IMG/VR virus record: IMGVR_UViG_3300010158_000034 | Length of the DNA: 64,000 bases | Direction: 5' to 3' (one strand) | Source: an uncultured virus (IMG/VR IMGVR_UViG_3300010158_000034) | Lineage: Duplodnaviria; Heunggongvirae; Uroviricota; Caudoviricetes | Part shown: one piece after another, positions 1 through 64,000 of the stretch | Layout of the letters: every line of letters begins with the position of its first letter | Position numbering within the stretch: the stretch's first letter is position 1 | Position numbers and translations under genes: made by a program | Notes under the pieces: model-generated | What the model was told of the DNA's origin: nothing | What the model saw: only the letters and a program-made list of their open reading frames with translations | The model's database searches: none

Positions 1-2875
1 TGGCCAGTTCTAAGCCTTTTAAGAAATTAATTTCGGGATCAACTAAAAATAATTCACTGTACAACACTGGGCTGGCGTTTTGTAAAATATTTCCGCCTTG
101 AGCTTTGATGGGTCTATCTCTGAGATTATTAGCACCAAATGCTGAACCTGTGACTTGATTGCTGTTGGACACCAATGTTACCAAGTGGTTACGCAACTGT
201 CCCAAAGTTAAACTAGAAAAATTAGTGTTTTCAGTGTTGAAGTTTAGGTTATCCGGAACTTGATAATAACCCAAGGCACTGACTGTTTTGCTGTAAATCA
301 AAATATCTATTTTATCGTCAATGGCCAAGGTGGAGTCTGTTATTTTTACATACAGTTTAACACCGGCTGATACTGTTTGAAATTGTGCAGTGGTCAATTC
401 GACAAAGTTTTTAAAAACTTTAAAATAAGGTATTGTGGTTCTAGCTTCAGGTCGTATGTCAATTTCAAAATAACGATTTACACCATCATACACTCCACTT
501 ATCAGCTGATACTGACGGCTGGGTTCAGTAACTTTGGCCCACGAATTTCTTGCGGCACTGGCAACAAGTCCAGAATTTTTTCTTAGTGTGCCCGCAGAAT
601 GAATATTTTCTGTTTGTGTGGCAGAGGCGGCTGTGTATGAAAATACATCTGTATCAAAATTGTTATTGAACTGTATATCACCAACTTGATTAAATGTTCT
701 ATAACTCAAAGGGAAACCTAAGATTTGGTCATCAACACCAGTGCCTGGTTGGTATGAAAAGATTTTTGTTCCTCCAACAACAGTTCCAAGATTATTAGTA
801 GCAGTAGCAAAAGTAGATGCGGGATATATTGTAACGTCGCCCAGGCTGATGCCATTGCCGTCGTATACATCAAACATGGGAGTTTGATTGACCCCAGTCT
901 TTTGTTGCCCTGCAATCCAGTTGCTACCGTTGAACCAATATTCTGTGCCTTTGTTGGCTCCTTGTAACACAATTAAATTATTGTAAGTGCTGGTCTCACT
1001 GTCTTCTGCCAGACTTAAAGTAATAACAGGAGTTTGACTGATCTCCGAAATGTTGATAACAAATATTTGATTTCTCACTGTGGGATCAAAATCATTGGCA
1101 AACACCACACGTTGCCCGTTTTGTAATGAGACCCCGTTTAATTGAAACGACCCACTAAGCTCAACTGTGTTACGTGCATCTGTTGTAGTCAAGTCAAATA
1201 TGTCTACTGGAGTTTTTGCCACACGTCCAAAATTATAAAGTTGCAAATCAGCTTCAAATTCAATAATGGGACGGTTGGCTCTGACGTTTTGGTCAAATAC
1301 TGGTACTTCGTTGTTGTAAGAGGCTGCGGCTTTGATAACATCAATGTGGAACCAACGATTACTACGTGTCCACGGATTTAAATCTTGACTGGCACGATTG
1401 ATTGTAATGTAGTCCGGAGTGCCAATGCCGTTGGCAGCATATGGCTCCGGTGTTTGAAAATTTGTTGCTAATAATAATTGTATAGCAGTTCCTACACCCT
1501 CAACATAATATGCGTTGTTGGCATAAGTGGCAGGCACAGCACTGGCATCAAATTGAATTTTTAATCCGTTGGTGAATACAACACCGTTGGGGCTGGTATA
1601 ATCTGCTTTACCCACAATGTCATCATCAACTTTTAATGTGTTGTCATCAATTGCAACAAGATTAAATTGTCCCGCATATCCGGCACTGACACCATCTTGA
1701 TAATAAATGGTAGACAACGGTGCTGTGATGTTTGGAATTTGTTTGTACGTAAGAAACTGTTGGTCTAAATAAAAACTATATTCTGCATAGTTTTGTCCAC
1801 TGGCTACATAAATTTTTTGATTTTTTGTCACAGTGGTGATTGATATCAAACTAATAACCGGGTCTTGGGCCAATGGATCAACAGCTTGAATTTGCCAAAC
1901 ATTCCTACGTGTGGCTTTGGGTACAGTGTTTCCGTCGACTGTCCAATAGGCATCATCAATATCACTGTTGGTAAAGATAAAAGTTTTACCCAATAACTGC
2001 GATTTTACTCCGTCAAGTCCGCCCAGGGCCGCCAATTGGCTAAGCGTGGCGCCTTGAATTTGATTGTAATGCAAATCAGTTGAAGTATCCACAGTGCCCG
2101 ACCCAATATCATTATTGGGGTATTGCATGTAAATGTAATAATCTTGTGCTGTGGATTGCGGAACTCGAAATGTAATGGTGCCCACATCGGTGCCATTGTT
2201 TTCTATTCCCAAGATGTCTCTACTGCTTAAATTACTTTGATTGTTTTTTAATCCCGATGTGCCTATAGTGCTTTGAATCCAAAAAGGATAACCAGGTTGA
2301 TTTACTACAAACTGATAAGTACCGCCACGGGCTAACCGCACGGCTGGATTTTTTGCCAACCCTGATCCAGAAAAACGATAGGCTCCATTGCCGGCATCTC
2401 TTGTCACGGTGAAAGTTTGAGTTTGATCCACACCGGCACCAAACACTTCCACTGTGGTTGGTCCGTCGGTTAACCAATAGTATTGATTAAAATTTACAAA
2501 TTTGTCAAAATCAAATAAGCCATCAAAACTATAAGTTTCACTGGAAAACAATCTACTGTGATCGTTGACAAAGCCGCCACTGTATCCAATTTGATTAATT
2601 AAATCAATATAACTGCTAAAAAATTCCACTGTGCCAGTTTTATTTTTAACTACTACACTGGGCTCTAGTTGATAATTCTGTCTTAACGCACTGCTCTCAG
2701 GCTGGTAGTTATTGGAATTTTGATACGTTGGTGCAAATTTACGACCCACATAAGCATTGACTTTTCTCAAGTCTGGCGGAGTAACCAATTGGTCCAGGGT
2801 AGCACCCAAGAACTTACGATTGGTGTCTGTCCTAAATACTTCAGGTAAAAAATTTGCAGTTTTTATTGATGCCAT
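1..2875 (-). CDS. Very large virion structural protein (baseplate wedge-like), 3' end runs off the window
   Basis: Absent from the ORF track because it is truncated. ATG at 2875 reads MASIKTANFLPEVFRTDTNRKFLGATLDQLVTPPDLRKVNAYVGRKF...; it lies directly downstream of the gp6-like gene. The frame was spot-checked, not translated in full. Confidence 0.7.
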   Translation of the reverse strand, partial: MASIKTANFLPEVFRTDTNRKFLGATLDQLVTPPDLRKVNAYVGRKFAPTYQNSNNYQPESSALRQNYQLEPSVVVKNKTGTVEFFSSYIDLINQIGYSGGFVNDHSRLFSSETYSFDGLFDFDKFVNFNQYYWLTDGPTTVEVFGAGVDQTQTFTVTRDAGNGAYRFSGSGLAKNPAVRLARGGTYQFVVNQPGYPFWIQSTIGTSGLKNNQSNLSSRDILGIENNGTDVGTITFRVPQSTAQDYYIYMQYPNNDIGSGTVDTSTDLHYNQIQGATLSQLAALGGLDGVKSQLLGKTFIFTNSDIDDAYWTVDGNTVPKATRRNVWQIQAVDPLAQDPVISLISITTVTKNQKIYVASGQNYAEYSFYLDQQFLTYKQIPNITAPLSTIYYQDGVSAGYAGQFNLVAIDDNTLKVDDDIVGKADYTSPNGVVFTNGLKIQFDASAVPATYANNAYYVEGVGTAIQLLLATNFQTPEPYAANGIGTPDYITINRASQDLNPWTRSNRWFHIDVIKAAASYNNEVPVFDQNVRANRPIIEFEADLQLYNFGRVAKTPVDIFDLTTTDARNTVELSGSFQLNGVSLQNGQRVVFANDFDPTVRNQIFVINISEISQTPVITLSLAEDSETSTYNNLIVLQGANKGTEYWFNGSNWIAGQQKTGVNQTPMFDVYDGNGISLGDVTIYPASTFATATNNLGTVVGGTKIFSYQPGTGVDDQILGFPLSYRTFNQVGDIQFNNNFDTDVFSYTAASATQTENIHSAGTLRKNSGLVASAARNSWAKVTEPSRQYQLISGVYDGVNRYFEIDIRPEARTTIPYFKVFKNFVELTTAQFQTVSAGVKLYVKITDSTLAIDDKIDILIYSKTVSALGYYQVPDNLNFNTENTNFSSLTLGQLRNHLVTLVSNSNQVTGSAFGANNLRDRPIKAQGGNILQNASPVLYSELFLVDPEINFLKGLELA

Positions 2876-2887
2876 TGCTGTTCCCGA

Positions 2888-5800
2888 TTATACGATTGTG
2901 TTTGACCCGGCCAAGGTCTGATTAATTTGTGCAGCAGTTATGGCACTGATGATTTGTACATTGCTGGCTGTGGCACAACTTATGATAATTTCATCTGGAT
3001 TGGAATTAATCTGCATGAGTCCACCAAACGCCACATCAGTGTTGGCTGGCACAATAATAATACTGGCCACGTTTGGTGCCAGTGTGTTATGCAAATAAGT
3101 AGCTAGTTCACTGAAATAAAATGTCTCGCCAAAGTTCCAATTGGCTGTGTCAAAATAAGTGTTGATTGCAGCAATCACTCCACTGATTACATCATTATCG
3201 CTGATGGTTAAATTTGGATTTTTAACCACTTTAAATGTGGCTTGCAGTGCTGAGTCTGCCTTGGCGCCAAACACCGGCTTATATCTGCCAGGGTTATAAA
3301 TGATTGTGTCACTGAGTGCTTTGTAATTTTCTAAGCTGGTGGCACCAGAACCATAGGTTAATTTTAATTCTTCATTGGTTGGCAGTGCTGGTTCTGTCAA
3401 GGTATTGGTAGTATCTCTTACCCATGCTGTGTAATCGGTGGTATAGTCTGTGGTCAACAAATACAAGTCCATAATATTGTTGGGACTGGGATCTATACGG
3501 CGTGTGTTTGGGCTGTTGTGTCTATACTGGAAGTTTAACTTTTGTCTTCCAACTTCGGCTATGTAGCTGGTAGACTGTGCAAGTGTACGGTTTCCAGCAG
3601 CAGAAATTGACAGTACATAAAATTTATCTTCGCTGGTGGCATAAAATACTTGCCCATCAACATATAAATTTTGATTGGTTAATATAGCACTTTGAGTGGT
3701 ATAGGTTGTCACTATCAAGCTGTTGTCAACCGGAGCGGCTGTTAAAAAGTTTCCAACGTTGGTGTTGGCATCAGTGACCTGTTGAAAAAATACATACTTA
3801 CCTGTGGTTGCAGTGTTGGCAACATTGGTAAAAATATCTGGATCATCAGGAACACCGTCATTGTTGACAGCACTAAAAGTAACCAATACCTGTGTATAGT
3901 CAATTCTTCCATCCGCTGTGACAACATTGTTGTAAATGTACCATAATTGATCTTGTCCCAATGCTGTGGTTAAACTGTCAGGTGCTGTGTTGTTTTTTAA
4001 TATCGATACCTGATCAATCACAGTTGCTCCGGATTTGCTGTCAAATACTTTTACTTTTGGATCAAAGTAAAAACGTGTTTGTTCTAAACTTTCAAATACA
4101 TATTTTAAATTACGATGGGCTAGATTGTAGTTGACACCGTTGTAGGCAAAGGATACTATCCAACTGCTGTCTAGTCCCCCACCCGTGGTATCACCTGTAT
4201 TGGCCAAGCTGAATGCCGAGGTAGTGTTTAAATCGGCTGGTGCAATAATTTTCCAAGTTTGTGAGGGTACATCGTATCTGATTCCAAAGTTTTTATAACT
4301 CTTTATCAAATTAACCATGGTGCTAACAAATGCCAAGTTACTGAAATCATTTTTAAACACAGGAATAATACTTTCAAGCACAGCACCTGTGGGTATGTTT
4401 TGTGTTATTTGTAATGTATTACTGTTGGCAACAGATGCCACTGCTACCCAAATATATTTTTTATCATTTTCATATACCGGAGTACCAGACACTATTACGT
4501 TTTGTGCATTGAAATAATTTCCTGTGCCGGCTGTGAATTTTAATAGTGTTCCGTTAGTGATATATTTAAAGTTGGTGTTGGTTACGTATCCAACCGTTTG
4601 AATTACAGTTCCGTTGGTCAAGTAACCAGTGCTGCTACCAGAATTGGCCGTGGCCTGTGTCCACGTGGTGGTCACAGCAGGTGTATATCTTGTGTAATTG
4701 GCATAATAGAAATGCTTAACTTCTGTACTGTTTAAAATAGGTATTACTGTGTTGTAAATTACATTGTTTATGTCGTTGGTTGATGCAAAGCCAAACGTTG
4801 AGCTGGGCACAGAATTTTGTTTATACAACCAACCATCTGTACCAAACATGTTGGTACTGGAATATTTTCCAGTGACATCCAGCACATCTAGATATCTACT
4901 GATACCGGAACTGGTTCTGTTCACTGCCTTGACTTTTAAAATGCTACTGAAGTTGGTGTACGGGAAAAGATTATAGTCTTCACCTGTGATCATTCTGTTC
5001 TGTGTATAGTACTGCTGTGGTGCTTTTACACGAATGTCGTCCACTAGTTCTCTTGTGGCAGCATTGGTCACTGTGTAGTATAAACTGGCACGTACAGTCA
5101 GCGTTTCTACTCTGTTGCTCTTACTGACATAGTTTAAAGCAATCACAATGTTTTGCATTTCGTCGGGAGTAATTTTATAATTTAATCCGTTGCTGACTCG
5201 ATAAAATAATTGGAAATTTCCCTGCGGAATGTTGGCAAAACTACCGTCACCAAATACTAAATCAATTTGATCATTGGCTCTGGTATTGATCTGATACAAG
5301 TTACGATTGGTGCTTTGATTGTAAATGATGTTGATGCCGGCCACAGCAGGAACACTGCTCCATATGGTATTGGGTACTCCAGCATTGTCAAGTTTATACA
5401 ACCAAACATCTGTGTTGTTGATGTTGTCGTAGTTGACATTGACTATGCGATTGGGTAAACTCTGTTGTAGGTTTAAAACTAAATTGTTCAGTGTACCTTG
5501 TTTAAAGTAAACAAAATACCCGGTGTTGTTGCTGGCATTGCCAAGATTGTCATTTTGATACAGGATATTGAATTTTCCACTGGGTGCCGGACTGGCTTCG
5601 TATACATAACTTTGTCCTGCTGATGTGGCACTCACTGCTTCAAACGGTGTACTGGTGCCTTCTATTGTGGCATTGAAAGTGTAAGTGGGAATCACTCCGC
5701 CCAATAAATTAATGCTGTACTCACTGGTCATGATGCCATTGATGTCTTGTGTGTTGCCCGGAGTGCCGATGTTTTGATTGTTAATTAAAGCAGCATTAAA

Positions 5801-6277
5801 TATGGCAGTGAATTGTTCTTGCCAATCTTCGTTGGTGGTGTCATTCCAATTGATCAACAGGTTGGCTAGATCTAGGCCGTTGCTGTCTGTCACACTCTCG
5901 CTGGTGGTGATGCTGTCAATTTTCAAATAGCCCGCAGCAGGTACAGTACGTTTGGCATTGTAATTGATTAAACTGGCCAGTTTTAAAATACTGTCACGTC
6001 TTTGTGCAGTGTCAAAAAAACTTTCACGTGCATTTAAATCTGTTCTAAATGCTAGACTCTGTCCTAAAAAAGCAATCAAGTCAATTAATGCTATGTACTC
6101 TGAGCTTTCTGTAAAATCATTAAAATCTTCTGGATAGTAGTTACGCAGATAATCGATCATGCTTTTGCGTATGGTTTCAAAGTCATAGCTTTGAAAGTTG
6201 GCATTTTGAAAACTCTGGTACAGGGTAGTCCAGTCCTGGTTTACCAATAAATTTGTTTGACGTGTAGTGATAGACAT
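2888..6277 (-). CDS. gp6: Baseplate wedge subunit, T4 gp6-like
   Basis: N-terminal YDFETIRKSMIDYLR...DFTESSE...ESFFDTAQRRDSILKLA, internal LVFGDG and QNRMITGEDY motifs typical of gp6/baseplate-J proteins; adjacent to the gp25-like gene. Confidence 0.85.
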   Translation of the reverse strand: MSITTRQTNLLVNQDWTTLYQSFQNANFQSYDFETIRKSMIDYLRNYYPEDFNDFTESSEYIALIDLIAFLGQSLAFRTDLNARESFFDTAQRRDSILKLASLINYNAKRTVPAAGYLKIDSITTSESVTDSNGLDLANLLINWNDTTNEDWQEQFTAIFNAALINNQNIGTPGNTQDINGIMTSEYSINLLGGVIPTYTFNATIEGTSTPFEAVSATSAGQSYVYEASPAPSGKFNILYQNDNLGNASNNTGYFVYFKQGTLNNLVLNLQQSLPNRIVNVNYDNINNTDVWLYKLDNAGVPNTIWSSVPAVAGINIIYNQSTNRNLYQINTRANDQIDLVFGDGSFANIPQGNFQLFYRVSNGLNYKITPDEMQNIVIALNYVSKSNRVETLTVRASLYYTVTNAATRELVDDIRVKAPQQYYTQNRMITGEDYNLFPYTNFSSILKVKAVNRTSSGISRYLDVLDVTGKYSSTNMFGTDGWLYKQNSVPSSTFGFASTNDINNVIYNTVIPILNSTEVKHFYYANYTRYTPAVTTTWTQATANSGSSTGYLTNGTVIQTVGYVTNTNFKYITNGTLLKFTAGTGNYFNAQNVIVSGTPVYENDKKYIWVAVASVANSNTLQITQNIPTGAVLESIIPVFKNDFSNLAFVSTMVNLIKSYKNFGIRYDVPSQTWKIIAPADLNTTSAFSLANTGDTTGGGLDSSWIVSFAYNGVNYNLAHRNLKYVFESLEQTRFYFDPKVKVFDSKSGATVIDQVSILKNNTAPDSLTTALGQDQLWYIYNNVVTADGRIDYTQVLVTFSAVNNDGVPDDPDIFTNVANTATTGKYVFFQQVTDANTNVGNFLTAAPVDNSLIVTTYTTQSAILTNQNLYVDGQVFYATSEDKFYVLSISAAGNRTLAQSTSYIAEVGRQKLNFQYRHNSPNTRRIDPSPNNIMDLYLLTTDYTTDYTAWVRDTTNTLTEPALPTNEELKLTYGSGATSLENYKALSDTIIYNPGRYKPVFGAKADSALQATFKVVKNPNLTISDNDVISGVIAAINTYFDTANWNFGETFYFSELATYLHNTLAPNVASIIIVPANTDVAFGGLMQINSNPDEIIISCATASNVQIISAITAAQINQTLAGSNTIV

Positions 6278-6333
6278 GCGAAAATATCCCTTATAGAGTA
6301 TTTATTACAATCAAAAACAGGGTATATTATTAG

Positions 6334-6711
6334 CTATCTTACTGTGAGTCGTTGTGTATTGGAATCAAATTGCAAGTTCAATGCTGTCAATTGATTGGTG
6401 GGAATATACAGTAGATCCACCATTATTTGTATACCGTTCTGGTATTCGTTGATGGTTATGTTTTGTAAATTGGTGCGTGGATCATATCCCACCACCGACT
6501 TGACATCATCGATGATGGCTTGACGCACAGTGGCAGTCATGGGTTCAAACAACAGGCTCCAAACAATGGTGCCAAAGTCCGGTTGCATGACTTTTTCACC
6601 TTTTTTAATGTTGAAATGATTGATCAAGTCCTGTTTGATCAAGTCAATGTCAGTGACACGAAACTTTTTGTATCGGTTGACAGTGCTGAATCCTTTGTAT
6701 AGTGTGGTCAT
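6334..6711 (-). CDS. gp25: Baseplate wedge subunit, gp25-like
   Basis: 125 aa with the GEKVMQPDFG..VWSLLFEP and YDPR motifs of the GPW/gp25 family. Confidence 0.9.
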   Translation of the reverse strand: MTTLYKGFSTVNRYKKFRVTDIDLIKQDLINHFNIKKGEKVMQPDFGTIVWSLLFEPMTATVRQAIIDDVKSVVGYDPRTNLQNITINEYQNGIQIMVDLLYIPTNQLTALNLQFDSNTQRLTVR

Positions 6712-6732
6712 AGTAATATATTTATTCTAAAA

Positions 6733-9700
6733 TTACGCCGATCTCACATCAGAAATTATGTTAGCCGATACCGCTGCCACGATGGCCATGTGATTGACAC
6801 TGCTTGCTATGTGGGTAACTCTTGGTGCTGGCGGAGGAGCTGGATAAGGGTTACCGTAACCAGCATCGCCATAATTACGAGGATTATAATAGTTCACTGC
6901 TCGTACTACATTTGATGGTAAATTGGCCAAACGCATGCCCACTGTGGGGAACCCGTCAATACACACCATGAGGTCTATTTTCATACCTGTGGCAGCCATT
7001 TGGTTAACTATTTCAGCACCTTTACTAAATCCAATTAATATTACCTTCTTGGTTCCACGATTTTTTACAACATAAGCAGAGGCTCCGCCTATATCAGTAC
7101 AACTAAACACTTCTGCGGCAGCACCTAGCCCAGTTAATTGTGCGGCCAGGGCTCGAACACCGGTCTTGTATGCTTCACCGGCTTTTTCTAGTCCAGTGAT
7201 CAATACAACCAATTGGTCACCGGGACCACTGGCCTTGGGTTCTGTAGTGGCATCTGTGGCCTTGGTGTTGATTGTTTGTATATGTGGCCAATCGTTGGGG
7301 ATAGTTTTTAAATTGTATTTGCCTAGACCCAATTCTGTGTCAAGTGCATATACATCGTGTTGAATGTCCATTGCTTGACCAAGATTGTGTTGACTTGTGC
7401 CCGGGGGTGCAACCAAGTTTCCTTTTTTGCCTCCTGCAACCCAGGCATTATAAAGTCCCGCTTGCTCTTCATTGGTGCGAAGTGTTGAATTAACCTGCAT
7501 TTTTTTATCGTACTTTTCTTTATAGGCCTTGGCCAATTGCAGGGTGGCCGATCGTAGTACGGGGGTGGATGCATCAAAGCGAGCTCGGGTACCAGTTCCG
7601 CTGGATCTAAACAGCATCACTGTGTCAGGATCAATGCTGAGGTCGATTGGGCCAGCAGCATTGCTGGTGCCGGTTATGGCTTGAGCACTTAATACATCAA
7701 TTGCATATCTACCGTGATTAAAGTATTCTTCAGCAGTGCCGGCCTCCCCAGCAACTGTAGGTGGTGTTTTTACCTTGCCTGACTGGCGCCATTCGGCAGC
7801 CAATGCCGCACTGCGATACTTGTGTGCCACAAACAGCATACCGGCGGCCATACAAATGTCATCTTCAGGTTTGATACCTTTGTTGGTGACCAGTGTTTTA
7901 TAGTTGGCCAAAAATTCTTTATTTTGTAAATCATCTTGCAGTTGTTTGTTGGCAAAAAAATCTTTTTGACTGCGTATGCTGTCTTTACCGGTCCAACTTT
8001 CGTTTTTAGATAATGTTTGTGCACCGTATTGTTTGATAGCATCTGGTTTGATATATCCAGCTTCGGCCAAAAGGTACGCATCCACTTGATACTTGCCAAT
8101 TCTTGTGCCATCACCCGGGGTGGCCTTGGCTGTGGCATCGGAATTACTAGCAGAAGATCCAGCTGTTATTTCTGTTATTATTTTTTGCAATGCACCAGCC
8201 ACATTTGGATAACTTGTTGGATGCAGTGGTGGTTTATCGCCGCTGGGGTAATCGGTCAGTGCCACAGTTTTATCGCCGGTGATGCTGGCAACTTGCGTTA
8301 CAGCAGCGCAGGCTATGCTGTCATAGGGTAAAATCCAAATGTATTTTTCTGCTCGCAATGCGGCTCTAATGGCCTTTAAGTTTTCAATCAACAGTGTTTT
8401 ATTACCAACACCTTTGACAATATCATTGCTACCGCAAGAAATTACTGCCACTTTGACTTTACCTACCCAATCATTTTCATACTGATAATCTTGATAAGTT
8501 CCCACACGTCCGGAGGCCGGTGCAGGAGGATTTTTGGCATTGGCCAATATGGTTGTACTGTTGTCACCAACTCGGGCCATGACACTGGTTGAGGACAATT
8601 TTTTCTGTAGTGCTTGACCAGTTCCCCAAGCAATACTGTCGCCCATGACCAATATTGTACCTTTAGTGCCGACGTTAATAGCTGCACCTGCAGGTGTTGA
8701 AGTTTTCCCACCAGTGCTGGCATAGTCCCACTGGCTTTCAAAATAGCCTAATTCGGCATGCATATTGGTGGCATAGGCCTGTGTCAACAAAGGAGCTGCG
8801 GAGCTGATGGCCCCTGGTGATTTATACAGTTCAGCTTTACCTAACCAATCTTTGGGACAGCTGGATGATACTGTGCGACCGTATGCGTTGTTGATGCCGA
8901 CGTCGGTGTTGGCACTGGTGGTTTTAGATCCCGAAGCAATGGCATTTCCTGAACTGTCTGTGACTTTAATTCCTGAACTAGACTGTAGTGTGCCTGGATC
9001 CACAGCAGTACCAGCATTGGCCAAGCATTGTTTTACAGCGTTTAATTTGGTTTGCATAAATGTTTCAAAATCTTGTACATTTACGTAACCTTTTCCAGTT
9101 TTGTCAAAGTGGTTTTGACTATAGGCTTTGTTTTGAAATGCAGTGTAGGTTGCACCCGGAGGAGATCCATTTAATCCATACACTATATAAGTTAAATCTT
9201 GGCCAGTGGCCACTGGCCAATTGATACACGAATACACATCTACCATGCGACCTTTGCTTTTCTTCCACGGCGCATTTAATTTAAAATATTTTTCAACTAG
9301 ATCTAACTGCTGTACTCGGGACAGCCCAGTAAATGCTGGGATATCACTGGGATTGTAGCCCACTAGTTTTCTAGCGTCACCACCAAACTGTATCAACCCG
9401 TAAAATCCCAATCCGTTGGGCTCGGCTGGATCCATTGTACCACCGGTTTCTAAATACATAGCAGCCAATAACCATAGCCAATTGCTAATTCCTAAATTTG
9501 CAGCCACTTGTTTGGTTTTATCTAAAAATGCTGTATCGGTAGACCAAGGTGCCGAACCTTTGGCACCACCGTGTACTCTGCCCAAATCTAATTTATTACC
9601 ATTGGGTTTGGGTAATATATAGTCACCAGGAGATGAAGTGGTTCTAGGTGGGCACACACTGGCAGGCAATATCTGTACGGGTGCTTCTGTAGGGGCACCA

Positions 9701-11112
9701 GGTGTGGAAGATTTAATCCAAGGTTGATGTGCTGGGAATATTGATACTATGCTGGCAGCTTGATTAGCCACACTGTTCCACAGTCGTGTTTTAGTATCGT
9801 AAGTGGTATCAGGAAACTGTTGAGTTTGTAAACTTACTCCTGATCCAGCATTGTTGGCCCCACCGGTGTCTATGGCTACAGAGCCGCCTTTGAGTTCTAA
9901 TGCACCGCCCGATCCCACCGACACAGACCCACCGCCCAAGGTCAATGCACCTCCGGCGCCAATGTTGATTTTAGATCCATGAACATTGGTGGAACTAGTA
10001 GCAGAAATGTTGATGTCGGCACTGACTGCATTGACATAGGTGGCACCTCGTAGGTTCAATGCACTGCCGGCTTCAATGTTGATGTTCTTGTCAGCACGTA
10101 GGTTTAAATCGCCTTGAGCACGAACACTGAAACTGCCACCGTTGTAGATGTTCATGTCACCATTTTTACTCAGCTCAATCCAACTACTGCCACTGGAGTT
10201 AATGATAAACATGATGCCTTCTGTATCATTCATTAGGATCTGATGTCCTGCAGATGAACGTATGCGTACCAACTGGTCTTTGCCGTTGACATCACCGTCG
10301 TCCATGACAAATGTATGTCCACCTTTTCTGGCCTTGACTTCGTAGTCAAGAATGTTGATTGACCCGTCGGCTAATTTTTTCTCGTAGGTGGGATCATCTG
10401 CGGGATCGTTGCCCAAGGCTCGGCCCGGGGTACTGATACCAAACACATGACTGGGACTTTCTCTATGGCTGTTGGAACTTATGGCACCACGCACAGCATC
10501 TCTGTCCAGTCCTTGCTGAAACAGCACATTGGCTTGAAATTCGTGTATGGGTCTGGCATTGTTATAGGAATCTGCAGCAAAAGCATCGTCTCGATTTTCG
10601 TTGTATTCTGCCACTGGCAATACTTGACTGCCGTCTGTGACTAAACTGCTTTTTAAATCTGCACTGGCCAATTCTGTGTCGGTTTTTTTAGCACCTGCCA
10701 AGGCTGGTACCATGTAATGACTTATAGTGGGGTTGACGCAGGCAAACCAATAACCGCGATCTGGATCACCATTGACAAATGTACACAGCACTTGATTGCC
10801 CACATCCGGTGGCACCATCCACATGCCGTAGGTGTGATTGGTTGTTTCAAATTTATTATTAGCGGTTTGATCGCCTACAAATGTAGCACCAAAAAACGGG
10901 CTTGCATAATTTACTGTTTGCCACGCGGATTCCACACCTTGATCTCCTAGACCAAATTCTGGAATCCATACACGTAATCTGCCCAATCTGCGAGGATCTT
11001 TATTATCTTTCACCACTCCCATAAATGTGGCCGTGTCAAATTTGATGCCCGAGTCACCGTCTCGCTTGGCCCACTTGGGTATTTTGGTTCCTGCTACTTT
11101 ATCTATTGGCAT
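6733..11112 (-). CDS. gp5: Baseplate central spike, gp5/VgrG-like, with multiple C-terminal cell-envelope hydrolase domains
   Basis: N-terminal OB-fold motif GVVKDNKDPRRLGRLRVWIP and PPDVGNQVLC, beta-helix repeats, then lysozyme-like (ETGG...GLIQF), SGNH (GDS...GSND...HP), M15 peptidase (SQH...D...H) and alpha/beta-hydrolase (GFSKG) motifs. Confidence 0.8.
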   Translation of the reverse strand: MPIDKVAGTKIPKWAKRDGDSGIKFDTATFMGVVKDNKDPRRLGRLRVWIPEFGLGDQGVESAWQTVNYASPFFGATFVGDQTANNKFETTNHTYGMWMVPPDVGNQVLCTFVNGDPDRGYWFACVNPTISHYMVPALAGAKKTDTELASADLKSSLVTDGSQVLPVAEYNENRDDAFAADSYNNARPIHEFQANVLFQQGLDRDAVRGAISSNSHRESPSHVFGISTPGRALGNDPADDPTYEKKLADGSINILDYEVKARKGGHTFVMDDGDVNGKDQLVRIRSSAGHQILMNDTEGIMFIINSSGSSWIELSKNGDMNIYNGGSFSVRAQGDLNLRADKNINIEAGSALNLRGATYVNAVSADINISATSSTNVHGSKINIGAGGALTLGGGSVSVGSGGALELKGGSVAIDTGGANNAGSGVSLQTQQFPDTTYDTKTRLWNSVANQAASIVSIFPAHQPWIKSSTPGAPTEAPVQILPASVCPPRTTSSPGDYILPKPNGNKLDLGRVHGGAKGSAPWSTDTAFLDKTKQVAANLGISNWLWLLAAMYLETGGTMDPAEPNGLGFYGLIQFGGDARKLVGYNPSDIPAFTGLSRVQQLDLVEKYFKLNAPWKKSKGRMVDVYSCINWPVATGQDLTYIVYGLNGSPPGATYTAFQNKAYSQNHFDKTGKGYVNVQDFETFMQTKLNAVKQCLANAGTAVDPGTLQSSSGIKVTDSSGNAIASGSKTTSANTDVGINNAYGRTVSSSCPKDWLGKAELYKSPGAISSAAPLLTQAYATNMHAELGYFESQWDYASTGGKTSTPAGAAINVGTKGTILVMGDSIAWGTGQALQKKLSSTSVMARVGDNSTTILANAKNPPAPASGRVGTYQDYQYENDWVGKVKVAVISCGSNDIVKGVGNKTLLIENLKAIRAALRAEKYIWILPYDSIACAAVTQVASITGDKTVALTDYPSGDKPPLHPTSYPNVAGALQKIITEITAGSSASNSDATAKATPGDGTRIGKYQVDAYLLAEAGYIKPDAIKQYGAQTLSKNESWTGKDSIRSQKDFFANKQLQDDLQNKEFLANYKTLVTNKGIKPEDDICMAAGMLFVAHKYRSAALAAEWRQSGKVKTPPTVAGEAGTAEEYFNHGRYAIDVLSAQAITGTSNAAGPIDLSIDPDTVMLFRSSGTGTRARFDASTPVLRSATLQLAKAYKEKYDKKMQVNSTLRTNEEQAGLYNAWVAGGKKGNLVAPPGTSQHNLGQAMDIQHDVYALDTELGLGKYNLKTIPNDWPHIQTINTKATDATTEPKASGPGDQLVVLITGLEKAGEAYKTGVRALAAQLTGLGAAAEVFSCTDIGGASAYVVKNRGTKKVILIGFSKGAEIVNQMAATGMKIDLMVCIDGFPTVGMRLANLPSNVVRAVNYYNPRNYGDAGYGNPYPAPPPAPRVTHIASSVNHMAIVAAVSANIISDVRSA

Positions 11113-11132
11113 ATTTTATATTTAAGTTGATG

Positions 11133-14114
11133 TTATATGGAGTAACCAATTATTGATTCACCTGTGGCTAGAGAGTTATCGCCAATGGCCACTGTGACAG
11201 CAGTGTCCACTACTGTCTGTAAATCAAATGTTCCAAGATCCGATTCAGGCAATTCTCTCAACACTGTGGTAGCAACTGGAGGTGTTTTGAACTTTTCTTT
11301 GGTTTTGATCCTTGTTTTCTCTTCTACTCTTGCAGTACTTAAATTAACATTGTTGGTTTTTTGTTTTGCATTTTTGCTTTGTTCTGGTGCTTTGATTGTT
11401 TTATCTCGCTCAACATTGTCAGTGCTTTTTTTACCATCGCCGGGTTGATTTATTTGTCTTACAGTTTCTAAAGTTTGCATAAATTTACCACTACGAAACT
11501 CACTGGAAACTTTTAAAACTCGATACAGCCCACTGAAGCTGCTGGTACTATCACCTTTATAATACGCCAATCCGCCGGTGGCTTCATTGATGTCGGCGGG
11601 GGTTTTAAATGTCACTCGACAATATATTGCCCCGCGATCCATTACCAAACTGCTTGCTTCTCCGTCGACAAATTGTTGGTTGGGTTTATAATCTGTTGTA
11701 AGTGCTGTATATAATATATCATCCTGTTTAATAAAATCTGGATCGCCTATGATGTTTAATTTTAAATTTAACATGTCACCGCCCATTTGACTGTAAAGAC
11801 TATCTCTAAAACTGGTATTTTTTTGTGCTTCGGCGCTGCCTAAATTACCACCGCTGGAATTGGAAACATTAAGAGGCATGGGTATTTGTTCCGGGTTGGT
11901 TGGGTTCCCATATCCGGTTTTGATTGAAATTTCTGACGAGTCGCTGGCTGTGTTTGCATCATTGTTGTTGAGAGCTTTACTCGTTGCTGCCTTGGCATTC
12001 TTGTCCACTTGTATTGCAGTAAAAAATAAAGCATTAAAATCTATGTCAAAAGAAATAACATCTTGATTTTTTCCAGTATAAAAATATTGATAATCTTTAA
12101 CTGCATTTGGTAATTGAGATTTTGCCGCACGATCGTCGCTGGTGTTGTAGTAAATATATTCGCTGATGATAAAGGTGATTTTTTTACCCCAGGCCTGTCG
12201 CTGGTTGTCAAACTTTGTCAGTTCAATGTGAGGAACTACTTTAAACCAATTTATATTTTTATTTCCAACAGCCTTACTAAGATCCTTGGCACTGGTTGGA
12301 ATAGACATATCTTTATTTTGATCACCATCACGTTTCAATTGATTTGTGATGTACTCGCTATTGGTTATAACCTGTTCTACTATTGATTGAATTGAAGTTC
12401 CGGCATTGACTGTAAATGTTTGTCTGGTTTCTTGGCCAGATTGAACTGCTGCGGGCCCATTGGGATTGTCATTCTTCAACTGCACTGCTATAGCAGAAGG
12501 ATCATCATTCATTGGCTTTTTATTTTCATTGAGTTTTTTAGGCGGAACCAACAGGGCATTTTTTATTTTATCGCTGGTAATTTTAAAAAAGATTTCATCC
12601 GGTACAGTGATATTTTTTTCTTTATTGATTATCAATGCTTGATACCAGGCATTGTACGCAGCAGCCAGACCTTGATCTGTTTTAATTACAAAATTTAGAT
12701 TACTGGCAGACCCTGCAGGAGTTGAGGTTTTGTCTTTGACTACTGGTGTAGTTGCCTGTTTAGTCTTTAAAGTGGGATCCGAGTCTTTTACTAACTCAGT
12801 TCCATCATCGTAATTGGTTATTTTAATAGAGGCTATCGCTTCTTTTCTCTCGTCATCTTTTTTCACTTCGGTTTGAATAGAATTGGCAAAAGATTTAATT
12901 GTTGCAGCGTTTGCCCCTTGTTCATTGAGATACTCGCCCACTGTGCCGGCTGTGACTTCCACTGTGGTTTTGAGTGATTGTGTGTTGGAAAAGTTGGCCT
13001 GATGATTGAATGGTACCGCAGTGATTTGATATTCTGTGCCTTTGACTGTGGCCCGCATTTTCATGTTAATTAATTTAATGGGGATTTTTTTATTTAATTC
13101 TGCAATTTTTTTCTCTTGAGCCCCGGCATCGTTGTAACCAAAAAAATCAATTTCTAATAGATAAGGAACTTGCAAGTAGTTTTCTATTTGTAGAGTTTTT
13201 TCGCTGAGATCCAGCAATCTATTGATCAATGTCATACCGTAGGGCTCGATGATGGTGAAAGATATTTCAATGGCGTTGCCAGATCTGCTGGTGGCATTGA
13301 GTCCAATCACTGTGCCTAACTTTAACTCTTCAAAATAAAAGTCATCAGTAAAAAACTCACTTCTGGTGGCATGATGTCTACTGGCAGAACTGATCAATGT
13401 GTGATTAATTTTAAACTGTTTTGGATTGTTGTTTAATTGTTTATAGTCGGCTTGAGTGAGTGCATGTAGACTCAACCCATAGGTATAATTGTTGTATTGA
13501 TGTAGCCGATTTTCTGTTGTTTTATAAGTTATCTCAGCGGTATCTTCGGCAGTGGAAGTATTTTTTTTGTTTGATTGATCTGCTTTGGTCAATGGGCCAC
13601 CGGCTTGATTACCTGTACTGGTGGGCGATTTCAATGTGGCCTGTTGTGCAGGATTGGGTTTATAAGGTACTGCGGCGCCTTCACTGCCCCAGGCATTGGG
13701 GTTGTAAGGATCAATGTTGTTTGTTTCTTCTTTGGTTAATTTGGTGGTACCCGTGGGCACTGTGGTTCCAGTTTGGTCGCTGTCTGTGACCACTGCGTCT
13801 GTGGCAGTGTTGGAACCGGGATCGGCAGTCTTGGAATCCAGATAAGCAGCAGTGGTGTTCAAGAGTTTGATTGTGGCGGTGTTTTTTAGTCGCAACTCGG
13901 CAAGAAGTTCGGTATCCCCATTTGCTTTGGCATCGGCGATGCGAGATTCAAATTGAGTTTGCTTGTTACTCAGTGATTTAAATATCTCTGTTAAATTAGA
14001 CCTGTTTTGAGCAATGGCTTGGGCATCTCCATTGGCAATAGCGGCACTCAGTTGTGCAGCATAGTCATTGGCAAGGTTTTCTAAGGTGTCAAGTACAGGG
14101 TAGCCGGTGGCCAT
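11133..14114 (-). CDS. Putative baseplate hub / contractile-tail structural protein
   Basis: 993 aa; lies between the LysM/gp53-like and gp5-like genes; motifs NRLHQYNNYTY, IIEPYG, LNIIGDPDFI and GLYRVLKVSSEFRSGKFMQTL resemble gp27/late-control-D-type hub proteins. Confidence 0.6.
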   Translation of the reverse strand: MATGYPVLDTLENLANDYAAQLSAAIANGDAQAIAQNRSNLTEIFKSLSNKQTQFESRIADAKANGDTELLAELRLKNTATIKLLNTTAAYLDSKTADPGSNTATDAVVTDSDQTGTTVPTGTTKLTKEETNNIDPYNPNAWGSEGAAVPYKPNPAQQATLKSPTSTGNQAGGPLTKADQSNKKNTSTAEDTAEITYKTTENRLHQYNNYTYGLSLHALTQADYKQLNNNPKQFKINHTLISSASRHHATRSEFFTDDFYFEELKLGTVIGLNATSRSGNAIEISFTIIEPYGMTLINRLLDLSEKTLQIENYLQVPYLLEIDFFGYNDAGAQEKKIAELNKKIPIKLINMKMRATVKGTEYQITAVPFNHQANFSNTQSLKTTVEVTAGTVGEYLNEQGANAATIKSFANSIQTEVKKDDERKEAIASIKITNYDDGTELVKDSDPTLKTKQATTPVVKDKTSTPAGSASNLNFVIKTDQGLAAAYNAWYQALIINKEKNITVPDEIFFKITSDKIKNALLVPPKKLNENKKPMNDDPSAIAVQLKNDNPNGPAAVQSGQETRQTFTVNAGTSIQSIVEQVITNSEYITNQLKRDGDQNKDMSIPTSAKDLSKAVGNKNINWFKVVPHIELTKFDNQRQAWGKKITFIISEYIYYNTSDDRAAKSQLPNAVKDYQYFYTGKNQDVISFDIDFNALFFTAIQVDKNAKAATSKALNNNDANTASDSSEISIKTGYGNPTNPEQIPMPLNVSNSSGGNLGSAEAQKNTSFRDSLYSQMGGDMLNLKLNIIGDPDFIKQDDILYTALTTDYKPNQQFVDGEASSLVMDRGAIYCRVTFKTPADINEATGGLAYYKGDSTSSFSGLYRVLKVSSEFRSGKFMQTLETVRQINQPGDGKKSTDNVERDKTIKAPEQSKNAKQKTNNVNLSTARVEEKTRIKTKEKFKTPPVATTVLRELPESDLGTFDLQTVVDTAVTVAIGDNSLATGESIIGYSI

Positions 14115-14117
14115 GAG

Positions 14118-14423
14118 TTAAATTCCCAAATCTGCGGTCAATTGAGACTTGGTGGGGATCTGTATCACCGCCCCGGAACGAAAATCCAACAAGGGATCTT
14201 CAATCACATTGGGGTTACGAGCAGCAAACACCCACCATAAAGCACTGTCACCATACAAGTCAAATGCCAACAGGTCGGGACGAAATTGATAAATTGCGTC
14301 TATAGTATAAACTACATCGTCATCCTGTGCAGTGATGGGTCGTGCAGTTAATACATCAAGAAACTGACCAAAACTTGCAGTGCCAAAGTACGGGCTGGAT
14401 CTACTGTAGGTAACTTGAGCCAT
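14118..14423 (-). CDS. Baseplate wedge protein, gp53/LysM-like
   Basis: RPDLLAFDLYGDSALWWVFAARNP...IQIP motif of the gp53/tail-X LysM-like family. Confidence 0.8.
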   Translation of the reverse strand: MAQVTYSRSSPYFGTASFGQFLDVLTARPITAQDDDVVYTIDAIYQFRPDLLAFDLYGDSALWWVFAARNPNVIEDPLLDFRSGAVIQIPTKSQLTADLGI

Positions 14424-15331
14424 TATAAGAATCCTCCATTGCCAGATAATAGTTGTCCTTTTGCAAATTTGCCCAGTGTAAAGTTTTTGTAAATGTTGGC
14501 TCTGCTGTATACCGGTTGCACTGTTACAGATAATTGACTGGCTGTGGGCAGTCTTACCAATCGATTGGCGGCAGATTTAGTACCGGTGGACACTGTGGCC
14601 GAAGATCCTACAGGAATTTCTATATAATCTACTGAATCCGGCAGGGTGTGTGTGAAGTTTGTTATTACACAACTCACATGCGGAAAATAAAAGTCCCCGT
14701 AGCCATCTAAAAATACTATGGGCGGTGGGTTTCCAGCATTTGTATCATTACCAAAAAACATTTTGGTACAGGTTCTAAAAAAGTATATGGCTGCCAGCAG
14801 ATATTGTCCTTCGTCTAGGTTTTGCACAGTGAAGTCTCCACTGATGGTGATTGCACCCACATCCGAGCCTTCATAAAAATAATTTTTATAATTGCTGTGT
14901 GTCAGAGCTTGTTCTTGATATCTGGCATTGTGTGCCACAGTGATTGCAGGTGTGTACGGAAAAATTACCCCTGTTTCAGCAGTTCTTGTCAAGGGAGATA
15001 ACAATGATGTATCAGCATCGTCCATCAACGGTGTCCACCCGGTTCCGGCTAGACTTATACGCACTCGCCAATCCACTGGTTGTGGTTGACCTTGGCTCAG
15101 GGTGTTTACCTTGGGCATTGTGGTAACACGATTGGTTTGGGCACCTCCGGAAAATAACCCAGCAGCTCGTTTTCTTATACTGCTCATGTCTAGAAAACTG
15201 GAAGCTGATCCCTTGTCTTTGACAGAATCGGTACTGGGACTGGAGCTCAAAGAGCCGTCATTGCCCACAGCCAGCGTGGAGCCATCGTCAAATGTTTGCA
15301 TACTGGAACCGTCATCGTATTGTATTGGCAT
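14423..15331 (-). CDS. Tail tube initiator / baseplate tube-cap-like protein (gp48/gp54-like)
   Basis: IFPYTP, GNPPPIVFLDGYG and CVITNFTHTLP motifs of contractile-system tube initiators; position in the baseplate cluster. Confidence 0.6.
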   Translation of the reverse strand: MPIQYDDGSSMQTFDDGSTLAVGNDGSLSSSPSTDSVKDKGSASSFLDMSSIRKRAAGLFSGGAQTNRVTTMPKVNTLSQGQPQPVDWRVRISLAGTGWTPLMDDADTSLLSPLTRTAETGVIFPYTPAITVAHNARYQEQALTHSNYKNYFYEGSDVGAITISGDFTVQNLDEGQYLLAAIYFFRTCTKMFFGNDTNAGNPPPIVFLDGYGDFYFPHVSCVITNFTHTLPDSVDYIEIPVGSSATVSTGTKSAANRLVRLPTASQLSVTVQPVYSRANIYKNFTLGKFAKGQLLSGNGGFL

Positions 15332-15360
15332 ATTTGTTCTGTGATAATTAAGTTATACAG

Positions 15361-15368
15361 TATTTATA
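15361..15368 (-). promoter_or_regulatory. T4-type late promoter TATAAATA for the baseplate operon
   Basis: Exact TATAAATA on the minus strand, 30 nt upstream of the 15331 start codon. Confidence 0.7.
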
Positions 15369-15452
15369 AACAAAATAAACTGCTATTATTATAAAAGTGG
15401 TTGACCCAAGGTGTAAATATATGTTAGTATACACTTACAACGAGGAAATAAA

Positions 15453-16328
15453 TTGCGCCAAAATTACTTAAATAACAAAGATATACTCAAAGAAATCCAC
15501 AAAAGCAAAACTACTTATTGCAGTTACAGCGACCCCGGTTATGTCAACTATGACATGATACTGCCCACAGTGGACAAAATTAACAAGAAAAATACACTGG
15601 AAGGCCGTAGGTTACGTGCAGAACGCTTGGGCAAATTGGCACACGAAACTGCTGTGGCTGAAACCGGTGTCAAGAGAAAATTGGATGAATTTCAAGTCAA
15701 GTTACGTGATGTTGCCGACAGTGATGTAGTATTCAGAATCATGACATGGGATCACATTCCTGTAGATGATGTCAAAACTCGAAAAGCCCGCATGAGTGCC
15801 TTGGACATTGATGACTCAGAAGATCCACTTATTACAGAATACGACGAATTAGATACCACACACAACAAATATGTCAAGGTAAACTTTCCCCCATTTCAGC
15901 ACTGGCGAATCAATGAGTCAGGCGCGGCAGAATGTGTGGGCAAAAGTCACTGGAGTGGAGCTGTTGACACAGGCCGATTCAATAGAGATCACGGAAAAAT
16001 GACAGCAAAATTGGCACACATGTTTGTTAAACTGTGCGAACGTTATGCCACTCGTAGCAACTGGCGTGGCTACACCTACAATGACGAGATGCGTAGCCAA
16101 GCACTGCTACAACTGAGTCAAATTGGCCTGCAATTTGACGAATCAAAAAGTCAAAACCCGTTTGCCTACTACACTGCTGCAATTACCAATAGTTTTACCC
16201 GTGTGCTCAATATCGAAAAGCGAAATCAAAATCTTCGTGATGACATACTGGAAATGAACGGCTTAACACCCAGTTATACTCGACAGGGCGACTGGGGTTC
16301 AGGTGTGGGCCACGGGTCAGACGAATGA
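15453..16328 (+). CDS. gp55: Sigma factor for late transcription, gp55-like
   Basis: NYLNNKDIL N-terminus and NWRGYTYNDEM...FDESKSQNPFAYYT motifs; TTG start with a GAGG Shine-Dalgarno sequence. Confidence 0.85.
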   Translation: MRQNYLNNKDILKEIHKSKTTYCSYSDPGYVNYDMILPTVDKINKKNTLEGRRLRAERLGKLAHETAVAETGVKRKLDEFQVKLRDVADSDVVFRIMTWDHIPVDDVKTRKARMSALDIDDSEDPLITEYDELDTTHNKYVKVNFPPFQHWRINESGAAECVGKSHWSGAVDTGRFNRDHGKMTAKLAHMFVKLCERYATRSNWRGYTYNDEMRSQALLQLSQIGLQFDESKSQNPFAYYTAAITNSFTRVLNIEKRNQNLRDDILEMNGLTPSYTRQGDWGSGVGHGSDE

Positions 16329-17077
16329 TAGTTTATTCAAATTCTTGCAGTTTTGGTAGCATTCAAGAGCATGTTATTTACCCTGAATTGGTATCAACTG
16401 AACTTAAAGGAAAATTATTAAACGAGGGAATTCCAGGTTCGTGTAACCGACGTATTATACGTAGTTCTATTAGATCGCTAATTGATATTAGAAAACACCA
16501 CATTGGGCCTGTACTAGCATTGATTGGATTAACATTTATCAGTAGAACCGAACTATGGCAACCACATTTGCCATCCAATGGCAACGACGGAGATTTTCAC
16601 CCAATCACAAGTTTATCTATAAAGAAACTCGATTGGTCTACCGGGCTAGTTAATACTAAACACAATGTATACGAATATGCCGATTCTGAAGTAAAAAATT
16701 ACTATAAACAGTGGCTTCTACACTTTAGTAAAGAAGCAGAAGTTACTAATTTACTGACCGATATAATTATGTTTGAGTCTTTTGCTAAATCCAATGGCAT
16801 TGACTGTTTAATTTTTTGTAACTGTCAAAAATTTCCATCATTACCTGAGGTGTCGACCTCGGCTCCTTTTTTAAATAGTTTAGTAGAATTTTCATATACA
16901 AAAAATTCCATTATTGATTTATGGAATTTTAGTTTTGCAGATTTTGCTTTGGACAACGGGTATCAGCCTAAGGACTATTTAAAATATGGAGCGAATGGGC
17001 ATCCAGGAAAAGTTGCCCATGAAAAATTTGGGTTTCATCTACTAGAAATATACAAGACAAATATTACTAAAGAGTAA
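16325..17077 (+). CDS. Hypothetical SGNH-hydrolase-like protein
   Basis: N-terminal NSCSFG (GxS-like block), GSCNRRIIR and C-terminal GHPG..AH; AT-rich by eye; ATGA overlap with gp55. Confidence 0.55.
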   Translation: MIVYSNSCSFGSIQEHVIYPELVSTELKGKLLNEGIPGSCNRRIIRSSIRSLIDIRKHHIGPVLALIGLTFISRTELWQPHLPSNGNDGDFHPITSLSIKKLDWSTGLVNTKHNVYEYADSEVKNYYKQWLLHFSKEAEVTNLLTDIIMFESFAKSNGIDCLIFCNCQKFPSLPEVSTSAPFLNSLVEFSYTKNSIIDLWNFSFADFALDNGYQPKDYLKYGANGHPGKVAHEKFGFHLLEIYKTNITKE

Positions 17078-17085
17078 ATCAGTGG

Positions 17086-17115
17086 TTGCAAATGTATGGA
17101 TAAATTTGCTACACT
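17086..17115 (+). promoter_or_regulatory. Sigma70-like promoter for gp47, probably producing a leaderless mRNA
   Basis: TTGCAA-18 nt-TACACT with a TGn extension; ATG lies 6 nt after the -10 box and has no Shine-Dalgarno sequence. Confidence 0.5.
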
Positions 17116-17121
17116 ATGTAA

Positions 17122-18141
17122 ATGACCAACTTATTTAAAAAAGCAGCAGTTTTCACAGACATACATTTTGGCTTGAAAAGCAACAGCACCTTGCACAACG
17201 AGGATTGTTTGGCATTTGTCAAATGGGCCACTGCTCGGGCCCGGGCAGAAGGCTGTGAAACTTGTATTTTTACCGGTGACTGGCACAACAATCGTGCGTC
17301 GATCAATATTCTCACACTGGGCTACAGCCTACGTGCTTTGGAGCATTTGAATGAAAACTTTTCGCAAACATTCTTTATTCCCGGCAATCACGATTTATAT
17401 TATCGTGACAAGCGTGATGTACAAAGTGTGGAGTGGGCCCGACACCTGGCCAACATCCATATTTGTAACGATTGGACTACTATGGGCGATGTTACTATTG
17501 CTCCGTGGCTGGTGGGCGACGACCATAAACGATTAAAGAAGCTGTCCGGCAAGTACATGTTTGGGCATTTTGAACTGCCGGGCTACTTGATGAATGCCAT
17601 GGTGGCCATGCCGGATCACGGTGAAGTCGATCCTCGAACGGATTTGACCGGATTTGAACATGTTTATTCTGGACACTTTCATAAAAGACAAACTAGAGGC
17701 AATGTCACTTACTTGGGCAACTGTTTCCCGCACAACTATGCTGATGCCGGTGACGATGATAGAGGCCTAATGATACTGGAGTGGGATCATGAACCGGTGT
17801 ATCATGCATGGCCCGATCAGCCCAGATATCGTGTGTTTCAACTCAGTGATGTACTCAAGCACACCGAGTCCATGTTGGAACCCAATATGCATGTTAGAGT
17901 TAACCTAGACATTGATATTAGTTACGAAGAAGCCACTTTTATCAAAGAAACTTTTATAGATACGTATAAGTTACGAGAGATTACACTTATACCGGCCAAA
18001 GTGACAGAGTTGTCTGATTACGAAATAGCTGGCAATATTAATTTTGAAAGTGTGGATCAAATTGTGTTTGGACAGTTGAGCAACATCGAAAGCGAACAAT
18101 TCAATAAAAATCTGTTATTAGATATCTATAGGAATTTATAA
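17122..18141 (+). CDS. gp47: Recombination endonuclease subunit (Mre11/SbcD-like)
   Basis: Metallophosphoesterase motifs DIHFG, GDWH, GNHD, GHF and SGHFH. Confidence 0.92.
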   Translation: MTNLFKKAAVFTDIHFGLKSNSTLHNEDCLAFVKWATARARAEGCETCIFTGDWHNNRASINILTLGYSLRALEHLNENFSQTFFIPGNHDLYYRDKRDVQSVEWARHLANIHICNDWTTMGDVTIAPWLVGDDHKRLKKLSGKYMFGHFELPGYLMNAMVAMPDHGEVDPRTDLTGFEHVYSGHFHKRQTRGNVTYLGNCFPHNYADAGDDDRGLMILEWDHEPVYHAWPDQPRYRVFQLSDVLKHTESMLEPNMHVRVNLDIDISYEEATFIKETFIDTYKLREITLIPAKVTELSDYEIAGNINFESVDQIVFGQLSNIESEQFNKNLLLDIYRNL

Positions 18142-19265
18142 TGTCTGACTCTTTTTGTGTTAATCCTTGGATTAGTATGCACTATTTCATGGGCAAACAA
18201 ATTAATCCTTGCTGTTTGTTTGCAGGCGGGATAAAAACAAACAACATCAATGAATATGCCAATAGTACACAATTGGCCAACATAAAACAAAATTTACTCG
18301 ACAATAAAAAAATTAACGAATGTGCTACCTGTTGGAATCAAGAAAGTCAAGGCGGTGTCAGCAAACGCCAACAAGATAATAAAACTTACAAGAAAATATT
18401 TGATTATCAATTTAAAAATCAACTAACAGAACCCAATACCAATTTTGTTGAATACTATGTTAGGTTGGGAAATCATTGCAATATACGATGCACTACCTGT
18501 AACGATACACTAAGTACTGGCTGGATAAGTGAAAAGAAAAAATTCAATTTGCCGTCGGGTCCTGTGCTGAATATTACATCTGCAGATCCAATTTGGCAAC
18601 ACCTCAAAGACCATGCAAAGAATATAGCCAGCATAGAATTCATCGGGGGCGAACCGTTTATGATGAACATCGACGAACAACGCGATTTATTTGATTATTT
18701 TGTAAAGTCCGGCGATGCTAGACATATTAAATTAAAATACAATACAAACGGCACACGTATGCCTGCAGAACAAATAGAATTCTGGAGCAAATTTGGTGAG
18801 ATTGAGTTAAATGTTAGTATGGACGGAGTAGAGAATCAATTTGAATATTTAAGATTTCCGGCAGTATGGTCTGAATTTGATGCAAATTTAACCAAGTACA
18901 AAGAATTGGCCACGATATTACCTAATTTAAAATTAACGGTGATGCACACATTGAGTATATTTAATATTGGGTATGTGCAAAAAACTATAGATTATTGTAA
19001 AGAAAAAGAAATTGCAATATTTTTTAATATGTTACATGCTCCAACTTATTTTAATCTTTATAATTTTACAGCCGATGTGTCTGAATGGATACAAAATCAA
19101 ATCAATGAGGTTGATGATACAACTATTAAAAATATACATGACCGTTTATCAAAGGAACCAGGTTTCTCCAATTCAAAGTTTTTGAGTAAATGCCAAGAAC
19201 TTGACCGTCGTAGAGGATTAAGTATAGCAGAAACATTTCCAGAATTGTACCAATGTTTAACTTAG
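18141..19265 (+). CDS. Radical SAM protein with N-terminal twitch/SPASM-like cysteines
   Basis: CxxxCxxC as CNIRCTTC; GGEP; TNG; N-terminal FCVNPW..PCC and CATCW. Confidence 0.85.
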   Translation: MSDSFCVNPWISMHYFMGKQINPCCLFAGGIKTNNINEYANSTQLANIKQNLLDNKKINECATCWNQESQGGVSKRQQDNKTYKKIFDYQFKNQLTEPNTNFVEYYVRLGNHCNIRCTTCNDTLSTGWISEKKKFNLPSGPVLNITSADPIWQHLKDHAKNIASIEFIGGEPFMMNIDEQRDLFDYFVKSGDARHIKLKYNTNGTRMPAEQIEFWSKFGEIELNVSMDGVENQFEYLRFPAVWSEFDANLTKYKELATILPNLKLTVMHTLSIFNIGYVQKTIDYCKEKEIAIFFNMLHAPTYFNLYNFTADVSEWIQNQINEVDDTTIKNIHDRLSKEPGFSNSKFLSKCQELDRRRGLSIAETFPELYQCLT

Positions 19266-20218
19266 ATCAAATCACTACGTTAGATATTGAAACTATTAAT
19301 AATTGCAACGCTCTTTGTCCTTTATGTCTGCGAGGAGAAGGAATGACCACGAATGATCGATTGGATTGGACTCAAGTAATCAAACAAATACCCGATACTG
19401 TCTGGCAACAGGTTAAAAAAATTAATTTTAATGGCACAACAGGTGACAATCTAATGCATCCAGAAATTGCAGATATTTTGGCATGGGCCATTAACAATAC
19501 CAATGCACAGGTTATTTTACATACCAATGGTAGTTTAAGAAACACCACCTGGTGGGGCAATTTAGGAAAAGTATTTGGTACCAAGCATCGTGTGGTATTT
19601 GGTATAGACGGGTTAGAGGATACTCACAATGTGTATCGAGTAAACACAGATTGGCAAAAAATTATAGATAATGCAAAGGCTTTTATCGACGTAGGCGGCT
19701 GTGCTGTTTGGCAATTTATTATATTTGACCACAATCGGCATCAAATTGATGAGTGCAGGGCATTAAGTGAAAAATTAGGGTTCCGCAAGTTTTTACCTAT
19801 ACTTCAAGATCGATTTGATGCTACTGGGACTCAAGGCCAAATACAACGTGCAAATATCGTCGCAGTACCTGTTGATACTATCATAAAGCCAACTAGCAAT
19901 AATTTCAATAAAAAGAAGTTTACACAAGTAAAAGTTGATTGTCTGAGTCAAAAAACAGGATGGGTCAGCATATATGCAGATGGTACCATATGGCCTTGCT
20001 GTTGGTTAATGGGGTGGCACTTGGCTAAACATCAAAAAACTCAATATGCAATTATCAACTATCATTTTAAGAAAATATTAAATATTGACTTTGCACAAAT
20101 TAGTCTTTATAATAAGACGCTAGAAGAAATTATTGGCAGTGATTTGTGGCAAAAAAGATTTCCAGATAGTTTTAACAACAACCCAAACTTGGTGTGTGTA
20201 CAACAATGTTCAAAATAA
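19253..20218 (+). CDS. Radical SAM/SPASM protein
   Basis: CNALCPLC; TNG; GIDG; C-terminal IYADGTIWPCC and CVQQC. Confidence 0.85.
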   Translation: MFNLDQITTLDIETINNCNALCPLCLRGEGMTTNDRLDWTQVIKQIPDTVWQQVKKINFNGTTGDNLMHPEIADILAWAINNTNAQVILHTNGSLRNTTWWGNLGKVFGTKHRVVFGIDGLEDTHNVYRVNTDWQKIIDNAKAFIDVGGCAVWQFIIFDHNRHQIDECRALSEKLGFRKFLPILQDRFDATGTQGQIQRANIVAVPVDTIIKPTSNNFNKKKFTQVKVDCLSQKTGWVSIYADGTIWPCCWLMGWHLAKHQKTQYAIINYHFKKILNIDFAQISLYNKTLEEIIGSDLWQKRFPDSFNNNPNLVCVQQCSK

Positions 20219-21975
20219 AAGATTTAACTGTAAAAAATTTCATGAGCGTGGGCAACAGCACCCAGGCTGTAAACTTTGACCGTCAAGACTTGACCTTGGT
20301 GCTGGGTGAAAACTTGGACTTGGGTGGAGACGATTCTGGTGCTAGAAACGGCACCGGTAAGACCACCATCATCAATGCTCTCAGTTATGCCTTGTATGGC
20401 AATGCACTAACCAATATCCGTAAAGAAAACTTGATCAATAAAACCAATCAAAAAAACATGATGGTGACTGTGGATTTTGAAAAGGATGGAGAAACTTATA
20501 GAATTGAACGTGGCAGAAAACCCAATGTCATGCGTTTCTTTGTGGGAGATACAGAACGAGAAATCACCGATGATGCTCAAGGTGATTCAAGAGAAACACA
20601 AGCAGAAATAGAACGCATGTTGGGCATGAGCCACGACATGTTCAAACACATTGTAGCACTCAACACCTATACCGAACCATTTCTTGCCCTGCGTGCCAAC
20701 GATCAAAGATCTATCATCGAACAGTTGCTGGGCATTACATTACTAAGTGAAAAAGCTGATCGACTAAAAGAACAGAACAAAGCCACTCGAGATTCAATTA
20801 CGCAAGAAGAATATCGTATCAAGGCCGTGGGCGATGCCAATGTGCGTGTACAAGAACAAATTGAAAACTTAAAGCGTAGACAAACCTTATGGAAGACTCG
20901 ACATGACGCAGACATTGCCAACCTGGAGACGGCGCTCGATCAGTTACTCGAGCTTGATATCGATCAAGAGATTGGGGCACACCGGGCACTTACGGCGTAT
21001 CTTCAAAAGAAGAAAGACATCAGTGACGTACAGTCCTATCTTCGACGTTCTGCACAGGATCAAGTACGTGAAACTAAAGCTATTGAAAAACTCCAGCAAG
21101 AGATCGCATCGCTGCATGACCATCAGTGTCACACCTGTGGGCAGGAGTTCCACGACGAGCGGCATGTACAGGTCTTGGAGGCTAAACAACAGGATTTAAC
21201 TGTGGCTGAAGAAAATTTGATCACTGCTGTCAACGATGTGGCGGCATTTACCGAAGCTGTGACTACATTGGGCGAACTGGGCTCGGCACCTGCTACGTTT
21301 TATGATCAAGAACAAGATGCTGTGCAACACAGAGCCAGCGTGGCCAGTTTGCAACAACAGTTAGCCGTGAAAAGCGAGGAAGACGATCCTTATCGTGATC
21401 AAATTGCAGAAATGCAAAGTCAAGGCATTGAGGAAATTAGTTATGATGCTATCAACACCCTGACCAATGTGCGAGAACATCAAGAGTTTCTGTTAAAGTT
21501 ATTGACTAATAAAGATTCGTTTATTCGCAAACGTATCATTGATCAAAATCTAAGTTACTTAAATGCTAGACTGGGACAATATCTAGACCGTATTGGTTTA
21601 CCGCACACTGTGAAATTCCTTAACGACCTAACTGTAAGCATCACTGAACTGGGAAGAGATCTAGACTTTGACAACTTGAGCCGTGGCGAGCGTAATCGTT
21701 TAATACTTTCCTTGAGCTGGAGTTTCCGCGATGTGTGGGAAAGTTTATATCAACCCATCAACTTGTTGTTTATAGACGAGTTGATTGATTCCGGGCTTGA
21801 CTCATCGGGAGTTGAAAACAGCTTGGCTATTCTTAAAAAAATGTCCAGGGAAGGTAATAAATCAATTTGGCTGGTAAGTCACAAGGATGAACTGGTTGGT
21901 AGGGTCAACAACACTCTTAAAGTAGTTAAAGAACACGGCTATACCACTTACAACACGGATGTAGAAATTGTATAA
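20206..21975 (+). CDS. gp46: Recombination ATPase subunit (Rad50/SbcC-like)
   Basis: Walker A NGTGKTT, zinc hook CHTC, signature LSRGE, Walker B LFIDE and H-loop VSH; start refined to the ATG at 20206 (MFKIKDL). Confidence 0.92.
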   Translation: MFKIKDLTVKNFMSVGNSTQAVNFDRQDLTLVLGENLDLGGDDSGARNGTGKTTIINALSYALYGNALTNIRKENLINKTNQKNMMVTVDFEKDGETYRIERGRKPNVMRFFVGDTEREITDDAQGDSRETQAEIERMLGMSHDMFKHIVALNTYTEPFLALRANDQRSIIEQLLGITLLSEKADRLKEQNKATRDSITQEEYRIKAVGDANVRVQEQIENLKRRQTLWKTRHDADIANLETALDQLLELDIDQEIGAHRALTAYLQKKKDISDVQSYLRRSAQDQVRETKAIEKLQQEIASLHDHQCHTCGQEFHDERHVQVLEAKQQDLTVAEENLITAVNDVAAFTEAVTTLGELGSAPATFYDQEQDAVQHRASVASLQQQLAVKSEEDDPYRDQIAEMQSQGIEEISYDAINTLTNVREHQEFLLKLLTNKDSFIRKRIIDQNLSYLNARLGQYLDRIGLPHTVKFLNDLTVSITELGRDLDFDNLSRGERNRLILSLSWSFRDVWESLYQPINLLFIDELIDSGLDSSGVENSLAILKKMSREGNKSIWLVSHKDELVGRVNNTLKVVKEHGYTTYNTDVEIV

Positions 21976-22804
21976 GGTCTTGCACATCGAACCCACTGAT
22001 GTTTGTCACGCCACTTGCGCCTTGTGTGCTAGAGAAACCGATTCAAATTTTGATAAAAATAAAAAACATCATTTGTCTGTGGATCGAATCAAAGATAAAT
22101 TTGACACTGAATTTATAAAAAATCTAGACAAAATGTTCATGTGTGGCAACTACGGCGACCCAGCTGCTGGAAAACATACTTTAGAAATATACGATTACTT
22201 TAGATCCGTTAATACTGAAATTACACTAGGCATGAATACCAATGGTGGCATTCGCGAATCTTGGTGGTGGACTCAAATTGGATCAATATTCAATCAACCG
22301 CGGGACTATGTTGTATTCAGCATCGACGGACTAGAAGACACCAATCGTATATATAGAAAAGGTGTAAGTTGGAATGTTATTATGGCCAATGCTCAAGCAT
22401 TTATTGTTGCAGGTGGCTCAGCACATTGGGACATGTTGGTGTATCGGCATAACGAACATCAAGTTGATGCTTGTGAACAACTGGCACGTGACATGGGATT
22501 CAAATGGTTTAGAGCCAAAGTGAGTCGACGTCCGCTGGCCAATGGATTAGAGTATCCCATCAAATGGCAATCACCTTTAGAAAAAACTGGTACTGTAGAG
22601 TGTTTTGCGTTAAACGAACAAAGTATATACATAGATGCTCAAGGTCGTGTTAGCCCGTGTTGTTGGCTAGGTTCTAGACAACAGGATTTTGATTTTAAAG
22701 GGGTTGCCACTGCATCAAATCCTGTATGCCGTGCAACATGTAGCACCCATAGTAAAAAAACTACATTTACTGCACAATGGCAACGTGAGGTTGAACTATG
22801 CTAG
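21968..22804 (+). CDS. Radical SAM/SPASM protein
   Basis: CHATCALC; GNYGDP; SIDG; IDAQGRVSPCC and CRATC. Confidence 0.85.
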   Translation: MYKVLHIEPTDVCHATCALCARETDSNFDKNKKHHLSVDRIKDKFDTEFIKNLDKMFMCGNYGDPAAGKHTLEIYDYFRSVNTEITLGMNTNGGIRESWWWTQIGSIFNQPRDYVVFSIDGLEDTNRIYRKGVSWNVIMANAQAFIVAGGSAHWDMLVYRHNEHQVDACEQLARDMGFKWFRAKVSRRPLANGLEYPIKWQSPLEKTGTVECFALNEQSIYIDAQGRVSPCCWLGSRQQDFDFKGVATASNPVCRATCSTHSKKTTFTAQWQREVELC

Positions 22805-23802
22805 CCACCTGGCATTTTCATATCGAAATATCTAGTAAATGTACACTACGTTGTCCTAGATGTGCTAGACAAGAAGTTCCCGACACACTGGTCAATACTG
22901 AACTGGATTTAGAATTCTTTAAACGTAACTTTACAGCAGAATTTATTATAAACAATGTAGAAAAGATCACCTTCTGCGGCGACGACGGAGATCCTGTATA
23001 TGCACATGACTTGATTTCTGTAATACATTATGTTAAAAGTGTCAAACCGGTGGAGTTTGTCATCATTACAAACGGTAGCTATAAGCGAGCAGAATGGTGG
23101 GCAGAGCTGGGTGCTATGCTAACAGAAAAAGACACTGTACACTTTAGTATAGATGGATGGGACAATGCCAGTAATAATTTATATCGTGTAAACAGCGATT
23201 TCAACAGCATTACCCAGGGCATAACAGCATTGAGAACCGCTAGCCAATGTCGCTTGATATGGGCCGCTATAGCATTTAAGTTTAACCAAGAATATCTAGG
23301 ACAAATGAAAAACTATGCTGCTGCATTGGGGATGGATGCGTTTCAATTGACCAAAAGTACCAAATTTGGCAGTGTATATCCCAGTTACGGTGCTAACGAT
23401 CCGTTAGAACCCAGTGATAAATTTGTCAGCAACACACTTAGATTTGAACGAGAGCAAATCGATTTTACCAATCGAGCACCTGTCACGCACCCAATTAATT
23501 TTGAATTATATACTCAGAATCAAGATAGAACACCGGTGGTACCTTTGTGCGAAATAGGTAATAAAGGATTATACATAGATGCTCGCGGTAGATTATTTCC
23601 GTGCTGTTGGGTAGCTAATAGGTATAACCACAATCAAGAATGGCAAACATTAGCAGAACAGTTCGATTTACACCACCGTACATTAACAGAGGCTTTATCC
23701 AGCAGTTTTTGGAGAGAAGAATTTCAAACATTCAAGTGGCAAGAATGCCAAACAAAATGTTCCGCAAGGGTCGTAAATCAAGATTATGCGACACAGTGGT
23801 GA
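22798..23802 (+). CDS. Radical SAM/SPASM protein
   Basis: CTLRCPRC; GDDGDP; SIDG; IDARGRLFPCC and CQTKC. Confidence 0.85.
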   Translation: MLATWHFHIEISSKCTLRCPRCARQEVPDTLVNTELDLEFFKRNFTAEFIINNVEKITFCGDDGDPVYAHDLISVIHYVKSVKPVEFVIITNGSYKRAEWWAELGAMLTEKDTVHFSIDGWDNASNNLYRVNSDFNSITQGITALRTASQCRLIWAAIAFKFNQEYLGQMKNYAAALGMDAFQLTKSTKFGSVYPSYGANDPLEPSDKFVSNTLRFEREQIDFTNRAPVTHPINFELYTQNQDRTPVVPLCEIGNKGLYIDARGRLFPCCWVANRYNHNQEWQTLAEQFDLHHRTLTEALSSSFWREEFQTFKWQECQTKCSARVVNQDYATQW

Positions 23803-23821
23803 TCGATGATAACTACTATGC

Positions 23822-24274
23822 ATGACATGGCTATTCAAAAACTCTCTTGTAGAAACCTTACCCGAAGACTGTGTTGGATTTGTATATCTTATAACAAATT
23901 TAACTACAGGCAGGAGATATATTGGCAAAAAATTAGCCAAGTTTGCAAAAACAACTTACAAGACAGTGAAATTAAAAAACGGCACCAAGCGAAAGAAAAA
24001 GATTAGAAGTAAGATCGATAGTGACTGGCAATCATATTACGGATCAAACGCAGAACTAAATGCAGACGTGGAGAAATTAGGCGTTGACAATTTTTCAAGA
24101 GAAATACTATACTACTGCAACAGTAAAGCTGAATGCAGTTACATAGAAGCAAGAGAACAATTCAGACACCAAGTCTTGGAATCAGACAATTACTACAATG
24201 GCCAAATAGCCTGTAGAATCCATGGCTCTCATATTAAAAATAAAATAGACACCCGGTCGACAGTAACAAACTAG
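23822..24274 (+). CDS. GIY-YIG endonuclease, T4 EndoII (DenA)-like
   Basis: GFVY...YIG, YYGS, conserved Glu (YIE) and YYN motifs; 150-aa single domain with a Lys-rich insert. Confidence 0.8.
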   Translation: MTWLFKNSLVETLPEDCVGFVYLITNLTTGRRYIGKKLAKFAKTTYKTVKLKNGTKRKKKIRSKIDSDWQSYYGSNAELNADVEKLGVDNFSREILYYCNSKAECSYIEAREQFRHQVLESDNYYNGQIACRIHGSHIKNKIDTRSTVTN

Positions 24275-24660
24275 CACAGGTTAAACTCGTGTGCCTATGA
24301 CAACCGGATAATAACGGGGACGGAAGACTCTTGCTGTCAAGAGCACTCAATCAGTATCCTTGACAGGACCATGATCGGATATGCCTATAACCGGTTTGAT
24401 TGTTTGAAAAGTAGTAGGAACAGGCTAAAAGAGTGGGTAATGCCCACACGTGGTTAAATGTGTTAGCGTATGTTTAACCGCCGCCGTTGTATAAAGACAG
24501 AACGAGCAGGTACCGGACAACCGCCTGTGTGTACGCAAGTACGTAGTTCTAACGCTAAGTGACTGGTTCAACTCGGATGAAGCAGATCATTTTTGCCCTT
24601 GAGCGGGCAAAGTGTGACCAAAGAATCTGGATGAAACGGGAAGCAAACTGCTTTCGTTAA
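24272..24660 (+). ncRNA. Candidate large structured non-coding RNA, class unassigned
   Basis: No ORF of 60 aa or more in the track; more than 10 helices found by hand, including long-range pairs, G-U wobbles that favour the + strand, a GCAA tetraloop, and a 7-bp loop pseudoknot (24463-24469 with 24552-24558). Confidence 0.65.
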
Positions 24661-24664
24661 TAAT

Positions 24665-24718
24665 AAAAAAAAAGATTTCTGAACGAAGTGAAAGAAATAG
24701 ATTAGCTCTGCTAATCTC
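24665..24718 (-). terminator. Putative rho-independent terminator for the gp26/gp51-like transcript
   Basis: On the minus strand, two hairpins (AGATTAGC/GCTAATCT and ATTTCT/AGAAAT) are followed by a run of 9 T. Confidence 0.55.
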
Positions 24719-24739
24719 AAAAGGATAGGCTCGAAGAAA

Positions 24740-24967
24740 TCAAAAGAATGGCATACCCGATTTGTTTGTGACTTCCATGTTTTCTTTTATCAGTTTGGCT
24801 ATCAACTGTCGTTCTTCTGTACTCAGTTCCATGGCTTCGCTGTAAGTGAGACCGCCACGCATGTACCAACAAAAACTAAACAACTCGGCTTTCAAGGCTT
24901 TTGACTCCTGCTCCATTTGATCCAACCACTTGAAAACTTCTTCAGTGGTTAGAGTCAAAAGCCTCAT
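24740..24967 (-). CDS. gp51-like baseplate hub assembly / tail chaperone C-terminal ORF
   Basis: WYMRGGLTYSEAMELSTEER motif; ATGA overlap with the upstream gene, and in its -1 frame. Confidence 0.65.
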   Translation of the reverse strand: MRLLTLTTEEVFKWLDQMEQESKALKAELFSFCWYMRGGLTYSEAMELSTEERQLIAKLIKENMEVTNKSGMPFF

Positions 24968-25806
24968 TCGAAAAAATTTGATTGATTGAATGTTAGAGTA
25001 TTTTCAAATTCTTTTTGACAACTGTTGCACACAATCTTCAAAGGTTGTACTTTGAATGTATCCACTAGCGACTGTATGTGGTCCTTGATTTGATTGTAAA
25101 CCTGTCGGCTGCATTGATCTAAAAACTCAGTGATTTGAGCACGATCTTTAACTACAACTCCAGTTTCGGTTTCTATGCTGTTGATGCTTACAACAACTGA
25201 GTCTATGTTCATTTGTCGCAACTTTTCAAAGCTGGCGTTGAATTGGGCTGTTTTTTCTTCCTGTGACAAAGACTCGTTAAGTATCACTGAATCCACCAAT
25301 CTCTGCTCTTCGTAGGTTATGAGTCCTGCTTGATTTATATCTTGATAGGTTTGTGGGCGGAAATGAAATTGCAATCCATCAATAGTAACCGGAGACGAAT
25401 AGTCTGCTGTTTCCAGTCCATCCAGCACGCCTGTCAAATCCACTGTGTATTCATCCTGTACCCGGCAGTGAGCACAGGTGCAGTTGATGTCCATGCCCTT
25501 GCCGTAGCTGGCCAAACGTATGGCAATAAAAACGGGATCCAAATCCACTGCTGGCATGGTCCACGGATCGCGAATGTTTGGGCAGCAACTTTTAATAACA
25601 TTGATTATTCCCTCCCCGTTCATTAGTGCATCTGGAGTTTTCATTGTTAACTCGTCACGCACAGTCATAGGATACACGGGAATTTCCCCGGTCACCGGTA
25701 GGTCTATAGTGTTGTCGGGGTAAAAACGTCCGCGACTGGGTAGTTTTAAATAAATTGCTGGTTGTCTAAAATGTCCGGATAAGGGATTGTTAGCGGGGTT
25801 TGCCAT
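24964..25806 (-). CDS. gp26-like baseplate hub / tail assembly chaperone
   Basis: LKLPSRG, PMTVRDE, IRLASYG, two CxxC pairs and a C-terminal NFF. Confidence 0.7.
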   Translation of the reverse strand: MANPANNPLSGHFRQPAIYLKLPSRGRFYPDNTIDLPVTGEIPVYPMTVRDELTMKTPDALMNGEGIINVIKSCCPNIRDPWTMPAVDLDPVFIAIRLASYGKGMDINCTCAHCRVQDEYTVDLTGVLDGLETADYSSPVTIDGLQFHFRPQTYQDINQAGLITYEEQRLVDSVILNESLSQEEKTAQFNASFEKLRQMNIDSVVVSINSIETETGVVVKDRAQITEFLDQCSRQVYNQIKDHIQSLVDTFKVQPLKIVCNSCQKEFENTLTFNQSNFFE

Positions 25807-25858
25807 GGTTGATTGAACTCCATAAATAAATGTATAAATCTATTTATCGTAAAAAACT

Positions 25859-28117
25859 ATGGCAGATGTAAAAATTAACATACCCGGTATCGGCGAAGTA
25901 GTGGCTTCTAATGCTGCTTCAGAGGAAACCATGCTTAAAATTCTTGCGGTGATGGACAAAACCACCAAGAAACAGCAGGATCCATCTCAAGGCATCTTTA
26001 AAAACATGGTAAAAGATTACCAAAGTCAAAAGAAGGCTGCCGATGAATATGAAAAATCCCTAGAAGGACTTACCAAAGAACAGAAAAAAGCACTGGCCTC
26101 TGAACGTGAAGTGGCTTTGTCGCAACTGAAGTTTGAACGGGCGTTACTGGGTGGCGTACAAGCAGTCAGTGCCATAACCGGAACCATAGGCAGCTTGGGC
26201 AAAAGTGTTCTCAGCCTTGGAGTACAAATGGCCACCTCTTATGATGAGATGGCCAAAAACCCTATAGGAGCCGCTGCTGGACAGGTAAACACCTTTATTG
26301 ACATGGCCAACACTGCTGTAAAAGGTGTTGCGGATGCCAGTGCAGGGGTAGCACATGCATTTGGTGGTATCCCAATCGTTGGACCTATAATTTCTGGGCT
26401 AGGTGATGCCGCTGCCGCTGCCACTAAAGGCCTAGCAGATCTAGCCGCCGCAGTGCTACACACAGCCAATGATGTAATGGCCAAAGAGTTTCAAAAGTCT
26501 GCCACAGCACTGGACGTGTATACCAAGCAAGGTGCTAGTTTTGCCAACGGTATGGTGGAAATGCGTACAATAGCAAACGATGCTGGTTTGAGTTTAACAT
26601 TGTTGCAAGATGCTGCAAAAAATTCTAGACAAGAACTGAGAGAATCGGGATTGAGCCAAGGCGATGCAGTAAAAGTTTTGGCCAAAGGCATGTTGTCTGC
26701 AAAGGACACTATAGGAAAGAGTGGTGCTAGTTTACGCAACGAGATGTTGGCCTTGGGTTATAATTATCAAGAGCAGGGCGAAATTATGGCTCAGTACATG
26801 GCACAACAACGCAGTGCTGGCGAAAATTTGAAGAATATTGCTCCTGCAGAACTTGCCCGCGGTGCTAGAGAATATGCACAAAATTTAAAAATTATCAGCG
26901 ACATCACTGGTGAAGATGCTAAAAAATTAATGGAAAAAGCTAAGGCACAAGCCATGGAAGCTGATTTAATGGCCGAAGCTTATGCCAAGGGTGGTCCCGA
27001 AGCTGTAAAAAAATTACAAGCACAATTGGCTACAATGCCGGAAGCTATGAAAAAGGGCTATATGGAGTTTGTTAGTACCGGCGGAACTGCTATTGCCGAT
27101 GCAGCAACCAACGTGGCCATTACACAAAATCCTAAAATTATGGAACAGTATCGCCAGCAGTACGAAACGCTGGGTGATGCAAACAAAAAACAACAAGATG
27201 CACTAATCGAGTCCGGAAAACTAACTGAGCAGACAGGAAAGTATGCTAGAGAACATTTAGAAGATACAAGAACACTTGCTATGGCCGGAAGGCTCAGTGG
27301 CGATGGTCAATTGCAAGCTGTGAGCACACTTAACAATTCATTAATAATGGCAGGTGCCAAACTTGAAGAAGGTACAACGCAAGCATCTAAGGATGCATCG
27401 GATGCACAGGCCAAATTGGCTGCAAGTGCCAACAGTCTTGAATCAAATTTTGCAAGTATAACAAAAACAATGCAGGACAATGCAGTACGAATGGAAGAAC
27501 TGGCTGGAGAGCATTTAGAAGAGTACGGAGAAGTATTAAAAAGAACAGCAGACGCAACTGCAGAAGCATTTGACAAAGCCATTAAATTTATCAACAGTGG
27601 GTTTGATGTGGCAAGTCTTACAGCAAAACCCGGCGATGCAGAAAACAAAGCACGAATGTCCGAGGCTAAAAACAACTACGATAAAGAATTCGCAGGTGCC
27701 GGTTTTTTTCAAAAATTCTTTCAAATAGGAATGACCGAAAGCCAACGCAAAGCCAATGCAAATCTCAACGACGCCGGTACAGCAAATATGCAACACAACG
27801 ATACAGACTACTTCAGCAGTATTCCGCATCTTGATGGTGGTGGTGTAGTATCGGGTCCATCAAGTGGCTATTTGGCCATGTTGCACGGCACTGAGAAAGT
27901 TGAAAAACTGGGATCAAAGGAAGATTTAGCCGAAGCCGACACTTTGAAGGGCACACTAAAAGGCCTGCTAGCGGGAGCATACGGAGATGCATCAAGATCA
28001 AGTATGGATAGATTAGTTGACTTGGTCGAGCGCCAGCTTGAACAACAGCAAGAAATGATAATGCAGTTGCGTGACCACAAAGACATAGCACAAAAACAGC
28101 TTTATGCTAGTTACTAG
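25859..28117 (+). CDS. Tail tape measure protein
   Basis: 752 aa, Ala/Gln/Lys-rich and helical-looking; N-terminal NAASEETM and C-terminal GGVVSGPSSGYLAMLHGTE; adjacent to the putative chaperone pair. Confidence 0.7.
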   Translation: MADVKINIPGIGEVVASNAASEETMLKILAVMDKTTKKQQDPSQGIFKNMVKDYQSQKKAADEYEKSLEGLTKEQKKALASEREVALSQLKFERALLGGVQAVSAITGTIGSLGKSVLSLGVQMATSYDEMAKNPIGAAAGQVNTFIDMANTAVKGVADASAGVAHAFGGIPIVGPIISGLGDAAAAATKGLADLAAAVLHTANDVMAKEFQKSATALDVYTKQGASFANGMVEMRTIANDAGLSLTLLQDAAKNSRQELRESGLSQGDAVKVLAKGMLSAKDTIGKSGASLRNEMLALGYNYQEQGEIMAQYMAQQRSAGENLKNIAPAELARGAREYAQNLKIISDITGEDAKKLMEKAKAQAMEADLMAEAYAKGGPEAVKKLQAQLATMPEAMKKGYMEFVSTGGTAIADAATNVAITQNPKIMEQYRQQYETLGDANKKQQDALIESGKLTEQTGKYAREHLEDTRTLAMAGRLSGDGQLQAVSTLNNSLIMAGAKLEEGTTQASKDASDAQAKLAASANSLESNFASITKTMQDNAVRMEELAGEHLEEYGEVLKRTADATAEAFDKAIKFINSGFDVASLTAKPGDAENKARMSEAKNNYDKEFAGAGFFQKFFQIGMTESQRKANANLNDAGTANMQHNDTDYFSSIPHLDGGGVVSGPSSGYLAMLHGTEKVEKLGSKEDLAEADTLKGTLKGLLAGAYGDASRSSMDRLVDLVERQLEQQQEMIMQLRDHKDIAQKQLYASY

Positions 28118-28140
28118 CACAAAAACTTCTTTATGCTAGT
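28086..28140. repeat. Tandem 26-nt direct repeat (24/26 identical), each copy an imperfect palindrome
   Basis: TAGCACAAAAACAGCTTTATGCTAGT (28086-28111) and TAGCACAAAAACTTCTTTATGCTAGT (28115-28140). Confidence 0.85.
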
Positions 28141-28178
28141 ACATAATACGCTAAATACAGCATAGAGGACAATTCACA

Positions 28179-29903
28179 ATGGCATGGCGAAAATATTTTA
28201 AGACCAGTAACATACCTGGAGCTACAAGCCCTATAGGCAGTGGCACTTCCGCAATGGCTGCTCCCGGACACACCAAGTTTGGCAGTAACTTACCCGAAGT
28301 TTATATTGGACACCCAAACCGTATTGAGCGTTATAATCAGTACGAGCAAATGGACATGGACTCGGAAGTCAATGCAGCCTTAGACATCTTGGCCGAGTTC
28401 TGCACACAAAAAAACGACGAAAACCTCACAGCATTTGACATACACTTTCACGAAAAGCCCACAGACAACGAAGTTAAAATCATCAAAGAACAACTGCAAC
28501 AGTGGGTCAATCTCAACGAATTAAACAAACGTATCTTTAAAATTGTACGCAATACCATCAAGTACGGTGATCAAGTGTTTATACGTGACCCCGAGACATT
28601 TAAATTGTTTTGGACAGAAATGTCAAAAGTCACCAAAGTGATTGTGAACGAGAGCGAGGGCAAAAAACCCGAGCAGTATGTGGTCAAAGACATCAACCCC
28701 AACTTTCGAAATCTCACTGTGACAGCAGTGACAACATCAGACACATTTACCAATCACCCACAGGTGGGCGGAGCCAGTGGTGCTTATGTACAACCAAGAA
28801 CACCTTATTCGGGTGGTTCAAGATTCAGCCATGCACAGAACGAAGCAGTGGTGGATGCAGAACACATAGTACATCTAAGTTTGACCGAGGGCTTGGATGT
28901 GTTTTGGCCGTTTGGTAATAGTGTGCTGGAAAACATTTTCAAAGTGTTCAAACAAAAAGAATTACTGGAAGATAGTATCATTATCTATCGTGTGCAACGT
29001 GCTCCGGAACGTAGAATGTTTAAAATTGACGTGGGCAACATGCCCACACACATGGCCATGGCTTTTATTGAACGTGTTAAAAACGAGATAAGCCAGCGTA
29101 GAATCCCCACACAGAGTGCCAGTGGTCAAAACATGATGGATGCTACGTATAACCCTCTCAGCACAAATGAGGATTTCTTCTTCCCACAAACAGCAGATGG
29201 GCGTGGCTCCAGTGTAGAAATACTGCCGGGTGGACAGAACCTAGGTGAAATCACAGACCTACGCTTCTTTACCAATAAATTATTCCGCGGCCTACGTATT
29301 CCTTCAAGCTATTTGCCACACCCCACAGGAGATGACAACGGCGGCAGCAGTTTCAGCGACGGCAAAACTGGAGTGGCCCTGATTCAGGAATGGAGATTCA
29401 ACCAGTACTGTATGCGACTGCAGGCCATGATTGTGGATAGACTAGACAAAGAATTTAAAATGTTCATGAAGTGGCGTGGCATCAATATCGACGGACAACT
29501 GTTTGATTTGATGTTTAACGAGCCACAAAACTTTGCACAGTATCGTCAAGCCGACATTGACAGTGCTAAAATTGCCACATTTACACAGTTGGAACAGATC
29601 CCCTATCTCAGCAAACGTTTCTTAATGAAGCGTTATCTAGGCTTGACCGAAATGGAAATGAGCGAAAACGAAATCATGTGGCGAGAGGAAAAAGGCGAAG
29701 CCGAAGCTCCTGCAGCAGGACAAAGTTCAATGCGAGCCGCAGGCATCAGTGCCGGTGGCATTGCCAGTGACTTGGAAAATCTAGCACCGCCGCCCGAAGG
29801 CGGTGAAGCACCCGCACCCGGAGCCGAAGCTGGCGCCGCACCCGGAGCGGGTACTCCCACAGGTGGACCCGGACTAGCAGCATCTGCACCCGGCGTTGCT
29901 TAA
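28179..29903 (+). CDS. gp20: Portal vertex protein
   Basis: LLEDSIIIYRVQRAPERRMFKIDVGNMP, EDFFFP, VEILPGGQNLGEITDL and LRIPSSYL motifs. Confidence 0.95.
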   Translation: MAWRKYFKTSNIPGATSPIGSGTSAMAAPGHTKFGSNLPEVYIGHPNRIERYNQYEQMDMDSEVNAALDILAEFCTQKNDENLTAFDIHFHEKPTDNEVKIIKEQLQQWVNLNELNKRIFKIVRNTIKYGDQVFIRDPETFKLFWTEMSKVTKVIVNESEGKKPEQYVVKDINPNFRNLTVTAVTTSDTFTNHPQVGGASGAYVQPRTPYSGGSRFSHAQNEAVVDAEHIVHLSLTEGLDVFWPFGNSVLENIFKVFKQKELLEDSIIIYRVQRAPERRMFKIDVGNMPTHMAMAFIERVKNEISQRRIPTQSASGQNMMDATYNPLSTNEDFFFPQTADGRGSSVEILPGGQNLGEITDLRFFTNKLFRGLRIPSSYLPHPTGDDNGGSSFSDGKTGVALIQEWRFNQYCMRLQAMIVDRLDKEFKMFMKWRGINIDGQLFDLMFNEPQNFAQYRQADIDSAKIATFTQLEQIPYLSKRFLMKRYLGLTEMEMSENEIMWREEKGEAEAPAAGQSSMRAAGISAGGIASDLENLAPPPEGGEAPAPGAEAGAAPGAGTPTGGPGLAASAPGVA

Positions 29904-29926
29904 GACTTTTTGGTAAATACTTTACT

Positions 29927-30151
29927 ATGTTCCTAAATGAAATGTACGATGATGCTGTTCCCGGCAGAGAAATTGAAAAAGACGACCGCAGTGTCCAGCA
30001 TCTCAATGATCTTAGAAAAACAAGATTGACACTAAATCACTTGAATCGTCTAAGAATGGCGTCGGATGTTCGCAAAGTAGAGTTTGAAGAAAAGATGAAA
30101 CAAACCAAAGTTCAGTATGCTGCCGCACCCGCTGAAGGCGGAATGATGTAG
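29927..30151 (+). CDS. Small head-module protein, hypothetical
   Basis: 74 aa between the portal and core genes; TAAATA box 7 nt upstream of the ATG; RKTRLTL motif. Confidence 0.65.
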   Translation: MFLNEMYDDAVPGREIEKDDRSVQHLNDLRKTRLTLNHLNRLRMASDVRKVEFEEKMKQTKVQYAAAPAEGGMM

Positions 30152-30271
30152 TGTTTTTATAGCAGTTTATAAAAATACCTCAAAAAACACCTGTTTAACC
30201 CCCGATATTATCAAAATCATTAAATATATTATATAGCTTAATAAAACACGGCTAATTTAAAGGAGAATTAC

Positions 30272-31264
30272 ATGAACCGATACGAACAGTTGATAGAACA
30301 CATTATCAACGATGACGAAGCAGCAGCTAAAGCATTATTCCATAAAATTGTAGTTGAGAAATCACGCGACATTTATGAGAGTTTAATGGACGAAGAAATG
30401 GGCGGATCACCTGCTCAAGGATTTGTACAAGACATGCATCAACAAGATGATGCAGCTCAAGAACATGGACTTGGCGAAGACGACGAAGAAATGGGCGAAA
30501 TTGAATTAGACGGCGGCGACGATGAGTTCGATGACGCAGAAGACGAAACATTTGGCGAGCCAGGCGAACACGACGACCACACAGAAATTGTCAGTAAAAT
30601 TGATGATCTCGAAGCACAATTGGCAGAACTCAAAGACATGTTAGGTGGCAACGATGACATGGGCGACATGGATGACATGGACCACGAAGAGCCAGAGATG
30701 GATAGTGACTTTGACAAAGAAGAGCCAGAGATGGATCATGATGCAGAAGAGTCCGACATGAGCAAGAAACCATTTGAATCACGCACACGTAAATTAAGTG
30801 ATGTAGAAATCATGAAAGAATACGTTAACAAGATTGGCGAAATCTACAATCCCAACATGACCAGTGAAAAAGGTTCAGTAGTTGGCAAAGGTACAGCCAC
30901 TGATGGTGATTCTAAGCCCACAATCAACAACAAAGGTGTAGTGCGTAACAAGGATCTAGGCAAGTTTGATGGTGAAACAACCGACAACATTGCACGTGGT
31001 GGATCAGAAAACGCTGCCGACGGCAAGCCAATTCCCAAGCCAAAGAATGCATACACCAAAGGCGAAACAACACAGCCTTTAGCTTCCAAAGACGGTGGCT
31101 ACAAAAATCAACAGGGTGGTAACAAGCCCTGGAACCAAAAAGCTCCAGCAGAAGGTCACGGAGCTGAGAAAAAAGGCACTGAGTCAGGCAAACAAGCCGG
31201 CGCAAAAGAGACCATGGGCGGTTCAATCAACCCAAAATCTGAAATTGGAGGCCGAGTACGTTAA
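30272..31264 (+). CDS. Acidic prohead core-like protein
   Basis: Highly Asp/Glu-rich; AAGGAG Shine-Dalgarno sequence; lies between portal and protease, where T4 has gp67/gp68. Confidence 0.6.
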   Translation: MNRYEQLIEHIINDDEAAAKALFHKIVVEKSRDIYESLMDEEMGGSPAQGFVQDMHQQDDAAQEHGLGEDDEEMGEIELDGGDDEFDDAEDETFGEPGEHDDHTEIVSKIDDLEAQLAELKDMLGGNDDMGDMDDMDHEEPEMDSDFDKEEPEMDHDAEESDMSKKPFESRTRKLSDVEIMKEYVNKIGEIYNPNMTSEKGSVVGKGTATDGDSKPTINNKGVVRNKDLGKFDGETTDNIARGGSENAADGKPIPKPKNAYTKGETTQPLASKDGGYKNQQGGNKPWNQKAPAEGHGAEKKGTESGKQAGAKETMGGSINPKSEIGGRVR

Positions 31265-31288
31265 TTCGTACTTGAACCGGGCGACAGT

Positions 31289-31933
31289 ATGTCTAAAATT
31301 TTAAAAGAACATTTGACTTTTGACAATGCCGAAATCAAGGTGTTGTCGGAGTCCGATGGTCCAGACGGAAATGGAAAAAAACATTTCTATATGGAAGGGA
31401 TATTCATTCAAGGTGGTGTCAAAAACGCCAACCAACGTGTTTATCCTGTACACGAAATTGAACGTGCTGTTTCTGCCATCAACGATCAAATCAAAGGTGG
31501 CTATAGTGTTTTGGGCGAAGTAGATCACCCAGAAGACTTAAAAATTGGTCTAGACCGTGTGAGCCATATGATCACTAAAATGTGGATGGACGGCGCCACA
31601 GGTTATGGAAAATTAAAAGTATTACCTACCCCAATGGGACAAATAGTAGAAGCTATGTTGACAAGCGGCGTCAAACTGGGAGTCAGCAGCAGAGGATCGG
31701 GTCAGGTAAATGAAGGAAGTGGACACGTTAGCGATTTTGAAATCGTTACTGTAGACATAGTAGCACAACCCAGTGCACCAAACGCATATCCCAAAGCAAT
31801 CTATGAGGGCTTGATGAATATGAAGGGCGGTCAACAAGTATTTGAGATGGCACGTGATGCCAGCACTGATCAAAGAGTACAGAAGTACCTAAAAGAGGCA
31901 GTGGTAGGCCTTATTAAAGATTTAAAATTATAG
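31289..31933 (+). CDS. gp21: Prohead core protease
   Basis: NANQRVYP, LGEVDHP, GVSSRGSG and DIVAQPSAPNA motifs. Confidence 0.95.
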   Translation: MSKILKEHLTFDNAEIKVLSESDGPDGNGKKHFYMEGIFIQGGVKNANQRVYPVHEIERAVSAINDQIKGGYSVLGEVDHPEDLKIGLDRVSHMITKMWMDGATGYGKLKVLPTPMGQIVEAMLTSGVKLGVSSRGSGQVNEGSGHVSDFEIVTVDIVAQPSAPNAYPKAIYEGLMNMKGGQQVFEMARDASTDQRVQKYLKEAVVGLIKDLKL

Positions 31934-31943
31934 GAGATATCCA

Positions 31944-33047
31944 ATGTTAGATGCTATCAAAACATTATTGGACAGCGGAATTATCAATGAATCTACACAG
32001 CAGGCCATCAACGAAGCTTGGGAAACTAAACTGGTTGAAGCACGTGAGCAGGTACGTGCAGAACTGCGTGAAGAATTTGCTGGTCGTTACGAACACGATA
32101 AAGGTGTTATGGTTGAAGCTCTAGACAAAATGGTTACTGAATCCCTAACTGCAGAACTCACAGAGTTCCAAGCAGAAAAACAAGCTCTAGCTGAAGACCG
32201 TGCAAAGTTTAACTCACGCATGGTGGAATCAGCAGGCAAATTTGATAACTTCATGGTTACTAAACTTGCTGAAGAAATTCAAGAACTACGTGCAGATCGC
32301 AAAACATACGAGAACAGCATTGCTCAACTCGAATCATTTGTAATCAAAGCACTGGCCGAAGAAATTCAAGAGTTTGAACAAGACAAACGTGCCTTAGTTG
32401 AAACCAAAGTTGCATTGGTAGCCGGAGCTAAAGAAAAATTAGCCGAGTTACAAAAGACTTTTGTACAACGCAGTGCAGAACTTGTTAAAGAATCAGTTAC
32501 TGAAAAACTAGAGACAGAAATGACTCAACTCAAAGAAGACATCCAACTTGCTCGCGAGAACATGTTTGGTCGTCGATTATTCGAAGCTTTTGCTAGTGAA
32601 TTTGCTGTTACTCATTTGAATGAGAACAAAGAAATTGCTCGATTACAAGCTACAATCAAACAGCAGAAACAAGCTGTTGCTGAAGCTCGTCATGTAGCTG
32701 AAGAAAAGTCAGTGTTGGTTGAATCAAAAGAACGTGAAATTAAAATTATTCGGGAATCAGCAGAACGCAAAGAAACATTTGCAAAATTGTTGAAACCGTT
32801 AAACAAAGAGAAAGCCTCAGTAATGAGTGAACTACTCGAATCAGTGCAGACCGATAAGTTACAGTCGGCATTTGATAAGTATCTACCAGCTGTACTTAAC
32901 AACAGTTCTGTTAAGCCAGTTGCTGAAAAGCAAACTGTTTTAACTGAGAGTCGTCAAGTAGTAACTGGTGATAAAACTGCTAAAAACGTGGAAAACTATG
33001 TTGGAACCAACGTGGTTGAGTTAAAGCGTTTGGCAGGGCTAAAGTGA
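31944..33047 (+). CDS. gp22: Prohead scaffolding protein
   Basis: Glu/Lys/Ala-rich coiled-coil protein between the protease and major capsid genes; AGGAG Shine-Dalgarno sequence. Confidence 0.8.
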   Translation: MLDAIKTLLDSGIINESTQQAINEAWETKLVEAREQVRAELREEFAGRYEHDKGVMVEALDKMVTESLTAELTEFQAEKQALAEDRAKFNSRMVESAGKFDNFMVTKLAEEIQELRADRKTYENSIAQLESFVIKALAEEIQEFEQDKRALVETKVALVAGAKEKLAELQKTFVQRSAELVKESVTEKLETEMTQLKEDIQLARENMFGRRLFEAFASEFAVTHLNENKEIARLQATIKQQKQAVAEARHVAEEKSVLVESKEREIKIIRESAERKETFAKLLKPLNKEKASVMSELLESVQTDKLQSAFDKYLPAVLNNSSVKPVAEKQTVLTESRQVVTGDKTAKNVENYVGTNVVELKRLAGLK

Positions 33048-33073
33048 CTTAACCCTAAATAGGAGAAAAAGAA

Positions 33074-34246
33074 ATGACACAAGCATTATTAGAAAGCCGT
33101 TGGGGCGAAACCAAAGACGCTCTGCTTGAAGGCTTAAACGGAAGTAAAAGAACTACAATGGGTGTAATTTTGGAAAACACTCGCAAAAACTTGATGGAAA
33201 CTGCAACAGCAGGTGCAACAGGCTCCAGTAACGTGGCTACACTTAATCGTGTGATTCTGCCAGTTATTCGTCGTGTTATGCCTACAGTTATTGCAAACGA
33301 AATCGTTGGTGTTCAGCCAATGACAGGTCCAGTAGCACAGATCCATACCTTACGTGTGCGTTACGCTGACGGTGTAACAGCCACAGGTGGTGCAACAGGT
33401 ACTGTGGCTGGTGACGAAGCATTATCACCATTCAAGATTGCAACTGCATATTCAGGCGCAACTGATGGTTTCGCAAGAACCACATCAGCACTGGAAGGTG
33501 TAGCAGGTAACAGAATCAACGTTCAAATCTTGAAACAGGTAGTAGAAGCCAAGACACGTAAGTTGTCAGCTCGTTGGACATTTGAAGCGGCTCAAGACGC
33601 ACAAAGCATGCATGGTTTAGATGTAGAAGCAGAAATCATGGCAGCATTGGCACAAGAAATCACTGTGGAAATCGATCAAGAAATCCTCGGTAGTTTACGT
33701 AGCTTGGGTGCAGTTGATTATGCATATGATCAGTCCAGCGTTTCAGGTACAGCAACATTTGTTGGTGATGAGCATGCTGCTTTGGCAGTGTTGGTCAATC
33801 GTAGTGCAAACTTGATTGCTCAACGTACACGTCGTGGCGCTGGTAACTGGGCAGTTGTAAGTCCGGCTGCTTTGACAGTGTTGCAAAGTGCTACAACAAG
33901 TGCATTTGCTAGAACAACAGAAGGTACATTTGAAGCTCCTACAAACACCAAGTTTGTTGGTACATTGAATGGCGCAATGCGTATCTATGTAGACAGTTAT
34001 GCAAACGATTCAACAGCAGTATTGGTTGGATATAAGGGTTCAAGCGAAGCTGATGCAGCTGCGTTCTATTGCCCATATATTCCTTTGATGAGTTCAGGCG
34101 TTGTTTTAGATCCAGCTACTTTTGAACCAGTAGTTGGCTTTATGACAAGATATGGCTACGTCGAGCTCACGAATACTTCGAGTTCTTTAGGTAATGCTGG
34201 TGATTACCTTTCAGAAATATCGATTTCGAACCTTAGTTTTCAATAA
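33074..34246 (+). CDS. gp23: Major capsid protein
   Basis: GVQPMTGP, VEAKTRKLSARWTFEAAQD, AAFYCPYIPL and FMTRYG motifs. Confidence 0.97.
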   Translation: MTQALLESRWGETKDALLEGLNGSKRTTMGVILENTRKNLMETATAGATGSSNVATLNRVILPVIRRVMPTVIANEIVGVQPMTGPVAQIHTLRVRYADGVTATGGATGTVAGDEALSPFKIATAYSGATDGFARTTSALEGVAGNRINVQILKQVVEAKTRKLSARWTFEAAQDAQSMHGLDVEAEIMAALAQEITVEIDQEILGSLRSLGAVDYAYDQSSVSGTATFVGDEHAALAVLVNRSANLIAQRTRRGAGNWAVVSPAALTVLQSATTSAFARTTEGTFEAPTNTKFVGTLNGAMRIYVDSYANDSTAVLVGYKGSSEADAAAFYCPYIPLMSSGVVLDPATFEPVVGFMTRYGYVELTNTSSSLGNAGDYLSEISISNLSFQ

Positions 34247-34270
34247 ATCGAAACTGTATTTGTATCAAAC

Positions 34271-34297
34271 AAAAACCTGCCCAGTGCAGGTTTTTTG
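34271..34297 (+). terminator. Rho-independent terminator after the major capsid gene
   Basis: AAAAACCTGC-CCAGT-GCAGGTTTTTT. Confidence 0.85.
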
Positions 34298-34309
34298 TTG
34301 ACAACGGCA

Positions 34310-34403
34310 TAAATATTCATGTTCACTCGCTGAGAGAGACTCTCGGAGCACCACTTCGGGCGGCCTAGAACGCTAACGCCCTGAAGGGCAAAGGAGAAAC
34401 AAA
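34310..34403 (+). promoter_or_regulatory. Late promoter followed by a GC-rich structured 5' leader
   Basis: TAAATA at 34310-34315, then hairpins CTGAGAG/CTCTCGG, cTTCGg and GCCC-TGAA-GGGC directly before AAGGAG. Confidence 0.55.
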
Positions 34404-35168
34404 ATGGCAAAATTAAAAATTTCAACAACAACTTCGGTATCATCAGTAAACTATCCACAAGCTCAAACGGATAGATTTGTCACACCAACCCAGGTCAACG
34501 GTAATCGCATCGGCGGCGTGGGTGGTGTCACCAGTCAGGTCGGCTTACAGATCAAGCCCACAGTGTTTGTCACTGGCGGCAGTGCCTTACCCGGCAGTAT
34601 TACATCACAAAAAGGGGCTCACAAGTTTCGTGTGAGTGATGGCACTAGAACAGGTGTATGCAAGTTGGTAAACAGTACAACACTAGCGGCAGGTCAAATG
34701 AACTTATGGGCAAACATCTGTGTTATTCCCAGTGCAAACATAGCAGCAGCCAACATTGCCGGCAATGCCACACAAACTTGGGTGTCATGGACCACAGGTA
34801 CAACCATTGGTCCAGTGGCAACGCCACGTGTGGGCGACTATATTCTTGGATTCACCAGTGCCAACATTGGCGTATACGGTGCACAAGTTACTGCTGTAGT
34901 TTCCACTACCAACGTGGCTGTGGCTGTTACTGGTAATGTTTCCTCTTCTACTTTTGTGCTGGCCAACACCATGACATTAGTAAGTAGAATTGACAACAAG
35001 TATATACATGACTTCACCACTAATGGTACCCGTGACAGCACAGACGGTACAGTGACCTATTACACCAACGGTTTCAATCCAACTAGATTCCGTTATGTGT
35101 TGGGTGGAAATGCTGTGTCGGCATCAGCCACAATAACATCGGGATTTGCCAGAGTAATCAGCGGTTAA
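34404..35168 (+). CDS. Putative virion (head decoration-like) protein
   Basis: Strong Shine-Dalgarno sequence and late promoter; directly after the major capsid gene; Thr/Val/Gly-rich with QKGAHKFRV. Confidence 0.55.
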   Translation: MAKLKISTTTSVSSVNYPQAQTDRFVTPTQVNGNRIGGVGGVTSQVGLQIKPTVFVTGGSALPGSITSQKGAHKFRVSDGTRTGVCKLVNSTTLAAGQMNLWANICVIPSANIAAANIAGNATQTWVSWTTGTTIGPVATPRVGDYILGFTSANIGVYGAQVTAVVSTTNVAVAVTGNVSSSTFVLANTMTLVSRIDNKYIHDFTTNGTRDSTDGTVTYYTNGFNPTRFRYVLGGNAVSASATITSGFARVISG

Positions 35169-35208
35169 TAACTATAATCAGCTGACGTCGATCAGCATGA
35201 ATCAGTTC

Positions 35209-35245
35209 AAAACAGCCTGTCACAACACAGGTTGTTTTTTTTTTT
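35209..35245 (+). terminator. Rho-independent terminator
   Basis: AAAACAGCCTGT-CACAAC-ACAGGTTGTTTT followed by a long T run. Confidence 0.8.
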
Positions 35246-35295
35246 GAAATTGTATATTAGATATTTGCTAAATACTCTATAACAGGACTGTAAAG

Positions 35296-35814
35296 ATGGC
35301 AACTTTTAAAAGAATCTCAGGTGACTATACAATTCAAAGTGCAGGTGCCAGTGACAATGTCTACGTCAACACCAACACACTCACTGTGAATGGTAACTTG
35401 ATAGTGACCGGTAACTCTACCAGTATCAACACCACCAACACCTCAATTTGGGACAACATCATCACATTGAATGCCAATTTGTCGTCCAACACAGCACCCA
35501 CCTTGAACGCAGGTATAGAAGTCAATCGTGGCTCCAGTGCCAATGTGGCCCTGCGTTGGAACGAAACAGTGCGAAATTGGCAAGTGACCACAGACGGCAG
35601 CACCTATGCCAATATTTCCACTGGGCTTGCTGGCTTAACTGCCAACTTAAACATAACCGGATATAGAATATACGACACTGTATCAAACGTGCAATTTTAT
35701 GCCAACACCCCTTCAGCGGGTGGCTCGGGCGTATATGCTACAAACAACAATTATGTAAATCAAGAGTTGATTACAAAACAACGCAGTATTGCGTACAGTA
35801 TTATTTTTGGATAG
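35296..35814 (+). CDS. Putative virion fibre-associated protein
   Basis: LTVNGNLIVTG...DNIITLN...AGIEVNRG...LRWNE module seen in phage fibre proteins; late promoter at 35269. Confidence 0.6.
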   Translation: MATFKRISGDYTIQSAGASDNVYVNTNTLTVNGNLIVTGNSTSINTTNTSIWDNIITLNANLSSNTAPTLNAGIEVNRGSSANVALRWNETVRNWQVTTDGSTYANISTGLAGLTANLNITGYRIYDTVSNVQFYANTPSAGGSGVYATNNNYVNQELITKQRSIAYSIIFG

Positions 35815-35823
35815 GATAAAAAA

Positions 35824-36132
35824 ATGGCAATACAAAACACCGCATTAACAACCACTGCTGCCAGCATTTACACCAGTGCCGGCAACACAGCAATCACCAC
35901 CATACACCTGTGCAACTACACTGGCTCGTCGGTACAGGCCAATGTGTATGTGGTACCCTCGGGCGGGGTGGCCAACGGTACCACAGTGATCTATGGCAAT
36001 GTCACCATATCAGCCTACAACACCTTGATCATTTATCAAGAAAAGTTCATATTGGCCAACGGTGATTTCATTGCTGCCAATGCATCAGCCACTACCAGTG
36101 TAACTGCCACAGTAAGTTCAATAGGAATCTAA
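35824..36132 (+). CDS. Small virion structural protein, hypothetical
   Basis: 102 aa, beta-rich; AGGA Shine-Dalgarno sequence; within the late operon. Confidence 0.55.
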   Translation: MAIQNTALTTTAASIYTSAGNTAITTIHLCNYTGSSVQANVYVVPSGGVANGTTVIYGNVTISAYNTLIIYQEKFILANGDFIAANASATTSVTATVSSIGI

Positions 36133-36135
36133 CAC

Positions 36136-36567
36136 ATGGCACGATTTTTAAAAAACCCGGACCTAACACCCGGCAGCCAAGCTGCTAGATTGCCCATGGT
36201 GCCCAGCAGTAGCTATGGTGACGCACCTGTGGACGGTATCATTAGATTCAACGTGGCCACAAATAGAATTGAATTTTATTACAACGGTGCTTGGAATCAA
36301 GTGGCCAAAATTGGTACCTTGACTCCTACAGTGGACGACCTAGTGGGCGATGGTTCAACCACAGTGTTCACCATGAGTCAAAGCGAAAGTGATGCAAAAA
36401 ACATAGTTGTCACCATTGGCGGGGTTTATCAATTGCCAGGAACTGCTTACACGGTGGCGGGAACTGCCATAACATTCACATCAGCGCCACCGGCACCCAG
36501 CTTGCCCACAAGTCCCAACAGAATTAATATAATTCACAATCTCAACAGCACCAACGTGCCAGCCTAG
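36136..36567 (+). CDS. Virion structural protein, hypothetical
   Basis: GIIRFN...IEFY...W and GDGSTTVF...GVYQ.P..AYTV...ITFTSAP modules shared with neighbouring fibre genes. Confidence 0.6.
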   Translation: MARFLKNPDLTPGSQAARLPMVPSSSYGDAPVDGIIRFNVATNRIEFYYNGAWNQVAKIGTLTPTVDDLVGDGSTTVFTMSQSESDAKNIVVTIGGVYQLPGTAYTVAGTAITFTSAPPAPSLPTSPNRINIIHNLNSTNVPA

Positions 36568-36575
36568 GACTCAAC

Positions 36576-38180
36576 ATGGCCATTGGACGTATATCAGGAC
36601 CAATGCTGTACAACAACTTGGATCGCCAAGGAGTTGATTTATCCATTGATGCTAATCTTGTGTATTTTGATGTCAACAATCGTTGGGTGGGCATCAACAC
36701 CACCGCACCGGGCTATGCACTAGACAGCACAGGCAATGCTAGAATTGCCAATATCTTTGTACTAGGCAACACCATCTCCAGCAACAGTGGTGGTTTAAGC
36801 ATGGGATCGGCCACCACCTTTACCAACACCACTGACTCCTCCGGTCCCACAACAGGTGCAGTGACAGTGGCAGGTGGCATGGGCATTGTTCGGGATCTAC
36901 GTGTGGGCGGTACTATACATGCCAACACCATAGTATCGGACAACTTTCAAGTACTCAGCATTGGTGAGTCATTGGTTTATTTGTCACCGTCCTCAACCAC
37001 CCCCTACAACTACGATATTGGGCTTTACAGTGCTTTTACTGGTGGATCCAGCAACAACTATCAACACACCGGTGTAGTGAGAAACGATGCAGACAACTAT
37101 TGGTATTTTTTCAGTAATGCTGCTGAACCCACAGGCGCCACAGTGGACTTGGCCAATGCCAATGTTGTCATGGATACCATTCGTGCAGGTGGCATAACGC
37201 TAAGTAATGCCACTGTAAGCTCTAGTTCCTCAACAGGTGCTGTGGTTGTCACCGGTGGTGTGGGTGTTGGTGGTAATGTCACAGTGAGTGGCAATGTAGT
37301 TGCACCAAACTTTTTATTTGCCAATGGTGTTAATATTTTTACTGCTATTGCCGCCGGCAGTTACGGAAACGCCAATGTAGCCACATACTTGCCCAATTAT
37401 ACAGGCAACATCGCCAGCGGTAATACCACAGTCACCGGCAACTTTTATGGAAATATTTTAACTGATCAAATTTCTCCACGTACTGGAAATATTGTAACAT
37501 TTAATTCATCCGCTGCAATTAAATTACCCGTGGGCGACACTGCAACTAGACCCACAGGTGCATCGGGATATTTAAGATTCAACACAGCCCTGGGCACAGT
37601 GGAATACCACAATGGCACTGCTTGGGTTCCTTTGACCAATACCATTACAGATCAACAAATTACGCCCGACGGTGTTGCTCAAACATTTACATTGACACAG
37701 TCAACCACTGCAGCTGGTATTCTTGTCAGTATCAACGGTACCATGCAACAACCAGATATAGCCTACACAGTGTCGGGCACCAGCTTGACATTTACGGAAG
37801 TACCACTAACAACAGATATTGTAAACGTTAGATATATTGCCACAGTGAGCACTGTGGTCAGCACAGATTCTACTCTGGTTGATTCTGCCAATGTAGCATT
37901 GGGCACCGTATTAAAAATTATTGATAGTTTTGACACCACTGCTTATAGAAGTGCCAAATACACAATTTCCAGCAGTAACTCCTCGGACGCACAATTTTCA
38001 GAGTTGATGTTGATACAAAATGCCGGATCTGTTGCAATCAGCAACGTGGCCAATGTTAGAGTTGGCGTCAGTGCAGTGACATACACAGCAAACGTAAGCG
38101 GTACCACTGTTAATTTGTTGGCACAAGCCACCACAGCGTCAAATCAGCTGAGAATTCAACGCACATATTTCGTAATTTAA
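36576..38180 (+). CDS. Tail fibre-like structural protein
   Basis: GAVVVTGGVGVGGN repeats, LPVGDTATRP..GYLRFN, and a C-terminal IDSF...YRSAKY module. Confidence 0.65.
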   Translation: MAIGRISGPMLYNNLDRQGVDLSIDANLVYFDVNNRWVGINTTAPGYALDSTGNARIANIFVLGNTISSNSGGLSMGSATTFTNTTDSSGPTTGAVTVAGGMGIVRDLRVGGTIHANTIVSDNFQVLSIGESLVYLSPSSTTPYNYDIGLYSAFTGGSSNNYQHTGVVRNDADNYWYFFSNAAEPTGATVDLANANVVMDTIRAGGITLSNATVSSSSSTGAVVVTGGVGVGGNVTVSGNVVAPNFLFANGVNIFTAIAAGSYGNANVATYLPNYTGNIASGNTTVTGNFYGNILTDQISPRTGNIVTFNSSAAIKLPVGDTATRPTGASGYLRFNTALGTVEYHNGTAWVPLTNTITDQQITPDGVAQTFTLTQSTTAAGILVSINGTMQQPDIAYTVSGTSLTFTEVPLTTDIVNVRYIATVSTVVSTDSTLVDSANVALGTVLKIIDSFDTTAYRSAKYTISSSNSSDAQFSELMLIQNAGSVAISNVANVRVGVSAVTYTANVSGTTVNLLAQATTASNQLRIQRTYFVI

Positions 38181-38217
38181 CTTTGAGCATAAATACTTGA
38201 TATAAAAAGGAATCGGT

Positions 38218-41039
38218 ATGGCAGTTACTAGAATCAAGAATAATCAGATCACTGATGCAACCATTACGTTTGCCAAGATTGCTGCCGGTACACTGACTGG
38301 TTCCTTATTTAATGCCAATCTTACATTAAATAGCAATGTTTCTATTATTGGTAACTTTTCTGTTTCTGGTACTCCCACCACAATCAACAGTGTTAATACC
38401 TATGTCAATGACCCGGTTGTGGTGTTTAACAACGGTTACGCAGGTAGCTTGGTCGGTTACGACATTGGTTTATTAGTCAATCGTAACCTAAGCTCATTGG
38501 CTCCGTATGGTTCAGTAAATGCATTCTGGGGTTGGGTAGAAAATGATGCTGCTTTTGAAGCCATTGCTACAACAGACACTGGTACTGGTATCACCAGTAT
38601 TAATAATTCAGGTTTTGCCAACTTAAAAGTTGGTAATATATTTTCTCAAAGTGGAACTATCACTGCCAGTACAGTGACAGCTGCCACCATTGGTAATTCG
38701 GGCACAACACTGTCGGGCACATTAAGTGCCGCAGGTGTATCGGGCACAGTGGCCACAGCCAACGTGTCACAGTATGACTCAGTGACTCCGTTCACTACCA
38801 CAGCTAACTTTTTCCCGCAATTCAGTAATATTTCAACCGCGGGCAACACTGTGGGTGGTGTTGCTACTAACCTGGTGTTTAACCCCGGCTCTGGTAATTT
38901 ATTTGCAGGTTCATTTGTTGGGTCTGGAATTTATTTAACCGGCGTTGCAGCAGCCAGTGCCGGTAACACAGCGTTCTACGCTTGCACAGCACCCTACACC
39001 ACAAGTCAAGTATTTTATCCCATGTTCAGTAACTTGGTGTCTGCTGGAAATACCACACATGGTGTTGCAACCAACTTGTCATTCAATCCCGGCACTGCCA
39101 ATTTGACCATTGGTAATATTGCACTCACTGGTAATGCCATTAGTAGTTTAAGCGGTACTGTTTTAGGACTGGGTGCCATTGGCAACGTGAGCGTAACAGG
39201 TGGCACAAGTGGCTATACAGTGATTACCAACGGTGCTGGTGTGTTGAGTTTCAACCCAGGCAATGCATTGGTGTTGGGATCTAACAGTTCTGGGCAACTG
39301 GTAAGCAACGCAATAACATTAACAAGTACAACCAACGTGACAGATGCAATCGCACAATTAAATCAAATTTTAGGCAAGTTAACTCCAGCCGCACCTCCCA
39401 ACTTCCCGGGCAACGTAGCAACATCTGTTGGCGCGGCCAGCACATTCAGTATCACAACAGGTACCACATCGGCCATCATGACCGGTGATGCGGCACGTGG
39501 TACTGGATGGACACAGCAAAATAATATTTCTGGTAACACTTATCAGTTGGCCGGCGGAACAACATTTTCGGCGGTGCGTGCCAATACCATTGCAACATCA
39601 ACGCTGGCAGCAATCAAATCGGGTCAAGGTAACGTAAGATCTTGGTACGGTGGCAACATCATAACAGGATTTGTAAACTTAACTGGTGCATTGGGCACAG
39701 TGACCAATGGTAATTTGTCAATTGTCAACGATACAGACTACAACAACATCAAGAGCACAGTGTCTGCTGGATTCTGGTACAGTGCCAACGTTTCTATATC
39801 GGCTACAGCAGGTATGTTGCCGGGCTGGAACAGTATTTTAATTGAAGACCTTGGCGGATACACAAATGGCAATACCAACTCACTGCTGTGGTACAACGAT
39901 ATTAGTTCCACTGCTGCTGGAACACCAACATTCTCCAACACCAGTGCAGTATTGACCACCAACGTGGTGGCGTACTCTAGCTCAATTCCGCACTTTACAT
40001 CGGGTGCAGTATTTAGATTAAAAGGCAACGTAAACAACTTATCCGGAGACACATATCCAACAGGTAACGTAAACTTAACCAGTGCCACTGCTGCCGCAGG
40101 TGGCTTCCAAGCTCCTACTGCTGTACCTTACACAGCAGCCGTGGCCAGTGCCGGTTATTGGTCTGGTACTGTACCGTTACCAAGATATTTGTGTAATACC
40201 ACATACGGCTCTGGAACCAGTGCTTACTATGAAACAAACTCAAGTATAGTGACTACAGGCTTTGGTTCTAGTACCTCAGGTCCAACATTAACTGTAACCA
40301 ACGGCTATAACGCATCTCTCGCTACAGCACACCAAGCGTCAGGTGCTCCAACCATATTATGGAAAAACGGTACCGGTACTGCCATTGATGAAACTACTAT
40401 TCCTGTTAACTCAGTAGGTACGGGATCGGGTAACGGTTTCCGTGTTGCTAGTCAAGGCAGTTCTAACAACCCGGTGTATGTAGCAGGTAACGTTAGCTCA
40501 CCAATTTGGAACAGCCAAACAACAACACTACAGACCTACGATGCAGTTGTCGTTGGATCGGGCTCACAAGGTATTATTGCGTGGAGTCAAACTAACTTCT
40601 CTACTGGTTACTTGCCAGTGGGCCCAAATTTAAGTGGACAAGCCACAACACAATATTTCACGATGAAGTTTATTCGTACAGCGGTGTCTAAGTTTAACAT
40701 CAAGTATTCGGGCACTATTGCTGGTTTATGGGTAGCATTACCTGGTGGCTCACCAAATGGTACAGACACCTATGCATCACCCACTAACGGTTGGTTAGAT
40801 GTAAGTGTTACTTATGCAGGGGAATTCCCGGCACCGGCACCGGCGGCAACGGAATATCAAATGGTTGTGCAGTCGGTGGAAATGCAGTACTTAACTCGTT
40901 ACAAACCAACAAGAGCGTGACAGCAACATTTGGTACGTTGAGTTCAACAAACTCAACAAACAATGAAATTTGGGTGAGAGTTGCTTTAACAAGTGGACAA
41001 TCACTAACAGCATTAACTATGGAAACGGCGACAAACTAA
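38218..41039 (+). CDS. Fibre/structural protein with an apparent frameshift near 40819-40822
   Basis: Frame 0 ends at 40920 in an atypical tail. The -1 frame from ~40821 continues with matching Gly/Thr/Asn-rich sequence to TAA 41039, 1 nt before the next ATG. Confidence 0.6.
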
Positions 41040-41040
41040 T

Positions 41041-44000
41041 ATGGCTATCTCAGACGCACAAAAAGTAGACTATCTATTTAAGAAAATAGGTTTTGGTATA
41101 TCCAAGACTGACATATCTACCAACAAGAGTCCTGCTAATGAATCGATCAGTAGCCCGTTGTTGATACGCGGCGATAACATTTGGGACCAAAGTGATTCCA
41201 TTGCCAACGGTGCGGTTGCCTTACCTACCAGCAACGTAGTGGTCAACGGCACCACAGTGGTTGCAGTATATCGCGACAGTTTGAGCAGTGCAGTACAAAC
41301 CACAAACGACGGTACAGCTGCAGTGAACCGTACTTGGAAAACAGGATTAACCAACTGGATCGGCCCAGAATTTGGTACTGGTTATCAGCTTAAAGTATAT
41401 ACTGGCACGGTATTGACATCTGCAAATGCCAGCACAGGTACCTCACTATCACCCGATGGTTCGGGAAACAACGACGGATGGTTTTTTGACTACCAGTCGG
41501 GTGTGCTAAACTTTGCAGATACCAACGTACCAACCACAATAAGTACACAAGTTTGGGTAGTAGGTGCACGTTATACAGGCCCAACCGGTATTAGTACACT
41601 GCCCAACTTGGTGGTAACTGGTAATTTAACCAGTACCAACGGTAATATTGTATTGACCAACGGCAACGTGTATGCTCAAAACTACTACGGTACTTTCCAA
41701 GGCACAATCGGTGCTGGCACAAGTATTGCCGTGGCCAACGTGGCCAACTACGATGTAATTACTCCAGTCAGCACCAGCCCAAATACATTTTATCCAAAAT
41801 TAAGTAATATTGTTGTTGCAGGTAACAGCGTGGCCGGCGTTGCAACCAACTTATCATTTGTGCCCAGCACAGGTACACTGACTGCAACTGCATTTTCAGG
41901 CTCTGGTAGTGCATTAACCAGTTTAACTGCTACCAACGTCGCAGGTACGGTGGCCACAGCCAACGTTTCACTATACGACTCAGTGACTGCATACACTACT
42001 AATCAAACATTTTACCCACAATTTAGTAACCTCTCTACTACAGGCAACAGTGTAACTGGTGTAGCAACCAACTTATCATTTAACCCATCAACCGGTGCAT
42101 TAACAGCAACCAGCTTTAGTGGAACACTATCAGCCGTCAACGTGGCAGGCACAGTGGCCACAGCCAATGCCACCGTTTACACAGGAATAACCAACACAGC
42201 CACTGGCACCTATTATCCGGTATTAAGTGCTCAAAACACCACAGGTAATGCACAAGCAGCTGCATCTAGCAGTTTAAGTTACAACGCCGCAACTGGTACA
42301 TTGACAGCAACTTCATTCGCAGGTTATGGCGGTGCCTTAACTGGTACCATGACAACTGCCAACGTTGGGTTGTACGAACAAATTACCAACTTAACTAACA
42401 ATCAAACTTATTACTTGCCATTTGCCAACGTAGTAACAGGTAACAGCACCTTGGGTGCAGTGACCAGCGTCAACGTTAACCCCAGCACAGGACAAGTCAA
42501 CTCCGTATCCGCCAATGTAACAACATTAAATGTTGGTAGTACCAGCATACTAGCAGGACAAGTACAAATACCCAATTCAACGGTGTCGACCAATTTTGGA
42601 TCTGGTGCACTGGTTGTATCTGGCGGTTTAGGTGTTGCCGGTGCTGCATTCTTCAACAGCAACGTCAGCATTGCTGGTAACTTGACAGTAACCGGTAACA
42701 GTGTAAGTATTGGTGCCAGTACATTGAGTATTACTGACCCAATCATCAACTTAAACACACCACAAGACCTAACCCCACTGACAGTTCCGACCACTAGTGA
42801 TGTTGGTTTAAAATTCCACTATTATGACACAGCAGACTCGGCAGCTTTTGCAGGTAGAACTGTGGTTGACGGATACTTTACATATTGGACCAAAGGTACA
42901 GACACTGCCAACGTGTTCACAGGAACACAACTTGGTACATTCAAAGGTGGTGCAACAATTCTAGCCAATGCTAGAGTAGTGGGTGGCGGTTTATCGGCCA
43001 ACACCGGCTCAATGCAGGTATGGGGTGATGCCAGTATCACTGGTAATTTGTATGTAGGAAACGGTTTACAAAATACACCAATTGGTACACTGGGTTCTAG
43101 TACAGGAAACTTTACTACAGTTACAGCTCAAACTGTTAACGCTGCCACAATTGGTAACTCGGGTGCATCAATTGTAGGCACCATAAGTGCCACTGGTGTC
43201 GCAGGTACAGTGGCCACAGCCAACGCTGCTATCTACACCGGTATAACCAACACTGCCACTGGTACTTATTATCCAGTACTCAGTGCTCAAAACACCACAG
43301 GCAACGCACAGGCGGCTGCATCAAGCTCATTATCATACAACGCTGCGACAGGTGCATTGACAGCAACTTCATTCGCAGGTTACGGTGGTGCCTTAACCGG
43401 TACTATGACAACTGCCAACGTGGCTTTATATGAACAAATTACCAACTTAACCAATAACCAGACTTACTATTTGCCATTTGCTAACTTAGTGACAGGCAAC
43501 AGTACATTGGGTGCGGTAACAGCAGTCAACGTTAATCCGTCAACAGGTAACGTTTCAGCCACTGCTTTTATTGGGTCAGGTCAATATTTAACTAATATTT
43601 CAATTGGCTCATTGTCGGGCACTTATCCAACTGCCAACGTTGCAATATACGAACAAGTTACAGCATACACAACTAATCAAACATTTTATCCAGTGTTCAG
43701 TAACATCAGCACCACAGGTAATACTGTTGCCGGGGTCAACTCAAGTTTAAGTTACAATCCCAGCACTGGTGCACTGACAGCAACCAGCTTCAGTGGTACC
43801 TTATCGGCAACCAATGTGAGTGGTACTACTGCAACTGCCAATGTGAGTTTATACGACTCGGTAACAGCATACACAACTAACCAAACATTTTATCCGCAGT
43901 TCAGTAATATTTCAACCACAGGTAACAGTATAACTGGTGTTAGCTCAAGTTTAAGTTATAACCCCAGCACAGGAACATTAACTGCAACCAACTTTAACGG

Positions 44001-46440
44001 TACAGTTCAAGGTACAGTAGCAACTGCCAATGCCGCAATTTACACAGGTATAACCAACACAGCCTCTGGTACTTACTATCCGGTACTCAGTGCTCAAAAC
44101 ACCACAGGTAATGCACAAACAGCTGCATCAAGTAGTTTAAGTTATAACGCCGCAACAGGTGCATTGACAGCAACCAGCTTTAGTGGAACACTATCGGCTG
44201 TCAATGTCGCGGGTACAGTGGCCACTGCCAACGTGAGTTTATACGAATCGGTAACAGCTTATACCACAAACCAAACATTTTACCCTGTGTTTTCAAATAC
44301 CAGCTCGTCGGGCAATACTGTTGCTGGTGTTGCAACTAACTTATCGTTTAATCCGTCCTCTGGTACATTGAGTGCAACAGTATTAAATGGTACTGTAACT
44401 GCACTAAATGTAAGTGGTACAGTGGCAACAGCCAACGTGGCTCTGTATGCCAGTGCAACCCCATACACAACTAATCAAACATTTTATCCTGTATTCAGCA
44501 ATACTGTCACAGCCGGTAATACCACTGTTGGTGTTAACTCTGGATTGAGCTACAATCCTGCAACAGGTACATTGACTGCAACTAACTTTGCAGGTGCAAT
44601 ATCGGGCACAATTGGCACAGCCAATGTGAGTTTATACGAATCGGTAACAGCATTAACAACAAATCAAACATTTTATCCGCAGTTCAGTAATATTTCAACC
44701 ACAGGTAACACTATCTCTGGTGTAGCAACCAACTTGACATTTAATCCCGGCACAGGAGTGTTGACTGCCACTACATTCTCGGGTGCTGGTTCATTCTCGA
44801 CTGTCAGCACATCAGGTGTGGCAAGTTTGAACGCCAACGTGGTAATTAACAATGGCAGTAACACTAACGACAATACATCGGGTGGTTTAGTAATCAAAGG
44901 CACAGCTGGTGCAGCCATAGGTGGAAACATCAACGTTGGTTCGGCCATGTTCATTGGTTCTGGAGCACAGGCAACAGTATTAAATAGCCCAATTGCTATT
45001 AAACGCGGTACTCCTGGTGCTGCTCCCGGATTCCAATATTTGCAAGATGCGTTGATTAGTGCTACTAACTATGGATCCAGTGACTTTATTGCCTACGGAA
45101 ATAACTATACCGGAGTTGCCAATGACCATGGATTTGTGGACCTGGGCTTTACAGGTGATGCATTTACCGATCCGTATTATTCGATTACCAAGAGCAACGA
45201 CGGCTATGTATTTGCATCGGGTGCCAACGCCACAGTGGGCGGAAACTTGGTATTGGCCACAGACTACAGTGGTAACTACAATGACGTAGTAGTGGGTGTG
45301 GGCAGTTTCTATGCCAACAGTGAAGTTGCAAGATTCCACGGCAACGCCAGCAATTCGGGTACATTTGTTGTAAAATTACCAACCAATGCCAGCCCCGCAG
45401 CCAACACAGGTGCTTTCCAAGTTTGGGGCGGTGCAAGTTTTGGCAGTAACGTATATGTTGGTGGTGCTGTTACAATCAACGGTGGTCAAACTGCCGGCAA
45501 TGAACTTTTTGTTCGCGGTAAAACAGATACCACATTGATTTGGGCAAGACCCAATGCAACTTACGATCAAGTATTGATTGGTGGCTCGGCCACAGCAGCT
45601 ATCCCATCATCGGGTGCAAAATTACAAATTAACAGCACAGACTCGATATTATTGCCAAGTGGATCCAATGCTCAACGTCCCGGCAGTGCTGGATTTACAG
45701 ACGTAACAGGTATGTTCCGTTACAGCACTACATCTGGTGCAGTTGAATGGTATACTGGTTCTGCATGGCAATCTGCAAGTAGCTCATTTACAGTTGTTAC
45801 TGACCAGCAGTTCAACGGAGACGGAGTAACTACTGCATTTACATTAAGTGCTGAGGTTACTACCAATGCCACTATTGTTAGTATCAACGGTGTGTTACAA
45901 ATACCAACGCTGGCCTATGCAGTGTCGGGCACAACATTGACATTTACAGAAGCACCTGCCAATTTGGATGTGATTGATGTACGCAGCTTAACTACAACGC
46001 AAACAGTAACTGGTATTGCCAGCACCAATGGCTATATGCAAGTTGCTGCAGACAACAACGGTGTTTATATATACACTGGAGTCAGCTCAACAGCAGCCAC
46101 TACAGTTTGGAACACCGGTGGTGCACGGGTCAGTAACATTGCCAACGTATCTGTTGCATCGGCTGCTACTCCGACAACCATTGACACCATTAACAACACC
46201 TTGTACCGCAGTGCCAAATATGTAGTACAAGTCACCAATGGTGCAAACTATCAAGTACAAGAAGCATTGGTAATTTCAAATGGTACTGTGGCAACTATTA
46301 CAACTTACGGCGCTATTAATACCGGCGGTAACTTGGGTGTGTTGAGTGCTACACAAAGCGGTGCTAACACGTTGGTACAGTTTACAGCAGTGAACGCAAC
46401 AAATTCAGTGAGAATTCAGAAAGATTATTTAAATATTTAA
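41041..46440 (+). CDS. Long repeat-containing tail fibre protein
   Basis: 1799 aa with 12 copies of a ~60-aa TANV..Y...FYP.FSN...GN...LSFNP.TG.LTAT repeat; C-terminal YRSAKY module. Confidence 0.75.
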   Translation: MAISDAQKVDYLFKKIGFGISKTDISTNKSPANESISSPLLIRGDNIWDQSDSIANGAVALPTSNVVVNGTTVVAVYRDSLSSAVQTTNDGTAAVNRTWKTGLTNWIGPEFGTGYQLKVYTGTVLTSANASTGTSLSPDGSGNNDGWFFDYQSGVLNFADTNVPTTISTQVWVVGARYTGPTGISTLPNLVVTGNLTSTNGNIVLTNGNVYAQNYYGTFQGTIGAGTSIAVANVANYDVITPVSTSPNTFYPKLSNIVVAGNSVAGVATNLSFVPSTGTLTATAFSGSGSALTSLTATNVAGTVATANVSLYDSVTAYTTNQTFYPQFSNLSTTGNSVTGVATNLSFNPSTGALTATSFSGTLSAVNVAGTVATANATVYTGITNTATGTYYPVLSAQNTTGNAQAAASSSLSYNAATGTLTATSFAGYGGALTGTMTTANVGLYEQITNLTNNQTYYLPFANVVTGNSTLGAVTSVNVNPSTGQVNSVSANVTTLNVGSTSILAGQVQIPNSTVSTNFGSGALVVSGGLGVAGAAFFNSNVSIAGNLTVTGNSVSIGASTLSITDPIINLNTPQDLTPLTVPTTSDVGLKFHYYDTADSAAFAGRTVVDGYFTYWTKGTDTANVFTGTQLGTFKGGATILANARVVGGGLSANTGSMQVWGDASITGNLYVGNGLQNTPIGTLGSSTGNFTTVTAQTVNAATIGNSGASIVGTISATGVAGTVATANAAIYTGITNTATGTYYPVLSAQNTTGNAQAAASSSLSYNAATGALTATSFAGYGGALTGTMTTANVALYEQITNLTNNQTYYLPFANLVTGNSTLGAVTAVNVNPSTGNVSATAFIGSGQYLTNISIGSLSGTYPTANVAIYEQVTAYTTNQTFYPVFSNISTTGNTVAGVNSSLSYNPSTGALTATSFSGTLSATNVSGTTATANVSLYDSVTAYTTNQTFYPQFSNISTTGNSITGVSSSLSYNPSTGTLTATNFNGTVQGTVATANAAIYTGITNTASGTYYPVLSAQNTTGNAQTAASSSLSYNAATGALTATSFSGTLSAVNVAGTVATANVSLYESVTAYTTNQTFYPVFSNTSSSGNTVAGVATNLSFNPSSGTLSATVLNGTVTALNVSGTVATANVALYASATPYTTNQTFYPVFSNTVTAGNTTVGVNSGLSYNPATGTLTATNFAGAISGTIGTANVSLYESVTALTTNQTFYPQFSNISTTGNTISGVATNLTFNPGTGVLTATTFSGAGSFSTVSTSGVASLNANVVINNGSNTNDNTSGGLVIKGTAGAAIGGNINVGSAMFIGSGAQATVLNSPIAIKRGTPGAAPGFQYLQDALISATNYGSSDFIAYGNNYTGVANDHGFVDLGFTGDAFTDPYYSITKSNDGYVFASGANATVGGNLVLATDYSGNYNDVVVGVGSFYANSEVARFHGNASNSGTFVVKLPTNASPAANTGAFQVWGGASFGSNVYVGGAVTINGGQTAGNELFVRGKTDTTLIWARPNATYDQVLIGGSATAAIPSSGAKLQINSTDSILLPSGSNAQRPGSAGFTDVTGMFRYSTTSGAVEWYTGSAWQSASSSFTVVTDQQFNGDGVTTAFTLSAEVTTNATIVSINGVLQIPTLAYAVSGTTLTFTEAPANLDVIDVRSLTTTQTVTGIASTNGYMQVAADNNGVYIYTGVSSTAATTVWNTGGARVSNIANVSVASAATPTTIDTINNTLYRSAKYVVQVTNGANYQVQEALVISNGTVATITTYGAINTGGNLGVLSATQSGANTLVQFTAVNATNSVRIQKDYLNI

Positions 46441-46485
46441 CAGTAACATCCTTATCGGGGAATATGGAACCGGGGAAAGAATAAA

Positions 46486-47310
46486 ATGGCAAACAGTAAT
46501 TTCGTAGTACAAAATGGCCTCACAGTGGGCTCAACAACAATTTTTGCAGGCAACGGTGATATTTCCACAACAGGTAATATTTCTGTGTCGGGTGCCGGCT
46601 CATTTGGCGGCTTAAGTACAAATCAGATTTATCAAAGTTCAGCCAACGTAACAGTCAGTGGTAGCTTTGTCAACGTGGCCATTGCTTCAACCAACGTGGC
46701 CAGCTTTAGTTCCGCTGGACTAACAATGTTAAGCAACTTTGTACCAAGTGCAAACGTGGCATATAATTCTGGTAGCACCTCTACTTACTGGAGCAACTTT
46801 TATGCCGCAACTGGCAACTTCAACACCATCAACATTGGTGCACAGGGTATTGTACCCAATGCCAATTTAACTGCCAATTTGGGATCTCCTTCTGCTTGGT
46901 TTAACACATTTTTTGGAGTATCAACACAGGCCAAATATGCTGACTTGGCAGAAAACTATCGAGCCGACAGCAACTATCAACCGGGTACAGTGTTGATGTT
47001 TGGTGGAGATCAAGAAGTCACCGTGGCAGAACCTGAAACAACAGCAGTGGCAGGCATTGTTTCTACCAACCCAGCACATTTAATGAATGGTGCATTGTCG
47101 GGTCCAAATGTATCAGCAGTGGCATTGATAGGGCGTGTTCCTTGCAATGTAATTGGACCTGTTAAAAAAGGTGATTTAATGATATCTGCAGGATTTGGTT
47201 TTGCTCGATCCAGCTCGAATCCAGTGGTTGGTCAAGTGATTGGAAAAGCACTGCAAGATTATCCCGGTGCATCCAAGGCAGTTATAGAAATAGTAGTTGG
47301 CAGAGTTTAA
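46486..47310 (+). CDS. Fibre protein with a C-terminal intramolecular chaperone-like (peptidase S74/G2-type) domain
   Basis: YADLAENY...GIVSTNPA...VALIGRVP...GDL...IGKAL motif. Confidence 0.7.
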   Translation: MANSNFVVQNGLTVGSTTIFAGNGDISTTGNISVSGAGSFGGLSTNQIYQSSANVTVSGSFVNVAIASTNVASFSSAGLTMLSNFVPSANVAYNSGSTSTYWSNFYAATGNFNTINIGAQGIVPNANLTANLGSPSAWFNTFFGVSTQAKYADLAENYRADSNYQPGTVLMFGGDQEVTVAEPETTAVAGIVSTNPAHLMNGALSGPNVSAVALIGRVPCNVIGPVKKGDLMISAGFGFARSSSNPVVGQVIGKALQDYPGASKAVIEIVVGRV

Positions 47311-47364
47311 TACCGTTACAGCAATCTTGTTTTGTAATAAATACAAGATAACTCGGACAACACA

Positions 47365-50300
47365 ATGCCTTTGACCAGACCCAAAATTTGGGACCTTGAT
47401 ACCAATGTAGAATATTTTATGGACCCAATCACGGTGCTCCATCAAGGATCTACACAAGCCAACGTAGATGTAGGATTTTTATTTAACCGAGCCAACGGTT
47501 TGGTATCCAACGTGGCTGTGTATTGGAGCGAAAGTGCCAATACTTTTGTTACAGCATTTACCAATAATTCAGGAGTAACCAACAGTAACATTGTGGCCAC
47601 AGGCTACGCCAACTTGACCATTGGTTCTCTCTTGTCTATCAATGGTAACATTTACCTAAACGGCACTGCCGGCATACCGGGGCAGTATATTAGTTCCACT
47701 GCCAGCGGTACTGCTTGGGCCAGCAGTTCATTCAACGGCGGTGTAATTTCTAATACATTGTTTCCCAGTGGTAATTTAACATTAAATTTAGGCACTACCA
47801 GTGCATTTTGGGCCAATACCTACACTGGTAATGTAATACTATCAAACAATATACTTTGGGCCAACGGTACAGTATTCAGCTCGGGCACAGGCAGCGGCAG
47901 TGTTGGCTATTCTCCCAGTGCCAACGTGGCAATATATGCCAACGTGACCCCTTATACAACTAATCAAACATTTTATCCTGTATTTTCCAACATCACCACA
48001 GCCGGTAATAGTGTGCATGGGGTAAGCTCAAGTTTAAGTTATAACCCCAGCACCGGTGCATTGACAGCAACCAGCTTTAGTGGTACATTAAGTGCCGTCA
48101 ATGTTGCGGGCACTACTGCAACTGCCAATGCCGTAATTTACACAGGTATAACCAACACTGCATCAGGTACTTATTATCCAGTATTGAGTAGTCAAAATAC
48201 CACAGGTAATACACAGGCCGCAGTCAACAGTTCACTAAGTTACAATGCCGCAACAGGTAACGTTTCAGCCACAGCATTTGTTGGATCCGGCCAGTATTTG
48301 ACCGGCATTACTGTTGCTGGTACAGTAGCAACTGCCAACGTAGCACTATATGAACAAGTACAAAATTACACCACTGGCACATTTTATCCAACTTTTAGTA
48401 ATACAAGTATTACAGCAGGTAATACAGTAATTGGTGTCAATTCAAGTTTATCATACAACGCCACGACCGGTACGCTGAGTGCCACAAATTTGTCCGGTAC
48501 ACTGCAAACAGCTGCACAAACAAATATTACAAGTGTTGGTACACTGACTTCGTTGGCAGTTGGTGCAGTTACCAGTTCCGGTACCATCATTGCCTCAACA
48601 GTAAATGCAGCCACAATTGGTAACTCGGGTGCTAGTTTAGTTGGTACATTGGGTGCTGTCAACGTGGCAGGTACAGTGGCTACTGCCAACGTTGCATTGT
48701 ATGCCAGTGCAACTCCTTACACTACAACTGCTAACTTTTATCCTGTATTCAGCAATACTGTCACAGCCGGTAACACCACGTCGGGTGTTGCAACCAACAT
48801 GGTATTCAATCCCGGTACTGGTAATCTTTATGTTAATAACATTGTTGGATCCGGTCAATACTTGACCAGTGTCACTGCTACGGTTTCTGGTACTGTGGCC
48901 ACAGCCAATGTGGCATTGTACGAATCGGTAACAGCTTATACCACAAACCAAACATTTTATCCTGTATTTTCCAACATCAGCACCACAGGAAATACCACAT
49001 CCGGTGTTTCCGCCAACTTGTCATTCAATCCCGCAACCGGTAACTTAATTGCAAATATAGTAACCACTACTGGTAATTTAATAATTGGTGGTAATACTAT
49101 TCATAATAGTAAAACATATTTTAACTTCTCTGGCGACGAACAAATAATCAGTCAAGACACCAGTGTCATGCGTACCGGTTCTTGGAGTGTAACTGCTTCG
49201 GGGTCGTTGTATACATTAGCCGGTGAACCCTTAATGTGGTACTGGATTCACAACTGTGCAATTGATCCAGCAACAGGAAACTTTTTGGCTCGTGATGATT
49301 ATGGTCCTGTAACTGTTTGGGCATTGACAGAAAGCATGTTGATAAAAACTTGGATTAGTCCCCCGGATCAAATACTTTCCGTTCCTAGTTCGTGGACATT
49401 GACCGGAAACCAAGACACCAACAACGGTTTATTTACAACTGGGGGCATGAGTGGAAATTCGCTGAAGTTGACGCAAGTGACAACTCCTGCAGCCGCCGTG
49501 GGTACAGGCTCTACCACAGGTGGTTCATTGGCCGCAGGTAATTATTATGTTCGTGTTGTGGGTATTGACGTTAACGGGCAAGCCACTTTGCCCAGTCCAG
49601 AAAGCACAGTGGTTACAACCACTGGTTCTTCCGGCTCTATTAACTATGTTATACCAGCAACAATAGGTGTCAACAACTATCGAATATATGTAACTCAAAC
49701 CTCGGGTACATATAATTCGGGATACTTTACATTCAATCCTGACTATCTCACAAACTATTTTACATTAACTACCTTAACTGGAACAACAGCCGGCACATTG
49801 CCCTCCATCAACAACACCGGTGGAGTCAACATTACCGGTAACTTAACTGTGCTAAACACCGGCGGTACCAGCAATTCTATCTCTGGCAACATTGGTATTA
49901 ACACCACCCTACCAGACACTGAACTTACTATTTTGGGAATCCCACAAACTGTGGTTTATCCTGTCACAGGTGTTAACCAAACTTTGGGCACAGACTTACA
50001 CATCGTCGGTGCAGATGGTGCTACCCCAACTCGTATCACACAAGACACATTTGGCACTGGTTCGTATATAGCATTCACTGGCAGAGCTGCTCGGGGCACA
50101 GCTGCCTCACCAGCTCAGTCCCTGTCAGGTGATACCTTAACTCAACTCACTGCTAGAGGATTCAGCAGTGGTTCTCTAGGATTTGGTACTGCGTCAACTG
50201 GTCGAGTTGACATAGTGGCCGCAGAAAACTTCACAGACACCAGTCGTGCCACCAACGTGGTAATTTTTACCACAGCAGTGGGCGCCATTAATCCCACAGC

Positions 50301-50442
50301 AACAGCCACATTCAGCAGTGCCACAGGATTGGCAGTCACTGGCAACACTGCCATCAGTGGTAATTTAACAACCAATGGTGGACTACTGGTGCCGGTGTTG
50401 GGCTTGTCAATAGTTTCTGCTCAAGGTTGGAACTTGGCTTAA
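47365..50442 (+). CDS. Repeat-containing tail fibre protein
   Basis: 1025 aa with 5 copies of the same TANV repeat, an FN3-like segment, and an ARGTAASP..GD module. Confidence 0.7.
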   Translation: MPLTRPKIWDLDTNVEYFMDPITVLHQGSTQANVDVGFLFNRANGLVSNVAVYWSESANTFVTAFTNNSGVTNSNIVATGYANLTIGSLLSINGNIYLNGTAGIPGQYISSTASGTAWASSSFNGGVISNTLFPSGNLTLNLGTTSAFWANTYTGNVILSNNILWANGTVFSSGTGSGSVGYSPSANVAIYANVTPYTTNQTFYPVFSNITTAGNSVHGVSSSLSYNPSTGALTATSFSGTLSAVNVAGTTATANAVIYTGITNTASGTYYPVLSSQNTTGNTQAAVNSSLSYNAATGNVSATAFVGSGQYLTGITVAGTVATANVALYEQVQNYTTGTFYPTFSNTSITAGNTVIGVNSSLSYNATTGTLSATNLSGTLQTAAQTNITSVGTLTSLAVGAVTSSGTIIASTVNAATIGNSGASLVGTLGAVNVAGTVATANVALYASATPYTTTANFYPVFSNTVTAGNTTSGVATNMVFNPGTGNLYVNNIVGSGQYLTSVTATVSGTVATANVALYESVTAYTTNQTFYPVFSNISTTGNTTSGVSANLSFNPATGNLIANIVTTTGNLIIGGNTIHNSKTYFNFSGDEQIISQDTSVMRTGSWSVTASGSLYTLAGEPLMWYWIHNCAIDPATGNFLARDDYGPVTVWALTESMLIKTWISPPDQILSVPSSWTLTGNQDTNNGLFTTGGMSGNSLKLTQVTTPAAAVGTGSTTGGSLAAGNYYVRVVGIDVNGQATLPSPESTVVTTTGSSGSINYVIPATIGVNNYRIYVTQTSGTYNSGYFTFNPDYLTNYFTLTTLTGTTAGTLPSINNTGGVNITGNLTVLNTGGTSNSISGNIGINTTLPDTELTILGIPQTVVYPVTGVNQTLGTDLHIVGADGATPTRITQDTFGTGSYIAFTGRAARGTAASPAQSLSGDTLTQLTARGFSSGSLGFGTASTGRVDIVAAENFTDTSRATNVVIFTTAVGAINPTATATFSSATGLAVTGNTAISGNLTTNGGLLVPVLGLSIVSAQGWNLA

Positions 50443-50476
50443 ATACACAATACAGAATTTATAAAGGAATAGAAAA

Positions 50477-51244
50477 ATGGCAAATAATGCCCCAATTTTT
50501 TCAAGATTAGGCGATATACAAGGTGGTGAATTATTAATTACACAGGGCTCAATCACAGCCGGCGACTACACAGGTGTGGGTATTTACAACGTGGTGGCAT
50601 TTACTGCTGATTCAGCCAACGGTGGATTTGTGCAACGCTTGAGATTCAAGCCAAACGGTAACAATACTGCTGCTTCAGTGGCACGTATTTTCATCAACAA
50701 CGGAGCAATTAACCAAGCCACAACACTGAGTACACCCTCAGCACCCTCGGGCAGTGCCAGTGGTACAGGTGGTACACTGCTACCAGGGTCTTACTATGCA
50801 TTGATACAAGCAGTGGATCAATACGGTGCATACACAGCAGCCAGTCCACAAAGTACCGCAGTCACCACAACTGGTAATACCAGTTCCATCACTTGGTCGT
50901 GGACTCCGGTTGCGTCGGCAGCATATTATGTGTTATGGGCCGGCACAACCAGTTTGGGTCAACAACCATTCTTTCAAACTGCTGGTAACGTGGCGTTTTT
51001 AACCCAAACAGTGGCCTACGCCGCAGGTAACATTGGTACTCCCAAAGGCTCTAACTCGGATAACTTTTTATACGGTGAACTGGCTTTGCCGATTACATCG
51101 GGTACAGTGTCGGGTACTACACCCAATGCTGACATAGATTATCCCATGAACGTGGCATTACCTCCTGGCTATAAAGTACTGGTGGGTCTCAGTGCCAACG
51201 TATCGGCTGGTTGGTATGTCACCAGTATTGGTGGAAAATATTAA
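50477..51244 (+). CDS. Virion structural protein with an FN3-like segment
   Basis: Late promoter and AAGGA Shine-Dalgarno sequence; GGTLLPGSYY...ITWSW segment resembles one in the upstream fibre. Confidence 0.55.
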   Translation: MANNAPIFSRLGDIQGGELLITQGSITAGDYTGVGIYNVVAFTADSANGGFVQRLRFKPNGNNTAASVARIFINNGAINQATTLSTPSAPSGSASGTGGTLLPGSYYALIQAVDQYGAYTAASPQSTAVTTTGNTSSITWSWTPVASAAYYVLWAGTTSLGQQPFFQTAGNVAFLTQTVAYAAGNIGTPKGSNSDNFLYGELALPITSGTVSGTTPNADIDYPMNVALPPGYKVLVGLSANVSAGWYVTSIGGKY

Positions 51245-52224
51245 TGTTAGATTTCAGCCATTTAACTGCCAACCCACGTGTGGACGTGCAGACGTTTTAC
51301 GCCAATTCGGCCACTGCTGGTGTAACATGGGCCACTTGGGTCAAACCACGTGGCATAAACTTTGTACAATTCGTTGTATTGGGTGGTGGTGCCGGAGGTG
51401 GATCAGGAGTTGGTAACGGTGCCGCTTCAACTGCTGCCGGGGGCGGCGGTGGAGGTAGTTCAGCTCAGTGCAGTATAATATTTCCCGCATGGGCACTGCC
51501 TGATGTTCTTTACATAAGCGTGGGTTACGGTGGTGCAGGTGGCGCAGCTGTTGCTGCCACACCCGGTCTTGTTGGTACAGCAGGCATAGCCAGTTATGTA
51601 AGCCTAGCCCCTAATACTACGGTTAACAACCTATTAGCACAAGCCAACGGTGGCGGTGCTGGTACAGCAGCCGCAGGTGCAACAGCCGGTGGTGCAGGTG
51701 CCGCTGGGACAGTAACAGCAATTGGTTCAGCCGCATTGGCTGGATTGGGTACATTGGGTTATACAGGTGTAGCAACCAACATCAGTCTAGTGGGACAAGT
51801 GGGCATTGCTGGGGGTACCACAGGTCTTGGAGCCGCATTGACATTACCAGTGACAGGATTAATAGTAACCGGTGGCACAGGTGGCGCAGGTGTTGGAGCA
51901 GCTGCCTCAATAGGCTCATCGGGAGGTAACATAACTGGTGCTGGTGCTTTTCCCACCGTCATTGGTGGGATTGGTGCCGCCTCATCAACAACTTCAGGCA
52001 CATCCGGCGCCAATGGATTTCAGCCCATACCCAAACTGTTTTATTTCTACGGCGGTACCGGTGGTGGTTCTTCGGGCGCTGCAACAGGTACCACCAACGG
52101 CGGGCCTGGCGGAGCGGGTGCTTATGGTTGCGGTGGCGGTGGTGGGGGTGGTGCATTTACCGGTGGTACGTCGGGTGCCGGTGGTCGTGGCGGTGATGGC
52201 ATTGTTATAGCCACCAGTTGGTAA
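51244..52224 (+). CDS. Glycine-rich tail-associated protein
   Basis: Start refined to the ATG at 51244 (TAATG overlap); TWVKPRG..GGGAGGG...GGRGGDGIV pattern of phage glycine-rich domains. Confidence 0.7.
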   Translation: MLDFSHLTANPRVDVQTFYANSATAGVTWATWVKPRGINFVQFVVLGGGAGGGSGVGNGAASTAAGGGGGGSSAQCSIIFPAWALPDVLYISVGYGGAGGAAVAATPGLVGTAGIASYVSLAPNTTVNNLLAQANGGGAGTAAAGATAGGAGAAGTVTAIGSAALAGLGTLGYTGVATNISLVGQVGIAGGTTGLGAALTLPVTGLIVTGGTGGAGVGAAASIGSSGGNITGAGAFPTVIGGIGAASSTTSGTSGANGFQPIPKLFYFYGGTGGGSSGAATGTTNGGPGGAGAYGCGGGGGGGAFTGGTSGAGGRGGDGIVIATSW

Positions 52225-52243
52225 AATACCATAAATACTTGAT

Positions 52244-53014
52244 ATGATCAAAATAAAAAAATTATACCGAGACACACACTTGATGGATGATGTTGTGACA
52301 CATTATACCTATGAAAATAGCCAATGGGATTCCACCATTGAACAGGTAAAAAACAATGTAGTCAACAATCAAATCAGCAACACTGCTGTGGTGTTGGGCA
52401 ACGGCCCCAGTAGACTACAGTTAAATCCCAACTTATTTAATTTATTAATGAATCACCGTGGTGGCCTGTTGGCCGCAGGGCGAGTTCAGACCTACGGATG
52501 CAATGCCATAATACGTGATTTTACTCCTGATTTTTTGGTAGCCACTGGCAGTGAGATTGTAAACGAAATTGCCGGAGATGATTGGCACGATCAAAATCAA
52601 TACTATCAACAAACTATTGTTTACAGCACAGCCGATGCAGTATTAGAATTTCCTGGTAAGTTTTATTTAATACCGCAAAATCCTGGATGGAACGCCGGAT
52701 CTGTTGCTGCTTATTTGGCCTGCTTTGATGCACACAAAAAGATTTACTTGATGGGATTTGATTGTTACAACGCACCCGAGGCCACCATACACGAAAACAT
52801 TTATGCCAATACACCGGGATATCCTCGTGATGGAGAACCAGTGACTGATGCATATTTTACCATGAGCTTGCTACACGTGATGCAGACCTATAATGATGTA
52901 GAATTCATTAGAGTAATGCCCACTGAGTCATGGTATTGTCCTGATGCGTGGCAGTATCAAACTAATTTTAGACAAATCAATTTTAGACAATTTACTCTTG
53001 AAGTAGATTTATAA
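52244..53014 (+). CDS. Glycosyltransferase-like / Maf-DUF115-like protein
   Basis: VVLGNGPS, YGCNA, NAG..A and IYLMGFD motifs. Confidence 0.55.
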   Translation: MIKIKKLYRDTHLMDDVVTHYTYENSQWDSTIEQVKNNVVNNQISNTAVVLGNGPSRLQLNPNLFNLLMNHRGGLLAAGRVQTYGCNAIIRDFTPDFLVATGSEIVNEIAGDDWHDQNQYYQQTIVYSTADAVLEFPGKFYLIPQNPGWNAGSVAAYLACFDAHKKIYLMGFDCYNAPEATIHENIYANTPGYPRDGEPVTDAYFTMSLLHVMQTYNDVEFIRVMPTESWYCPDAWQYQTNFRQINFRQFTLEVDL

Positions 53015-53446
53015 TCAAACAACTTTTTCTAAAGTTTTAATCTTTTCAATTACACTTGAAAACTTGAATGTACGCCATACTCCCGGATGTAAGGGTTTGG
53101 GATGATCCCGCAACTCCACCCAACAAAATCCACGATGCTCGTGATTTAACACCGGCACAAACTCTTCGTCCACTGTGATCATGTAGGTGTGATACTCAAA
53201 GTTTTTACTGTCGCTGGTGAACTTTTCAATTGGGATCAGTCTGGCGTCTTGGAATATTCCGCCCAGTTCTTCGGCGATTTCTCTAGCAAGTCCTTCAACC
53301 ACAGTTTCACCTGCTTCAATTTTTCCGCCCACCAAGCCCCAAGAGCCGGCATGTCGCCGCCCGTTGCGTAACAAAAAAAGATATCTGTGAGTGGTTCGGC
53401 AGTACACCAATGCACCAGCGCCTGTTTGTTGAGAATTGTTTACCAT
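53015..53446 (-). CDS. Nudix hydrolase
   Basis: Nudix box GGKIEAGETVVEGLAREIAEELG. Confidence 0.92.
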   Translation of the reverse strand: MVNNSQQTGAGALVYCRTTHRYLFLLRNGRRHAGSWGLVGGKIEAGETVVEGLAREIAEELGGIFQDARLIPIEKFTSDSKNFEYHTYMITVDEEFVPVLNHEHRGFCWVELRDHPKPLHPGVWRTFKFSSVIEKIKTLEKVV

Positions 53447-53452
53447 AATTTA

Positions 53453-53481
53453 ATTATACACTACTACAGTTGCAAAGTCTA
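53453..53481 (-). promoter_or_regulatory. Sigma70-like promoter for the Nudix gene (leaderless)
   Basis: TAGACT-17 nt-TATAAT on the minus strand; ATG lies 6 nt downstream of the -10 box. Confidence 0.6.
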
Positions 53482-54852
53482 TACTGCCAAACTCCATTCT
53501 CCGGCTGGGTAAACACCGTCGTAGCTCTTGCTCCAGGCACTGTGGTACCATTTGTACTGTATACCAGTGGTCAAGTTGGTCACATACTGTAGATCAACAG
53601 AAGCAACACTGGCAAACACCACTGCCCAATGGCTACCATTGTATTGCACAATGTCTCCGGCATTGGCCACAAGATCTTGACCATCGGCACCACGCCAGGC
53701 CACAGCACCAGCAGGATTGGCATAACTACCAATTTCTTCTGTTAGTAAATATCTAGTTCCTGTGGCAGGATTGGTTAAAAAAGTGCCAACATTGACCGAT
53801 TGCGGATTGATAATGGCATTCACAGGACTCAACGTGTTGACAGGCAATGTTGCAGGATAGGGTGAATAAATTAACACACCGGGATCTGTGGGGTTCACAG
53901 CCACAGTGCCGACAATTTCACTACCATTGGGTTGCATTAATCTTATTTCGCTACTGCCGGATACAAAATTACCGTAGGCAGCCAACAACCAGCTCCATTG
54001 ATTCTTTGGAATATTGACAATGTTGAGGAAATCGTTTTCCTCCACCACCTGTGATGACCGTAGCAACGACAGTGTAGCACCAGTATTTGTGGTGTTTAGC
54101 ACAACTCCATACTGGCCAAATGACACCAGCTGTTGTGGACCCAAGGCACCCAAGGAGTCAAGGTCTGAGTAGTTGTTGAGTACAGTTTGTATCACGCCCA
54201 TGCGTTTGACTTTGGCACTGGTGGATATCCATATGGGCAATTCAAACTTCATTGTGGCAACGTCTATGGCTTCTTCAGCACCCGCGGGCACAGTTCTACT
54301 GGTCCATGTGCTGTCAGTGAGCAGTGCGTAACTCAAACTGCCCCAATCAACATAGTTGTCGGTGCTTTGAATTTCCATTGCTGGATTAAACAACTGAGTC
54401 AACTGTTCGATCAACTGTAATTTTTGTTCGGTATTACTGGTCCAAATATCCAGCTTTACTCCTAACTTATAAGGTGCCGGCATCACACGTTCAACAGTGT
54501 AATTTTGTCCTTGTGTGGTTCCGTAGGTTCCGGTAACTGGATCAAATGTTCTTTGTCTAATTTGCATACTTTGAACCAAACTGGGATCTTGCAGTCTGGT
54601 TTGATCATAGTTCAGTGCATCTATATACACAGCCATGGCCGGCACAGTACCCAAGCCATTTTCACTGTTGTTGCGTAAAATTTGTGCAGCCTGACGACTT
54701 TGATCTCCATAAATCACAGGCACACGTTGATAAGTTATGTTGCCACTGCTGTCTCGACCAAACTCAACATAAAAGCCTGACACCATGCGTATGAATTGAC
54801 TTACGAAAGATCGTATCTGTCCAGAATAGAAGAAATTTGAAGGTGCGGTCAT
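53479..54852 (-). CDS. gp15: Tail sheath stabiliser / tail completion protein with a C-terminal extension
   Basis: FFYSGQIR, VPVIYG and PAPYKL...QLIEQL..LFNP motifs. Confidence 0.75.
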   Translation of the reverse strand: MTAPSNFFYSGQIRSFVSQFIRMVSGFYVEFGRDSSGNITYQRVPVIYGDQSRQAAQILRNNSENGLGTVPAMAVYIDALNYDQTRLQDPSLVQSMQIRQRTFDPVTGTYGTTQGQNYTVERVMPAPYKLGVKLDIWTSNTEQKLQLIEQLTQLFNPAMEIQSTDNYVDWGSLSYALLTDSTWTSRTVPAGAEEAIDVATMKFELPIWISTSAKVKRMGVIQTVLNNYSDLDSLGALGPQQLVSFGQYGVVLNTTNTGATLSLLRSSQVVEENDFLNIVNIPKNQWSWLLAAYGNFVSGSSEIRLMQPNGSEIVGTVAVNPTDPGVLIYSPYPATLPVNTLSPVNAIINPQSVNVGTFLTNPATGTRYLLTEEIGSYANPAGAVAWRGADGQDLVANAGDIVQYNGSHWAVVFASVASVDLQYVTNLTTGIQYKWYHSAWSKSYDGVYPAGEWSLAV

Positions 54853-56225
54853 GAATTGTCAGCTTTCGGTGTAAGTGCAGAACTAAGGCTTTGCTTTGAT
54901 GGCACAGTGACATTGCCCACTGTGGTAAATGTATCGGTGTTGTTGACAAATGTGCCAATCAATGTGTGATTGTCTGCACCTTGACTCAGGTTGGTGCGTA
55001 CTACATCATTGAACATGCTCCAACGATTGCCAACAAATCTAAACACACGATTTGGCAAATAGTCTGTGCGTAAAAAGAAATCTCCCACCTGTGGGTGTGT
55101 TGGGAATGAAGTGCCAGCACTCATGGCCAAACCATTGGGTGCAACACTGTCACCCACAACATAACCTGGCAATGCAGCCAATGGAGAGATAGGAACCTCG
55201 TCTGCTGTGCTTATTCGTCCTGCCCCATCAGCTGTTTCTTGTGTTTGATCACCCGAGCTGACATCAACGTTGAACAATGTGCCATCCTGGTTTCGTGGGA
55301 AGTTGTAAAAACTACTGGTGTCGTAGCCCGACCGTGGAACATTTTGTACAGCCTCAGCGACCACAGCATCGTTGATGGCAATGGTACCATTGTAAGCACT
55401 CATGATTTGACCGATGGGAGTAACGCCATCACTGGCAACAAGATTGTTGATAATGTCCTTGTATTCTTGACTGTCCACCAAGGGATTAATTTTAACACGC
55501 CAAAGATGTGGCCACCAGGTTGGACTGAACCCTTCGCTGGAGAAACTGGCATCGCCCACTACATAAAATCTTTTGAGTGCTGCCGGAACATCCTGAGTGA
55601 GTGAGTCGTAATCGGTCAAGTGTTGCAGTTCTAAAACATCACCCGCCATGATCTTACGCCCAATCATGTCAACCATGTCACGCAGATGAAATGTCATAAA
55701 AATAGTACCAGTTTGTAAAAACAAACCAAATTGGGTTAAATCAAAGTCTTGATCTTGTCTTTGATAAATGCCACGCATGGTGTATACTGAAGTGTCGTAT
55801 TTTCTATCTCTATTTTCTACCCACAACAAGTCTTGAATGTTTAACTCACTTTGATTGGTATAACTGGGTTGTGCAGAACTAATGCTGATTCCAATGGCAG
55901 TACCGGATGGAACAGCACCAAGCGTACTGGCACTTAATGTTATGGTTGTGGCTGTTTTGGCTGCTACAGTGGTGTTGGCAGGAATATTGGTGCCGGTTAC
56001 TGTGTTGCCTAGATCAATAGTGGCAGTGCTGGATAAGGTCAATACTGTGCCGGCCGCTGCCTGATCCGCCGACGTGGTCAGTTGTGTGCCTTGAGGGTTG
56101 GTTCCCAGGTATTTGTGCAACAATATACCAGTGCCACCCAAGGTAAACATTTCAGACATTCTACGGTCCATGAATTTAAAATCATTTGAATGTCTACCGT
56201 CTTGCCATAAACTTATTCTGCCCAA
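54849..56225 (-). CDS. Neck / head-completion protein, gp14-like
   Basis: IQDLLWVENRDRKYD, DLTQFGLF and GDVLEL motifs; TTG start with GGAG and a late promoter at 56250-56255. Confidence 0.65.
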   Translation of the reverse strand: MGRISLWQDGRHSNDFKFMDRRMSEMFTLGGTGILLHKYLGTNPQGTQLTTSADQAAAGTVLTLSSTATIDLGNTVTGTNIPANTTVAAKTATTITLSASTLGAVPSGTAIGISISSAQPSYTNQSELNIQDLLWVENRDRKYDTSVYTMRGIYQRQDQDFDLTQFGLFLQTGTIFMTFHLRDMVDMIGRKIMAGDVLELQHLTDYDSLTQDVPAALKRFYVVGDASFSSEGFSPTWWPHLWRVKINPLVDSQEYKDIINNLVASDGVTPIGQIMSAYNGTIAINDAVVAEAVQNVPRSGYDTSSFYNFPRNQDGTLFNVDVSSGDQTQETADGAGRISTADEVPISPLAALPGYVVGDSVAPNGLAMSAGTSFPTHPQVGDFFLRTDYLPNRVFRFVGNRWSMFNDVVRTNLSQGADNHTLIGTFVNNTDTFTTVGNVTVPSKQSLSSALTPKADNS

Positions 56226-56260
56226 AATACTTCTCCGATAATTATCTAGTATTTATGGAT

Positions 56261-56289
56261 TTGACTGCTAAGTAAATTTAACGTATAAT
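56261..56289 (+). promoter_or_regulatory. Consensus sigma70-like promoter (leaderless)
   Basis: TTGACT-17 nt-TATAAT; ATG at 56296 lies 6 nt after the -10 box. Confidence 0.75.
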
Positions 56290-56295
56290 AACATT

Positions 56296-56553
56296 ATGGA
56301 TTTAAACACTAAAAAACGCTTGGATGATACATTTTTTCAAATAATCCGTTTACCAATGGATGCAGAAAAGATACGCGATCTTAAAAAAATATGGAAAAAC
56401 TGTAGCGAAACATGGGCAGACATGAGCAGAGAAGAAGTAAATTGTCGCAGATTGGGCCGGAAAACCCCACATTATTTAGAACTAGAACTGCAAGTGGCAG
56501 AAGGCTTAGACCTGCTGGAACAGTACCTGACCTTTGCCACACTGTTGAGTTGA
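56296..56553 (+). CDS. Hypothetical protein
   Basis: 85-aa ORF directly after a consensus promoter; SREEVNCRR motif. Confidence 0.65.
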   Translation: MDLNTKKRLDDTFFQIIRLPMDAEKIRDLKKIWKNCSETWADMSREEVNCRRLGRKTPHYLELELQVAEGLDLLEQYLTFATLLS

Positions 56554-56578
56554 CCGATAATGCCCGACGTGCTATAAT
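56550..56578 (+). promoter_or_regulatory. Consensus sigma70-like promoter
   Basis: TTGACC-17 nt-TATAAT with a TG extension, upstream of AAGGA and the ATG at 56606. Confidence 0.75.
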
Positions 56579-56605
56579 ATGTAATATTGACATTCAAGGA
56601 ACGCA

Positions 56606-57775
56606 ATGAAACTAAACGGTAAAACAGTACGGGCCAAGGTTAGAGCCACTCGTAATCCATTGTTCGGTGACGAAAAGTATGTGGGTGGTGAACCGGTGTG
56701 GGACACAGAACGTGCTGAAAAAATGTCCGATGCGGACTTTGATCATTTTTTACGCAAGAGTTTTTACTATTACAATTATTTTTACACTCAAAAAGACACT
56801 AAAAAATATGTGGTTGAGTGGCTTAAACAGCAAGAAAACTTTTTAAAAGAAGATATACGTGCATTTGAACGTAGTTCAGACCGTGCAACCTCCATGACAG
56901 TACACAGTTTGATCATGGCACATCGCCAAGGCATGCCCTTGCTTGAACGTCATCTTAAATTCATCGGTGAGCAAATTGAACGTGCTGTCAAGGGTGCAGA
57001 TGCTGAGGTGGTGGAGGTGCCAGCGGCTGAGGCTCCACGAGCCACAGTGCCTACTATTCAAGATCGTTTGAACGAAAAAACAGCAGACACCATTGGCGAA
57101 TTGGAAGGTCACTATGATGAGTTTCTCAAGAATCCCCGGTATCAATTCAAGCCCTATGATTTTTTGGTGGCCAATAATGTGCCACAAAGCCAGTTAACCA
57201 AGTATGAACTCTTGTTTCAGACTAGATTTGACGAACTTAAAACAGCATTTACCAAAACTGATGAGCAGTTATCCGAAGGATACAGCCACTACAAAATTGG
57301 AGACTACAAGCGAATCATGTCTTTTATTGATCAAATCTTAAACGACATCATACAGTATCGCGGAGTCAAGCGAGCCACTAAGAAAGTCCGAGCACCCAAG
57401 AGTATACCCAAAGAAAAAACAGTGGCCAAATTGAAGTATGCTAGGGAAGACAAAGTACTGCGTTTGGTCAGTGTTCCGGCCACCGACATTGTTGGGGCCC
57501 AGACTCTGTGGTGTTACGATACAAAAACACGCAAGATAATTGTGTACTATGCCGACAGTTTAACTGGACCACTAACAGTCAAAGGCACCAGCATTGCTGG
57601 ATTTGATGTTGCTAGATCCGTAACAAAAACTTTAAGAAAGCCCGAAGAGCAACTAAAAGAATTTGCTAGAGCCTCCAAAGTTGAATTGCGTAAGTTTGTA
57701 GACGGGATCAAAACAACAGAAGCAAAAGCCAACGGTCGCATAAACCCCAATCAAATCCTGCTTAAAACAATATAA
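56606..57775 (+). CDS. Hypothetical protein, probably early-expressed
   Basis: 389-aa ORF with a Shine-Dalgarno sequence; C-terminal KTLRKPEEQL...NGRIN motif; function not recognised. Confidence 0.65.
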   Translation: MKLNGKTVRAKVRATRNPLFGDEKYVGGEPVWDTERAEKMSDADFDHFLRKSFYYYNYFYTQKDTKKYVVEWLKQQENFLKEDIRAFERSSDRATSMTVHSLIMAHRQGMPLLERHLKFIGEQIERAVKGADAEVVEVPAAEAPRATVPTIQDRLNEKTADTIGELEGHYDEFLKNPRYQFKPYDFLVANNVPQSQLTKYELLFQTRFDELKTAFTKTDEQLSEGYSHYKIGDYKRIMSFIDQILNDIIQYRGVKRATKKVRAPKSIPKEKTVAKLKYAREDKVLRLVSVPATDIVGAQTLWCYDTKTRKIIVYYADSLTGPLTVKGTSIAGFDVARSVTKTLRKPEEQLKEFARASKVELRKFVDGIKTTEAKANGRINPNQILLKTI

Positions 57776-57791
57776 ACAATTTCTTTTTGTT

Positions 57792-57799
57792 TATAAATA
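57792..57799 (+). promoter_or_regulatory. T4-type late promoter TATAAATA
   Basis: Exact match upstream of the neck gene at 57821. Confidence 0.7.
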
Positions 57800-57820
57800 C
57801 TGTATAATCGGACCATTCCA

Positions 57821-58753
57821 ATGACACAGTATAGTACCCCGCAGACCACCCCAGAGATAACTGCCAACATAACTGCTTTTGGCAGTTTACCCACCAAGAG
57901 TCTTTTCGATGCCAACACTGGCACAGGGTCTGGCAGTATACAGTTTGACCCCAACACCTTGCCCACCGGCAATGCTCAACGTGCGGCCATTACCGACTAC
58001 ATTCGTGTTAGATTGGGTGACGGATTGATAGATGTAGAATTGGAAAAAGGCCACTACGAAATGGCCATCAATCAAGCCTTGCTTAAATATCGCCAACGTG
58101 CTGCCAATTCCACTGAAGAAAGTTTTGCTTTTTTAGATCTATTACCAGAAACACAGGAATATATACTGCCCCGAGAAGTACAGGTGGTCAAAGCCGCTTA
58201 TCGTCGTGGTATTGGGTCAGTTACAGGCACAACTGCCAGTCAATTTGAACCATTTGCATCGGGATATTTAAACACGTATATGTTGCAGGCTGGACGTGTG
58301 GGCGGATTAACCAACTATGAGCTGTTTGTGGACTATCAAAAATTAGCCATGAAGATGTTTGGTGGATTGTTGAATTATACATTCAATCCCACTACTAAAA
58401 AATTAACCATCATTCGTAAAATGCCCTACGGTTACGGTGGCAGTACCGGTGGGTCACAGGGTCAAAATCCTTTTGAAAGTGTGTTGTTGCACATATACAA
58501 TACCAAGCCGGACCAAATGATACTAAACGACACCTACAGTTTTCCTTGGATACAAGAATATGCCTACAGCTTTGCCAAACGTATTCTGGGACAGGCCTAC
58601 AGTAAATTTTCGCAGATTGCAGGGCCACAAGGCGGCGCCAGTTTAAACGGTGCTGCAATGGTACAAGAAGCTCAGGCTGAAATGGAACGACTGGAATATG
58701 AAATTGTCAACTATGTTGACAATGGCATGCCCTTGACTTGGGTTATTGGCTAA
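57821..58753 (+). CDS. gp13: Neck protein
   Basis: RLGDGLIDVEL and WIQEYA...KRILGQAYSKF...PQGGASLNG motifs. Confidence 0.8.
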   Translation: MTQYSTPQTTPEITANITAFGSLPTKSLFDANTGTGSGSIQFDPNTLPTGNAQRAAITDYIRVRLGDGLIDVELEKGHYEMAINQALLKYRQRAANSTEESFAFLDLLPETQEYILPREVQVVKAAYRRGIGSVTGTTASQFEPFASGYLNTYMLQAGRVGGLTNYELFVDYQKLAMKMFGGLLNYTFNPTTKKLTIIRKMPYGYGGSTGGSQGQNPFESVLLHIYNTKPDQMILNDTYSFPWIQEYAYSFAKRILGQAYSKFSQIAGPQGGASLNGAAMVQEAQAEMERLEYEIVNYVDNGMPLTWVIG

Positions 58754-58756
58754 TCA

Positions 58757-59242
58757 ATGCGTATCACTGAAATAACAACAGAATCTGTCGTAAATGAATT
58801 GGGCAATAGGCCCTATCCGTTTAAAATAGATCCCAATGGCTGGAAAGAATATAAAAGTGTCACCAGTCGAGATGGTAAAATCAACGTGGTTTTTGAGTGG
58901 AGGCCCGGCTCCGACAATGGCGCCATTGATGTCTCGTTTTAAGTCAACGGCACACAAGCCATTACCGGCGGTGGTGACGCTTTTAGAATCTTCAGCACAG
59001 TGGCACAGATAATACAGAAACGACTGCCCCCCATGATACGGCAACTTGAACCCGGTGACGTCTGGTTTCACGCACATGATGAAGCCAGTCGTGTGAGTTT
59101 GTATGACAAATATGCAGTGAGATTTTTTAACCAACTGCTTGGCCCTGATTGGCAATTCAAGAGAAGTGTCAACCCCAAAAACCGAGACGTCATGTACCGA
59201 TGGGAACGCAAATACAATGGTAACGACATTGATTTTGATTGA
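58757..59242 (+). pseudogene. Hypothetical protein interrupted by an in-frame TAA at 58940-58942
   Basis: ORFs 58757..58942 and 59000..59242 are in the same frame, separated only by one TAA (DVSF*VNGTQAITGGGDAFRIFSTV). Confidence 0.6.
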
Positions 59243-59262
59243 TTTTTTTGCTAAATACTCAT

Positions 59263-59664
59263 ATGAAAATTAACGAAATTCTATTAGAAGATGCCGCTGG
59301 TGGTCCACCTAAAACACACGGCACATTTACCGATTTAGACGCTGACCAAGATGCATCCTTACCGGGTGTTTGGGTACAACGACAGTTACGCAATACAGAT
59401 CCCTACATGCAATACCGCTATGGACTGGCACTGGCAGCTGCTCGTGCCGATGCAGCGGGCCATGTGGCATTTTCACAAGAAAGTCCTTGGGCAGAGAACT
59501 TGACCATTGTTGGATATACTCCGGAAGATGCAGAAGTAATTAGAATGGCAGACAAACTAATGGGCGTTCACGCCACACGCATTGCCGACGATGCCAGTAG
59601 AGAAGCAAAGGGAGTGAACACACAAAGCCCAATGCGACCACGTGGATCAATCACCAAAAAATAA
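59263..59664 (+). CDS. Hypothetical protein, possibly an internal head protein
   Basis: Start refined to the ATG at 59263 (MKINEILLE), 5 nt after a TAAATA box. Confidence 0.65.
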   Translation: MKINEILLEDAAGGPPKTHGTFTDLDADQDASLPGVWVQRQLRNTDPYMQYRYGLALAAARADAAGHVAFSQESPWAENLTIVGYTPEDAEVIRMADKLMGVHATRIADDASREAKGVNTQSPMRPRGSITKK

Positions 59665-59691
59665 CTTGACTCGGCGTAACAAATATGTAAT

Positions 59692-59717
59692 AATGCTCTT
59701 ATATAGGAGCATTTTTT
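59692..59717 (+). terminator. Hairpin plus T run that overlaps the Shine-Dalgarno sequence of the dNMP kinase gene
   Basis: AATGCTCTT-ATAT-AGGAGCATT-TTTT-ATG. Confidence 0.55.
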
Positions 59718-60401
59718 ATGACTAAAAAATTAATTGGTGTTGTGGGATTAATCTCAAGTGGCAAAGATACCATTGCTGATTATCTTTGTAATTTTCAAGG
59801 GTTTCGTCGAGAATCATTTGCCAACAGTTTGAAAGACGCTGTGAGCATGGTGTTTGGTTGGGATCGTACCATGTTGGAAGGGCGAACCAAACAAGCTCGC
59901 GAATGGCGCGAACAAGTAGATCCATGGTGGGCCGAACGTTTAAACATGCCCAATTTAACACCACGCTGGGTGTTGCAATACTGGGGTACAGAAGTTTGTC
60001 GTAGGGGTTTCAACGATGACATCTGGATTGCCAGCTTGGAAAACAAACTTCGTACAAGTCAAGATGACATTGTCATCAGCGATTGCAGATTCCCCAACGA
60101 AATTGCAACAATTAAATCTGCCGGTGGAACAGTGGTTCGTGTACGTCGCGGCGACGATCCTGTTTGGTATAGTATTGCTCAACGTGCCAACCAGGGTGAC
60201 TCAATCGCACAGAGACAGTTGGCAGAGTTTAATGTACACATCAGTGAAACTGCTTGGATTGGCACAGGTTTTGATCACACAATTGACAACAATGGAACCA
60301 TTGACGAATTATATCAACAAATCAAAAATCTGGTACAAGTGGACTCTGGCGCCAAGGCAAGCGACTCCGCTGAACTTCCTGAGTACAATTCAAACATATA
60401 G
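59718..60401 (+). CDS. Deoxynucleoside monophosphate kinase, T4 gp1-like
   Basis: P-loop GLISSGKDT, FANSLK, TPRWVLQYWGTE, ISDCRFPNE and HISE motifs. Confidence 0.9.
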   Translation: MTKKLIGVVGLISSGKDTIADYLCNFQGFRRESFANSLKDAVSMVFGWDRTMLEGRTKQAREWREQVDPWWAERLNMPNLTPRWVLQYWGTEVCRRGFNDDIWIASLENKLRTSQDDIVISDCRFPNEIATIKSAGGTVVRVRRGDDPVWYSIAQRANQGDSIAQRQLAEFNVHISETAWIGTGFDHTIDNNGTIDELYQQIKNLVQVDSGAKASDSAELPEYNSNI

Positions 60402-60672
60402 TCTTCAAGTTTAGCCAGTTGTTGTTTTTTAAGTTACCGTCAACATAAAACACACCCAGTTGCTCTGGGTGTCGTGCTTTAAATCCACATTTCTCACATC
60501 GTTCTTTTTTACTGTATCCTGCTCGGTGCCATGCCGGCGGCTCCGGTTTGTATTTAATTCCTTTTCTCAAACAGGTATCACAGAATTTTCTGTAGTAGAT
60601 TTTATTGTTCCGGTGAAAATTAACAGCCACTGGGCGTTGATTACAATGCGGGCACGTTTTACGGGGTAACAT
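60322..60672 (-). CDS. Zinc-finger protein with a degenerate HNH-like fold
   Basis: Four CxxC pairs and VFYVDGNLKNNNWLNLKTICLNC; start refined to the ATG at 60672, 5 nt after TATAAATA (60678-60685, minus strand). Confidence 0.7.
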   Translation of the reverse strand: MLPRKTCPHCNQRPVAVNFHRNNKIYYRKFCDTCLRKGIKYKPEPPAWHRAGYSKKERCEKCGFKARHPEQLGVFYVDGNLKNNNWLNLKTICLNCTQEVQRSRLPWRQSPLVPDF

Positions 60673-60774
60673 GTAGTTATTTATACCCTTGCCCTTTATT
60701 AAAGGGCAGTCAAACCGCATGAAAAATTACTTAATCGGTAAATATCTATAACAGTACTTTAAAGGAACATTACC

Positions 60775-63700
60775 ATGGCACTAGTATCCCCCGGCGTTAG
60801 CTTAACAGTAACAGATCAAAGTCAATATGTATCATCAGCAATTGGCACAGTACCTCTTATTGTTTTAGCAACAGCACAAAACAAAACAATCAATGGCTCA
60901 TTGGCCACAGGAACAACAGCGGCCAATGCAGGCATGTTACAGATATTTACCAGTCAGCGTGATTTAGCCACAGCACTCGGCGCACCGGTATTTAAACAAA
61001 CAGCCGCCGGCACACCTGTACACGGTGGCGAATTAAACGAATACGGCTTGATGGCTGCTTACTCGGCCTTGGGACTGGGCAATCAGCTGTACGCAATTCG
61101 TGCCGATATTGATTTAAATGAATTAGAAGGCACCAGTGTTCGCCCAACCGGCACAGTGTCCACTGGCACACAATGGTTAGATTTGGCTGACACTACCTGG
61201 GGATTATACCAGTGGAGTGCAGATACACAGTCATTTACCAACTATGTACCCACAGTGATCACTTCAAATGCCAGTTTAACAACCAGTAGCCCCACAGTGG
61301 GAACATATGGTAATATTACATTGACCGATGAATCTACTCCACTCGGCAGTATTGGTAGTATTGGTACTTACGCTGTGGTTGCAACTACAACAAACAACAG
61401 AGTGTTTTACAAAGGTACAGACAATGCATGGAAGTTATTGGGTTCAACTCAATGGCAAGCAGATGTACCAACAGTGACAGGTACTGTGTCGAGTCCGACG
61501 TTTTTAGGTAATACTTCCACAATTATTCAAATTAACTCCAGTAACGTTACAGTGACAGCCAGCAATGTAACCACAGTGGCCAGCAGTATCAATAGTGCTG
61601 CAATCACTGGTGTTACGGCTGCTGTGAGAAACAATAAATTATGTTTGTTCTCTACCAACGCCGCCCGTAGTAATGGAACTAACCCCGACGGATTATTAAA
61701 AATTGTTGATTATAGCCCAAGTGCTATTAGGTCATTGTTGGTTCAGTCAGGTATCATTGCTTCGTCAAAATGGAATGGCGGTGGCGCAAGTGGTCAAACA
61801 ACCACCATACGTAGCCCAAGTATCCAGTACGGTAATTTTGCCAGCATACCGGCCTGGACTACCACAGACACATATCCAAGAAGCAACGGATCTGTTTGGT
61901 TAAAAACAGGTGCTGTTGGCGGCGGATCAAACTTTGTTATTAAGAAATACAATGCCACTACTGATACATGGACCACACAGGCAGTTGATGTGGCCAGTAG
62001 TGAAGCACAAGCCATTTATGATTTAGATATTGGCGGCGGAAGTAATATTACCGCAGGCACAGTATTTGTATACCAAGATGCCAACACTTACGATGGCAAC
62101 ACTAACAATCTAAGTGCAGCATCGTTTACTCCTTATGTAAGAACACTGAGCGGCCCATTGAGTGTCAGTGGTGCAGTTCCTGCGTTTGGTGCAAGCACAG
62201 GTACTTTTAGCTTGTATGCAACACAGCCAGGATACAACACATACAACCCAGAACTAAGTGGTGTGGCTTACACTATCACAGTGTCAGCAGCCAGCAGTGC
62301 TAGTTTTGTTAGTGGTATATTATCAGCCAACATACCAAACGTTACAGCTTCTTACAATACCACTACTGGTGTGATTACAATAAATCACTTGGCGGGTGGT
62401 AGTATTTTATTAACTAAAATTGCCGGTCAACCAAACTTTCCGTATCTGGCTGGATTTACCAGTGCAGTTACAGGTGTAAGAAGTATTGGTGGCACAGACA
62501 GTTCAAATGTCAATCGTATGTTATCAGGCTTTACCCCAATGACTTACACTTACAGTATTACACAACCCTCGGCAGAACCTGTTGATGGCACACACTGGTA
62601 TTACAGTGATCCAACCACAGTTGACATCATGATCAACACAGGTACAGCATGGGTTGGATACCGAACTTTGGCAGCAGATGCACGTGGTTACAATTTAACT
62701 GCCACAGATGCCACAGGTGTTATTGCAACGGCTGCTACACCCTCAACACAAGCCGACGGTATTACAGCATTGGCCGCAGGTGATTTGTGGTTAAACACCA
62801 GTGACTTGGAAAATTATCCAAATTTATCTAGATGGAATGGTAGCACATGGGTCAGTATTGACAAGACAGATCAAATCACTGTGAACGGTATCTTATTTGC
62901 CGATGCAAGATGGGATAGTACAGGTACTACAGATCCAGCGATTGACACGGTAACATCAACAACAGATTTATTAACAAGCAGTTATACTGATTTAGATGCA
63001 CCTAATCCACAATTATATCCACGTGGTATGTTGTTGTTTAACACACGTCGTTCAGGATACAATGTCAAGCGTTATATTGCTGATTATTTTAATGCCTCAT
63101 CATTCAGTATTGCAACTTACAGCTCAGCCGTTACATACGTTGCTGGTGACAAGGCATACTACGGTTCAACAGTTTATGTTGCCACAGCCAGCACCACAGG
63201 CAATGCACCAACCAACACCAGTTATTGGACACCGTTGCAAAACAGTGCTTGGGTCTCATCCAGTGGTTTGAAAAATGACGGAAGCCCGTATGCTGGCCAC
63301 TATGCACAACGTCAAGTTGTTGTAGCGGCAATGCAAAGTGCTATAGACAGCAATACACAGATACGTGAAGATCAGTTTGCATTCAGTTTGATAGCAGCTC
63401 CAGGATATCCAGAGTTGATAGACAACATGATCGCATTGAACAATGACCGTGCCAACACAGCATTTGTCATTGGCGACACACCAATGAATTTAAGTACCAA
63501 CGTGGTTGACTTGACCAATTGGAGTACAAATGCCAATGGTACAGGATTAACTACAAACGATCCTTACTTGGCTGTTTATTATCCAAGTGGATTGAGCACA
63601 GATTTGTCGGGCAACAGCATCATGGTGCCTTCAAGTCATATGGCTTTGCGTACATTCTTGCACAGCGATAATTTAAGTTATCCATGGTTTGCTCCGGCTG

Positions 63701-64000
63701 GTCTGCGTAGAGGGTTGGTTGATAACGCAAGTGATTTGGGTTATATCAACTACACAACAGGCGAATTCCAACGCACGGGTATAAATCAAGGCCTGCGTGA
63801 TGCATTGTATCAGACCAATATCAATCCAATTACAATTTTACCAGGAACTGGTATCTGTGTTTGGGGCCAAAAAACACGTGATCCGATCACAGAAGCAATG
63901 GATCGTGTAAACGTGAGCCGTTTGGTAAACTATGTTCGTACATTGTTGGCCCGAGCAACATACGGTTTCTTGTTTGAGCCCAATGACAAAATGACTAGAG
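60775..64000 (+). CDS. gp18: Tail sheath protein, 3' end runs off the window
   Basis: Absent from the ORF track. Begins MALVSPGVSLTVTDQS; the same frame gives PWFAPAGLRRG, INPI, WGQKT, DRVNVSRL and FEPND near the window end. Confidence 0.92.
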   Translation, partial: MALVSPGVSLTVTDQSQYVSSAIGTVPLIVLATAQNKTINGSLATGTTAANAGMLQIFTSQRDLATALGAPVFKQTAAGTPVHGGELNEYGLMAAYSALGLGNQLYAIRADIDLNELEGTSVRPTGTVSTGTQWLDLADTTWGLYQWSADTQSFTNYVPTVITSNASLTTSSPTVGTYGNITLTDESTPLGSIGSIGTYAVVATTTNNRVFYKGTDNAWKLLGSTQWQADVPTVTGTVSSPTFLGNTSTIIQINSSNVTVTASNVTTVASSINSAAITGVTAAVRNNKLCLFSTNAARSNGTNPDGLLKIVDYSPSAIRSLLVQSGIIASSKWNGGGASGQTTTIRSPSIQYGNFASIPAWTTTDTYPRSNGSVWLKTGAVGGGSNFVIKKYNATTDTWTTQAVDVASSEAQAIYDLDIGGGSNITAGTVFVYQDANTYDGNTNNLSAASFTPYVRTLSGPLSVSGAVPAFGASTGTFSLYATQPGYNTYNPELSGVAYTITVSAASSASFVSGILSANIPNVTASYNTTTGVITINHLAGGSILLTKIAGQPNFPYLAGFTSAVTGVRSIGGTDSSNVNRMLSGFTPMTYTYSITQPSAEPVDGTHWYYSDPTTVDIMINTGTAWVGYRTLAADARGYNLTATDATGVIATAATPSTQADGITALAAGDLWLNTSDLENYPNLSRWNGSTWVSIDKTDQITVNGILFADARWDSTGTTDPAIDTVTSTTDLLTSSYTDLDAPNPQLYPRGMLLFNTRRSGYNVKRYIADYFNASSFSIATYSSAVTYVAGDKAYYGSTVYVATASTTGNAPTNTSYWTPLQNSAWVSSSGLKNDGSPYAGHYAQRQVVVAAMQSAIDSNTQIREDQFAFSLIAAPGYPELIDNMIALNNDRANTAFVIGDTPMNLSTNVVDLTNWSTNANGTGLTTNDPYLAVYYPSGLSTDLSGNSIMVPSSHMALRTFLHSDNLSYPWFAPAGLRRGLVDNASDLGYINYTTGEFQRTGINQGLRDALYQTNINPITILPGTGICVWGQKTRDPITEAMDRVNVSRLVNYVRTLLARATYGFLFEPNDKMTR

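Follow-up and report, generated by a model that had tools for sequence, protein, structure and literature searches.

A large structured RNA with twin sequence words lies behind interchangeable nuclease genes in T4-like jumbo phages and may mark a start site on its own DNA

Downstream of a compact GIY-YIG nuclease gene in an uncultured T4-like phage lies a structured RNA of ~380 nt that also occurs behind a nuclease of another fold, or with neither nuclease. By sequence comparison this element is a well-supported but unexplained large RNA. In the reading that we prefer, for which the chances seem to us evenly balanced, what is conserved is a cis-acting RNA gene and not a nuclease–RNA pair: the RNA would pair back onto its own DNA and open a start site for replication or packaging, and the nuclease would be a replaceable branch cutter. 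An earlier sequence-only reading had proposed a cognate two-component system of nuclease and RNA, possibly acting at a replication or packaging initiation site; the site is adopted here as the best reading, its operation through a cognate pair is not. Positions refer to the window, that is, the whole stretch of 64,000 nucleotides analysed, and the features are collected in Table 1.

The window belongs to a T4-like phage whose nearest record (G001) is a 152-kb fragment estimated to be 43% complete; complete relatives measure 320–355 kb. Genes run in the order late sigma factor, gp47 and gp46 nucleases, radical-SAM genes, GIY-YIG gene, gp26-like/gp51-like pair and portal, with the gp26-like/gp51-like pair convergent to the GIY-YIG gene and the RNA; the label gp51 for the partner of gp26 is our presumption. 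Pairs of radical-SAM-type genes lie behind both gp47 (18141–20218) and gp46 (21968–23802), and the gp46–nuclease junction is an insertion hot spot for such genes. On the minus strand, a TTTTTTC run occurs at the gp26/gp51 overlap (24960–24985). The late-promoter-like word that had been noticed ahead of the nuclease ATG proves to be above chance: an ATAACTA-type word immediately precedes the start in 104 of 174 GIY-YIG loci compared with none of 174 control windows, and before 23 of 65 starts of the PD-(D/E)XK gene that replaces the GIY-YIG gene elsewhere, again with none in control windows. This word probably drives nuclease and RNA as a single transcript. A sigma-70-like site within the nuclease ORF (24084–24113, score 11/12) was rejected as a promoter; it is not conserved, with an equal score in 4 of 145 homologues. 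As read from the sequence, nuclease and RNA are not separated by a terminator, no plus-strand terminator-like site being found in 23500–25000; a minus-strand one lies at 24717–24699, and the A/T-rich zone at the end of the RNA may also terminate the minus-strand operon that converges on it. A 304-nt contig from one lake metatranscriptome equals 24111–24414 with zero mismatches at a depth of 4, such contigs being uninformative on strand, ends and level.

That a structured RNA adjoins the nuclease gene is borne out by a match to the Rfam family RF01718 (Polynucleobacter-1) at 24269–24405, which scores 92.3 bits against a gathering cut-off of 37 and spans the whole model (positions 1–141). This model accounts for no more than the 5′ third of the RNA. 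Conservation runs to ~24640 and further hairpins extend to 24716, past the end first proposed. Folding of the single sequence is modestly better than that of shuffles (z −2.1), and the structure is proven by covariation rather than by this fold. Helices and four pseudoknots were derived from mutual information among 111 non-redundant type-A sequences, picked without regard to the twin words described below. In a separate 40-sequence alignment, which has two helices partly out of register and, because the structure was derived from overlapping sequences, serves as a check and not as an independent test, 36 of 50 named pairs changed on both sides and 89.6% of cells pair; none of 500 shuffles reached this level and slid controls gave 7–12 pairs. 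G-U combinations exceed A-C (531 vs 148), which identifies the plus strand as the RNA strand.

Two pseudoknots of the 5′ domain, 24259–63/24334–38 and 24270–72/24279–81, are absent from the Rfam model. The core comprises a long hairpin (24449–24482) whose loop pairs with 24553–58, a near-invariant block (24484–24525) containing a pseudoknot (24486–90/24517–21), and a closing helix (24500–03/24546–49); changes on both sides are seen in 6/6 pairs of the loop pairing, 3/5 of the block pseudoknot and 4/4 of the closing helix. A self-complementary GGTACC at 24508–24513 is near-invariant in the core of types A and B and is a possible dimerisation loop. At the variable position of the core (24530–24545), long A/T-rich hairpin insertions are found in L119 (820–941), L019 and L043. 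RNAs of types B and C fill the slot of the type-A 5′ domain with non-homologous domains, and these other subtypes have no Rfam match. Among the large RNAs, ribozymes and introns of Rfam 15 (ROOL, GOLLD, OLE, HEARO, group I/II, tmRNA), searches of the window and 54 loci returned only RF01718 and one tRNA, and ARAGORN returned nothing in the window. A match of the core pattern in L145 was discarded as chance. The first 5′ pseudoknot strand (24259–24263) lies within the last codons of the nuclease. The sequence-only reading had built the TAG stop into the first RNA hairpin; its G alone does lie in the first stem, but this is not a conserved design, because in 24 of 25 adjacent type-A homologues with a placeable RNA the first RNA motif begins at or after the stop. 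By this comparison, the overlap is a C-terminal extension peculiar to the source lineage.

Table 1. Features of the nuclease–RNA locus, in window coordinates
Feature	Position	Strand	Basis or remark
ATAACTA late-promoter-like word	23809..23815	+	6 nt upstream of the nuclease start codon; candidate promoter
Stand-alone SegE-type GIY-YIG nuclease, 150 aa	23822..24274	+	PF19835, phrog_447
Basic β-hairpin insert, residues 43–64	23948..24013	+	model strands 40–50 and 56–66
RNA 5′ domain, type A (Rfam Polynucleobacter-1)	24259..24405	+	profile and covariation
RNA core	24406..24558	+	mutual information and covariation
Twin word copy 1, ACTC + GGATGAA	24571..24581	+	identical to copy 2 in the type-A set
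Hairpin between twin words	24593..24610	+	sequence varies by RNA type, hairpin retained
Twin word copy 2, ATCT + GGATGAA	24625..24635	+	joint change with copy 1
A/T-rich zone with three short hairpins	24640..24716	.	one c-GNA-g mini-hairpin here, 24684–24690

Profile searches agree with the sequence-only description of the nuclease as a catalytic GIY-YIG domain and nothing else: PF19835 matches residues 3–129 (E 2e-33, 115.6 bits vs a cut-off of 25) and phrog_447 matches with E 5e-38. Residues Y22, Y33-I34-G35, E109 and N126 are invariant among 48 sequences, so that the GIY/YIG-type motifs and the catalytic Glu and Asn are kept. The predicted model (pLDDT 90) has its best fold match in the I-TevI catalytic domain (Z 8.4, rmsd 2.7, 82 aligned), with EndoII at Z 5.1; Foldseek gave nothing at E 0.001 or better, and searching the sequences of solved structures turned up no useful match to the GIY-YIG or the PD-(D/E)XK nuclease. 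The SegE-type family is very large, taking in all 8000 of 8000 scored candidates, and a relative is found in 494 phage records. The PHROGs label 'NAD synthetase' on phrog_447, repeated in many phage records, looks like a propagated misannotation. The very basic insert is confirmed and modelled as a β-hairpin; its length is the same in 72 of 72 scorable close homologues, including four RNA-less loci, and it is 6 residues shorter in distant RNA-linked homologues. A homodimer through residues 126–136 is predicted with a score of 0.62, a level attained by 20 of 30 solved homo-pairs and 1 of 23 single chains, compared with 0.00 for the best of three controls; contact agreement between runs was 100% with pLDDT of at least 89. 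This prediction may reflect resemblance to solved dimers. In L148 (1983–2420), a deletion fuses the GIY-YIG protein after residue 115 into the RNA, with loss of the catalytic Asn and the RNA 5′ domain and retention of the core and twin words; it is a natural mutant or an assembly error.

Viral loci retrieved through the RNA, with enough upstream DNA, carry a GIY-YIG gene in almost all cases. Three of them (L127, L214 and L254) instead have in the nuclease slot a PD-(D/E)XK protein that matches PF24608 and phrog_244, the latter annotated as RusA-like resolvase. Conversely, among 80 loci retrieved through the PD-(D/E)XK protein none has a GIY-YIG gene within 5 kb, and nearly all sit in the same gp46 / RNA / gp51-gp26 slot. 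Across 257 non-redundant viral loci, chosen as best hits and not as a random sample, GIY-YIG accompanies the RNA in 173, PD-(D/E)XK accompanies it in 55 and both nucleases occur together in none. The remainder were set aside: GIY-YIG without detected RNA (7), PD-(D/E)XK without (11), RNA with no nuclease in view (10) and neither (1). Inspection by eye places further RNA subtypes in nine of the 11 PD-(D/E)XK loci that lack a detected RNA; the other two stop short of the position where the RNA would be expected. The nuclease fold switches 17 times on a tree of gp46 from 191 loci, compared with a shuffled mean of 51. The PD-(D/E)XK gene is absent from five GIY-YIG records, three of them at least 99% complete; of five PD-(D/E)XK records, two have weak, partial Seg-like matches elsewhere. 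The slot behaves like that of a replaceable resolvase, as we infer from the phrog_244 annotation and the swap.

These counts bear directly on the idea that the GIY-YIG protein binds the RNA through its basic hairpin as a dedicated guide, scaffold or inhibitor, with a dimer holding the two twin words. The nuclease–RNA junction is the tightest in the neighbourhood, an inserted gene being present in 31 of 221 loci compared with 108 of 196 at the upstream junction and 101 of 187 at the downstream one, and the two basic hairpins of the predicted homodimer would match a two-fold RNA. But the same RNA types stand behind PD-(D/E)XK in 55 loci and do not diverge by nuclease type (likeness across nuclease groups 0.69, within groups 0.69 and 0.72), and identical twin words are found with both folds. 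Nuclease and RNA also part in the other direction. A complete 164-kb phage of another group (G014; loci L041, L069, L073 and L076) carries a 74%-identical GIY-YIG gene with the same insert outside the gp46 slot, and three profiles, which could miss a diverged subtype, find no RNA in it; this suggests a recent transfer of the gene without the RNA. There is no room for an RNA behind distant nuclease homologues in 3 of 3 cultured phages viewed. Nor was an outside target found for the twin word: this word with three flanking bases is confined to the locus in four of six records, with scattered extra matches in two, and the word is neither avoided nor enriched in six genomes. Independent occurrence of RNA and nuclease, which the sequence-only reading had itself named as one result that would speak against a pair, is what is observed, and we regard the dedicated pair as very improbable. 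Its subsidiary claim of co-transcription fares better: inserted ORFs at the junction lie on the same strand in 31 of 32 cases and displaced RNAs have a late word of their own in 2 of 31, so that transcription of both from the promoter of the nuclease is supported as the simplest account.

The RNA is found without either nuclease in 16 of 16 chromosomal integrative elements and in the 30-kb phage G007. The chromosomal regions (L545–L560) are elements of 7–9 kb with late-promoter-like words, two of them being present in some genomes; RF01718 scores above its cut-off in 17 of 151 Polynucleobacter genomes, and the 3′ module of the RNA is present in Rhodobacteraceae contigs from 4 of 401 genomes. 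Genes for an integrase and a small tyrosine recombinase, together with two genes of no recognised function, are common to all 16; DUF6641 is encoded in 13 and a clamp-loader-like ATPase (phrog_168) in 12. In all 16, (C/A)TAAATA lies 351–402 nt before copy 1 of the twin word, with a per-locus chance of at most 0.02. Several neighbouring genes in the elements begin MKxxEI, which we take to resemble the start of capsid-targeted proteins of T4-like phages. The elements are likely to be satellites of T4-like jumbo phages. Among 18 element proteins scanned no initiator gene was recognised, and two conserved proteins of 260 aa and 250–290 aa that belong to no family could be initiators or RNA binders. 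Of the small phages, G013 (L425–L426) has the RNA followed by GIY-YIG, in reversed order, and its relative G007 (L332–L333) has the RNA and neither nuclease. The co-occurrence in G013, an unrelated small phage, favours the dedicated pair and hints at a closer tie than our preferred reading implies, which counts against that reading. In both of these 30-kb tailed phages the RNA occupies the sole non-structural region, upstream of methylase and terminase genes, and no polymerase, primase or helicase is evident by eye in their ORF lists. Plasmids gave no match for the two RNA types queried, nor did cultured phages for the RNA. Bacterial genomes yielded 45 pattern matches; the ones that lack an RNA body, in which the two words mostly differ, were put down to chance.

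The 7-nt twin words at 24575–81 and 24629–35 are identical to each other in 111 of 111 type-A RNAs. Parsimony places 37 changes on each copy, all 37 of them joint, and no mixed pair is seen among the 111. Over all RNA types the six-mers are identical in 245 of 247 cases compared with 45 expected, the fixed flanks being imposed by the search pattern. The words are all purine-rich, differ wholly between families, and lie 47–74 nt apart with no helical phase. In the chromosomal elements the words are unrelated to these, and the copies are still identical in 12 of 16 and non-identical in four. No third column covaries with the words in type-A RNAs, and no third copy or complementary partner holds a position within 3 kb at 249 loci. 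Each of four jumbo records examined contains one copy of the module. Behind copy 2, c-GNA-g or GNYA mini-hairpins occur on either strand in 197 of 231 loci, compared with 13 after shuffling and 25 in the RNA body. Hairpins of the c-GNA-g type are far more stable as DNA than as RNA and are present at the G4, ssiA and N4 initiation sites, according to PMC13037366.

Identity kept regardless of sequence points to base pairing or copying and not to a protein reader. Were it kept by copying, the words would mark where a template jump, a circularisation or a self-processing step takes off and lands, and the RNA would be a template or ribozyme; rolling-circle reverse transcription of the DRT2 RNA is the model. 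Perfect joint change without intermediates and a near-invariant pseudoknotted core of ribozyme-like complexity would suit such a mechanism. It is nevertheless improbable in our view, since no reverse transcriptase is found among the conserved neighbours of the RNA in phages and elements, the window and 54 loci have no Rfam ribozyme or intron match, and the one RNA library, at low depth, shows no joint at the twin-word site.

A third account, possible if rather unlikely, makes the product a free trans-acting late RNA, such as a decoy, a scaffold or an RNA-only multimer of the ROOL/GOLLD/OLE kind, next to which the nuclease is merely a promoter-lending neighbour; the twin words would join by like-with-like base pairs or be read by a dimeric host or phage protein, and the terminal hairpins would be terminators. 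A large, pseudoknotted and modular RNA with interchangeable 5′ domains and a near-invariant self-complementary GGUACC in its core is what this account leads one to expect, and the convergent operon requires a terminator at the hairpin zone. The absence of a skew origin at the locus in six records, where GC and AT skew follow gene orientation, favours this account too and weighs against the preferred one. However, mixed pairs would be expected of a protein reader that accepts either G or A, and there are 0 of 111; the words are also wholly different between families. Mini-hairpins with c-GNA-g triloops on both strands are characteristic of DNA, and they are kept in elements with other neighbours. 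The sole RNA library that contains the region gave a low-depth contig, which cannot rank expression.

We return to the reading of a self-pairing RNA that marks a start site. During transcription from the late-type promoter, the folded RNA would present copy 1, which as RNA is complementary to the template strand at copy 2; pairing there just behind the polymerase would keep the DNA from re-closing and leave a persistent R-loop with single-stranded mini-hairpins. The potential pairing is just 7–9 bp because the three bases before the words invariantly differ between the copies (CTC vs TCT). The wobble direction at position +7 was rejected as evidence for which copy pairs, since it mostly reflects one inherited G/A difference (90 of 108); the mismatch in L481 has the opposite wobble direction. 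The plasmid searches without a match for two RNA types, the four elements whose twins are not identical and the two family-less element genes that could encode initiators or RNA binders also weigh against this reading. The upstream nuclease, of either fold, would be a dimeric branch-cutting enzyme standing in for T4 endonuclease VII, and may cut branched DNA at the site by recognising DNA shape and not via a dedicated scaffold. Integrative elements and small phages would retain the site to borrow jumbo-phage machinery. That the site is the start of DNA replication in the jumbo phage is conceivable, if somewhat doubtful; T4 origins use middle promoters, and a late-type promoter therefore fits a T4-style origin poorly. 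That it is the packaging start, which we judge unlikely as a specific outcome, is suggested by the late-type promoter, since T4 packaging too depends on the late sigma factor, and on endonuclease VII as its resolvase (PMC3012670). The same source links the T4 packaging start to late transcription, synapsis of like sequences and a resolvase at the portal, and differs from the present case in that its available part describes no structured RNA at pac. A search for endonuclease VII had no match in five records and was silent on controls too.

Known systems resemble parts of this locus. Polynucleobacter-1 is matched over its entire length, yet the model represents the 5′ third of one subtype and lacks two pseudoknots, the core, the twin words and the mini-hairpins. 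Its original description reportedly mentions a conserved phage-like gene nearby. Weinberg et al. 2010 (PMC2864571) table the motif, with its 16 members, as a probable cis-regulatory RNA found in Burkholderiales; in the present case it belongs to an RNA of jumbo phages and satellite-like elements. A second comparison is with ColE1 RNA II. Like it, the locus has a folded transcript of several hundred nucleotides and no recognised initiator gene, and a persistent hybrid is proposed; unlike it, the promoter is of late type, variable twin words take the place of G-runs, and there is no sequence or Rfam match and no match in plasmids. In ColE1, an upstream RNA segment is said to pair with a similar stretch of the template close to the origin. 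The RNA is 550 nt long and forms a persistent hybrid with no initiator protein (PMC5043065). OMEGA systems (IscB-ωRNA/HEARO, TnpB-reRNA), the comparison drawn from sequence alone, likewise have a compact nuclease gene that a structured RNA abuts and partly overlaps. Here, by contrast, the nuclease is GIY-YIG or PD-(D/E)XK and not RuvC/HNH, can be replaced or absent, and occupies a fixed syntenic position and not a transposon; the searches with the twin word brought up no variable guide matched by a target outside the locus. By profile the nuclease is a member of the stand-alone SegE-type family (PF19835, phrog_447), and its fold matches those of the I-TevI catalytic domain and T4 EndoII; it differs in its longer basic hairpin and, in this clade, in its fixed slot after gp46, where it alternates with PD-(D/E)XK; distant cultured members have no adjacent RNA slot.

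The name of the motif leads in the literature only to PMC2864571. Within the main texts covered, which include PMC10690425 and two 2026 preprints and leave subscription journals outside, the full RNA, the twin words, the nuclease swap and the elements are undescribed. As far as these texts and the sequences go, the 5′ third of the RNA has been known since 2010, and the full-length RNA, twin words, swap and elements appear to be new. We put forward with considerable reserve the wider picture of a self-targeting RNA family in which a changeable 7–9-nt word pairs onto its own gene, either of two unrelated dimeric nucleases can cut the branched site to start replication or packaging, and satellites of T4-like jumbo phages copy the site to hijack the helper.

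An orphan Rfam motif of 2010 thereby gains a full-length structure and a home in abundant aquatic jumbo phages, and the locus cautions against taking every compact nuclease next to a structured RNA for an RNA-guided system. If the preferred reading is true, a second natural design of an RNA that holds its own DNA open would be at hand, a satellite family would have its likely helpers and hosts identified, and the locus would show how a large uncultured clade of T4-like phages starts replication or packaging.

What the first reader, a model, noticed from the sequence alone, without database searches (positions are those of the whole stretch)
24272..24660. Unassigned ~390-nt pseudoknotted RNA starting at the stop codon of a GIY-YIG nuclease gene
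This is the largest ORF-free gap in a very gene-dense window, and nearly all of it can base-pair. Helices found by hand: GCACA/TGTGC (24274-24294); long-range AACCGG (24302-07) with CTGGTT (24563-68); ATAACGG (24311-17) with CCGTTGT (24484-90), closing a ~180-nt domain; CTCTTG/CAAGAG (24328-43); a three-way junction of CAATCA/TGATTG (24348-24402), TCCT/AGGA and GATCGG/CCGGTT; GTGGGT/GCCCAC (24433-47); a long TGGTTAAATGTG/TATGTTTAACCG stem whose loop region TTAGCGT (24463-69) is exactly complementary to ACGCTAA (24552-58), giving a pseudoknot; AGAAC/GTTCT enclosing GCAGG/CCTGT and a GTAC-GCAA-GTAC GNRA hairpin; CAGAT/ATCTG enclosing TTTGCCC/GGGCAAA; and a 3' hairpin (24635-58). Many G-U pairs work only on the + strand, which points to an RNA rather than a DNA cruciform. 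I could not match it by eye to tmRNA, RNase P, group I/II introns or small ribozymes. Inference: it may be a new class of large phage ncRNA (ribozyme, RNP scaffold, or R-loop origin RNA).
Basis: partly seen in the sequence, partly recalled or inferred. Interest (0 to 1): 0.88.

Follow-up and report, generated by a model that had tools for sequence, protein, structure and literature searches.

The report
Knotted phage RNA, likely replication primer
This gap in a giant freshwater phage holds a real, heavily knotted RNA whose front end was already catalogued without a function, and its tail looks built to grab its own DNA template and start genome copying, an idea that can be tested in related phages grown in the lab.

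Summary
Real RNA, partly known, with a new mechanistic clue. The scan has met this family on other DNA before, function unassigned. New here: two 7-nt direct repeats (24575-81, 24629-35) are identical to each other in 210 of 210 loci although ten variants occur, and no RNA column is complementary to them. Downstream lie an A-tract and DNA-type C(GNA)G hairpins. A probably homologous unit (synteny and topology; my covariance model did not detect it) sits in the same slot of cultured RaK2/GAP32-like phages, in 4-5 evenly spaced, co-oriented copies, each with promoter, matched repeats and such hairpins. Best reading (about 0.5, inferred): a ColE1-RNA-II-like primer RNA whose first repeat captures the template strand at the second repeat, forming an R-loop replication origin. 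Against: no skew switch, no direct assay, and the repeat core is mostly shared within a genome, which also fits a protein. The GIY-YIG gene is a neighbour, not an obligate partner.

The parts
23822..24274 (+). SegE-type GIY-YIG nuclease gene (150 aa); usual upstream neighbour, probably the source of read-through transcription, not an obligate partner
   Evidence: Pfam PF19835, E 2e-33; within about 1 kb upstream in 122 of 128 motif-found loci, adjacent in 105; one RNA-run contig spans 24111-24414
24260..24635 (+). Structured RNA body, about 375 nt, full-length Polynucleobacter-1 RNA
   Evidence: Covariation in 126 homologues
24269..24405 (+). Part covered by Rfam RF01718
   Evidence: 92.3 bits against gathering 37, model positions 1-141 of 141
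24260..24337 (+). Pseudoknot 0: 5' ACAG (24260-63) with loop CTGT (24334-37)
   Evidence: Pairs 24260/24337 and 24262/24335 above the null; 82% canonical, 4 of 4 pairs compensated
24270..24294 (+). Pseudoknot 1, H-type: 24270-72/24279-81 crossing 24274-78/24290-94
   Evidence: 24270/24281 GC85:AT26; 94% and 98% canonical
24383..24425 (+). Pseudoknot 2: loop GCCT (24383-86) with AGGC (24422-25); the weakest of the five
   Evidence: 24384/24424 and 24386/24422 above the null; 75% canonical
24463..24558 (+).
   Evidence: 97% canonical, 7 of 7 pairs compensated; SS_cons_1 line
24487..24520 (+). Pseudoknot 4: TTGT (24487-90) with loop ACAA (24517-20); also seen in the RaK2-like RNAs
   Evidence: 99% canonical, 3 of 4 pairs compensated; matching changes in cultured phages
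24575..24581 (+). Direct repeat copy 1 (GGATGAA), without an RNA partner; proposed self-targeting guide (inferred)
   Evidence: Identical to copy 2 in 210 of 210 loci; its best covarying column is copy 2
24592..24611 (+). Conserved CCC/GGG hairpin between the repeats, preceded by a T-run
   Evidence: 97% canonical; counterpart in cultured phages
24629..24635 (+). Direct repeat copy 2 (GGATGAA) after AATCT; proposed site where the template strand is captured (inferred)
   Evidence: spacing 47-61 nt in 206 of 210 loci, no triplet or helical phase
24657..24673 (+). A/T-rich tract, candidate unwinding element
   Evidence: Sequence; median A-run of 5 and 60-70% A+T across homologues, so only modestly AT-rich
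24675..24698 (+). Tail hairpin 1: stem, TGA/GAA tandem G-A, AC-GAA-GT mini-hairpin; DNA-type loop
   Evidence: Of 159 loops: GNRA 51, GNYA 37, GNA 35, GNNNA 5, other 31; AC/GT 99% canonical
24699..24717 (+). Tail hairpin 2; usually C(GNA)G-looped in homologues but TCT here; may double as terminator of the convergent gp51 transcript
   Evidence: 98% canonical, G-U 5 vs A-C 9; loop census; terminator-like on the - strand
24740..25806 (-). Convergent gp51-like and gp26-like genes marking the syntenic slot
   Evidence: PF12322 for the gp26-like protein; same slot in GAP32, Paride and Phosso

Best explanation
The element is an R-loop replication origin with a folded primer RNA, working like ColE1 RNA II. 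Steps: (1) The + strand is transcribed (shown weakly here; shown for one paralogue in PA5oct). (2) The RNA folds into a five-pseudoknot body (shown by covariation). (3) The body presents repeat copy 1 unpaired; as the polymerase passes copy 2, copy 1 pairs with the template strand there and stops the DNA from closing (inferred from the enforced identity of the two copies). (4) The hybrid extends into the A/T tract, and the freed DNA strands fold into C(GNA)G mini-hairpins that serve as loading or priming signals (loop type shown, role inferred). (5) RNase H or termination just past copy 2 gives the 3' end that primes DNA synthesis (inferred).
For: The 7-mers are identical in 210 of 210 distinct loci with ten variants; 7 loci that failed the pattern carry other duplicated words. 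About 40 and 26 changes of the word map on the two group trees, and RNAs 97-98% alike differ in both copies at once. No complementary RNA column exists, so the only complement in cis is the template strand. No GIY-YIG column explains the word (normalised information at most 0.16-0.36 for the three common variable positions). In 17 of 17 RaK2-like units the bipartite repeat matches within the unit, and paralogues of one genome differ (ATC/ATC against ACC/ACC in GAP32, BF, 121Q; ACG/ACG against ACC/ACC in K64-1). PA5oct has ACGCC twice in one copy and CCGCC twice in another. The words differ wholly between clades (RGATRAW, CGTCAG, CTTCAAG, TGCTTTA). C(GNA/GNNA)G hairpins, either strand, occur in 165 of 208 tails, 0.95 per 150 nt against 0.007 genome-wide, and in 15 of 17 RaK2-like tails; such loops are far more stable in DNA and occur at G4 and ssiA priming sites (PMC13037366). 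Copies are co-oriented and evenly spread: 5 in GAP32, 5 in BF, 4 in 121Q; p 0.001, 0.002, 0.026. T4 uses at least five dispersed origins, two shown to be promoter plus unwinding element (PMC3016281). In ColE1 an rG stretch of the RNA pairing with a dC stretch of the template is essential for the hybrid (PMC4412123). PA5oct ncRNA004 is one paralogue: low abundance, highest early, annotated end about 13 nt after copy 2. An RNase HI gene follows the slot in Phosso.
Against: No origin activity, R-loop or transcript end was measured. Base skew follows gene strand and shows no switch at the RNA in 3 of 3 near-complete genomes. The core hexamer is shared by all paralogues of a genome (CGTCAG in GAP32 and BF, CGTCAA in 121Q), as a trans-acting protein would also give. 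Homology to the cultured RNAs rests on synteny, topology and a descriptor written after seeing both; my covariance model gave no significant hit on them, and the descriptor missed Paride, Phosso and group 2. GAP32 and BF are relatives, so their spacing is not independent. The PA5oct 13-kb paralogue shows no clear repeat pair. No promoter is conserved just upstream in the freshwater group (7 of 114 genes at the best site). No PF00075 RNase H in 4 of 4 freshwater records. The tract after copy 2 is only modestly AT-rich, the window's own last hairpin has a TCT loop, and five pseudoknots seem more than a primer needs.
Confidence: 0.5

Rival explanations
1. A trans-acting large 'ornate' RNA or RNP scaffold (GOLLD/ROOL-like in role); the two repeats are binding sites of one dimeric phage protein, and the tail hairpins are back-to-back terminators.
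For: Elaborate conserved fold; own promoter and several copies in cultured phages; core hexamer shared within a genome; the last hairpin scores as a minus-strand terminator.
Against: Paralogue-specific matched repeats within one genome; dozens of double changes with no mismatched pair; GNA triloops are DNA-type; the one measured paralogue is rare, 0.02-0.08% of phage reads.
Confidence: 0.25
2. A co-transcriptional control device: copy 1 captures the template at copy 2 to stall, terminate or insulate transcription at the convergent junction, or to seed recombination or packaging, without being a replication origin.
For: It uses the same repeat identity; the slot lies between convergent operons and beside gp46 and resolvase genes; no skew switch.
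Against: It does not explain evenly spaced copies with their own promoters or priming-site-like hairpins.
Confidence: 0.12
3. An RNA-guided GIY-YIG nuclease (HEARO/OMEGA-like RNP) that nicks at copy 2.
For: Nuclease gene within about 1 kb upstream in 122 of 128 loci; conserved basic insertion in the protein.
Against: Other genes intervene in 17 loci; four nuclease loci lack the RNA; the family occurs in 494 phage records, and the two I opened have no large gap after it; the cultured counterparts lie beside EndoVII- or RusA-like genes or no nuclease.
Confidence: 0.07
4. A template RNA for a reverse transcriptase that jumps between the repeats (DRT2- or telomerase-like; mechanism recalled, not from a call).
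For: Template jumping needs identical direct repeats around a hairpin, as seen.
Against: No PF00078 match in 10 of 10 phage records, with the control ringing; spacing not a multiple of three.
Confidence: 0.03

Closest known systems
Polynucleobacter-1 RNA motif (Rfam RF01718; Weinberg et al. 2010, PMC2864571)
   Same: Full-model match at 92 bits; the 2010 alignment of about 280 nt has the same helices and the TTAGCGT/ACGCTAA pseudoknot.
   Different: Rfam covers 141 positions and the 2010 alignment ends at that pseudoknot. Four more pseudoknots, the repeat domain, the DNA-type tail, a second subfamily without an Rfam hit and the jumbo-phage setting are not in what I could read; the table lists it as a possible cis-regulator.
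ColE1 RNA II primer (PMC4412123, PMC5043065)
   Same: Promoter-driven non-coding RNA of some hundred bases; an RNA segment pairs with a template stretch to form a persistent hybrid; displaced strand used for helicase loading.
   Different: No sequence or Rfam likeness; the coupling word is a free 6-10-nt sequence, not a G-run; five pseudoknots; phage chromosome, up to five copies; no antisense RNA I sought; all function here is inferred.
T4 oriF/oriG R-loop origins (PMC3016281)
   Same: T4-like phage, several dispersed sites, promoter followed by an A+T-rich stretch.
   Different: T4 R-loops need no specific sequence and T4 origins share no motif; here a conserved RNA fold, matched repeats and mini-hairpins recur at every copy.
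Large ornate phage RNAs (ROOL, GOLLD, OLE) and HEARO
   Same: Size, many pseudoknots, phage location, a nuclease gene nearby.
   Different: No Rfam match; low abundance of the one measured paralogue; cis-matched repeats and a DNA-type tail.

Membership tests
Polynucleobacter-1 (RF01718) | Score above the gathering threshold over the whole model | tested here: met
   92.3 against 37 bits, positions 1-141
Polynucleobacter-1 (RF01718) | Helices and pseudoknot of the 2010 alignment | tested here: met
   SS_cons and SS_cons_1
ColE1-type RNA II origin | Promoter some hundred bases upstream driving a non-coding RNA | tested here: inconclusive
   Extended -10 motif before 15 of 15 anchored RaK2-like copies; not conserved in the freshwater group
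ColE1-type RNA II origin | rG stretch pairing with a dC stretch of the template | tested here: not met
   The repeat is RGATRAW, not a G-run; it is an analogue only
ColE1-type RNA II origin | Persistent RNA-DNA hybrid, RNase H cut, priming | not testable with these tools
   Needs bench work
ColE1-type RNA II origin | Antisense RNA I | not tested
   No stranded reads
T4 oriF/oriG-type origin | Promoter plus downstream A+T-rich unwinding element | tested here: inconclusive
   A-tract present, 60-70% A+T only
T4 oriF/oriG-type origin | Shift in compositional bias at the site | tested here: inconclusive
   Skew tracks gene strand; the RNA lies within about 5-10 kb of a strand switch in 3 of 3 syntenic genomes
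T4 oriF/oriG-type origin | MotA-dependent middle promoter | not tested
   No MotA box search was run
ROOL / GOLLD / OLE / HEARO / RNase P / group I and II introns / small ribozymes | Match to the family covariance model | tested here: not met
   Only RF01718 at this place among 4227 families, E up to 1
tmRNA | tRNA-like domain and tag frame | tested here: not met
   ARAGORN 0 genes; no Rfam hit
HEARO/OMEGA-type nuclease RNA | Obligate link of RNA and nuclease | tested here: not met
   Each occurs apart from the other
Retron / DRT ncRNA | Reverse transcriptase gene alongside | tested here: not met
   0 of 5 and 0 of 5 records

The most novel reading that the evidence does not exclude
RaK2/GAP32/PA5oct-type jumbo phages and their freshwater relatives define their replication origins by a multiply pseudoknotted RNA that carries a short, freely changeable guide for its own template strand: a self-targeting, reprogrammable R-loop origin, repeated evenly round the genome and captured by small chromosomal islands to replicate when a jumbo phage infects.
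Probability: 0.4. Interest if true: 0.92.

Novelty: new variant of a known kind. Interest (0 to 1): 0.77.

Why it matters
How this jumbo-phage clade starts replication was not found in the papers searched, and Polynucleobacter-1 has been an orphan motif since 2010. The matched repeat gives a sharp genetic test (break one copy, rescue with the other) in cultured phages of E. coli and Pseudomonas. The T4 review lists the rules of R-loop formation at origins as open, and the trigger of the ColE1 hybrid is called speculative; a natural family with hundreds of co-evolved repeat pairs would make both testable. Even if the origin reading fails, a direct repeat held identical through dozens of changes needs an unusual mechanism.

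Tried and rejected
Single-sequence folding z-scores were not significant. Motif scan of bacterial genomes: 0 of 121 matches confirmed by profile, so chance hits. blastn of the RNA against cultured phages: no match. RNA runs: two lake metatranscriptomes, contigs only, depth under 6, share 0.32 and 0.21; they cannot rank expression or give ends or strand. Skew analysis gave no origin signal. Covariance model of the freshwater core against cultured loci: no real hit; one copy in each of 3 near-complete freshwater genomes. Repeat word against GIY-YIG residues: no link. The sigma-70-like site at 24084-24113 is not conserved. Reverse transcriptase: absent. EndoVII family search was uninformative, nothing rang; tblastn found no GAP32, Paride or Phosso resolvase relative in the freshwater genomes. 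No solved structure matches the nuclease by sequence; it was not folded. A pattern for the short 2010 variants found nothing in viral contigs, and the Polynucleobacter chromosomal copy was not examined. Atu_ph07 showed no recognisable unit near its portal gene. Considered and set aside by reasoning: gene-60-like ribosome bypass (both copies end in a stop codon and spacing has no frame), iterons (no helical phase), recombinase cores (47-61 nt is too short to excise), parallel homo-pair duplex (not excluded, no precedent known to me in RNA). Literature searches that found no description of the full RNA or of an origin here; the library lacks most subscription papers, and supplements S1, S3 and S7 of the 2010 paper could not be read and may discuss the motif.

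Full report
Observation. The gap after the GIY-YIG gene (23822-24274, PF19835) is free of ORFs of 50 aa or more up to 24567. Folding of the single sequence is unremarkable (z -1.63). Rfam gives one real hit in the window: Polynucleobacter-1, 24269-24405, 92 bits. Its supplements S1, S3 and S7 were unreadable. So the RNA is not unassigned.

Homologues. The nuclease found 593 relatives in viral contigs, of which 80 were fetched; 73 of 80 carry the RNA. Of the 7 misses, three contigs end early and four lie in other gene contexts. Three group-2 loci tested have no Rfam hit. Each of three near-complete genomes of 322-347 kb holds one copy. By portal protein the phage is a relative of PA5oct, Paride, Atu_ph07, Phosso and GAP32 (45-52% identity).

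Structure. G-U excess fixes the + strand. The fold begins by 24260.

The repeats. The strongest unusual signal is not complementary. Positions 24575, 24576, 24579 and 24581 covary with 24629, 24630, 24633 and 24635 by identity (scores 154, 56, 144, 152; null maximum about 49). Of 272 full-length loci, 265 fitted the pattern and reduced to 210 distinct ones; the two 7-mers are identical in 210 of 210, with ten variants. The 7 that did not fit carry other duplicated words, and four apparent mismatches are extraction errors. The word changes about 40 times on the group-1 tree and 26 times on the group-2 tree (slightly inflated by those four rows), and RNAs 97-98% alike differ in both copies. No RNA column is complementary, and no nuclease residue tracks the word in 114 loci.

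The tail. After copy 2 come an A-tract and two covarying hairpins. Of 333 tail hairpins, 107 have GNA triloops and 46 have the reverse complement; in the body the figures are 17 and 3 of 788. C(GNA/GNNA)G hairpins occur in 165 of 208 tails, about 135 times the genome background. Passages of PMC13037366 state that such loops are much more stable in DNA than RNA and occur at G4, ssiA and N4 initiation sites. I infer that the tail acts as single-stranded DNA.

Cultured relatives. The same slot between gp46 and gp51/gp26 is largely non-coding in GAP32, Phosso and Paride; the GAP32 gap is conserved in 72 phage records. Eleven of them align with an extended -10 promoter, the same order of pseudoknots 3 and 4 with compensatory changes, a repeat pair round a CCCC/GGGG hairpin and GAA-looped hairpins. 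A descriptor of pseudoknots 3 and 4 finds 120 of 152 group-1 RNAs and 12 of 13 RaK2-like loci, with 1 hit in 5 Mb of shuffled DNA, but it was written after the fact and misses group 2, Paride and Phosso; my covariance model did not detect the cultured RNAs. Homology is therefore probable, not proven. Earlier scan notes reported 4-5 copies and island copies; I confirmed 5 in GAP32, 5 in BF, 4 in 121Q and at least 2 in K64-1, all on one strand and evenly spaced, and a full unit in an integrase island at ffs in 2 of 5426 E. coli genomes. In 17 of 17 units the bipartite repeat matches inside the unit, while paralogues of one genome differ in its first triplet; the hexamer core, however, is shared within a genome. 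In PA5oct the slot RNA has two paralogues, one of which is ncRNA004 of PMC7318152 (passages and Table 1 read; supplement search empty): + strand, 0.08, 0.03 and 0.02% of phage reads, annotated end about 13 nt after its second repeat. The slot copy itself is not among that paper's four ncRNAs, and the third copy has no clear repeat pair.

Mechanism. A word that may be almost anything but must be the same at two places in cis is most simply read by base pairing, and the only complement at hand is the template strand. That is the logic of ColE1, where an RNA stretch pairing with a template stretch is essential for the persistent hybrid (passages of PMC4412123 and PMC5043065; that the RNA stretch lies far upstream of the template stretch is recalled). 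With the DNA-type tail, own promoters, low abundance and even spacing, which recalls the five or more T4 origins (passages of PMC3016281), I put an R-loop origin at about 0.5. Against it: no skew switch, no conserved promoter or RNase HI in the freshwater group, the genome-wide shared core, and no direct assay. The chief rival is a trans-acting scaffold RNA with twin protein sites (0.25).

The nuclease. It lies within about 1 kb upstream in 122 of 128 loci chosen by RNA motif, with more than 100 nt between in 17. It occurs without the RNA, and the cultured units sit beside EndoVII- or RusA-like genes. It most likely fills the nuclease slot of the recombination cluster and supplies read-through transcription; one low-depth RNA contig crosses its stop codon.

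Verdict. A true member of a catalogued orphan motif, much larger than its model, already met by this scan on other DNA without a function. In what I could search, the matched repeats, the DNA-type tail and the origin reading are not described. New variant of a known kind; interest 0.77.

Noticed in passing
window 34323-34406 (+): Weak match to Rfam freshwater-2 (33.3 bits, gathering 49.9) just before a ribosome-binding site and after a terminator-like hairpin; possibly a divergent cis-regulatory RNA.
   Followed up: no
window 24964-24990 (-): End of the gp26-like gene overlapping the gp51-like start with a T-run; earlier scan notes describe a -1 frameshift at this junction in relatives.
   Followed up: no
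window 18141-20218 and 21968-23802 (+): Radical-SAM-like genes on both sides of gp46; the two after it match PF04055.
   Followed up: no
L545 4958-15302 (E. coli NZ_AP027515.1): Island at ffs with a broken integrase, DUF4326, DUF488 and dual-OB genes and a complete phage-type RNA unit with repeats and tail; no replication gene recognised by Pfam; candidate jumbo-phage satellite.
   Followed up: partly
L027 and L028, about 400-740 nt after the nuclease stop: Only the 3' part of the profile matches; possibly a third subfamily with a different 5' domain.
   Followed up: no
L016, L018, L037, L057, L058 just after the RNA: A further gene that looks like a GIY-YIG homing endonuclease by its first residues (recalled motif) is inserted downstream of the RNA.
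   Followed up: no
window 24357 and 24369: Strict non-canonical covariation T-C against C-T (score 147), an unexplained tertiary contact.
   Followed up: no
L417: A group-2 unit with a quite different duplicated word (TGGAAA) and a divergent tail.
   Followed up: partly
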